Source: a virus
Lineage: Duplodnaviria; Caudoviricetes
IMG/VR virus record: IMGVR_UViG_3300048848_000063
Coordinates: 1-34,890 of that record
Length of the DNA: 34,890 nt
Direction: 5' to 3' (one strand)
Shown here: piece by piece, positions 1 through 34,890 of the stretch
Layout: the number at the start of each line of letters is the position of its first letter
Position numbering within the stretch: position 1 is the first letter of the stretch
Notes under the pieces: model-generated
Seen by the model: the letters and a program-made list of their open reading frames with translations, nothing else
The model's database searches: none
Told to the model about the DNA's origin: nothing
Position numbers and translations under genes: made by a program

Positions 1-50
1 AAGCCGCGCACCGGACGGAAAACGGACTTGTTCCGAACGTCCCTTCGGGC

Positions 51-127
51 GGCGGAGTAGCTCAGTAGGTTAGAGCAGAGGAATCATAATCCTTGTGTCG
101 GGGGTTCGAATCCCTCCTCCGCTACCA
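51..127 (+). tRNA. tRNA-Met (CAT), elongator type; prophage integration target
   Basis: Cloverleaf: acceptor GGCGGAG/CTCCGCT, D-arm TAGCTCAGTAGGTTAGAGC, anticodon stem GAGGA/TCCTT with loop ATCATAA (CAT at 85-87), T-loop GGTTCGAATCC, encoded CCA at 125-127. It lacks the C1:A72 mismatch and the GGG/CCC anticodon stem of an initiator tRNA. Confidence 0.95.
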
Positions 128-1685
128 TTAGAACAGCCGACAACTCAGGTCCGGCAACCGCAGACAGCCAGCCATTGATCTCATAGCGATAATCCTCGCC
201 GGGCTTGCGAGGATAGACGATGATGCTGGAAACGACTTCCCTGAACCTCATGGCCATTTCGGGCGTGGGCTCCGAGCCGCGCTGCTGCAATGTCTGTGCT
301 AGCGCCTCAATGTCCTCGCGGAATTTGTCGACCGCTTTCGGCCTGATTTCGATCAAATTGGAAACCGGCTCGACTGCCGCGAGCTCTGCGCGCAGCTTTT
401 CCCGCTCTGCTTTGAGCGGTTTCAGGGCGAGCGGGATATCTTCGTCGTCGATCGTGCCACGCGATATCTGATCCAGCACCCGGGCAATGCGGTCCTGCAC
501 GTCGGCAAGCGCCGCCTCCTTTGACTGGCGGCTACCGCGGCGCTCAGCAGCGATGCGCTTCGTCTCTCTGCGATATTCCTCGACATAGGCGTCGATATAG
601 CTGGTGTCCCCGAATATCTCGCGCAGCCGGTCTATGACGTTGCGCTCGATCTTTTCGACGTAGTAGCGGCCATTGTTCGAGCAGCTTCGTGACTCCTTGT
701 GCGTGCTGCAAACAACACGCGGCCCGCTGCGGTCGGCGCCGACGATGGAAAGGCCACCGCCGCACTCAGCGCATTTGAGAAGACCGGACAGCAGACGCTT
801 GTTCTTCGGTGCCGTCCTGGCGTGTTTTCCTCCCACTGCTTCTTTGCGGCGCCGTGCGGCTTCGAACAGCTCGTCCGACACGATGCGAAGGTGAGGGGCG
901 TCTATGGTCTCGACGACGCTGTCGTCGTTCACGCGGGACACGCGCCGGCCTGTCATCGGGTCTTTGACCATCTGCACGCGGTTCCAGACCAATTTCCCGA
1001 CATAGACAGGATTGCGGAGGATGCCATATCCCCGCTTGTCGTTGCCGTTGATCGTGGACGCGTTCCAGCGATCACCGCGAGGCGGCGGCACGCCTTCCAT
1101 ATTCAGCGCGCCGGCAATCAGCCTCGGCCCGATGCCGGCCACGTACATTTCGAAGATCCGCCGCACGACTGCGGCCTCTTCCTTGACAATCTCGAGAACG
1201 CCCTTCTGCCCCGCCACGGGGCGATGACCGTAGGACTTGCCGCCGGCGTTCCTGCCAGAGCGGACCACGCCGACCATACCGCGGCGGACCTTCTTCGCGC
1301 CTTCTTCCCTCTGCATCTGCCCGATGACGCCATGCATGCCGATCGACACGGTATCCATCGCGCCACCGTTCACGCAATTCATCTCGATCCCGCGAAATCG
1401 CAGGTTCTTATGAATGTGCGCCAAATCGGCAATGTCACGCGAAATGCGGTCAGGTGCTTCCGATATCAGGACGTCGAAATTTCCGCGCTCTGCGGCCTCC
1501 ATCAGGCGCGACAAGCCCGGACGCCCGAACATGGACGCTCCGGACTTGGCGCGGTCTGAAAACTCCTCGACGACTTTTGCGCCGATCCGTTCGGCATAGG
1601 CTGTGCAGAGGCGGATTTGATCCTCGACCGACTTGTCGTTCTGAAGGTCGGTGGAATATCTGCTGTAGAGGGCGGCACGCTTCAT
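84..1685 (-). CDS. Large serine recombinase (phage integrase)
   Basis: N-terminal resolvase motif YSRYSTDLQ (catalytic Ser), DRISR motif, recombinase domain (ILRNPVYVG), zinc ribbon LLSGLLKCAECGG...C...C and a coiled coil. The ATG at 1685 overlaps an upstream TGA. Confidence 0.95.
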   Translation of the reverse strand: MKRAALYSRYSTDLQNDKSVEDQIRLCTAYAERIGAKVVEEFSDRAKSGASMFGRPGLSRLMEAAERGNFDVLISEAPDRISRDIADLAHIHKNLRFRGIEMNCVNGGAMDTVSIGMHGVIGQMQREEGAKKVRRGMVGVVRSGRNAGGKSYGHRPVAGQKGVLEIVKEEAAVVRRIFEMYVAGIGPRLIAGALNMEGVPPPRGDRWNASTINGNDKRGYGILRNPVYVGKLVWNRVQMVKDPMTGRRVSRVNDDSVVETIDAPHLRIVSDELFEAARRRKEAVGGKHARTAPKNKRLLSGLLKCAECGGGLSIVGADRSGPRVVCSTHKESRSCSNNGRYYVEKIERNVIDRLREIFGDTSYIDAYVEEYRRETKRIAAERRGSRQSKEAALADVQDRIARVLDQISRGTIDDEDIPLALKPLKAEREKLRAELAAVEPVSNLIEIRPKAVDKFREDIEALAQTLQQRGSEPTPEMAMRFREVVSSIIVYPRKPGEDYRYEINGWLSAVAGPELSAVLMVAEEGFEPPTQGL

Positions 1686-1816
1686 CACTTACTCGCGGAC
1701 TGGTCAGATGGCTTTGTGTCGTTCTGATTAGCCGGGCGGGGCGGGATGGCGTCAAGGCGAGCCCTGCGCCGGGCGAGCGCCTTCACCAGCTCGATCAACG
1801 GGTTCTTGTCGTTCAT
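1685..1816 (-). CDS. 43-aa basic protein translationally coupled to the integrase (candidate directionality factor)
   Basis: Manually translated as MNDKNPLIELVKALARRRARLDAIPPRPANQNDTKPSDQSASK. ATGA overlap with the upstream gene, TGATG overlap with the integrase start, GGGAGA upstream. Confidence 0.7.
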   Translation of the reverse strand: MNDKNPLIELVKALARRRARLDAIPPRPANQNDTKPSDQSASK

Positions 1817-2052
1817 AGCGACTTCTCCCCGTTGTTCGACTTATCCACAGGCCTGCTGTCAAGCAGCGTATCGGCGACGGCCTGCGCCTGGTTCAGCTCT
1901 TTCTCAGCTTGCTCGACCAGAAGATCGAGGACGCACATGTCGCGCTGGTTCTGCATTCCCGCCGCGGCGAGGCGGATCGCGTGCAGGTAGCTCCGGGCAG
2001 CGCCGAAGGCGTCCTCGAGCTTAGTTGAGGCTGTTCGGGATGCCGGCATCAC
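1813..2052 (-). CDS. Hypothetical phage protein
   Basis: Overlaps neighbouring genes at both ends within the leftward operon; helical-looking sequence. Confidence 0.65.
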   Translation of the reverse strand: MMPASRTASTKLEDAFGAARSYLHAIRLAAAGMQNQRDMCVLDLLVEQAEKELNQAQAVADTLLDSRPVDKSNNGEKSL

Positions 2053-2777
2053 ACGCTCTCACCCATTTCGGACAAGCCAGCGAGTTCGACCATAAAGGCG
2101 TGCTGCTTCTCCCCGGCATAGTCATTGCCGTATTCGGTGACGATGTACCGGGCCTTGGCCGCCACTTCTTCGAGCGTCCTGCAGGGGAACCGGATGATAC
2201 GGTCCTCGAGATCCCAGACTACCTTCCATCGGGCCTCCGTGACCTCCTGAGCAGCGAGATGACCAGAGACCAGTTCCCATGTTTTATAGGCAGCGTCGCG
2301 CTCCGCGTAGAGGCGCTGGGTACGCCGACGCTGCTCCTCGCCCTCCTCAAGTTGCCGAGCCAGCGAGGTCTCATGCTCCGGGGTGAGCGTCCCGCCTTCG
2401 CATGCCTCCGCCAGCCACCCAAAATGGCGTCGTCGGCTGGCAGCATACTCCTCAAAAACCTCATCAATCTGATCCGGGGTGTTCAGTTGCGCTGTATTGG
2501 TCGCCCAGAAGGCGAACGGCACCTCGCGGATCGCTACGACGGGGTAACGAGGCCGGTCTCCGCGGACAAAAATTGCATACTCAGTCTCGTCGGCCGCGTC
2601 AGCGAGTTCGCGAGCCTCCGCAATCTCGCGGATAAGTCCGAAAATCACGGACTGATCGTTCGCGACCTCAATTGCCGCAGCCGGAGTTGCGACGGCGACT
2701 GCAGCACCAGCGAGGAACACGCGGCGGTTCATTTTTGCGGGCGTAGCTTCGCCCCCGGCCTGGACAGGTCCGTACAT
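2049..2777 (-). CDS. Hypothetical phage protein with twin-arginine-like N-terminus
   Basis: GGAGA RBS; NRRVFLAGAAVAVATPAAA near the N-terminus; C-terminal PCRTLEEVAAKARY. Confidence 0.75.
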   Translation of the reverse strand: MYGPVQAGGEATPAKMNRRVFLAGAAVAVATPAAAIEVANDQSVIFGLIREIAEARELADAADETEYAIFVRGDRPRYPVVAIREVPFAFWATNTAQLNTPDQIDEVFEEYAASRRRHFGWLAEACEGGTLTPEHETSLARQLEEGEEQRRRTQRLYAERDAAYKTWELVSGHLAAQEVTEARWKVVWDLEDRIIRFPCRTLEEVAAKARYIVTEYGNDYAGEKQHAFMVELAGLSEMGESV

Positions 2778-2858
2778 TGGTCTTTCTCCATTTTTCTGAT
2801 TGGTCGTGCCGGCTAGGGCCGGACTGTCATCTCGCAGTTTTCGCCACTGGGGCTCGCG

Positions 2859-3635
2859 TCATTCCCGCTGGAGCAGCTTAAACCGGCCGTTGATTTCGGG
2901 ATGGATCGCCGTCGTCGGCGTTGCCGGGCGGCACTCGCTCACGAAACGCTTAAACAGCTTCGTGATATCAACGATCTGGTAGACTGCGTAACTGCTGCCC
3001 TGCGCGCTCTCGTGGCTGTTCTTCACCATCGCGAAGACGGGCGGCCGGTAGGACATCTGCGTGAGAATGGTATCAACCAGCCACGCCGGTAATCCGTACT
3101 TCTTGTTGATACGAGCTTTGATCTCGGTTTTGGTTTCGGTGTGCTGAGGCTTGGACTTCAGCGGTGCTGTGTCCTCGATCACGGCCACACGGGCGCCCAT
3201 CGCCTCAAGGGCTTGCTGCTGCTCCGCCTGCCTACGCTCGAATGTGACGAGGGCCTGCGCGTTCTGCAGCACGATTTCCGCGGCGCTCATAGGCTGGCGC
3301 CGCAACGTCACCGTTTCCTCGATCGACAGGAAATATCTGCGAATGGCGCGACCCTTGGCGGTCCTATCGACCATACCAAGTTCCTTGCCCATGCCGATCG
3401 TCAGGTAGTATTCGGTCCGGTACTTCGTGCCACTTGGAAGCTGCTCCCCAATTTCGGTGAGCAGGTAATCCACCCCCTCAATGAAGCCGAACTTCTTGAT
3501 GCGATCCTTGATCCAGGTCGTGTAGTCCTTTTTCGCGTTGAGGAAGGCGTGGACTTCGCGACCGTCAACGCTCTTGACGAGACTGTCGCCGATGGCGCGG
3601 TCGGTGATGGCGGGGAATTGCGAATGCGCGTTCAT
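2859..3635 (-). CDS. AntA/AntB-family phage antirepressor
   Basis: SVDGREVHAFL...DYTTWIKDRIKKFGFIEGVDY...EYYLTIGMGKELGMV...GRAIRRYF matches the AntA N-terminal signature. Confidence 0.88.
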   Translation of the reverse strand: MNAHSQFPAITDRAIGDSLVKSVDGREVHAFLNAKKDYTTWIKDRIKKFGFIEGVDYLLTEIGEQLPSGTKYRTEYYLTIGMGKELGMVDRTAKGRAIRRYFLSIEETVTLRRQPMSAAEIVLQNAQALVTFERRQAEQQQALEAMGARVAVIEDTAPLKSKPQHTETKTEIKARINKKYGLPAWLVDTILTQMSYRPPVFAMVKNSHESAQGSSYAVYQIVDITKLFKRFVSECRPATPTTAIHPEINGRFKLLQRE

Positions 3636-3661
3636 GTTCGCTCCATCGGTTGATGAAGCGT

Positions 3662-3690
3662 TAATAACTCAGATGTGGGTTATCCGTCAA
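3662..3690 (-). promoter_or_regulatory. Leftward sigma70-like promoter of the antirepressor operon, with a palindromic operator in its spacer
   Basis: On the minus strand TTGACG (3690-3685) lies 17-18 nt from TTATTA/TATTAA. The near-perfect palindrome ATAACTCA-GATG-TGGGTTAT is at 3664-3683. Confidence 0.65.
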
Positions 3691-3703
3691 CACGAAAAAT
3701 GAG

Positions 3704-4375
3704 TTATCGTTTCATGATTCGGGTTACGCCCACGTCGAGCTTGGCGAGCGTGGTCTTTTTGATTTCTCGTGTCGTCGGCGGATTAAGGCTTTCGACGACC
3801 CAATCGACTTCGGTCTCGTGACTAAGCAGGCGCACGTAAATTACTTCGTCTCGCGCGAAGCAGACCAGGTCGCCCACTGTCGCTGGAAGATGAGGATGCA
3901 GAACTACAATGTCTCCTGGTCGGAGGATGGGTTCCATTGTGGCGTCAGATATGAGAACGGCGTTTACGTCCTGTACATGCTCGTATGGATACCCGCGTGG
4001 TATGGCGTCAACGAGCCGAACCTGCCCGCCGCTATTGGTGATGACCGGGACCATGCCTCGATCAACACGCTCAATCGCACGTATTTCCGCCTCAACCCGG
4101 CGTGGCGGAACTGCTAGGTTTCCGTGTTCGTCTTCATCAAGCGGCCAGTTGTCATAGCCCAGCTTATCTAGTCCTAATGCGTCCCTTAGCTTGGGATAAG
4201 CGCGGGAGTGTCCGACCGCGCCTCGTTCGATCCTATCGACCGTTTGTTGCGAGGTTCCCGCAGCTTTCGCCAGGTCGGCTTGGCTCATCTCCCTTGCCTC
4301 GCGAGCTCGGCGTATTTCCTGCCCCCGCTTCCTAGCAAGTCGGTCCATAACACTATGTTTGTCGTCGTCGGCCAT
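3704..4375 (-). CDS. CI-like repressor (XRE HTH plus S24-like C-terminal domain)
   Basis: HTH IRRAREAREMSQADLAKAAGTSQQTVDRIERG; S24-like TMEPILRPGDIVV and SLNP; divergent from a cro-like gene. The ATG at 4375 has an AAGGGGA RBS. Confidence 0.9.
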   Translation of the reverse strand: MADDDKHSVMDRLARKRGQEIRRAREAREMSQADLAKAAGTSQQTVDRIERGAVGHSRAYPKLRDALGLDKLGYDNWPLDEDEHGNLAVPPRRVEAEIRAIERVDRGMVPVITNSGGQVRLVDAIPRGYPYEHVQDVNAVLISDATMEPILRPGDIVVLHPHLPATVGDLVCFARDEVIYVRLLSHETEVDWVVESLNPPTTREIKKTTLAKLDVGVTRIMKR

Positions 4376-4435
4376 GTCAGTCCCCTTTCCGCGATGAATG
4401 CCCGCTTTGATTAACTCATTCAAGTTAAATATGTG

Positions 4436-4464
4436 TTGCCAACCAACTCAGAAATGGGTAATTT
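4436..4464 (+). promoter_or_regulatory. Rightward early promoter (PR-like) with operator
   Basis: TTGCCA-N17-TAATTT. The spacer contains AACTCA-GAAA-TGGGTA (4445-4460), matching the operator at 3666-3681. Confidence 0.65.
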
Positions 4465-4472
4465 GGGTGGTC

Positions 4473-4709
4473 ATGAAACGCAAAACCAACTCACAACAGA
4501 TCACGCGGCTCCTTGAAGCCGCCATCACAATTGCTGGCTCCGAGGCAAAGCTCGGCGCGCTGGCTGGGTATTCTCAGAATGCCATCTGGTACGCGAAGCG
4601 AAATGGTCGCGTATCTGCTGAACTAGCAGCGGCGATCGACCAAGCCACGAACGGGGCAATTCCTAAGACACAGCTTCGTCCAGATATTTTCCGTCTGGTG
4701 TCCCCATGA
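4473..4709 (+). CDS. Cro/YdaS-like transcriptional regulator
   Basis: Short HTH (GSEAKLGALAGYSQNAIW) and a C-terminal LRPDIF motif typical of YdaS/Cro proteins; divergent from cI. Confidence 0.85.
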   Translation: MKRKTNSQQITRLLEAAITIAGSEAKLGALAGYSQNAIWYAKRNGRVSAELAAAIDQATNGAIPKTQLRPDIFRLVSP

Positions 4710-4900
4710 GGTCGCCCATCAACATCTCCGTGGACGAGATAACCCGCGCCGCGCAATGGCTCGCCGACGTCCCCGCCGCCCGCTGGCCCGAAGGTCCGGC
4801 TGATATCCTCGTCCACCGCTTCGACCTGAAGGTCTGGGAGGCTCGCAAGGCCGTCGAGAGGGCCAGGAAGATGCAGTTGCTGCGGAGGGTGAACGCATGA
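4706..4900 (+). CDS. Hypothetical phage protein
   Basis: ATGA overlaps at both ends in the early operon. Confidence 0.7.
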   Translation: MRSPINISVDEITRAAQWLADVPAARWPEGPADILVHRFDLKVWEARKAVERARKMQLLRRVNA

Positions 4901-5583
4901 GCCACCTTCCCTGGATGCAAATCTATGTCGGCGACGAGCTGGCAGAGACGTCCCACCTGAGCGCTGAGGAGTATGGTTCGCATATGCGGCTCAGGCTTCA
5001 TCAATGGCTTCACGGGGAGCTTCCCCAAGATGACGAACGCCTGCGGCGGATCTGCCTCGTTGATCGCGAACACTGGCCGAACATTCGGGACGCTCTCGCC
5101 CCTCTTTTCGATCTGCAATGGCACCACGCTCGGACGGCCGAACTCCGGCGAAAGTCCGAAGAAAAGCGCGAGAAAATGGCTGAAAACGGCAGGAAGGGTG
5201 GCCGCCCGGCAAAACCCGAAGCAAAGCCGATCGAAAGCAAATCAAAAGCAAATGGGGAAGCAAAAGGCAAAGCCGATCGAAAGCCGAATGAAACACCATC
5301 ACCATCACCATCACCATCACCATCAGAATCACCTTCATCCTCACGATCATCGTCATCGTCATCGCCAGAAAGTTCGGCTCTGGATGGAAGGGGTGAGGAG
5401 GATAGGCGAAACATGTTCAAAGCGTTCCCAGCACCAGCTTCGGCGTCAGAGGGAAAGGCATTTCTCCTTAGCAAGGGCGTGCCTCACGATCAGATTGACG
5501 CGTGCTTGCGCCTGCTAATGGGCGAGAACTTCTCACCATTCGATCTCGAAGGCATCCTCAGCGATGCGAGGAGCGCAGCATGA
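4897..5583 (+). CDS. DUF1376/YdaU-like phage replication initiation protein
   Basis: LPWMQIYVGDELAETSHLSAEEYGSHMRL...W..GELP N-terminus, NGRKGGRP motif, low-complexity linker, and position after cro. Confidence 0.82.
   Translation: MSHLPWMQIYVGDELAETSHLSAEEYGSHMRLRLHQWLHGELPQDDERLRRICLVDREHWPNIRDALAPLFDLQWHHARTAELRRKSEEKREKMAENGRKGGRPAKPEAKPIESKSKANGEAKGKADRKPNETPSPSPSPSPSESPSSSRSSSSSSPESSALDGRGEEDRRNMFKAFPAPASASEGKAFLLSKGVPHDQIDACLRLLMGENFSPFDLEGILSDARSAA
5208..5365 (+). repeat. Iteron-like repeats and a hexamer tandem repeat inside the replication gene (putative origin)
   Basis: GCAAAGCCGATCGAAAGC at 5221-5238 and 5267-5284; several AAGCAAA copies; (CACCAT)x5 at 5294-5323 followed by degenerate hexamers to about 5365. 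Confidence 0.65.
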
Positions 5584-5738
5584 AAGCGTTGCCCCCATTT
5601 ATCCGCGATCCGTCGATGCTTCCCCCGAATGTCATCGACATCATGCCGGCGATAATCGGCAAGATTGCTGCTGAAATGCCTTGGCCGCCGTCGCCGAAGG
5701 CTGGGGAGATTGTGCAGCTCAAAAGGAGGGTCGCGTGA
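5580..5738 (+). CDS. Hypothetical 52-aa protein
   Basis: ATGA overlap with the replication gene, GAGGAG RBS, GTGA overlap downstream. Confidence 0.65.
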   Translation: MKALPPFIRDPSMLPPNVIDIMPAIIGKIAAEMPWPPSPKAGEIVQLKRRVA

Positions 5739-5965
5739 GCACCAGTGATTTTCCCCTCACGGTAAGCGGTACGGGAGAAAGCGGCCTCCTCGTCGTGAAG
5801 ATCTATCCCCGCACGCCGGGAACAGTTGGCTATGTTGCCGGCCCTTTTAACACGAATGCCGAAGCATGGCGCTGGGTCGAACGCCACGAAGGCGGCCCCA
5901 TCAATCCGTCCCAGAAGCGCGCCGAGTTTGGTTTCTCTCAATTCGGGAAAGGTGGTGGCCTATGA
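5735..5965 (+). CDS. Hypothetical protein with GPFxTNAxAW motif
   Basis: GTG start with AGGAGG RBS; coupled to both neighbours. Confidence 0.7.
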   Translation: MSTSDFPLTVSGTGESGLLVVKIYPRTPGTVGYVAGPFNTNAEAWRWVERHEGGPINPSQKRAEFGFSQFGKGGGL

Positions 5966-6408
5966 CAGCCTTTGTCGCCCTCGAGCCCGCTCAATGGGTC
6001 TTGGCATTCGCCCAGCCATACTTCTATCCCGGCTCCGAGATGACCGAATGGCTCGAGCGCTTCACGACATGGGGCGGCGGCTGGGACGGACACAGCGCCA
6101 GCGAGATCTTCGTCGTCCATCAAGCCATGAAGGTCATGCCGAAAACGTATATCGCACAAGACTGGCGGCGAGGCGCGTCTGCGACCGACGTTATCCGGTA
6201 TCCGAGGGAGAACGTTGTTCAGGCATTCTCATCGCAGGCGCAGGCGATCGCACTCCGTGACCGGTTCCATGCCATCGGCGTCAAGGCGACTGAAGACATC
6301 GAGAAGGAGGCAACACGTCTCATCCGCTCCTATGCGGCCAAGCGAGCGGCGAAGGCGCTGAAGGAAATCCACGCCTGCCTGCCTCACATCTTCAGGAGGG
6401 ATGCATGA
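5962..6408 (+). CDS. Hypothetical phage protein
   Basis: The ATG at 5962 overlaps the upstream TGA; phage-like codon usage. Confidence 0.7.
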   Translation: MTAFVALEPAQWVLAFAQPYFYPGSEMTEWLERFTTWGGGWDGHSASEIFVVHQAMKVMPKTYIAQDWRRGASATDVIRYPRENVVQAFSSQAQAIALRDRFHAIGVKATEDIEKEATRLIRSYAAKRAAKALKEIHACLPHIFRRDA

Positions 6409-6467
6409 TCCTCCTCGACCTCATCAAGCTTAAATGCCGCCTCTGGTGGCGGAGGGTGACGCTGTGA
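6405..6467 (+). CDS. 20-aa coupled micro-ORF (MILLDLIKLKCRLWWRRVTL)
   Basis: AGGAGG RBS, ATGA overlap upstream, GTGA overlap downstream. Confidence 0.5.
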   Translation: MILLDLIKLKCRLWWRRVTL

Positions 6468-6898
6468 GCACGATCCTGAACGTCACCCGCAACGATAAGG
6501 GGCAGTACCAGATCACCGACCAGCGCGGAAAGGTAGTTGAGGGTCCATTCGAGACGAACGCCGCTGCCTGGAAGGCGCTCGACCGCCTAGACAACGATGC
6601 TGCGGTGCCGAAGCATCGCAGCAACAAGCCGGTGCTGTGGGGCAAACCTGACCAGAAGCCGAAGTCAAAGAAAGCGCGCCGCAAAGAGAAGCTCCGACAG
6701 GAGCGCGCCGATCACCGGATGAAGGTCAATGCCTCAAAGGCAGTCGGGTGGATCCGCGGTGTGGCTGCGGCCAAATTCGACCCCGCCGGCGAGCGGGCGT
6801 ACCGGGACAGTAAGCTCGGCACGTTCGGTGCCGCCTCGGAGGTCAAACGGATCGATCCGGCCGAGTACCTTGCGGCCAAGGCGCGGGGTGAGCCTTGA
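6464..6898 (+). CDS. Hypothetical basic protein with N-terminal GPFxTNAxAW motif
   Basis: GTG start with GGAGG RBS; TTGA overlap with the next gene. Confidence 0.72.
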   Translation: MSTILNVTRNDKGQYQITDQRGKVVEGPFETNAAAWKALDRLDNDAAVPKHRSNKPVLWGKPDQKPKSKKARRKEKLRQERADHRMKVNASKAVGWIRGVAAAKFDPAGERAYRDSKLGTFGAASEVKRIDPAEYLAAKARGEP

Positions 6899-7317
6899 TC
6901 AGCACCAGAGGCGTCAACTTCCATCGCTTTCTTGAAGGCTATGGCGTTCGGGTTAAGCCCTACCACGAGAGCCGGACACCCCGCCCGGCGAACGTCGTTT
7001 ATGGCGGCCGCGTGGTCCGGCGGCTCCTTCACAAGGACGCCGACCGGTGCGGCCTCACCATTCGCTGCATTCAAGCGAGCAATCCAACCTGCTTTGACGA
7101 CGTGATCGTCTACTCGGTCTGGAATGTGATCGGCGTCCATTTCGCCACCAGCAGGGCTGGCGCTGCGATTTCGGCCTTCGCCCGCGTCGATCTGCACACG
7201 ATCAAGAAACGCGCCCAGCGGCTCTGCTTGGGCGACAGCGGCAGGCTGGCGAAAACTGCCACGACAATCAGCATCCTCCTCGCGCAGGAGATCATCGACA
7301 GGGACGAAGCTGCATGA
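6895..7317 (+). CDS. Hypothetical phage protein
   Basis: Coupled to both neighbours by 4-nt overlaps. Confidence 0.7.
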   Translation: MISTRGVNFHRFLEGYGVRVKPYHESRTPRPANVVYGGRVVRRLLHKDADRCGLTIRCIQASNPTCFDDVIVYSVWNVIGVHFATSRAGAAISAFARVDLHTIKKRAQRLCLGDSGRLAKTATTISILLAQEIIDRDEAA

Positions 7318-7931
7318 AGATCGACGAAACCACCGCCATCGTTCTCGAGCGCCTTATCGAGGCCATGGAAACCGACATCGCGCTGCCCATTAGGATCGGC
7401 CCGAAGGCTTTTGGCTCAGCGATGCCGGATTATGTCCAGAGCCATAGCGAGTGGTTCGCAAATCAGCGTGAGGATTTGGCGGAGACCGGCGGAAAGCGGA
7501 CGCGCTACTACGAGGCGGCGGAGCGACGAAAAACTGAGCGAAGAGCGAAATGCACCAAAGAGCGCATCACCCGGATGGAAGAGGCGTTCGGGTGGGTACT
7601 GAAGCACGTCGCCGACGCAGAGCGGCGGAAGGTGTTGCTGGCCTATGCCGAGGTTAAAGCCCGCGGATGGCAATGGGAGCGTTACCTGCAGCACCGCAAC
7701 CGGCGCAATCCGACAAATAATGCGTGGGTGAAACGAACGGCGCAGAGGTGGATAGTCCTATCGCTTCAATCAATTGCGGAAAGTATTCCCAAGAGCAACG
7801 CCTTCTTGGCGACCTGCCCCGCTTTACTGTTGGCCCAGATTGAGGGAGAAAGCACGGGCAAATCGATAAGATCGGATTTGCGTTCGTGGATGTCACCCGA
7901 TGGAAAGCCGGCGCTCCGGCGGTCGATGTGA
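7314..7931 (+). CDS. Putative late-transcription regulator (DUF6362-like, Q-equivalent position)
   Basis: Last gene of the early operon. GPKAFGSAMPDY and ITRMEEAFGW motifs with an HTH-like C-terminus resemble alphaproteobacterial prophage proteins found at this position. Confidence 0.55.
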   Translation: MKIDETTAIVLERLIEAMETDIALPIRIGPKAFGSAMPDYVQSHSEWFANQREDLAETGGKRTRYYEAAERRKTERRAKCTKERITRMEEAFGWVLKHVADAERRKVLLAYAEVKARGWQWERYLQHRNRRNPTNNAWVKRTAQRWIVLSLQSIAESIPKSNAFLATCPALLLAQIEGESTGKSIRSDLRSWMSPDGKPALRRSM

Positions 7932-8158
7932 ATCCGGGCTCCACGGTTGGCCTCAACCGGGCAATTCGCCCGACCAGTGTGATGGCCTCTGGGAAGCCCA
8001 CTGACCAGGGCCGTGGTTTGCCGCAAGATGTCTATCCGGGAACCTGCCTCCGCAGCACCACCCGGGCTAGCAGTGTCCTTCGCTTCCGCATGACCCCGGC
8101 GCTTGTCATTGAATATCCCCCACCTATACTTCAAGGAATCAAGCAGGGGGCGCACGTG

Positions 8159-8386
8159 ATGAGCGACGATGGAGAACTGACGCATTACCTGAACTGTGAT
8201 GTGGAGCTTCAGCTCACGGGCCCCACGGTTGCCGTCAACAACAAATGGGCTGCTGACGCGCTTCGGGCATTGGCTGATCGCATTGAGAGGGGCGAGTTCG
8301 ACGATGGCCACCACGTCGTGACCGATAGGGTCGGCAAACCGATCGGAACGATTTACGTCGATTATACTGAAGGTGAGGATGTTTAG
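8159..8386 (+). CDS. Hypothetical acidic protein
   Basis: ATG at 8159 after AGGGGG; compact protein-like sequence (DALRALADRIERG). Confidence 0.65.
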   Translation: MSDDGELTHYLNCDVELQLTGPTVAVNNKWAADALRALADRIERGEFDDGHHVVTDRVGKPIGTIYVDYTEGEDV

Positions 8387-8494
8387 CGGGAGAAACGCTC
8401 GAGCCTGCAACCGCATGAATGCCTCCTCGTAGTCCTAGCGATTGCGCGAGTAAACCTTTCATGGCATCCGCGCCCGAATTGGCCGGAGGTTCCG

Positions 8495-8590
8495 ATGGCG
8501 GATGGCACGCAACAACCGAATTACGAACTGATCGGCATCTTAGTGCTGATCGTCATCGTCAGCATGAGCTTTTGGTGGGCGAACGCTTAG
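8495..8590 (+). CDS. 31-aa single-pass membrane peptide
   Basis: Perfect GGAGGT RBS at 8485-8490. MADGTQQPNYELIGILVLIVIVSMSFWWANA contains one hydrophobic segment of about 17 residues. Confidence 0.65.
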   Translation: MADGTQQPNYELIGILVLIVIVSMSFWWANA

Positions 8591-8629
8591 CAAGTTGTCG
8601 TCTCGGCATGGCATAGCCATATCAGCACT

Positions 8630-8655
8630 GGCTACGGCTGGGCCGCTGTAGCCTT
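8630..8655 (+). terminator. Stem-loop downstream of the membrane peptide gene (possible terminator)
   Basis: GGCTACGGC-TGGGCC-GCTGTAGCC with only a short T tail. Confidence 0.35.
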
Positions 8656-8840
8656 CGCACCGATCAAGCACGTTGCTGCGCTGGTGCCCGCAGCGACAAA
8701 CCGTGTGGGCGATCTTGCTGAAGCCGCCTCATCCAAAAGACGTAGTGCGCTGCACCAGTTCGCCTAATGATCGGCGATCGTTCCGCGACCGTTCGCTCAG
8801 GTTTAGCAACCTACGATATGCGCTATTCAGCCCACCCCGT

Positions 8841-9047
8841 TCACCCGGCGGTGGAGTTCTCGACAATCGACAGGGCAGCGCGAAGGAGAGTGGCGACGTC
8901 CTGTGTTTCGTCGTCCGCAAATGTCGATCGCAGTCTGGAAACGATCTCGGAGTTTATGCTTCGCCCGCTTAGCTTGGCTGATGCCTCTATGCGGCCTTTC
9001 AGTTCTGGCGGAAGGCGAATCTTCAGCTGAGGGGCTTCCCTACTCAT
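8841..9047 (-). CDS. Arc-family ribbon-helix-helix DNA-binding protein
   Basis: MSREAPQLKIRLPPELKGRIEASAKLSGRSINSEIVSRL is a classic Arc/Mnt signature. Confidence 0.9.
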   Translation of the reverse strand: MSREAPQLKIRLPPELKGRIEASAKLSGRSINSEIVSRLRSTFADDETQDVATLLRAALSIVENSTAG

Positions 9048-9264
9048 CGCCGCCCTCATGAGCAAAGCGGGAGCCGCGGGTGTCCTCCATATCCTTGAGG
9101 TTCTTTACCATCCCAGCGGTAACAAGGCGTCGAATAGCTTCACCTCTGGAGCGGATACGATTGGCAAAGGACCAGTCGTCAATCATCTCCAGTTCGGCTT
9201 TGCTCATCATGACGACCACGCGTTGGTCCATGAGATCGTCAACGGGTTTCTTGCCGGGGGCCAT
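9040..9264 (-). CDS. CopG-like ribbon-helix-helix protein
   Basis: QRVVVMMSKAELEMIDDWSFANRIRSRGEAIRRLV; AAAGGT RBS; overlaps the arc-like gene. Confidence 0.82.
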   Translation of the reverse strand: MAPGKKPVDDLMDQRVVVMMSKAELEMIDDWSFANRIRSRGEAIRRLVTAGMVKNLKDMEDTRGSRFAHEGGDE

Positions 9265-9284
9265 CGCAGCACCTTTCTGTGGCG

Positions 9285-9314
9285 TGTTGGCAACGCTGTG
9301 ACATTGTGCCAACA
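9285..9314. promoter_or_regulatory. Inverted-repeat operator upstream of the RHH pair
   Basis: Perfect inverted repeat TGTTGGCA-N14-TGCCAACA, with two ACATTG direct repeats nearby. Confidence 0.5.
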
Positions 9315-9351
9315 TTGCAATCATATCAAGCCCGGCGGTGGGCTTTCGTAT

Positions 9352-9537
9352 TTAGCGGTTGGAGGGAATCCCGCGATACATGCCGTGGAGGCCGATGCGG
9401 TCACTCTCCTCGGCTGCTATCTGGTTCGCCTCTGCACGTGTAGGAAGAGGGCCGATTAGACGGTGGTTCTCGCCTTCGTGAACGGCGACCCAGTGCCCGC
9501 GGCCTGTAGTGCCCATTGACACGCATTTGTCAGTCAT
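9352..9537 (-). CDS. Hypothetical 61-aa protein with GPLPTRAEA motif
   Basis: AAAGG RBS; motif similar to two early-operon genes. Confidence 0.6.
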   Translation of the reverse strand: MTDKCVSMGTTGRGHWVAVHEGENHRLIGPLPTRAEANQIAAEESDRIGLHGMYRGIPSNR

Positions 9538-9636
9538 TGTCTTGCCTTTCGTCTGGTGTGCGGGAAGACCGCGAATCGAACGTAGGGCCGAATGGTTGTC
9601 GCGAGTTCACACCCAGCAGATAGGAAGGCGGATGGG

Positions 9637-10014
9637 ATGGCCGGTTGGACCGAAACCTTCCGCTTTGGCGAGGTAACGGTGACGGTGGACACCGCAGCGC
9701 GCCTCACCATGACGCGGTTGCCGGATGGTGGTCTCGTTCCCGCAGACCACCGAGAGCAGCCAGGCCAAGCCGATATAGCGGAAGGTCTCGGCTACCCCAG
9801 CGCCGAGGCAATGAATGTCGAGCACGACATGCTCCATTCGCTGCTGGCCCACATCCTCGGCATGGATGCATCCCCAACGCTGAAGGGCGTGGCAAGCGGC
9901 AAGCACTATCCCCATTGGCGGGAGGAAGAGAACGCGGTGTTCGCCCTTGCTGCCTATGCCAATGCGGCTGGTGTGGATCTGATGGAAGTGGCGAGGCGAT
10001 GGAGCGATGGCTAA
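9637..10014 (+). CDS. Hypothetical protein with HxxxH zincin-like motif
   Basis: VEHDMLHSLL followed by REEE; overlaps the HNH start. Confidence 0.7.
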   Translation: MAGWTETFRFGEVTVTVDTAARLTMTRLPDGGLVPADHREQPGQADIAEGLGYPSAEAMNVEHDMLHSLLAHILGMDASPTLKGVASGKHYPHWREEENAVFALAAYANAAGVDLMEVARRWSDG

Positions 10015-10372
10015 GCTCAAGACCCTGCGCCCCCTCGTCGGCACCATCAAGCCCTTGGTGGGCAGGATGCCCGGAGACGAGAAGGCAAGGCACAGGGAGC
10101 GAGACAGCACCCAAGCGTGGCGCGCGTGGTACGGCACCGAGAGGTGGAAGAAGCTGCGCCGCAAGGTCTGGGCCCGAGATGCCTACATCTGCCAGAAGAC
10201 AGGCGTCCTGTGCATTGGCAGATACCCAGCCGACAACAGCCCTGTAGCGGACCACAAGATACCGCACCGCGGCAACGCTGCTCTCTTCTGGGATGAGGAC
10301 AACATCGAGACGGTGAGCAAAGCCTTCCACGATAGCGAGAAGCAGAAGCAGGAGCGGCAGCTCCAGTCATAG
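10007..10372 (+). CDS. HNH endonuclease (packaging-associated, HK97 gp74-like position)
   Basis: RWKKLR...RDAYICQ, VADHKIPHRG, FWDEDN...FH...KQ; located upstream of terS. Confidence 0.9.
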   Translation: MAKLKTLRPLVGTIKPLVGRMPGDEKARHRERDSTQAWRAWYGTERWKKLRRKVWARDAYICQKTGVLCIGRYPADNSPVADHKIPHRGNAALFWDEDNIETVSKAFHDSEKQKQERQLQS

Positions 10373-10381
10373 GATAGAGCG

Positions 10382-10615
10382 ATGAGCACTCCCAACATGG
10401 AAGACATGCGCAGGCTGGTAGCTCTCGCGTGCGAGTACGGCGCATCAGTGGATATCGTCTTCGAGCAGGGCGGCGATGTTCGCATCAACGTGTCTGCACC
10501 CGAGAAGCCCGGCGTGATCCACGTCAACGGGCCCATCAACTCGGAGACATACGAGAGGATGAAGGCCGACATGGAAAGAGGCGCACGCCCTGCGGGCTCA
10601 AGGTTCAGTCTCTAA
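10382..10615 (+). CDS. Hypothetical protein
   Basis: AGGA RBS; lies between HNH and terS. Confidence 0.55.
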   Translation: MSTPNMEDMRRLVALACEYGASVDIVFEQGGDVRINVSAPEKPGVIHVNGPINSETYERMKADMERGARPAGSRFSL

Positions 10616-10720
10616 CCGTAGCCGCTCAAGAGCGCTGATGATCCAGATAGGCAGAGACAGCACGACATCGTCGAAGCCTCTGGGTGAGCCGCTGTGTGTC
10701 AATGAGGGCATATCCAGTCA

Positions 10721-10796
10721 TAGGGGGGGGTAGGCGAAACCTCGCCAGACGGGTGCTTTCCCCACCCGCGTCCCCCACATTCGCACAATTTTTTTT
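10721..10796 (+). other. Putative cos (packaging) region
   Basis: A G8 run, then a GC-rich CCCACCCGCGTCCCCC, then a T run, all between HNH and terS. This is the usual layout in cos-type HK97-like phages. Confidence 0.55.
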
Positions 10797-10816
10797 GGAG
10801 CACCGTGAATTCAGCC

Positions 10817-11224
10817 ATGGCCGGAAACAAAAACAGCGGTCGTCCAGAGTACGCACCGACGGATGACGAGCGCGAGAAGGTGCGGGTTCTCAAGGCCGGC
10901 GGCATGTCGAACGAAGCGATCGCCGAGGCTGTGGGGATTTCGGAGCCCACTTTGCGCAAGCATTTTTCTTCAGAGCTCGATCGGGGCTCCGCGAAGGTGA
11001 GGGCGGATCTGCTGATGGCGCGGTATCGCTCGGCAATGGGCGGCAACGTCGCGGCGCAGAACAAGATGATCGAGCAGGTGGCGGCGTCGCAAGCTCAGGA
11101 GAAGCGCGCGCCGAAACAGGAAAAGATGGGCAAGAAGCAGGAGCAGAAGGTGGCCGCGCAGAACGTCGGCGGCCGGTACGCTCCGCCGTCCGCCCCTAAG
11201 CTGGTCGTGAGCAACGATAAGTGA
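10817..11224 (+). CDS. terS: Terminase small subunit
   Basis: GRP motif plus HTH (GMSNEAIAEAVGISEPTLRKHF); directly upstream of terL with a GTGA overlap. Confidence 0.8.
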   Translation: MAGNKNSGRPEYAPTDDEREKVRVLKAGGMSNEAIAEAVGISEPTLRKHFSSELDRGSAKVRADLLMARYRSAMGGNVAAQNKMIEQVAASQAQEKRAPKQEKMGKKQEQKVAAQNVGGRYAPPSAPKLVVSNDK

Positions 11225-12894
11225 CCTGGGACACAAGCTGCGTCGACTGGGAGCGCCGGATTGTCGGGCGTGAAAGCCTGATCCCGTTCGATCCGCTCTA
11301 CCCGGAAGAGGCCGAGGCCGCCCTCGAGGTATTCAAGGCGCTGAAGATCGTAGACGCACCCGGGAGCCCGACCTTCGGCGAGGCCTGCGAGGAGTGGGTG
11401 TTCCAGTTCGTCGCCGCCATCTTCGGCGCATATGACCATGAGACGGCCAAGCGGAACATCCGCGAGTTCTTCCTCCTGATCAGCAAGAAGAATTCGAAGT
11501 CGACGATCGCCGCAGGCATCATGCTGACGGCGCTGATCCGCAACTGGCGCCACTCGGCGGAGCTGCTGATCCTGGCGCCGACCATCGAAATCGCGAACAA
11601 CTCATACGGGCCGGCGGCCGACATGGTTCGGGCCGACCCGGATCTGTCGGACCTGCTGCACATCCAGGACAATTTCCGCACCATCACGCACCGGCTGACG
11701 GGCGCGAAGCTGAAGGTGGTCGCCGCGGACACGGACACGGTCGGCGGCAAGAAAGCTGCGTTCGTCCTCGTCGACGAGCTCTGGATCTTCGGGAAGCGCG
11801 GGAATGCGGACGCGATGCTCCGCGAGGCGACCGGCGGTCTGGTGTCGCGGCCGGAAGGCTTCGTCATCTACCTGTCGACGCAGAGCGATGCGCCGCCGGC
11901 TGGCGTGTTCAAGGCGAAGCTGGATTACTTCCGGGACGTGCGGGACGGCAATGTCGCCGATCGCAAGAGCCTGGGGGTGATCTACGAGTTCCCCAAGGCC
12001 ATGATCGAGGCCGAGAAGTATCTCGATCCGGCCAATTTCTACATCACGAACCCGAACCTCGGGCGCTCGGTGAGCCATGAGTGGATCGAAGAAGAGCTGG
12101 TCAAGGAGCTCGCAAAGGACAGCGAGACACGCAACACCTTCCTCGCGAAGCACCTGAACGTCGAAATCGGCATGAACCTCCGCTCCAATCGGTGGCCGGG
12201 CGCCGACTTCTGGAGCATGCGGGGAGACGCGAGCCTCGATCTGGACCGGCTGCTTGATCTCTCAGAGGTCGCGGTGGTCGGGATCGACGGCGGCGGTCTC
12301 GATGACCTCTTCGGAATGACGGTAATCGGGCGGGAGCGCGGAAGCCGGGACTGGCTGTCCTGGTCGCATGCTTGGTGCCACAAGGGCGTGCTCGAGCGGC
12401 GCAAGTCGATCGCCTCGAAGCTGGAGGATTTCAAGCGGGCGGGCCTTCTGACGATCGTCGACGACGAACTGAAGGACATCTCGGAAATCATCGAGATCAT
12501 CACCGACATCAAGTCCCGTGGCCTTCTGGCTTCGGTGGCAGTCGACCCGGCCGGCCTGGGCGAGATGATCGAGGCGCTGGCTGAAGCCGGCATCACGCAA
12601 GAGGAAGGCAATCTGGTTGGCGCCCCGCAGGGATACGCCATGATGAACGCCATCAAGACCGCCGAACGCAAGCTCGCGAACGGCACCCTTCGGCATGCGC
12701 CGTCCGCTCTGATGGACTGGTGCGTGTCGAACCTGAAGATCGAGCCCACGGCAACCGCCATCCGGGCGACGAAGCAAAACGCGGGGGACGCCAAGATCGA
12801 CCCCGTGATGGCGCTATTCGATGCCGTGACGGTGATGAGCCGGAACCCTGAAGTCAAACGCGAAGCCGCTTACCAGATGCTGGTCCTCGGCTGA
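11221..12894 (+). CDS. terL: Terminase large subunit
   Basis: Walker A-like ISKKNSKS, Walker B VLVDE, LSTQ motif, nuclease GIDGG, C-terminal KIDPVMAL. Confidence 0.95.
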   Translation: MTWDTSCVDWERRIVGRESLIPFDPLYPEEAEAALEVFKALKIVDAPGSPTFGEACEEWVFQFVAAIFGAYDHETAKRNIREFFLLISKKNSKSTIAAGIMLTALIRNWRHSAELLILAPTIEIANNSYGPAADMVRADPDLSDLLHIQDNFRTITHRLTGAKLKVVAADTDTVGGKKAAFVLVDELWIFGKRGNADAMLREATGGLVSRPEGFVIYLSTQSDAPPAGVFKAKLDYFRDVRDGNVADRKSLGVIYEFPKAMIEAEKYLDPANFYITNPNLGRSVSHEWIEEELVKELAKDSETRNTFLAKHLNVEIGMNLRSNRWPGADFWSMRGDASLDLDRLLDLSEVAVVGIDGGGLDDLFGMTVIGRERGSRDWLSWSHAWCHKGVLERRKSIASKLEDFKRAGLLTIVDDELKDISEIIEIITDIKSRGLLASVAVDPAGLGEMIEALAEAGITQEEGNLVGAPQGYAMMNAIKTAERKLANGTLRHAPSALMDWCVSNLKIEPTATAIRATKQNAGDAKIDPVMALFDAVTVMSRNPEVKREAAYQMLVLG

Positions 12895-12928
12895 TCCACC
12901 AACATCCCTCTCAGAATTGGAGGTCGTC

Positions 12929-14926
12929 ATGACTGTGACGCGCCGCGCATACTCGTATCTGACCATCAAGGCGGTGAACGAGGAAAAGCGCATCATCCGC
13001 GGCATTGCCACGACGCCGGCCGTCGACCGTGTGGGCGATGTCGTCGAGCCCCTAGGGGTGAAGTTCAACAACCCGATGCCGTTCCTCTGGCAGCACGACG
13101 CTCACAAGCCGATCGGCACGGTGAAGTTCGACAAACCCACGAAGGACGGCATCACTTTCGAGGCGGAGCTCCCGTCGCTCGATGAACCCGGCACGCTGAA
13201 GGACCGGGTGGATGAAGCGTGGCAGTCGATCAAGCTCGGCTTGGTCCGCGCCGTCTCCATCGGCTTCCGCGCCATCGAATACAGCTTCATCGAGAATGGC
13301 GGGATCCGCTTTTCCGAGACCGAGGTCTACGAACTCTCCGCCGTCACGATCCCGGCCCAGGCCGAGGCGGTCATGACGAGCATCAAGAACATGGACGCGA
13401 GCGGCCTCGCGATCATCAAGTCCTTCGACACGAACGCTCCCGCCGCGACCGGCACCATTGAGCGTCCTGCCGATGCCTCTCCCGGCGCCACGGGAAAATC
13501 CAAGCACTCCATCAATCTCTCTCTGAAGGAAAACCCAGCTATGAAAACCATTGCTGAACAGATCGCGGCGCTGGAAGCCTCGCGGCAGGCCAAGTCCGCG
13601 CGCATGGCAGAAGTCATGCAGAAGTCCATGGACGAAGGCCGTTCGACCGACGAGGCCGAACAGGAAGAATTCGACACGCTATCCCAGGAAGTCGAAGCCA
13701 TCGATGGCGACCTGAAGCGCCTCCGCACCATGGAGAAGATGCAGGCCGCCACGGCCAAGCCGGTCGTCGCCAACCAGATCAAGACGGCGGACCTCGGCAC
13801 TGCGCTGCGCAACGGCGTCCAGATCAAGGCGAACGAGCCCGACAAGGGCATCCGCTTCGCTCGCTATGCCAAGTGCCTTGCCATCTCGACCAAGACCCAC
13901 CAGCCAATCGTCGGCGTTGCCGAGCAGCTGTATGGCAAGGCTGACCCGGACCTGATCGACATCGTCAAGGCAGCCGTCTCGGCAATGACGACCAGCAACA
14001 CGAGCGAATTGATCGGCAACGAGGGCGGCTTTGCTGACTTCGTCGAGTTCCTTCGCCCGATGACTGTGCTCGGCCGCTTCGGCACCGGCAACATTCCGTC
14101 GCTCACCCGCATCCCCTTCCGTGTCCCGCTCATCAGCGAAGCCTCGGAAACCGATGCGCAGTGGGTTGGTGAAGGTAAGGCGAAGCCGCTCACCCGCATG
14201 ACGGCCGGCCGTACCGAGCTGAACCCGCTCAAGATCGCGACCATCGCCGTTCAGACGATGGAACTGATCCGCGACAGCTCGCCGTCGTCCGACGTTCTGA
14301 TCCGCAACTCGCTGGCCAAAGCCATTGCGAAGCGCTCGGACCTGTCGTTCATCGACCCGACCAACGCACCGTCTGCGGGCGTGCGTCCCGGTTCGATCCT
14401 CAACGGAGTGACGGCCACGGCCAACAGCACCGCAACTGGCGCTGATGGCGTTCGTGAAGACGTGCAGGCTCTGATCGGTGCCTTCGTGGCGGCGAACAAC
14501 GCCTTGCAGTCCGGCGTGTGGGTTATGTCCGCGACCTACGCTCTCCGGCTCATGATGATGCTGAACCCGCTTGGCCAGCGTGAATTCCCCGGCATCACGA
14601 TGCAGGGCGGCACGTTCTTCGAGCTGCCCGTCGTCGTGTCCAACTACCTGACCGACTATGTCGCTCTGGTGAATGCCGAGGATATCTGGGTTGCTGACGA
14701 GGGCGGCGTCGACATCGCCATGTCGACCGAAGCCTCGCTCGAGATGGACAGCGCGCCGACTCACAACTCCGACACGCCGACACCCGCCGAACTCGTCTCG
14801 ATGTTCCAGACGAACAGCGTGGCGTTCCGTGCGGAGCGGACTATCAACTGGGCACGCCGTTGTGCTTCCGCCGTCGCGTGGATGGACAACATTACCTGGG
14901 GCGATCCGGTTGTAGAAACCCCCTGA
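12929..14926 (+). CDS. Fused HK97-family prohead protease and major capsid protein
   Basis: GGAGG RBS; protease motifs LWQHD, VSIGF and ELSAVTIPA; capsid part with a coiled-coil delta domain, WVGEG and FRAER. Confidence 0.92.
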   Translation: MTVTRRAYSYLTIKAVNEEKRIIRGIATTPAVDRVGDVVEPLGVKFNNPMPFLWQHDAHKPIGTVKFDKPTKDGITFEAELPSLDEPGTLKDRVDEAWQSIKLGLVRAVSIGFRAIEYSFIENGGIRFSETEVYELSAVTIPAQAEAVMTSIKNMDASGLAIIKSFDTNAPAATGTIERPADASPGATGKSKHSINLSLKENPAMKTIAEQIAALEASRQAKSARMAEVMQKSMDEGRSTDEAEQEEFDTLSQEVEAIDGDLKRLRTMEKMQAATAKPVVANQIKTADLGTALRNGVQIKANEPDKGIRFARYAKCLAISTKTHQPIVGVAEQLYGKADPDLIDIVKAAVSAMTTSNTSELIGNEGGFADFVEFLRPMTVLGRFGTGNIPSLTRIPFRVPLISEASETDAQWVGEGKAKPLTRMTAGRTELNPLKIATIAVQTMELIRDSSPSSDVLIRNSLAKAIAKRSDLSFIDPTNAPSAGVRPGSILNGVTATANSTATGADGVREDVQALIGAFVAANNALQSGVWVMSATYALRLMMMLNPLGQREFPGITMQGGTFFELPVVVSNYLTDYVALVNAEDIWVADEGGVDIAMSTEASLEMDSAPTHNSDTPTPAELVSMFQTNSVAFRAERTINWARRCASAVAWMDNITWGDPVVETP

Positions 14927-14940
14927 TTTCGGCTCATCGT

Positions 14941-14970
14941 GAGGGGCGGGCTCCGGCTCGCCCTTCTTCT
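14941..14970 (+). terminator. Stem-loop (probable attenuating terminator) after the capsid gene
   Basis: GAGGGGCGGGC-TCCG-GCTCGCCCTTC followed by TTCT. Confidence 0.5.
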
Positions 14971-14988
14971 GAACCGAAGGAGAGCATC

Positions 14989-15273
14989 ATGAAAAGCCAT
15001 TCCTATATGACCCGCGCCCTTCGCGCCCGAGATCCCCGGTTTGCGAACATCCTCGGAAAGCTCGGCTATGAGCGTCGCGACATGACCGCCGCCGAAGTGG
15101 TTGACCCGCTCGACCACGATAGCGACGGACGAAAGGGCGGCAGCCCGAAGCAGGAAGCATCCGACAGCCTCACGGCCCTGCGGGCGGAATACCAGGAGAA
15201 GGTCGGCAAGCGGCCTTTCCATGGCTGGGACGAGGAAACCCTCGCTGCCAAGATCGCCGAAGCGAAGGACTGA
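14989..15273 (+). CDS. Hypothetical head-region protein
   Basis: AAGGAG RBS; DHDSDG motif and a helical C-terminus LRAEYQEKVGKRPFHGW. Confidence 0.75.
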   Translation: MKSHSYMTRALRARDPRFANILGKLGYERRDMTAAEVVDPLDHDSDGRKGGSPKQEASDSLTALRAEYQEKVGKRPFHGWDEETLAAKIAEAKD

Positions 15274-15276
15274 CAA

Positions 15277-16623
15277 ATGCGCCTGTTTGGCCTCCACATA
15301 AACCGGGCCGGGCCGACCGAGAAAGCTATGGCGCCCGTAAGCAGCGGTCGCCGTGGCTGGTGGAGCGTCCTCGAATCCTATGCCGGCGCCTGGCAGCAGA
15401 ACGTTGAAGTTCGGTACGATTCCGTACTGTCCAATCACGCTGACTTTGCCTGCCGGACGCTGATCGCTTCCGACATTTCGAAGCTGCGCATCAAGCTCGT
15501 GGCGAAGGACAGCGACGGCATCTGGAGCGAGACCAGCAACCCGGCCTATTCTCCGGTGCTGCGGAAGCCGAACGATTTTCAGAACCGCATCCAGTTCATG
15601 GAAGCGTGGGTTCTGTCGAAGCTGCAGCGCGGTAACGCCTATGTGCTGAAGCAGCGCGACGGCCGCGGCGTAGTGGTAAAGCTCTATGTGCTGGACCCGG
15701 CCCTGGTGACGCCTCTGGTGTCCGACGATGGCAGCGTCTTCTATCAGTTGAGCAAGGATCCGCTTGGCGGGGTTGAGGACAGCATCATCGTCCCGGCCCG
15801 CGAGATCATCCACGACCGGTTCAACTGCTTTTTCCATCCGCTCGTCGGCTTGTCTCCGATCTTCGCTGGAGGCCTCGCCGCGATGCAGGGTCTCGCGATC
15901 CAGAATGACAGCGCCCTGTTCTTCCAGAACGGTGCCCAGCCTGGCGGTATCCTGACTGCTCCCGGCGCCATCACGGATGAAACCGCGGCTCGGCTGAAGG
16001 CGCATTGGGATACGAACTTCTCCGGCAAGAACTCCGGCAAGGTCGCGGTTCTCGGGGACGGCCTGAAGTACGAGGGGATGAAGGCGAAGGCGACGGATTC
16101 CCAGCTCATCGAACAGCTGAAATGGTCTGCCGAGGTCGTTTGCTCGACCTATCACGTACCGCCCTACAAGATCAGCGTCGGCACCATGCCGAGCTACAAC
16201 AACATTCAGTCGCTGAACGTCGAATACTACTCGCAGTGCCTTCAGGTGCTGCTGGAGAGCATCGAACTGTGCCTGGATGAGGGCCTTGGCATGGGGGAAA
16301 CCATCGGGACGGAATTCGACACCGATAACCTCCTGCGCATGGACAGCGTCACGCAGATGGAAGTGCTCGACAAGTCCAAGGGCATCATGTCTCCGAACGA
16401 GCAGCGGAGGAAGATCGAGCTTAAGCCAAAGCCGGGCGGCGACAGCCCCATGCTGCAGCAGCAGAACTTCAGCCTGGAAGCTCTCGCCAAGCGGGATGCG
16501 CAAGCCGATCCGTTCGGCACGACGCCGGCCGCCCCTGTGGAGCCGGTCGAACCCGCCAACGATAACGCAACCGAGGCTGAGGCACGCGCCGCCTTGGTGG
16601 AAATTCTCAAAGGACTTCGCTGA
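15277..16623 (+). CDS. HK97-family portal protein
   Basis: LRKPNDFQ, GNAYV, IIHDR, GLSPI, FFQNGAQPGGIL, MSPNEQR motifs. Confidence 0.95.
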   Translation: MRLFGLHINRAGPTEKAMAPVSSGRRGWWSVLESYAGAWQQNVEVRYDSVLSNHADFACRTLIASDISKLRIKLVAKDSDGIWSETSNPAYSPVLRKPNDFQNRIQFMEAWVLSKLQRGNAYVLKQRDGRGVVVKLYVLDPALVTPLVSDDGSVFYQLSKDPLGGVEDSIIVPAREIIHDRFNCFFHPLVGLSPIFAGGLAAMQGLAIQNDSALFFQNGAQPGGILTAPGAITDETAARLKAHWDTNFSGKNSGKVAVLGDGLKYEGMKAKATDSQLIEQLKWSAEVVCSTYHVPPYKISVGTMPSYNNIQSLNVEYYSQCLQVLLESIELCLDEGLGMGETIGTEFDTDNLLRMDSVTQMEVLDKSKGIMSPNEQRRKIELKPKPGGDSPMLQQQNFSLEALAKRDAQADPFGTTPAAPVEPVEPANDNATEAEARAALVEILKGLR

Positions 16624-17477
16624 TGAGCTTCGATGGCAAGGCCTTTGGCGCTGAGATCGTCAGCGTGGTGAAGGGGTATCTGGAGAGAGAACTGGCGGCG
16701 GTCGCTGCTCGTCTCGATGCCATGGAGAAACGGATTGAAGCTCTCCCGGCGCCGGTGGACCTGTCGGCGGATCTCGCAGCGGTCAAGGCCGCGGTTGAGG
16801 CGATCGATATTCCCGAAATTCCCACACTCCCCGATCTGCCGGATGTTGCCGGTCTGGTGGACGAAGCAGTCAGTCGGGCGGTAGCGGATATTCCCGCCCC
16901 GCAGGACGGCAAGAGCGTGACGGTCGAGGACATCGCCCCTCTCATTGCCTCTGAGGTCGAGAAGCGCGTCAGCGAGCTTCCTAAGCCGAAGGACGGAGAG
17001 CCCGGCAGGGACGGCTTGGACGTCAAGGAGATGTTTCGCGCGGAAGGTGGTCGGCTTGTCGCTGTGATGAGCGATGGCACCACGCGCGATCTCGGTGTCT
17101 TCGTCGGCAAGGACGGCGAACCGGGTAAGCCGGGTGCGGACGCGGTCGGATTCGACGACCTCGATGTGTCCTATGACGGCGAGAAGACGATCACACTGAA
17201 ATTCACCAAGGGCGAGCGCGTCAAGGAGTTCTCGTTCGCCATGCCTGTTGTCATTGATCGGGGCGTCTATCGCGAAGGCAGCGGGTACAAGGCCGGCGAT
17301 GCCGTGACCTGGGGCGGTAGCCTCTGGATCGCGCAAAAGGACACGGCGGTCAAGCCCGATGACGGAGACGAGTGGCGCCTGTCCGTCAAGCGCGGCCGCG
17401 ATGGCAAAGACGGTACGGTGAAGGAGACGAAGCGGGCAGAGCCCGTCCGTGTCGGCATCCCCGCGAGGGCAAGCTGA
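16623..17477 (+). CDS. Structural protein with coiled coil, short Gly-X-Y repeats and a C-terminal CBM5/12-like module
   Basis: DGEPGRDG, GKDGEPGKPG and GRDGKDG repeats; YKAGDAVTWGGSLWIA. Confidence 0.75.
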   Translation: MSFDGKAFGAEIVSVVKGYLERELAAVAARLDAMEKRIEALPAPVDLSADLAAVKAAVEAIDIPEIPTLPDLPDVAGLVDEAVSRAVADIPAPQDGKSVTVEDIAPLIASEVEKRVSELPKPKDGEPGRDGLDVKEMFRAEGGRLVAVMSDGTTRDLGVFVGKDGEPGKPGADAVGFDDLDVSYDGEKTITLKFTKGERVKEFSFAMPVVIDRGVYREGSGYKAGDAVTWGGSLWIAQKDTAVKPDDGDEWRLSVKRGRDGKDGTVKETKRAEPVRVGIPARAS

Positions 17478-17779
17478 TGGCTTTGATAACTCTCGACGAT
17501 CTCGACTTTCAACTTCGGCTCGATCTGGAGCGGGATGAAGATGGAGGAATCACAGACCCTCTCGCCTCACAGTTCCAGAAGCTCGCCGATCGCGCATCCA
17601 CAATCATCCTCCGCCACGTCAAACGGGAGGACGACCCATGGACCGAGGCGGAAGCTCCGGAAGATGTCAAAGCGGCGGCGCTCATGGTCGCGCGGAACTT
17701 GTGGGATGAGACGGAGCAGCCTCTTTCTGAACCGGTCGTAAACCTATTGCGCGGGCGTAGGGACCCGACACTGGCATGA
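17477..17779 (+). CDS. Head-tail connector (gp6-like)
   Basis: LITLDDL start, PEDVKAAALMV motif, position after the portal; TGATG overlap. Confidence 0.8.
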   Translation: MALITLDDLDFQLRLDLERDEDGGITDPLASQFQKLADRASTIILRHVKREDDPWTEAEAPEDVKAAALMVARNLWDETEQPLSEPVVNLLRGRRDPTLA

Positions 17780-18120
17780 TCAAGGCAGGCAATCTTGATC
17801 GCCGCATCACCATCCAGCGGGCGACCACCGTCTATGACGAGTTCAACGAACCGGTCGAGACGTGGGCGAATGTCGCCACCCTTTGGGCCCGTCGTCGTGA
17901 CGGTTCCGACGTCGTGAAAACGGAGCTCTTGGGCGCTGAGCAGATCGGCGCCTATCTCTTGACGCACTTCACCATCCGGTCGTCCGCCTTGGCGAAGACC
18001 ATCACGCCGAGCGATCAAATCCTCCACGACGGTGCGATCTGGAACATCAAAGGCACGAAGGAAGCCGCAGAGGGGCGCAATCGGTTTATCGAGATCACTG
18101 CCGTCAAGGAAAACAACTGA
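17776..18120 (+). CDS. Head closure / head-tail adaptor
   Basis: AGNLDRRITIQ...W...LWA...FTIR...IWNI motif of SPP1 gp16-like proteins. Confidence 0.88.
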   Translation: MIKAGNLDRRITIQRATTVYDEFNEPVETWANVATLWARRRDGSDVVKTELLGAEQIGAYLLTHFTIRSSALAKTITPSDQILHDGAIWNIKGTKEAAEGRNRFIEITAVKENN

Positions 18121-18569
18121 TGGCAAGCCGCGGCGTCACGGTAAGGATCGACGGCCTGAAAGAGCTGGAAGCCGCTCTCAAGGAATTGCCGACGGCGAAC
18201 GCAAAGGCGGTTCTGCGACGCACGCTCAAAGAGGCGGGCGAGCCGGTTGCTCGGGCCGCGCGTGGAATGGTGCCAAGAGATCAGGGGCATCTCGCAGAGA
18301 GCATCGACGTCAGCCCTAAGCTGTCGGGCCGCCAGAGCAAGATCCACAAGAAAGATGCACCGGTTGAGATGTTCGTCGGCCCTGGACCGAACCCGGCGGG
18401 GCACCTGCAGGAATTCGGCACGGGGCCTGGCCATGTCGCCCAGCCGTTCATGCGGCCGGCGTGGGATCAGAACAAGGCGAAGGTACTCGACACGATCGCG
18501 AACATGACGTGGGTCGAGATCGAGAGGACCGCGAAGCGCCTTGCCAAGCGAGCAGCGAGGGGGAGGTAG
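18120..18569 (+). CDS. HK97 gp10-family neck protein
   Basis: GLKELEAAL, GHLAESI, EFGT...QPFMRPAWD. Confidence 0.9.
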   Translation: MASRGVTVRIDGLKELEAALKELPTANAKAVLRRTLKEAGEPVARAARGMVPRDQGHLAESIDVSPKLSGRQSKIHKKDAPVEMFVGPGPNPAGHLQEFGTGPGHVAQPFMRPAWDQNKAKVLDTIANMTWVEIERTAKRLAKRAARGR

Positions 18570-18570
18570 C

Positions 18571-18975
18571 ATGGAAGAGGCGCTTATCGCGCTGCTGCTG
18601 GGCGCGCCCGCTCTCGCTGCACTGACAGGGCCGCGGGTCTACTGGGTTCGTAAACCACAGACTGTCGCTGGCCGTACCTACGTTGTTCTTCAGCGCATCG
18701 ACGGGGTGCCGTTCTACCACATGCAAGGCGCCTCCGATTACACCGCCAGCAGGGTGCAGGCTGACGTCTACGCAGAGACCTATACGACGGCAAAGAAGAC
18801 GGCGCGCGCGCTGATAGCGGCCATATCCGGTCATTCCGGCGGCATGTTCCAGGGCGTGTTCGTCGATGCCGAACGCGACCTATCCGCCAGCGACGCGGGG
18901 GAGGTCACACCACTGTTTCGCGTTTCCGTCGATCTCATCATCCACCATCAATCCTCACAGGAGATAACACCATGA
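18571..18975 (+). CDS. Tail terminator (DUF3168-like)
   Basis: GGAGG RBS; RVQADVYA motif; position before the tail tube gene. Confidence 0.8.
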   Translation: MEEALIALLLGAPALAALTGPRVYWVRKPQTVAGRTYVVLQRIDGVPFYHMQGASDYTASRVQADVYAETYTTAKKTARALIAAISGHSGGMFQGVFVDAERDLSASDAGEVTPLFRVSVDLIIHHQSSQEITP

Positions 18976-19400
18976 CAAGCGCCCGCATCGGCTACGGCAC
19001 CAAGTATCGCATTTGGGATGCCAGCCTCACCACGCCCGCTCTCGTCGACATCGCGGAGGTGATCACGGTCACCCCCGGCGCGGCCACGGCGGATCGCATC
19101 GACGCGACGCACATGCAGAGCCCGGGCCGCCGCCGCGAGTATATCGCCGGCCTGATCGACACCGGCGAGGCCTCGTTCGAAATCAACTGGGTGCCGGGTA
19201 ACGCCACCGACGAGCTTCTGCGCGCGCTCATGGCGTCGGGCGAGACCGTCCAGCACGAGATCGAATTCCCGAATGGCGTCACCGTCTCCTACGATGCGGC
19301 GATTACCGGCTACGAGAAGGACATCCCCGTCGACGATCGCATGACAGCCACCATCACGGTTGCCGTTTCCGGCGAAGAAACCTGGGGCGAGGCAGCTTAA
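18972..19400 (+). CDS. Major tail tube protein
   Basis: IDATHMQSPG...EYIAGLIDTG...NWVP motif. Confidence 0.88.
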   Translation: MTSARIGYGTKYRIWDASLTTPALVDIAEVITVTPGAATADRIDATHMQSPGRRREYIAGLIDTGEASFEINWVPGNATDELLRALMASGETVQHEIEFPNGVTVSYDAAITGYEKDIPVDDRMTATITVAVSGEETWGEAA

Positions 19401-19751
19401 ATGGCCAATCCCGTCCGCGGCTCGGTCGCCCTGCAGGCGGCCGAGCGAGCATATACGCTCAGCTTCTCCATCAACGCACTTTGCGAGCTGGAGGAGCAAC
19501 TGGGGCAACCCATCGCCCAGATCGCCACCACCCTCGGCAAGCCCGAGGAGATCAGGCTCGGCACGGTCCGTGCGTTGGTGTGGGCCGCTACCCGGGATCA
19601 TCACCCCGAAATTGACCTTAAGTCCGCCGGCGACGTGATTGATGCCGCTGGCGTTCAGGATGTCATGGCGGTGATCGGCAAGGCGTTCCAGCTGGCGTTC
19701 CCGGCGCCGGCGGAGGGCGCCCCGACAAACCCTCGGAAGGCGAAGGGCTGA
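19401..19751 (+). CDS. Tail assembly chaperone (gpG-like)
   Basis: YTLSFSINALCELEEQLG; lies between the tube and tape-measure genes. Confidence 0.85.
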   Translation: MANPVRGSVALQAAERAYTLSFSINALCELEEQLGQPIAQIATTLGKPEEIRLGTVRALVWAATRDHHPEIDLKSAGDVIDAAGVQDVMAVIGKAFQLAFPAPAEGAPTNPRKAKG

Positions 19752-20047
19752 ACCCGCTCGGTCTGCTCAAATCATGGGTGGAAAGCGGTCAGGATCCTTC
19801 GCATTTCTGGCGTCTCACGCTGCGAGAAATCGCCGTCATCCTCGACGGCGCCGCAAGCAGGCTGAAGCGCGAACACAACGATCGCGCCTGGATGGCTTGG
19901 CACATCGCGGCGCTGTCACGACAGAAGAAAATGGCAGCGCTCTCCGAACTGACGTTCGCCCCGGAGAAGGTCAAGCGGCAGATGACACCCCAGGAACTTG
20001 AAGCGGTAACGCGGTCCTGGCTGGGGTCGAGGAAAAGGAAGTCCTAA
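19727..20047 (+). CDS. Tail assembly chaperone -1 frameshift extension (gpT-like)
   Basis: Slippery heptamer A AAC CCT at 19727-19733; the -1 frame stays open into the FWRLTLREI ORF, which ends 1 nt before the tape-measure start. Confidence 0.82.
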   Translation, partial: KPSEGEGLNPLGLLKSWVESGQDPSHFWRLTLREIAVILDGAASRLKREHNDRAWMAWHIAALSRQKKMAALSELTFAPEKVKRQMTPQELEAVTRSWLGSRKRKS

Positions 20048-22306
20048 ATGGCTGGCAGTGCGGTTATCGGTTCGCTCCGGGTCAATCTCGGCATCGATAC
20101 CGCCATGTTCGACAAGGGCCTCGCAGACGCCATGCGGAGCCTAAAGGGCATCGGCAGTTCGATGCAGTCGATCGGCAAGACGATGTCGCTGTCTTTGACT
20201 GCACCAATCCTGGGCTTCGGCGCGCTCACCGTGAAGACGGCGAGCGATTTCGAGGCGGCCATGAACCGAGTCGGCGCGGCGACCGGTTCGACCGGCGCAG
20301 AGTTCGAGGCGCTGGAAAAGCTCGCCCGTGACCTCGGCCGCACCACTTCGAAGTCCGCATCCGAATCCGCGGACATGCTGGAGATGCTGGCGAAGAACGG
20401 CCTTCCCGCGAAGGACATTCTGAACGGCGCGGCCCAGGCTGCAATCAGACTGTCCGAAGCCACGGGCGGGGACTTGTCCCGGTCCGCCGATGTCGCGACC
20501 AACGTGATGGCGCAGTTTGGCAAGGAAGCCAAAGACCTCGCGCCGATCGTCGACCAGATCACCGGTGTCACGCTCGCTTCGCAGTTCAGCTTCGATGACT
20601 ATGCGCTGGCTCTTGGGCAGGCGGGAGGCGTGGCCGGTTCGCTCGGTGTAGAACTGACCGAGTTCAATGCTGCGATCGCGGCAACTTCGGACGTGTTCAA
20701 CAGCGGATCCGATGCCGGCACGTCGTTCAAGACGTTCCTGTTGCGCCTCGTACCGCAGAGCGACGCTGCGGCGGCGGCTATCGAAAAGCTGGGCCTCGAG
20801 TTCTTTGACGCCAACGGCAAGATGAAATCTCTGCCGCTGATCGCCGAGCAGCTGAAGGTCGCCCTTTCCGGGCTTAGCGATGAGGCGCGCAGCGAGGCGC
20901 TGAATACGATCTTCGGGCAGGACGCTCTCCGCACTGCCATCGCCCTCGGCAATGAAGGTGCCGCCGGTATCTCCGCGATGGTCGACCAGATCAACCGCGC
21001 CGGGATTGCCGACGAACAGGCCGCGGCTCGTATGAAGGGCTTTAACGGCGAGATGGAAAAGCTCGCCGGCGCCTTCGACGAGCTGAAGATCGCGATCGCC
21101 GAGAGCGGACTGCTCGAGACGGTCACGGCATTCGTCACCAAGCTGGCGGAGTGGATGACCGCGCTCGCCGCGACCAACCCGGAAATCCTGAAGTGGGGCA
21201 CGATTGTCGCCGGCCTGGTGGCAATCATCGGGCCCGTTGTCGTGGTGGTCGGTACGCTCGTCACCGCGATCGCCGCCATTGGCGTGCCTGTCGCCGCGGC
21301 TATTGCCGGCGTCGCCGCATTGACGGCTGCGGTGGTCGCCTTTTGGCCGGAAATTCAGCGCGCGGCTGAGATCTTCGTGAAGTTTCATGTCGAGCTCCTG
21401 AAGATCGGCGCCGGGCTCTATGAGGCGCTGGCCGGGAAGCTGGATGAGATCAAGAACAAGGTGACGCAGTTTGCGGCTGACTTCGTCACTGTCTTTCTCG
21501 CGCTCCCCGCCAAAATGATCGAGATCGGCGAGCAGATTATCGACGGGCTCTGGCAAGGCATTCAAGCCAAGTGGGAGATCTTGAAATCGAACGTCACGGG
21601 ACTGGGCGACAGCATTGTCGGCTGGTTCAAGAGCCCCTTTGACATCCACTCTCCGTCCCGCGTGATGGAGGAGGTTGGTACGAACATCATGGAAGGCCTC
21701 GGCAACGGCATCGAGGCAATGCGCACGGATGTCGCCGGCAAGGCAGACGCAGCCGCTTCGAGCGTCAAGGGCGCCTTCAAAGGTATGGAGAAGGTCGGGT
21801 CCGACATCGGGTCCGGTATCGAGGATGCCTTCTCCGGCATCGGCTCATCGCTCGCCGGGGTCATCAAGGGCACGAAGGACTGGCGAGATGTGGCGATCGA
21901 CGCCCTCAGCAGCATCGCGCAGACCGCTCTTTCCTCGTTCAGCTCAAGCATCGGAGGCAGCGGCGGCTTTGGCGGGATTGTCTCGAGCCTCCTGGGCGGC
22001 CTGTTCGGCGGCTTTGCGCGGGGCGGCACGATCTTGCCCGGAGGCTCTGGCGGGATAGACAGCCAGCTGGTCGCATTCCGTAAATCACCGAACGAGCGGG
22101 TCGATATTACCAAGCCGGGTCAAACCCTGGCCGGTGGCGGAGGACCGCAGGAGTTCGTCGTCCGCGGCGTTCTCGTCGATGACGGCGGCGTGATCAAGGC
22201 GCGCATCGAGCAGACATCGGTGCAGGCGGCCCAGTCCGCAGTCGAGCACTATGACCGCAACGTCATTCCCGGTCGGATTGGCGATGTGATGGAACGAACA
22301 GGCTAG
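20048..22306 (+). CDS. Tail tape measure protein
   Basis: 752-aa Ala/Gly-rich protein with a TP901-type core (FEAAMNRV, DAGTSFK, IFGQDA) and an IHSPSRV motif. Confidence 0.93.
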   Translation: MAGSAVIGSLRVNLGIDTAMFDKGLADAMRSLKGIGSSMQSIGKTMSLSLTAPILGFGALTVKTASDFEAAMNRVGAATGSTGAEFEALEKLARDLGRTTSKSASESADMLEMLAKNGLPAKDILNGAAQAAIRLSEATGGDLSRSADVATNVMAQFGKEAKDLAPIVDQITGVTLASQFSFDDYALALGQAGGVAGSLGVELTEFNAAIAATSDVFNSGSDAGTSFKTFLLRLVPQSDAAAAAIEKLGLEFFDANGKMKSLPLIAEQLKVALSGLSDEARSEALNTIFGQDALRTAIALGNEGAAGISAMVDQINRAGIADEQAAARMKGFNGEMEKLAGAFDELKIAIAESGLLETVTAFVTKLAEWMTALAATNPEILKWGTIVAGLVAIIGPVVVVVGTLVTAIAAIGVPVAAAIAGVAALTAAVVAFWPEIQRAAEIFVKFHVELLKIGAGLYEALAGKLDEIKNKVTQFAADFVTVFLALPAKMIEIGEQIIDGLWQGIQAKWEILKSNVTGLGDSIVGWFKSPFDIHSPSRVMEEVGTNIMEGLGNGIEAMRTDVAGKADAAASSVKGAFKGMEKVGSDIGSGIEDAFSGIGSSLAGVIKGTKDWRDVAIDALSSIAQTALSSFSSSIGGSGGFGGIVSSLLGGLFGGFARGGTILPGGSGGIDSQLVAFRKSPNERVDITKPGQTLAGGGGPQEFVVRGVLVDDGGVIKARIEQTSVQAAQSAVEHYDRNVIPGRIGDVMERTG

Positions 22307-22314
22307 GGCGGGAC

Positions 22315-23022
22315 ATGATAGATATCATCGATTTTCCCGCCTCCAGTCTGAAGATCCGCAACCCCGCGGTGGCACCGTTCTATCTCACGCGGCCGAAGCA
22401 CGAAGCGACGAATGGGATGCAGCGGTCACCGGGCGTTGCCGGGGCGCAGTGGCGGTTGAAGTTCGACGTGCTGGTGCATGACGAGGCCAGCGTGCGGACC
22501 TTGCGAGCCTTCTTCTTCAACATGGAAGCGGATTCCTCCCTGGTCCGCATCGCCATTCCGGACCGGTACGGCATCGACGGGCCTTATACGGACACGGCCC
22601 GGAATGCCCGGCTGCAGTATCCCAACGGCATCCCGTTCGCGACGGGCGCCATGTATGAAACCGGAGTTGGCCATGCCATCCCGACGCGCGAGACGACCTT
22701 CAGCGCAGCGGCCGCGCTGAACGCTCGCACCATCTATGTCAGCGAAGACGACCCGTTGCCCGCCGGCTGCGCGGTGTCGATCGATGGTTTCGTCTATGGT
22801 ATCGCCGGCGCGTGGGTGGAGAGCGGGCAGCAGCGGTTGAAGATTTCGCCCGTCTTGCGCAAGGCCGCGTCTACAGGCTCCGTCATCTCTCTCGCGCCGA
22901 AGTTCGTCGGCTCCTGCATCACAAGCGGGCCGGGCTATGAGGCGATGGTGAATGGTTACTACGGCGAATTCTCGTTGGAGTTCGTCGAGGATCTGACCCG
23001 CCTTGTCGAGGATGTGGACTGA
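22315..23022 (+). CDS. Distal tail protein-like
   Basis: Immediately after the tape measure; C-terminal SLEFVE strand. Confidence 0.6.
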   Translation: MIDIIDFPASSLKIRNPAVAPFYLTRPKHEATNGMQRSPGVAGAQWRLKFDVLVHDEASVRTLRAFFFNMEADSSLVRIAIPDRYGIDGPYTDTARNARLQYPNGIPFATGAMYETGVGHAIPTRETTFSAAAALNARTIYVSEDDPLPAGCAVSIDGFVYGIAGAWVESGQQRLKISPVLRKAASTGSVISLAPKFVGSCITSGPGYEAMVNGYYGEFSLEFVEDLTRLVEDVD

Positions 23023-23612
23023 TGTTTTCGCAGACGATCAAGGTGGCAGCTCGCGGCAATCGCGTGCACTGCGTGGTGCTTGCTGAGCTGCAGTTTGTTT
23101 CCGGCACGATGTATGTTCACAACGAGGGCGGCGTCCTCGTCAGCCGCGGGACGAACGGCCAGAAGGAAGCCATCCAGTGGCGGGGGATGCAGGGGCTGGC
23201 CTCTGTTTCCAACCTCGGGGCGTCCAAGATCGGCGCTTCCCGCCAGGTCACCTGCTCGCTCAATGCGGAAAGCGCCCAGATCAAGGAATGGTTCTTCGAG
23301 GAGGAGCAGCGCCAGATCAAAGGCCGCCGCTTCCGCTTCTGGGGGCAGTTCTACGACAGGAACTTCGAACCCCTCGACCCTCGCTTCCATATCTATACCG
23401 GGATTGGGGACAAGCTGCGGTTGGCCAAGAGTGGCGCATCGTCCCGGCAAATATCGCTCCTGTTGGAAGACTGGTTTTCTCGCCGCCGCCGGTCGGCAAA
23501 CTCCATGGTGACGAACAGTGATCAGCAGCAGCGCGACCCGGGCTCTACCGGTTTCATGTACGTCCAGCGCATGGTCGACCAAACGCTCAACCTGTTCGAT
23601 GCCGGCAACTGA
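23022..23612 (+). CDS. Minor tail / baseplate hub-like protein
   Basis: Position; DQQQRDPGSTGFMYV C-terminal motif seen in siphophage minor tail proteins. Confidence 0.6.
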   Translation: MFSQTIKVAARGNRVHCVVLAELQFVSGTMYVHNEGGVLVSRGTNGQKEAIQWRGMQGLASVSNLGASKIGASRQVTCSLNAESAQIKEWFFEEEQRQIKGRRFRFWGQFYDRNFEPLDPRFHIYTGIGDKLRLAKSGASSRQISLLLEDWFSRRRRSANSMVTNSDQQQRDPGSTGFMYVQRMVDQTLNLFDAGN

Positions 23613-24000
23613 TTTGCTCGATCTCTACATTGAAGACGAGAAGTCGAAGCCTTTCGCCTGGGGGCAGGAGAACGGCGATTGCCTACTCTTCCTCCTCGGC
23701 TGGACGGAACGATGCGGCCGCACGTCTCCGTCTAGCTGGCGCGGCGCGTACGCCTGCGAAGCTGAAGCGAAGGCGCTTCTGGCGGCCGCTGGTGGTGCCG
23801 TGGTCGCCGTGACGGAAACGCTGGGCACGCCGAGGATCGGAAGTCCAGCAGCGCGCGGAGACGTGGGGCTGCTGTCCGTGGACGACTGGCACCTGGGAAT
23901 GATCTGCACCGGCTCAATGTGGGTGCTGCGGGCCGGGACGCGTGGCGTCCGGCTCACTCGAAGCGCACCCGAAATCATCTGGGACATGAGGCTGCAGTGA
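23599..24000 (+). CDS. NlpC/P60-like tail-associated protein
   Basis: PFAWG...DCLLF, RGDVG and HLGMIC motifs (Cys/His pair). Confidence 0.7.
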   Translation: MPATDLLDLYIEDEKSKPFAWGQENGDCLLFLLGWTERCGRTSPSSWRGAYACEAEAKALLAAAGGAVVAVTETLGTPRIGSPAARGDVGLLSVDDWHLGMICTGSMWVLRAGTRGVRLTRSAPEIIWDMRLQ

Positions 24001-26519
24001 AACCGCAATTCAACTGGGACGGCAACAATGTCGGCCCGAAAATCCTCCGCATGCCGCAGGCGCTCGGAGTGGTCGCGCTTGGCCTCTTCCAGCTTGGTGC
24101 GCCGATATGGGTGTCCAACGCCCTCGTAGGCCTCGCAGGCTTCCTCGGGTCCGGGCTCGGGCAGCTGCTTCTGGCCGCCGGTGCCTATGGGCTCAACCTG
24201 TTGCTTCAGAAGAAGCCGGCGGCGCCGCAGCCGTCCGACGTTCAGACGAACATCAGGCAGGAGATCTCAGCGAGGCGCCGGATATATGGCCGAGCACTGG
24301 TGGGCTCGATCATTGTTTTTGGCTTTCGACGCGGCGAGAAAAGCTACATCCTGCACTACATCTGCGAGGGCCCCATTGAGGACTTCGTCTCCTTCCGCCT
24401 GGACAAGAAGCCGATCACGCTCGACGAAAACGGCTTCGTGGAGGAGGAGCAGTACAGTGTCGGCGATCGTTCGCGCGTACAGATTTTGACGACGAAGGGG
24501 CTCATGACGGACGAGCCCTTCGCTGAACTTCTGGCGGCTTTTCCAGAGCTCAACACACCGCTTACCCCCTTCCGGCATCGCGGTTGCGTGATGGCCCTGC
24601 AGATCGTTGAGCAGGTGCCGCAGGAGAAGCTGGCTGACGTATATCCGAACAACATGCCAGCATTGCAGATGGTCATCGACGGCGCGTCACGCGTTTGGGA
24701 TCCTCGAACCAGCGCATACGGCTTCTCCGAAAACGCCGGCTGCTGCCTCCTCACCGAAGTCATGGACGTATACGGCCTGCTGCCTTCCAGCACCGACGAC
24801 GTCGACTTCGCATCCTTCGCGACGTTTGCAGACCACTGCGACGAGGCCGTGGCGCTGAAGGCTGGCGGGACAGAAAAGCGATATCGCGTGGGCGGTGTGA
24901 TCATGCTGGATGGGGAGAACGAGGCCCGCATCCTGGCACTCTCTACCGTCTGCAATGCCGATGTCTATTTCAATCCGCAGGGCAAGATCGCCGTGCGGCG
25001 CAAGATGCGGAGCACGCCCGGGATCGCTCTCCGAGCGAAGAACGGCGACCACCTCGAAGTCCAGATGGAAGGCGGCCGCGGTCTTCAGAAGCAGTTCAAC
25101 GTGGCCAAGATCAGCTATGTGGAGCCGGCCCTGAACTACAAGGCCAACGAGGTCCGCTGGGCGCATTATGATCTGATTGCAGAGGATGGCCGGGAATATC
25201 CGCAGCCGGTTTCCGCAACGCTCTGCCCGTCTCCCACTCAGGCGATGCGCATCGGGAAGCTGGCGGTCTACGAAGGGAATCCGGATTTCATCGGGTCGCT
25301 CACGGCCGGGCCGCAAGCACTCGACCTGCTCGAGGACTATGTCTTCACGCTGGACCTGTCGCCCGAAGACGCATTCGAGCGCGTTGCCTGCGCCTCCGAG
25401 GGCGTGGGCTACGATGGCAACACCATGAAGGTCTCTGCCCCGTATGTCGTCTATCGCACCGGGGCGACTGCGTGGAACGCCGCCATCGACGAGCAGGAGC
25501 AGATCGTTGTTCCGCCGGAGTTGCCTTCGAATGTCGACGACGTACTGCTCGACGTAACCGTGACGGTCGAACTGCTGAATAACTCGGCCCCAGTGCTCTC
25601 GTTTGCGTGGGAGGCCGCATCCGGCGTATTGCCGGACAGCTATGCCCAACAGGTTGAGGTGTCCCCGGCCGGTACAAACCAATGGAGTGCCGCGGCTGTC
25701 ACGCAGGACACCAATACTGCCAAATTCGCTCCGGTGGCAGACGGTGGCGCTTACGACTGGCGCATTCGGAATATCGCCGCCGGTAAGACGCAAGATTGGC
25801 AGAACTCCACCACGCCTGTGACCGTCCACATCGACACCACCGCGCCTGTTGCCCTCGGGAGCGTTTCGGCTACTGGTGGGCTTGTGCAACTTGGAACGGT
25901 CGCCCTGACGATCGTCACGAAGAACGACCCACATCTGAGGCGCGTCGCCATTTACCGTGTCCCTGCCGGCGCGGCGCTCAACAAGACTACCCACCTTCTG
26001 GCGCGGGCGGATGTGCCTATCGCCACCACAGTCGCATTCCTACACGGGGATGGAACTCGCGCCGAAATGATCACTGATCCCGGCTTCAGTAATCCATCGG
26101 CGTGGACGGCAGGAACTGGATGGTCGGTTACGGCGGGCGCAGCCAACGGCGTTGCCGGTGTCAATTCGGTGATTGACCAGGCCGTCACGCTCACACCTGG
26201 TGCTACCTACCGATATGCGGCGCAAGGCAGTGATGTCACCGCCGGCGTCCTTCAGGCACGGCTTTCCGGTGGGTCCAACGTCTCCGGTTCAAGCTTCACC
26301 AATGGCTGGCGGTTTGGCGAAGTAGTTGCGGTCGCGGGTAACAACCGCGCCGGGATCAACAAGACAAGCACCTTTGCCGGCAAGGTAGACAACTTCCACC
26401 TCTTCGCAAAGAGCGGGGAGGAAGCGACAGCTGGCCAGTGGGACATCTACGTCATTCCAGAGAACATTTCTGGCGTCGAAGGTCCGCAAAGACTGCTGCC
26501 AAACCTCATCACCGTCTGA
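23997..26519 (+). CDS. Tail tip / host-specificity (central fibre) protein
   Basis: RRRIYGRALVG and VWDPR...SENAG motifs, FN3-like repeats (YDWRIRN), and a C-terminal carbohydrate-binding-like domain. Confidence 0.82.
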   Translation: MKPQFNWDGNNVGPKILRMPQALGVVALGLFQLGAPIWVSNALVGLAGFLGSGLGQLLLAAGAYGLNLLLQKKPAAPQPSDVQTNIRQEISARRRIYGRALVGSIIVFGFRRGEKSYILHYICEGPIEDFVSFRLDKKPITLDENGFVEEEQYSVGDRSRVQILTTKGLMTDEPFAELLAAFPELNTPLTPFRHRGCVMALQIVEQVPQEKLADVYPNNMPALQMVIDGASRVWDPRTSAYGFSENAGCCLLTEVMDVYGLLPSSTDDVDFASFATFADHCDEAVALKAGGTEKRYRVGGVIMLDGENEARILALSTVCNADVYFNPQGKIAVRRKMRSTPGIALRAKNGDHLEVQMEGGRGLQKQFNVAKISYVEPALNYKANEVRWAHYDLIAEDGREYPQPVSATLCPSPTQAMRIGKLAVYEGNPDFIGSLTAGPQALDLLEDYVFTLDLSPEDAFERVACASEGVGYDGNTMKVSAPYVVYRTGATAWNAAIDEQEQIVVPPELPSNVDDVLLDVTVTVELLNNSAPVLSFAWEAASGVLPDSYAQQVEVSPAGTNQWSAAAVTQDTNTAKFAPVADGGAYDWRIRNIAAGKTQDWQNSTTPVTVHIDTTAPVALGSVSATGGLVQLGTVALTIVTKNDPHLRRVAIYRVPAGAALNKTTHLLARADVPIATTVAFLHGDGTRAEMITDPGFSNPSAWTAGTGWSVTAGAANGVAGVNSVIDQAVTLTPGATYRYAAQGSDVTAGVLQARLSGGSNVSGSSFTNGWRFGEVVAVAGNNRAGINKTSTFAGKVDNFHLFAKSGEEATAGQWDIYVIPENISGVEGPQRLLPNLITV

Positions 26520-26552
26520 CCGGTCGCTTTTACCAACATCATGGAGAATACA

Positions 26553-28859
26553 ATGGGCCTCATCGCTCAGCTGGGCCGCTATGCCTGGCGGAAATTCGTC
26601 CTGGACGGCGTGTCGGCAAGCGGCTTCAACAAGGCTGATCAGGACGACATCTTCACGTTTGTTGATAGCGTCGATGAAGCCATCCGCGATATCGCGTCCA
26701 TTGTTTCCACCGGCCGCCAATTGAAAGACCCGGTGCGCATTGCCATCACCACGAATGTCACGTTGACCACCCTCGTCAACGGCGCCGTGGTGCAGGGGCT
26801 GACACTGGCGACTGGCAACCGCATCGCCACCATCGGCCAGACCGATAGCACGACGAACGGCATTCGGGTTGTGCAGGCCTCCGGTACTCCCATCCGCTCC
26901 GACGACGCCAACTCCGGCGACGAACTCCTTGGCGCGACCTTCTACGTCAACGAAGGGGCTAACGCCGGCAGGACATACACCTGCTCGGATCCTGGCCCGA
27001 TTGACCTTGGCACCACGCCGCTTCCGTTCGCCCTCAGTGGCGATGTGTCGACGATCGTCGCCAAGACGGTGACCGGGGCAGGCCTTGCGACGGGTGGCGG
27101 CCCAATCTCTGGCGACCCAGTCATCACGGTTGGGAAGGCGACGACAAAGACCGTACTCGACAAGAGCGTGGACACGCAGGCCGTGACGCCGAAGGCGGTT
27201 GACGCAAAGCTGGAGTCGCAGTTCGGTCAGGTGTTCACGGACGAACGCTACGCAAAGGTTCTGTGGGCTGACGCCAGCGGCGTGCCGATCCTCGCGCTCG
27301 AGCACGAAGGGACCATCTGGGCTCGCCCCTCGTCGCTGATCACGGATGAATATTGGGAAGCCGCGATTATCGACGCCAACGGCGTTGTGATCATGGGCAA
27401 GCCCTACGACAGCGCCTTCATGATCGGCCCGTTCTACGATTCCACGGCGAAAATCGACAACGCCGCCGCCTACGTCGACGGCAGCGGCAATGCGGTGGCG
27501 CTGACGGATCGGGTCATCCAGTTGACCTTCGGGGAGGTTGTCCCCGTAGCAGTCCAGATCCAGGGCACCAACGCCGTCTACAAGATGGTTACCGGCAGCA
27601 CCGTCACGTCGGTGGCGGAAGACCTTCTCGCCAACACGACGCTTACACCCGGCTTCACCAAGGTCATCTACGAGGTCTACTACGGCCAGTCGCTTTCGAC
27701 CGGAGGCGCGACCGGCGCAGCTATCACCACCTCGGCCTTCCTGCCGGGGCGCGTCGTCATGCCGAACGGTGGCATTCGCCCGCTCGGCACCTCGCAGGAC
27801 GGCAACTACGCGACAACGCCGCTGCCGCGCGACAACATCAAGAGCTGGGTCGATGCATACGAGCGAACCGACGGCAACGCTGGCGAAACGCCGGCATCGG
27901 GCATGGCGATCCGCCTTGCTGCCTCGTACCCCTCGAACGAGGCCATTCTCCTCGCCTCAAACGGGGTAGGGGGCCAGTCCTACGCCAACATCAAGAAGGA
28001 TACGGTTCCCTTCAACAATATGCTTCTGGGTATCCGACGAGCATGGATCATGTGCCAGGCGCTCGGGCTGCAGATGGAGGTGAAGGTCCACTTCGTCCAC
28101 GGCGAGGCAGACCGGGCGGCAGCCAGCGGAATCTACAAGGGGTATCTGGTCGAATTGCAGAGCGACATCACGACCGCGGTTCAGGCCATTGTGCCCGGTC
28201 ATGGTCAAGCCCCGCTCTTCGTCTCGCAGCTCGCGAACTTCACTGCCCCGAGTTATGGCAACGCCTTCTCATGGGTTCCGGCAGATCAGGCAGCAGCGGC
28301 GGCAGAGCACCCCGGCAAGATCATCTTGACGGGCCCTCGGTATCCATTCGCGACGATCTCTGATGGCATCCATCTCCAGGCGGAGGAGTCCTACAAGCTC
28401 GGCGACATGGAGGCAGGCGCGGAAATCAGGGCTAAAGCCAGCCAGCCTTCCTGCCTGCGCGTGACGTCCGCTGTCCGAAGCGGTGCCACCATCACGCTTA
28501 CCTGCGATGTTCCGACCGCGCCGATCGTCCGAGACACCACGCTCGTGACGGACCCCGGCGCGGATGTCGGTGCGATTGCTGGCCTGAAATACGGCTTCCG
28601 CTACGTCCAGACCGGCGGCGTTGCCCGCACGATTTCCGACGTGACCGCCTCCGGCTCGACAATCACCGTCACGCTGTCCGGCGACCCCGGCAGCCCCTCG
28701 GCCGAAAACCTCTACATCGCGCTCGACGGCGTCGCCAACAATCCCGGCGGCCCCGCCACTGGTCCGCGGGCCTGCTTCCGGGACAGCACGCCCGGCTCCA
28801 ACGCTTACGGCAACCGCTACAACTGGCTTGCCGCCGGCAACATTCCTGTCACGACCTAA
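26553..28859 (+). CDS. Tailspike / receptor-binding protein with SGNH O-acetylesterase domain
   Basis: SGNH blocks GQS (about 27684), GGQSY, HGEAD and DGIH (about 28362); tail-fibre-like N-terminus; GGAGA RBS. Confidence 0.8.
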   Translation: MGLIAQLGRYAWRKFVLDGVSASGFNKADQDDIFTFVDSVDEAIRDIASIVSTGRQLKDPVRIAITTNVTLTTLVNGAVVQGLTLATGNRIATIGQTDSTTNGIRVVQASGTPIRSDDANSGDELLGATFYVNEGANAGRTYTCSDPGPIDLGTTPLPFALSGDVSTIVAKTVTGAGLATGGGPISGDPVITVGKATTKTVLDKSVDTQAVTPKAVDAKLESQFGQVFTDERYAKVLWADASGVPILALEHEGTIWARPSSLITDEYWEAAIIDANGVVIMGKPYDSAFMIGPFYDSTAKIDNAAAYVDGSGNAVALTDRVIQLTFGEVVPVAVQIQGTNAVYKMVTGSTVTSVAEDLLANTTLTPGFTKVIYEVYYGQSLSTGGATGAAITTSAFLPGRVVMPNGGIRPLGTSQDGNYATTPLPRDNIKSWVDAYERTDGNAGETPASGMAIRLAASYPSNEAILLASNGVGGQSYANIKKDTVPFNNMLLGIRRAWIMCQALGLQMEVKVHFVHGEADRAAASGIYKGYLVELQSDITTAVQAIVPGHGQAPLFVSQLANFTAPSYGNAFSWVPADQAAAAAEHPGKIILTGPRYPFATISDGIHLQAEESYKLGDMEAGAEIRAKASQPSCLRVTSAVRSGATITLTCDVPTAPIVRDTTLVTDPGADVGAIAGLKYGFRYVQTGGVARTISDVTASGSTITVTLSGDPGSPSAENLYIALDGVANNPGGPATGPRACFRDSTPGSNAYGNRYNWLAAGNIPVTT

Positions 28860-28871
28860 AAAGGGATCACC

Positions 28872-29663
28872 ATGCTCCAAGACCGATATCAGGTTGTCGA
28901 CGTGGCGCTTGATGCGCCCGGCGCCAAGAAGATCGTTATGACCACTCTGGATAAGGCGATCGCTGCCCTGCCTGGCCTGTTGTTCGACATCGACCCGGCG
29001 CGCCTCGCCATCAGTTCCGGCTTCCTTGGCCGTGACCGCAAGGGCGCGCGCCTCGGTGCTGACGGCAACGGGTTCTCCCTGCCGGCCAGTTCCTTCCTCA
29101 ATAACCGCCGTTGCCTGCGCATGGACGGCTCGGTCGGCTTCCTCATCCAGTTGATGCGAGGGCTGACGTCGAAGTCCTACACCCTGATCTACATCGGGAC
29201 GCTGGCTCCGGCAGTGCGCGATACGACGACAGGCACATCCCGCGCGCTGTTCTCGGTCTATGACGGCACCACGCCGACGGTCTGGGCTCGCATCGCCCCG
29301 ACGACGGGCGCGCTCTCCTTCTCCACGACGTCGACGATTGGCGGCGCGACGGTCGCACAAGCCAACCTGCCGGCCTCGAATACCGGGGCGATCTTCACCT
29401 TCGCGCGCGATGACGCCACCGACAGCCACAGCATCAACATCAACGGAACGACGGTCGCGACATCAACGGCTGACGCGGGCAATCCGACCATTTCGCAGGA
29501 CAAGCGCGTGGGCATCGGCAGCGTCGACGCTCTGTCGTCTACCCGGTCCTTCTACGGCGACGGCGGGCGCTTCATCGGCGTAGACAGCAACGTGCTCGCC
29601 GATGCGCCCACGTTGTTCAACGAGTTCGTGGCTGCCGCCAAGCCGTATTTCGGTATCGCCTGA
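28872..29663 (+). CDS. LamG/concanavalin-like beta-sandwich tail-associated protein
   Basis: Beta-rich Thr/Gly composition, SININGT, IG...FYGDGG and YFGI terminus; follows the tailspike. Confidence 0.55.
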   Translation: MLQDRYQVVDVALDAPGAKKIVMTTLDKAIAALPGLLFDIDPARLAISSGFLGRDRKGARLGADGNGFSLPASSFLNNRRCLRMDGSVGFLIQLMRGLTSKSYTLIYIGTLAPAVRDTTTGTSRALFSVYDGTTPTVWARIAPTTGALSFSTTSTIGGATVAQANLPASNTGAIFTFARDDATDSHSININGTTVATSTADAGNPTISQDKRVGIGSVDALSSTRSFYGDGGRFIGVDSNVLADAPTLFNEFVAAAKPYFGIA

Positions 29664-29671
29664 ACTTTGGG

Positions 29672-29717
29672 ATCAAAACGCATCGGCGAGATGCCAGAGA
29701 GGAGCATCTCGCCGATG
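29672..29717 (-). terminator. Strong hairpin terminator between the convergent tail and moron transcripts
   Basis: Perfect 14-bp inverted repeat CATCGGCGAGATGC/GCATCTCGCCGATG (29681-29694 / 29704-29717); the minus strand continues CGTTTTGAT. Confidence 0.7.
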
Positions 29718-29806
29718 AAGTCTGGATCTATGGCGGCAGCAACGCCGTCGCGGAAGCCTCACGGCTTCTGGGGACCTCGAATAACCCGAGGCTCACCCGA
29801 ATACAT

Positions 29807-30274
29807 CTACATCGCCGCAGTTCTCGCAGCAGACCGTGCTTTCGGCGTCTTCAGAATACCGGTGATCATTGAGACCGGGGTCGACACCCTCGCTGTCTGA
29901 TACGCCTCGCTAAGTTTGCCTTCGACGACGGTAGGCGTCTCAGGCACGACGTACTCGGCATGGTCACCGGCGGCCGTCGTGCGGACGGTTGTGAAACCCT
30001 GCTGGCGCGCATACACGCCAACGATCTGCGAAGCGTTGAGGTAGAGTGGCTTGGCATCTTTCACACGAGTGAGCTCGACGAAAGTGCAGCCTGCCTTAGT
30101 GAGATGACCGATCACGTCTGTTGCGTCTTCGCTAACGACGAAACTGGCGTTTTCACCGCCTGCGGTGGTGCGGATGATGGTCTGCCCTTGGGCTTGGTAG
30201 ACTGCGACGGCGTGGTGGCCGTTTAGCAGAACGCTACCCTTACCTTCGGTGCGGCTGAGCTTCGTGAACTTCAT
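29807..30274 (-). CDS. Moron protein with two tandem FlbD/SwrD-like repeats
   Basis: Internal duplication: FTKLSR..VLLN..VAVY..TIIRTTA..FVVSE..DV versus FVELTR..LYLN..VGVY..TTVRTTA..YVVPE..VV. AGGA RBS before the ATG at 30274. Confidence 0.72.
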   Translation of the reverse strand: MKFTKLSRTEGKGSVLLNGHHAVAVYQAQGQTIIRTTAGGENASFVVSEDATDVIGHLTKAGCTFVELTRVKDAKPLYLNASQIVGVYARQQGFTTVRTTAAGDHAEYVVPETPTVVEGKLSEAYQTARVSTPVSMITGILKTPKARSAARTAAM

Positions 30275-30338
30275 ATTCAAAATCCTACTCGTTTGCGGAC
30301 AGGAAAAGTGCGTCCCTACAGGCCCGGAGAAGCCAACG

Positions 30339-30497
30339 TCAGACGGCACGGAATTCGAATTTATTCATCGCGGCTTTGAAATCTTCCTTGAGATGCCGAT
30401 CCCATGGATTGAAGAAGTAGATGTCGGCGTCCTCTTTCGAGGCATCTTCACGTGCCTCGTTTGCTGCATCATCATGATGCGGTTCTTCGTCATTCAT
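30339..30497 (-). CDS. Small acidic hypothetical protein (52 aa)
   Basis: TAAGGA RBS; MNDEEPHHDDAANEAREDASKEDADIYFFNPWDRHLKEDF... Confidence 0.5.
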   Translation of the reverse strand: MNDEEPHHDDAANEAREDASKEDADIYFFNPWDRHLKEDFKAAMNKFEFRAV

Positions 30498-30737
30498 GGC
30501 GCTGTCCTTACGTGAGGCGCCTATGAAGCACAGTCGATGCTGCAATGCAACATAACCCCCGCTAGGGCATTGGCCAAACGAGGGTAATTGCTGGAATAGC
30601 GACAGCAGCTAACAAAGTCGTCGTTACAGCGATAGTTCTGATGGTTTTGGCCCGGCGTGCGCTTGTCGCATCCCATTCGTACATCGCCCGCAACCACTCT
30701 GGTCAGCATGAGCCAGGCGCATAGTCCACATGAACAC

Positions 30738-30752
30738 TTAAAACACTGTTAA
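30738..30752. promoter_or_regulatory. CtrA-type box TTAA-N7-TTAA
   Basis: TTAA-AACACTG-TTAA in an AT-rich intergenic patch upstream of the leftward moron genes. Confidence 0.55.
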
Positions 30753-31136
30753 GTATGAAGACGGCCAGGAGGACAGCTGCGGCACGCAAGCCGACGCCAC
30801 GCCTCTCGATGGGGATGGCACTGCCGCATCCGGGTGACTCTACTGACCTAAGCCGAAGAGGACATCTGCAGCATGAGATCGTTTATCTCAACGGCCCTGA
30901 CACCAAGGCTGCGAAGCCGTCCCGTTCACGGGACCCGGGAGGATCTCATGCAAAACTCCCGGGTCCACACTGTCGCCGAGGGGCGCGATCACTCGTGCTC
31001 CGGGACGCGGCAATATGGCTGACATATTTCTCGCCTGTGCGGGTATGTTTGCGGTGAGCTAGCGTAGTGCACGTGAGACCGTCTGCAACTTGGGGGTAAG
31101 GGCGCCTCACCCACGAGGCCGGGGTGGCTCGAGGCT

Positions 31137-31535
31137 TTAGGAGCTGACCGCCATACCCGCTTCGTTCAAGAGGTTCGTGAGGGCGATGATCAGCTGCGCC
31201 CCGACAAATGGCTTTTGAAGAAGCACGCTGCCGGGAACCCCATGCGCCCTCCACTGCTCGGCGCTGTCTCCGGTCATGTAGATCACAGGAAGAAGAGGCT
31301 GAAGCTCTCTGGCCCGCCGGGCCACATCCCATCCGTCGCCCTTTCCGGGCATGCGGACGTCCGTCAGTAGCGCACAGAAGCGAGAAGGGTCTTCTTCTAA
31401 GGCAGCAGTGGCTTCCTCAGCGTTCCGGGCCACCACTGCTTCGAAGTCGGCTTCAGCCAGCATGTCAATCATAGTGATGCTGATGAGGGCGTCATCTTCA
31501 GCAACAAGCACGACCTTGAATTCCGAGAACTCCAC
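31137..31535 (-). CDS. Single-domain response regulator (CheY-like receiver)
   Basis: VLVAEDD acidic pocket, phospho-acceptor LLTDVRMPG, MTG and QKPF; no output domain. GTG start at 31535 follows GAGGG. Confidence 0.9.
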   Translation of the reverse strand: MEFSEFKVVLVAEDDALISITMIDMLAEADFEAVVARNAEEATAALEEDPSRFCALLTDVRMPGKGDGWDVARRARELQPLLPVIYMTGDSAEQWRAHGVPGSVLLQKPFVGAQLIIALTNLLNEAGMAVSS

Positions 31536-31759
31536 TTGGTGACCCTCGCGTCTATCCGCTCTGCACGCCAAACCGTTACGAGGCACTAAGGTTTCGGATC
31601 AGCAGCCGCAAAATAAAAAAAGCTATTCCAAGCGGAGTTAACATAGCCAGACAGCCCTCGACATTGTCGGTTTTCGTACATAGCGAACCGACGCTCCTGT
31701 GCCTGGGCCGCCCACGGCCCCCACCCGTTCACCTGACCGCCGCCACATAGGACATCACC

Positions 31760-32407
31760 ATGAAGACGACCGTGCAGTCTCTGCAGCGGCGCTTGATCGC
31801 GCTTGGCTTTCCCCTCCCGAAGTTCGGCGCCGACGGTGATCCGGGCGCTGAAACCCTCGCGGCGATTGGCGTCGCCCTAGACGAGCTGGAGCGGGTGCGG
31901 GGGCTGAAGCCCGCCGGCCCGTCGCCGAAACCCCTGTCGGCCGCGGCCTCGACCACGTCGACCGTGATCCTGAAGCAGCCGAAGGCGACGCGCGTGATCG
32001 ACGAGATCATCGTCCATTGCACGGCAACGCCTGAAGGCCGCGACGTCTCCGTCGACACGATCCGCAGCTGGCACCTCGCCAATGGCTGGAAGGACATCGG
32101 CTACCACTACGTCGTCCTCCTCGACGGCACGGTGCAAGTGGGCCGGCCAGAAGCGGAGGTCGGCTCTCACGTTGCTGGCCACAACAGCAGGACGCTCGGC
32201 ATCGTCTATGTCGGCGGCGTCGCGGCCGACGGCAGGACGCCGAAGGACACCCGCACGCCCGCGCAGAAGGCGGCGCTGCTCGACCTCGCCAGGGCTCTCA
32301 TCGCCAAGTACCCCACCGTCCGCAAGGTCACTGGTCACAACCAGCACGCCGCCAAGGCGTGCCCCTCGTTCGACGTGCGCAAGGATGCGCTCGGCGCACT
32401 CGTCTGA
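31760..32407 (+). CDS. Endolysin: peptidoglycan-binding domain plus N-acetylmuramoyl-L-alanine amidase (T7 lysozyme-like)
   Basis: LQRRLIALG...ADGDPG PG-binding motif; IIVHCTAT, GWKDIGYHY, GH and KACPSF zinc-amidase motifs. Confidence 0.93.
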   Translation: MKTTVQSLQRRLIALGFPLPKFGADGDPGAETLAAIGVALDELERVRGLKPAGPSPKPLSAAASTTSTVILKQPKATRVIDEIIVHCTATPEGRDVSVDTIRSWHLANGWKDIGYHYVVLLDGTVQVGRPEAEVGSHVAGHNSRTLGIVYVGGVAADGRTPKDTRTPAQKAALLDLARALIAKYPTVRKVTGHNQHAAKACPSFDVRKDALGALV

Positions 32408-32437
32408 CTGATCCTCAACCCCAGAAAGGAAACGACA

Positions 32438-32611
32438 ATGGACAAGATCTCGAAAGCAATCGCAGCCGCCGCCGGCGGAGCCGCTACCGGTACGATCGGC
32501 TTGCCGTTCATGCCGGAGGGCACGCCCTGGTACGGCTATCTCGCCCTCTATGCCATCACGACCGGCCTGCCGGCTGTCCTGACCTACCTGGCGCCGAAGA
32601 ACGCCAGTTAG
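32438..32611 (+). CDS. Small membrane protein, holin candidate (57 aa)
   Basis: AAAGGA RBS; MDKISKAIAAAAGGAATGTIGLPFMPEGTPWYGYLALYAITTGLPAVLTYLAPKNAS; directly after the endolysin; absent from the ORF track. Confidence 0.7.
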   Translation: MDKISKAIAAAAGGAATGTIGLPFMPEGTPWYGYLALYAITTGLPAVLTYLAPKNAS

Positions 32612-32666
32612 AGCGCGCAGAAACGTTCGATCAGGCCCGTTCGTCTATCGCAGGAATGGCAGCAGC

Positions 32667-32939
32667 ATGACCCCCATCGACCGGAACGACCTGATCGAGC
32701 GCGATTTGCAATCCCACGCCAAGACCATAACCGAACTCACGATGCGCATGTCCGACTACGAGAAGGACAAGGCGGTCAGGGAGGTGAAGGATGAGCATCT
32801 CGAGGAGAGATTCGAGCGGATCGAGGATCGCGTACAGGCAATCTACAAGCTTGGCCTTTGGATCCTCGCTGCCTTTGGCGGATCCTTTATCGCGCTCGTT
32901 GCCAACTTTGTTTTCAGGGGAGGCCTCATTGCGCCATAA
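32667..32939 (+). CDS. Coiled-coil protein with C-terminal transmembrane helix (lysis cassette, holin/XhlA-like)
   Basis: Charged helical N-terminus, then LGLWILAAFGGSFIALVANFVF. Confidence 0.72.
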   Translation: MTPIDRNDLIERDLQSHAKTITELTMRMSDYEKDKAVREVKDEHLEERFERIEDRVQAIYKLGLWILAAFGGSFIALVANFVFRGGLIAP

Positions 32940-33381
32940 GCTCGCCGCCGCGGCCGTCGTCGTCATCAAGATGATGTGCGCGACGACGCTGTTCTTCGCA
33001 TTCGTCTTCACTGTCTACGCCATCGGCCCATCGCTGGAGACTCGATACTGGCCGGTCGTGTCCAAGCTGGACGTGCTGTCGATTCGCGAGACCCCAACCG
33101 GCCATACCGCGATCAAGGCCGGCTTCCGCAAGCTGCGTGACTGCGAGTACATCGGCCTCGTCTGGTTCCTCGGCAGCAGGCCGGACGACTTTCAGCGGGT
33201 GTCGGTGATCCTGCAGCGGGAGGCAGGAGACACGTCCAGCCCGAACCGGCCGATCGGCTACCAGAAGGCCGGGCCCTGGATAATCGGCATGTCGCCGGCC
33301 GATCTTAGAGGTAAGAGCTTCGCGCAGCTCGTGCACCGGTGCCATCCTTTCTGGATGACGACCACGGAGTTCTACCCCTAG
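32929..33381 (+). CDS. N-terminally anchored membrane protein of the lysis cassette
   Basis: TTG start with GGGGAGG RBS overlapping the previous gene; a hydrophobic N-terminus followed by a soluble domain with two Cys residues. Confidence 0.68.
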   Translation: MRHKLAAAAVVVIKMMCATTLFFAFVFTVYAIGPSLETRYWPVVSKLDVLSIRETPTGHTAIKAGFRKLRDCEYIGLVWFLGSRPDDFQRVSVILQREAGDTSSPNRPIGYQKAGPWIIGMSPADLRGKSFAQLVHRCHPFWMTTTEFYP

Positions 33382-33538
33382 GTGGCAATTGCGGACCAGG
33401 GAACTATCTTGTGGCACGACATCTTCGAGTATCCCATCACAGAGAAACGCGCTACTTTACCGCGATTCGCCCAGTGCAACTCGAGCCGCGGTCTTTAACT
33501 TGCCTGAAACTGATTCCATATATCTCACCTACGAGCGC

Positions 33539-33600
33539 GCGACTAAAATTCAGTTGCAACGGAACCGGCGCCGTGGAATAGACATTCGATAGGTGTCTAT
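33539..33600 (+). promoter_or_regulatory. Operator-like inverted repeats upstream of hicA
   Basis: GCGACT-AAAATTC-AGTTGC (33539-33557, overlapping a TAAAAT -10-like box) and ATAGACA-N9-TGTCTAT (33578-33600) spanning the RBS and start. Confidence 0.55.
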
Positions 33601-33850
33601 GTCACGCGCAGATCGAGTGCTTCAGGAATTTAAAGCGTGCAGGGGCCCATTCCCATATAGGGAGCTTGTCCGCCTGCTCGGAGCGTTGGGCTATGTGGAT
33701 AAGACGGGCAACGGTGGTTCAGGCCGGAAGTTTGTTCATGAAACAACGAAGCAGATAATCAAATTTCACGAGCCGCATCCCGGGAACGAAATCAAGCCGT
33801 ACTTGGTGCGCCAGATACGTGAGAAGCTGGAAGAGCAAGGTCTAATATGA
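33599..33850 (+). CDS. hicA: HicA-family toxin (mRNA interferase)
   Basis: ELVRLLGALGY...GGSGRKF...FHEPHPGNEIKPYLVRQI; small basic dsRBD-like protein; ATGA overlap with hicB. Confidence 0.9.
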   Translation: MSRADRVLQEFKACRGPFPYRELVRLLGALGYVDKTGNGGSGRKFVHETTKQIIKFHEPHPGNEIKPYLVRQIREKLEEQGLI

Positions 33851-34386
33851 AGAGAACCGTGGAATATAAGGGTTATCAAGCGTCAGTCGAATTCGCTGAT
33901 GATGCCCTGTTCCTAAAAGTGCTGCATATTGACGATCTGCTCATCGTCGAGCTGGATTCGGCTTCTAAAGCACAGAAAGCGCTTGAGGATCTCATAGAAG
34001 GCTACCTGGCGGATTGTGCGGAGGAGGGGCGGCAGCCTGATCCGCAATTCAAAGGCACGCTAAATGTGCGCCTTGGTCCTGACTTGCATAAGCGCGCGGC
34101 AATGAGGGCAGCCTCCGAAGGCCTTAGCTTCAACCGTTGGATATGTGTGGCGGTAGAAGAAAAGCTGGAGTGCGGAAAGCTGTCTGAACGCATTGACGGC
34201 GTTTTCGGGAAGTCGAGAGCTCGTATCGAGGCAGCGGCGCTTAGCAAGTGGGTCGGAGACCATCTTAACGAGTTCTCCTATGGGGTGAAGACGAATATGT
34301 CGCACCGGCATTGGAATTCGCCAAGTATGAACGAAGTGCCTGGACCAGTTGTGGCAGCCATGGTTAAAGCGAAAATGCATGCCTAA
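33847..34386 (+). CDS. hicB: HicB-family antitoxin with a C-terminal extension of about 70 aa
   Basis: EYKGYQASVEF, YLADCAEEGRQP and the RHH FKGTLNVRLGPDLHKRAA...SFN, then an extra tail after about residue 108. Confidence 0.9.
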   Translation: MKRTVEYKGYQASVEFADDALFLKVLHIDDLLIVELDSASKAQKALEDLIEGYLADCAEEGRQPDPQFKGTLNVRLGPDLHKRAAMRAASEGLSFNRWICVAVEEKLECGKLSERIDGVFGKSRARIEAAALSKWVGDHLNEFSYGVKTNMSHRHWNSPSMNEVPGPVVAAMVKAKMHA

Positions 34387-34855
34387 GAAAAAACGCAAGA
34401 CCGCCGCACCTCAAACGATTCTCGCGGGGCTTACGCTTCTTGATATTGATGTTGCGTTCGACCCGGAATTCGAAACTGCAGAGAATCCAGAACTAAATTA
34501 CAACGTAGAAATTACGCCGCCAGAACATGTAAGAGACGACTTGTTCGCCTTCACCACCGAGGTAGTGATCTCGAAGTCGGTTAAAGACGAAGACAATGCT
34601 CGTACGGCCATTCGAGTGTCCTATTTATGCGGCATGCGTGGCCGCGATATGGAAGATAACGACATCGTATCCTACGCGATGAAGTACGCTCAAACGACTG
34701 TATGGGCAAATTTTGCGATGTTGGCGACGATCATCGTGCAGCAAATGGGAGCTCAGTTCCCTATGTTCCCGCCCAATGCACTAACGGTTGTTCTTGGCGA
34801 GGCCGCGGATGATTCAGGCGATGACAACGCCACCCATACTGCTTCCAGCCAATAG
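34379..34855 (+). CDS. SecB-like chaperone (putative TAC chaperone)
   Basis: 158-aa acidic protein overlapping the hicB stop. Four alternating-hydrophobic strands, then a helix and VWANFAMLATIIVQQMGAQFPMFPP, resembling the SecB 'lfPy.R..i..l....gfppl.LP' C-terminal signature. Confidence 0.62.
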   Translation: MPKKKRKTAAPQTILAGLTLLDIDVAFDPEFETAENPELNYNVEITPPEHVRDDLFAFTTEVVISKSVKDEDNARTAIRVSYLCGMRGRDMEDNDIVSYAMKYAQTTVWANFAMLATIIVQQMGAQFPMFPPNALTVVLGEAADDSGDDNATHTASSQ

Positions 34856-34890
34856 CTCGTATAAGTTGGGAGGGGCGGCAGTGCTTTCGG

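Follow-up and report, generated by a model that had tools for sequence, protein, structure and literature searches.

We analyzed a 34,890-nucleotide stretch of DNA from the virus record IMGVR_UViG_3300048848_000063 – hereafter the window – which ends with three genes: hicA, hicB, and a gene for an acidic protein that we refer to as ORF3 (24 D/E versus 13 K/R). All three are on the plus strand and overlap by 4 nt (hicA/hicB) and 8 nt (hicB/ORF3). The operon has a GC content of 51.8%, compared with 61.3% for window positions 1–33380, and comes after the endolysin gene of a lysis cassette and three short genes with membrane-bound-looking products (judged by eye). The arrangement given in a preliminary description of this DNA – three overlapping genes in an AT-richer block after the lysis genes – thus stands, as does its account of a 158 amino acid acidic third protein. 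Features are listed in Table 1.

The window is a prophage: a tRNA-Met and a serine recombinase gene occupy its left end, repressor, terminase, capsid, tape-measure, and endolysin genes lie inside, and the whole forms one virus record. No stretch of 12 nt or more from the tRNA region, a possible att core, recurs elsewhere in the window; the right att site is probably located past the window end, and no joints were seen. Because the named HicB relatives that match best come from Agrobacterium and Rhizobium, the host is probably a rhizobial soil bacterium. Window positions 32500–34890 are identical, with zero differences, in one public contig that may be the source of the same DNA.

Table 1. Features of the prophage and its terminal operon, with positions in the 34,890-nucleotide window.
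Feature	Position	Strand	Details
tRNA-Met and serine recombinase	51..1688		Left prophage end; tRNA-Met 51-127; serine recombinase 84-1688, - strand
Amidase endolysin of upstream lysis cassette	31760..32407	+	PF01510, E 5.8e-16
TTAACTT[GC] block, possible promoter element or regulator half-site	33495..33502	+	Conserved; ~40 nt upstream of the candidate operator
Palindrome TGCAACT-N6/7-AGTTGCA, likely HicB RHH operator (candidate)	33538..33558	.	Single copy in window
hicA toxin gene, HxPH subfamily	33599..33850	+	83 aa; PF07927, E 4.6e-13; phrog_8887, E 3.3e-20
hicB, whole gene	33847..34386	+	179 aa; 4-nt overlap with hicA
hicB core, toxin-binding domain and RHH	33847..34170	+	Residues 1-108; PF05534 over residues 53-100; phrog_9151 over residues 1-108
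Conserved helical linker of HicB	34171..34206	+	Residues 109-120; 80% mean identity (26 tailed homologues); modelled helix 95-144
Variable HicB tail, likely chaperone-addiction (ChAD) element	34207..34386	+	Residues 121-179; 16% mean identity among homologues
Predicted SecB-like chaperone gene (ORF3)	34379..34855	+	158 aa; model pLDDT 90.3; start codon within hicB end (8 nt)

Toxin, antitoxin, and upstream palindrome

Curated profiles bear out the proposed identities of the first two genes. HicA matches PF07927 at 49.5 bits (cut-off 27) and HicB matches PF05534 at 65.2 bits (cut-off 21; E 4.9e-18), and hicA precedes hicB as in HicAB type II TA pairs. An in-frame GTG at 33593 provides an alternative hicA start.

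The toxin differs from the characterized EcHicA, YpHicA3, BpsHicA, and StpHicA, in which the histidine of a G-x-H motif is reported to be catalytic or essential for toxicity (PMC11594946; here and below, cited papers are represented by their accessible text). We placed the G-S-x loop at residues 40–43 by eye from the G-S motif, and none of 85 HicAs from the loci compared below has a histidine at positions 42–43. Instead, H57 and H60 of the HxPH motif are invariant in all 85, which span several phyla – a pattern that suggests these histidines may constitute a relocated active site. A search of PDB chains with the window HicA gave no sequence match to solved HicA structures. Because the canonical histidine is missing, we infer RNase activity from family membership.

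The HicB core is followed by a 71 amino acid tail (34171–34383) that lies beyond the coverage of PHROG 9151 and consists of a conserved linker and a variable remainder. In a weak model of HicB (pTM 0.36), a helix continues up to residue 144 and pLDDT falls below 50 over residues 143–166, 168–170, and 174–179. This model gave zero Foldseek matches at E 0.001 or better, and the HicB alignment matched nothing relevant among PDB chains. The tail had previously been described as about 70 residues long and aromatic-containing. Its length and its five irregularly spaced aromatics (F120, W135, F143, Y145, and W156) agree with this, but tails are not aromatic-rich: across 38 tailed HicBs, F, W, and Y together account for 7.9% of tail and 7.4% of core residues, with only Trp raised in tails (2.2% versus 0.9%). 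We saw no motif resembling the tail in the prophage’s own proteins.

A C-terminal [HND][AG] or similar ending marks the long homologues (26 of 27) and is absent from all 32 others. We rejected a degron as the explanation for its conservation – the 8-nt overlap imposes the ATG of the third gene on these codons, which accounts for the residues – though the ending might still act as one. By the same logic, the endings suggest that a coupled third gene sits behind nearly all long HicBs.

The palindrome upstream of hicA is likely the HicB operator. Allowing at most two mismatches, it is present in 47 of 50 hicA upstream regions, compared with 9 background matches in 433,956 bases, and is common to tailed and tailless loci; a palindrome of this kind in the promoter region is what HicAB autoregulation would call for. 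We set aside an inverted repeat at 33572–33606 as the operator because relatives keep the palindrome instead. The TTAACTT[GC] block further upstream occurs once in the window; it is present upstream of 9 of 15 chaperone-bearing loci, compared with 2 of 16 other alphaproteobacterial ones. A promoter and terminator scan returned chance-level results, and our literature search found no paper that pairs the palindrome motif with HicB. The start coordinate assigned to the operon in the preliminary description, 33539, falls on the palindrome, which went unmentioned there.

A third protein with a predicted SecB fold

Scans of ORF3 against Pfam, NCBIfam, PADLOC, and PHROGs gave no significant match. 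Nor did a Pfam scan of 50 proteins drawn from relatives and neighbouring third genes, none of which matches a SecB model. A full protein scan identified 33 proteins at E 0.001 or better. For modelling we used an alignment of 48 rows, comprising 32 of the scan matches (a 4360 amino acid one was omitted), ORF3 itself, one close homologue, and 14 locus-derived proteins. The resulting high-confidence model has the strand and helix order of SecB, with four long strands and then a long helix – the pattern that had been proposed from the sequence.

Structural comparison with SecB and Rv1957, suggested as a check in the preliminary description, points the same way. Foldseek placed Haemophilus influenzae and E. 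coli SecB on top (1FX3: E 2.4e-6, TM 0.60), and all matches listed, down to E 3e-4, are SecB. The best VIA-align match is the Mycobacterium tuberculosis chaperone Rv1957 (5MTW; Z 12.0, rmsd 2.9, 123 residues aligned), followed by SecB (Z 10.5), a Streptococcus protein of unknown function (8.5), and a remainder below 6. An Atlas model of ORF3 likewise led to SecB clusters (TM 0.60–0.67). The chaperone alignment matched nothing relevant among PDB chains by profile or sequence, viral contigs scanned with single proteins yielded no relatives, and tblastn with ORF3 found no match in phage and plasmid collections.

ORF3 shares its predicted fold with solitary export SecB at 12–15% identity, but is operonic with a TA pair and lacks the PF02556 match of that protein. 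An ordinary PF02556 SecB, one per genome and separate from the operon, is present in all five carrier genomes checked, which argues that ORF3 is not the export chaperone.

Tails, chaperones, and genomic setting across relatives

To relate tail and chaperone, we took the best 80 of 565 genome loci identified with the HicB alignment plus 7 viral loci. Four of these 87 were left out for an open HicB or less than 450 nt of downstream sequence, leaving 83 evaluable loci. The chaperone profile was built from 34 protein-database rows only, and is not fully independent of the loci because some of its rows duplicate, or closely resemble, proteins from the loci. With this profile, a chaperone gene was found directly downstream of 14 of the 18 long HicBs but of none of the 65 short ones; the HicBs preceding the 14 matches are 160–204 amino acids long. 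When the comparison is restricted to HicB cores with 45% or more identity to the window core, the figures are 13 of 14 for long and 0 of 12 for short HicBs. Fourteen metagenome loci gave a chaperone with 3 of 3 complete long HicBs and with none of 9 short ones (2 of the 9 had less than 450 nt of downstream room); the remaining two loci were cut off.

Starting from the chaperone instead, a search of 401 Rhizobiaceae-level genomes gave matches in 7, the centre genome among them, and 4 of the matches are credible. All four lie behind a tailed antitoxin – three of them HicB and one of HTH type. The weak profile matches L106–L108 were dropped as spurious because none is in a TA context.

Across 15 tripartite loci, including the window, hicB and the third gene overlap by 8 nt in ten and by 1 nt in four, with a 9-nt gap in one. 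This chaperone family is missing behind four of the 18 long HicBs, at least three of which have another candidate third gene. In a tree of 52 HicB cores, tailed and tailless proteins are interleaved, with 9 changes on the best tree and at least 2 that well-supported branches require; such close tailed and tailless HicBs offer natural pairs for gain and loss of chaperone dependence. On average the HicB core is 54% identical to that of the window, the chaperone 27%, and the tail 14%, and divergence of tail and chaperone was not correlated across 13 loci (rho -0.01).

We then looked at genomic setting. All 7 relatives from the viral collection are tripartite, compared with 7 of 17 loci of the clade from the genome collection (p 0.019), in a viral scan whose patterns match 7 of 10 tailless HicBs. 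Outside the viral collection, a phage or integrase neighbour was found at 2 of 9 tripartite and 0 of 11 tailless loci (p 0.19), with one of the underlying neighbour scans covering 80 of 149 called ORFs. Both p-values overstate the case because related loci are not independent. Lysis genes adjoin the operon at L001 and L081, where Pfam identifies an endolysin, and at L087 (lysis-like by eye), as in the window, and integrases lie near L082, L084, and L088; five of the nine non-viral tripartite loci sit amid housekeeping genes. PADLOC identified no convincing defence gene among 27 neighbouring proteins and gave no match to hicA, hicB, or ORF3.

A similar trio occurs in a different phage group. 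In the slot behind cI, coliphage mEp234 carries genes for an HxPH-type HicA and a tailed HicB plus a third gene, and the operator is the same; this position also houses RexAB and HigBAC (bioRxiv 10.1101/2024.02.24.581848). Similarity between the mEp234 third protein and ORF3 was undetectable, with an hhalign probability of 1.3%. Our literature search found no paper that links HK106 with hicA.

Known systems and possible roles of the operon

The architecture itself is already known, and the window contains a new alphaproteobacterial operon in the HicB class of toxin–antitoxin–chaperone systems (TACs). Sala et al. (2013) defined this class by pfam05534 and pfam07927, and the accessible part of their table of 60 systems contains no alphaproteobacterium (PMC3581621). 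Bordes et al. (2016) established that the Methylomonas methanica HicAB pair is toxic, needs its chaperone, and has a transferable tail – a true TAC (PMC5105189). The preliminary description was therefore mistaken in treating HicAB–SecB linkage as merely noted bioinformatically, while its statement that no alphaproteobacterial prophage example had been characterized agrees with our literature search. The Methylomonas system (strain MC09) shares with the window the toxin–antitoxin–chaperone order, the HicAB pair, an RHH followed by a C-terminal extension, and the families PF07927 and PF05534. It is, however, gammaproteobacterial, its 41 amino acid tail shows no resemblance by eye to the window tail, and the accessible text describes no anti-phage test. 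The window chaperone also falls outside the Pfam SecB models.

Other TACs resemble the window operon in different respects. Carriage on a prophage is a trait it has in common with the anti-phage TACs HigBAC, CmdTAC, and MqsRAC. HigBAC of E. coli NT1F31 is, like the window operon, a prophage system with an RNase-family toxin, a tailed antitoxin, and a SecB-like chaperone, and it senses phage lambda when gpV competes for the chaperone (bioRxiv 10.1101/2024.02.24.581848). It uses HigB and HigA and lies behind cI, whereas the window operon uses HicA and HicB and lies behind lysis genes; its 96 amino acid tail has four aromatics, with three potential motifs about 30 residues apart. CmdTAC acts against phages through a chaperone that detects one of their structural proteins (PMC11618068), a role like that proposed for the window, but it has an ADP-ribosyltransferase toxin and an Ala-Ala ClpXP degron on its antitoxin, compared with a window ending that derives from the overlapped start codon. 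The accessible text of the HigBAC paper mentions neither HicA nor HicB, and that of the CmdTAC paper does not mention HicAB. The M. tuberculosis system HigBA1-Rv1957 is the closest structural match to ORF3, yet identity is 6% and the toxin–antitoxin pair is HigBA.

Several literature searches bear on novelty. A survey of 14 HicA contexts leaves SecB and chaperones unmentioned in its accessible text (Gerdes 2024; PMC10865869). Within the openly accessible papers and preprints searched, we found no anti-phage HicAB TAC, and matches to ‘HicABC’ were unrelated by title or a table artefact. The alphaproteobacterial TAC clade, the conserved operator, the HxPH HicA, and the lambdoid rexAB-slot trio thus appear to be unreported so far.

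The predicted SecB fold of ORF3, together with the joint presence of tail and chaperone in relatives, makes it highly probable that the window operon is a TAC with a chaperone-dependent antitoxin. The TAC anatomy read from the sequence in the preliminary description is well supported by these two lines and by the separate housekeeping SecB of carrier genomes. The HicB tail would make the antitoxin unstable or aggregation-prone, and a chaperone tetramer would bind the tail during HicB synthesis, with the 8-nt overlap coupling production of both proteins. Stabilized HicB would then bind HicA and repress the operon via the upstream palindrome. A late protein of an incoming phage could compete for the chaperone and cause the loss of HicB, and the freed HicA would then cleave RNA and stop the infection. 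These steps have been shown for the M. tuberculosis, Methylomonas, HigBAC, and CmdTAC systems, from which we infer the window mechanism.

Published evidence on HicAB in phage biology is mixed. No defence was detected for HicAB2 of the Pseudomonas putida P1 prophage, which also left its prophage unstabilized (PMC12894663), or for the Adephagia gp90/91 prophage HicAB, whereas a Paracoccus prophage HicAB stabilized a plasmid (both reviewed in PMC11594946); the same 2024 review regards anti-phage action of HicAB as unproven. A HicA domain validated with DefensePredictor was rejected as a precedent, as it belongs to a 472 amino acid fused protein and is not a TAC. For the anti-phage role and for a chaperone that senses a phage protein, both put forward in the preliminary description, the grounds are parallels with HigBAC and CmdTAC plus indirect evidence from genomes. 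In favour of defence are the prophage setting, the tripartite viral relatives, the lysis or integrase neighbours of some loci, the fast divergence of tail and chaperone, and the mEp234 trio. Weighing against the model are the HicA without its canonical histidine, the tail that is not rich in aromatics, the uncorrelated divergence of tail and chaperone, the long HicBs that have no such chaperone, the rarity of phage neighbours outside the viral collection, the negative PADLOC result, and the two prophage pairs with no detected defence. On this footing we regard anti-phage defence by the window operon as moderately likely, and as rather likely if the antitoxin is chaperone-dependent; the full model, in which a chaperone-dependent TAC defends the lysogen against other phages, has in our judgement a little better than an even chance of being correct.

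The operon could instead be a true TAC without a specific phage trigger, one that senses host folding stress or maintains the prophage by addiction. Misfolded host proteins would divert the chaperone, or prophage loss would dilute it, and HicA would slow growth. The housekeeping surroundings of most non-viral tripartite loci are consistent with this, as are the plasmid stabilization by the Paracoccus prophage pair and the description of the M. tuberculosis TAC as stress-induced or stress-responsive; moreover, TAC chaperones, including that of Methylomonas, can substitute for export SecB (PMC5105189) and therefore bind host clients. We nevertheless hold this to be unlikely, though a serious contender, given that every viral-collection relative is tripartite, that tail and chaperone diverge fast, that the lambdoid trio occupies a known defence slot, and that the P. 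putida pair failed to stabilize its own prophage.

Two other readings depart further from a chaperone-dependent RNase system. HicAB might be self-sufficient, with a tail that serves oligomerization (through the helix at residues 109–120) or acts as a degron, and with the SecB-like gene encoding a linked but separate holdase. That the linker is well conserved and predicted as a helix rather than disorder fits such a tail, as do the lack of aromatic enrichment and the four long HicBs without this chaperone family. Set against this are the absence of the chaperone from all short HicBs and its position, in each credible case, behind a tailed antitoxin, the start–stop overlap at 14 of the 15 tripartite loci, and the other candidate third genes behind at least three of the four chaperone-less long HicBs, and we judge a self-sufficient pair improbable. 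Slightly more improbable still is an HxPH HicA that is inactive or not an RNase, so that the effector step differs from that of a textbook HicA. The canonical histidine is missing throughout the 85 HicAs, and solved HicAs offer no sequence match, but the window toxin is a full PF07927 match above the curated cut-off and its H57 and H60 never vary. The published HicB-TAC toxins also belong to the same Pfam family, and the Methylomonas pair is toxic – a comparison at the family level, not the sequence level.

If the defence role holds, HicA would join the toxin families of chaperone-sensing immune systems. The preferred TAC reading would also extend TACs to Alphaproteobacteria, through a chaperone clade missed by Pfam, NCBIfam, PHROGs, and PADLOC. 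More speculatively – and we consider this doubtful – one HicA subfamily with a relocated two-histidine (HxPH) active site and a shared operator may have repeatedly gained fast-evolving tails, each with its own matching sensor: an alphaproteobacterial SecB-like clade, a barely related one in the rexAB slot, and non-SecB partners elsewhere. Were this so, HicAB would serve as an interchangeable warhead in phage defence, and chaperone addiction would extend beyond SecB. The mEp234/HK106-type trio makes the same question addressable in E. coli.

A similar trio in coliphage mEp234

A gene trio resembling the candidate toxin-antitoxin-chaperone (TAC) operon of the window was found in coliphage mEp234, where hicA, hicB and a third gene occupy the slot behind cI (see table below) and carry the same palindromic operator as the window operon. 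The unannotated third gene overlaps by 1 nt. HicB matches were also found in the HK106 and mEp506 records, at the level of HicB only.

The trio is kept in all eight IMG/VR relatives (L110-L117), in seven of which a repressor-like ORF visibly precedes it, as judged by eye. A survey of 5426 E. coli genomes found the third gene in six. Its Atlas comparison lists at rank 4 (score 0.92) a cluster that is 23% PF02556, which we take only as a lead that this protein may be SecB-like.

Coordinates of the features discussed
Locus	Position	Feature	Remarks
mEp234 (L109; EF120460)	1773-2951	hicA (HxPH-type), tailed hicB (152 aa), unannotated 141-aa gene	
L015	3274-3717	148-aa third gene behind tailed HicB	weak DUF6941 match, E 0.064
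L026	6464-6718	85-aa third gene behind tailed HicB	without family
L037	6482-6898	139-aa third gene behind tailed HicB	SecB-like by eye
L105 (Rhizobiaceae genome)	555-1941	toxin-like ORF, tailed HTH antitoxin, then chaperone-profile member	
L082	1395-3134	orphan genes between TAC and integrase or prophage end	
L084	1465-3688	as L082	
L087	1343-2856	as L082	
Window	29807-30349 (-)	180-aa gene without clear family	
Window	31137-31586 (-)	stand-alone response-regulator receiver	PF00072, E 3.4e-12
Window	33495-33502	TTAACTT[GC] block	
Window	51-127	tRNA-Met	
Window	84-1688	serine recombinase ORF	
L012	5995-6237	decaying tailless copy	

Other third genes and antitoxins

Tailed HicBs are also followed by other third genes, as in L015, L026 and L037. 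The HicB tail of a further locus, L052, resembles that of L026, and no ORF of at least 80 aa was called downstream of it. The Rhizobiaceae locus L105, whose third gene is a weak member of the profile built from relatives of the window's third protein (PF02556 E 0.044), is probably a HigBA-type TAC.

Tailless copies in L006, L007 and L012 are decaying and share a common chromosomal site beside ppdK; the L012 HicB ends early, at 80 aa. A hicA match was sought upstream of all three and none was found.

Flanking genes and motifs

The orphan genes of the related phage loci L082, L084 and L087 are unrelated, which suggests that these intervals are variable cargo slots; one encodes a NYN-domain protein matching PADLOC HEC-09 (E 7.6e-9). 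Within the window, the receiver and 180-aa genes, both antisense and flanked by the tail genes on one side and the endolysin on the other, are possible further cargo.

Upstream of the operator, the TTAACTT[GC] block is conserved chiefly in tripartite loci; it may resemble promoter motifs of the heat-shock factor RpoH or half-sites of CtrA. At the left end of the window, the 3' portion of the tRNA-Met gene is overlapped by the serine recombinase ORF, which lies on the opposite strand.
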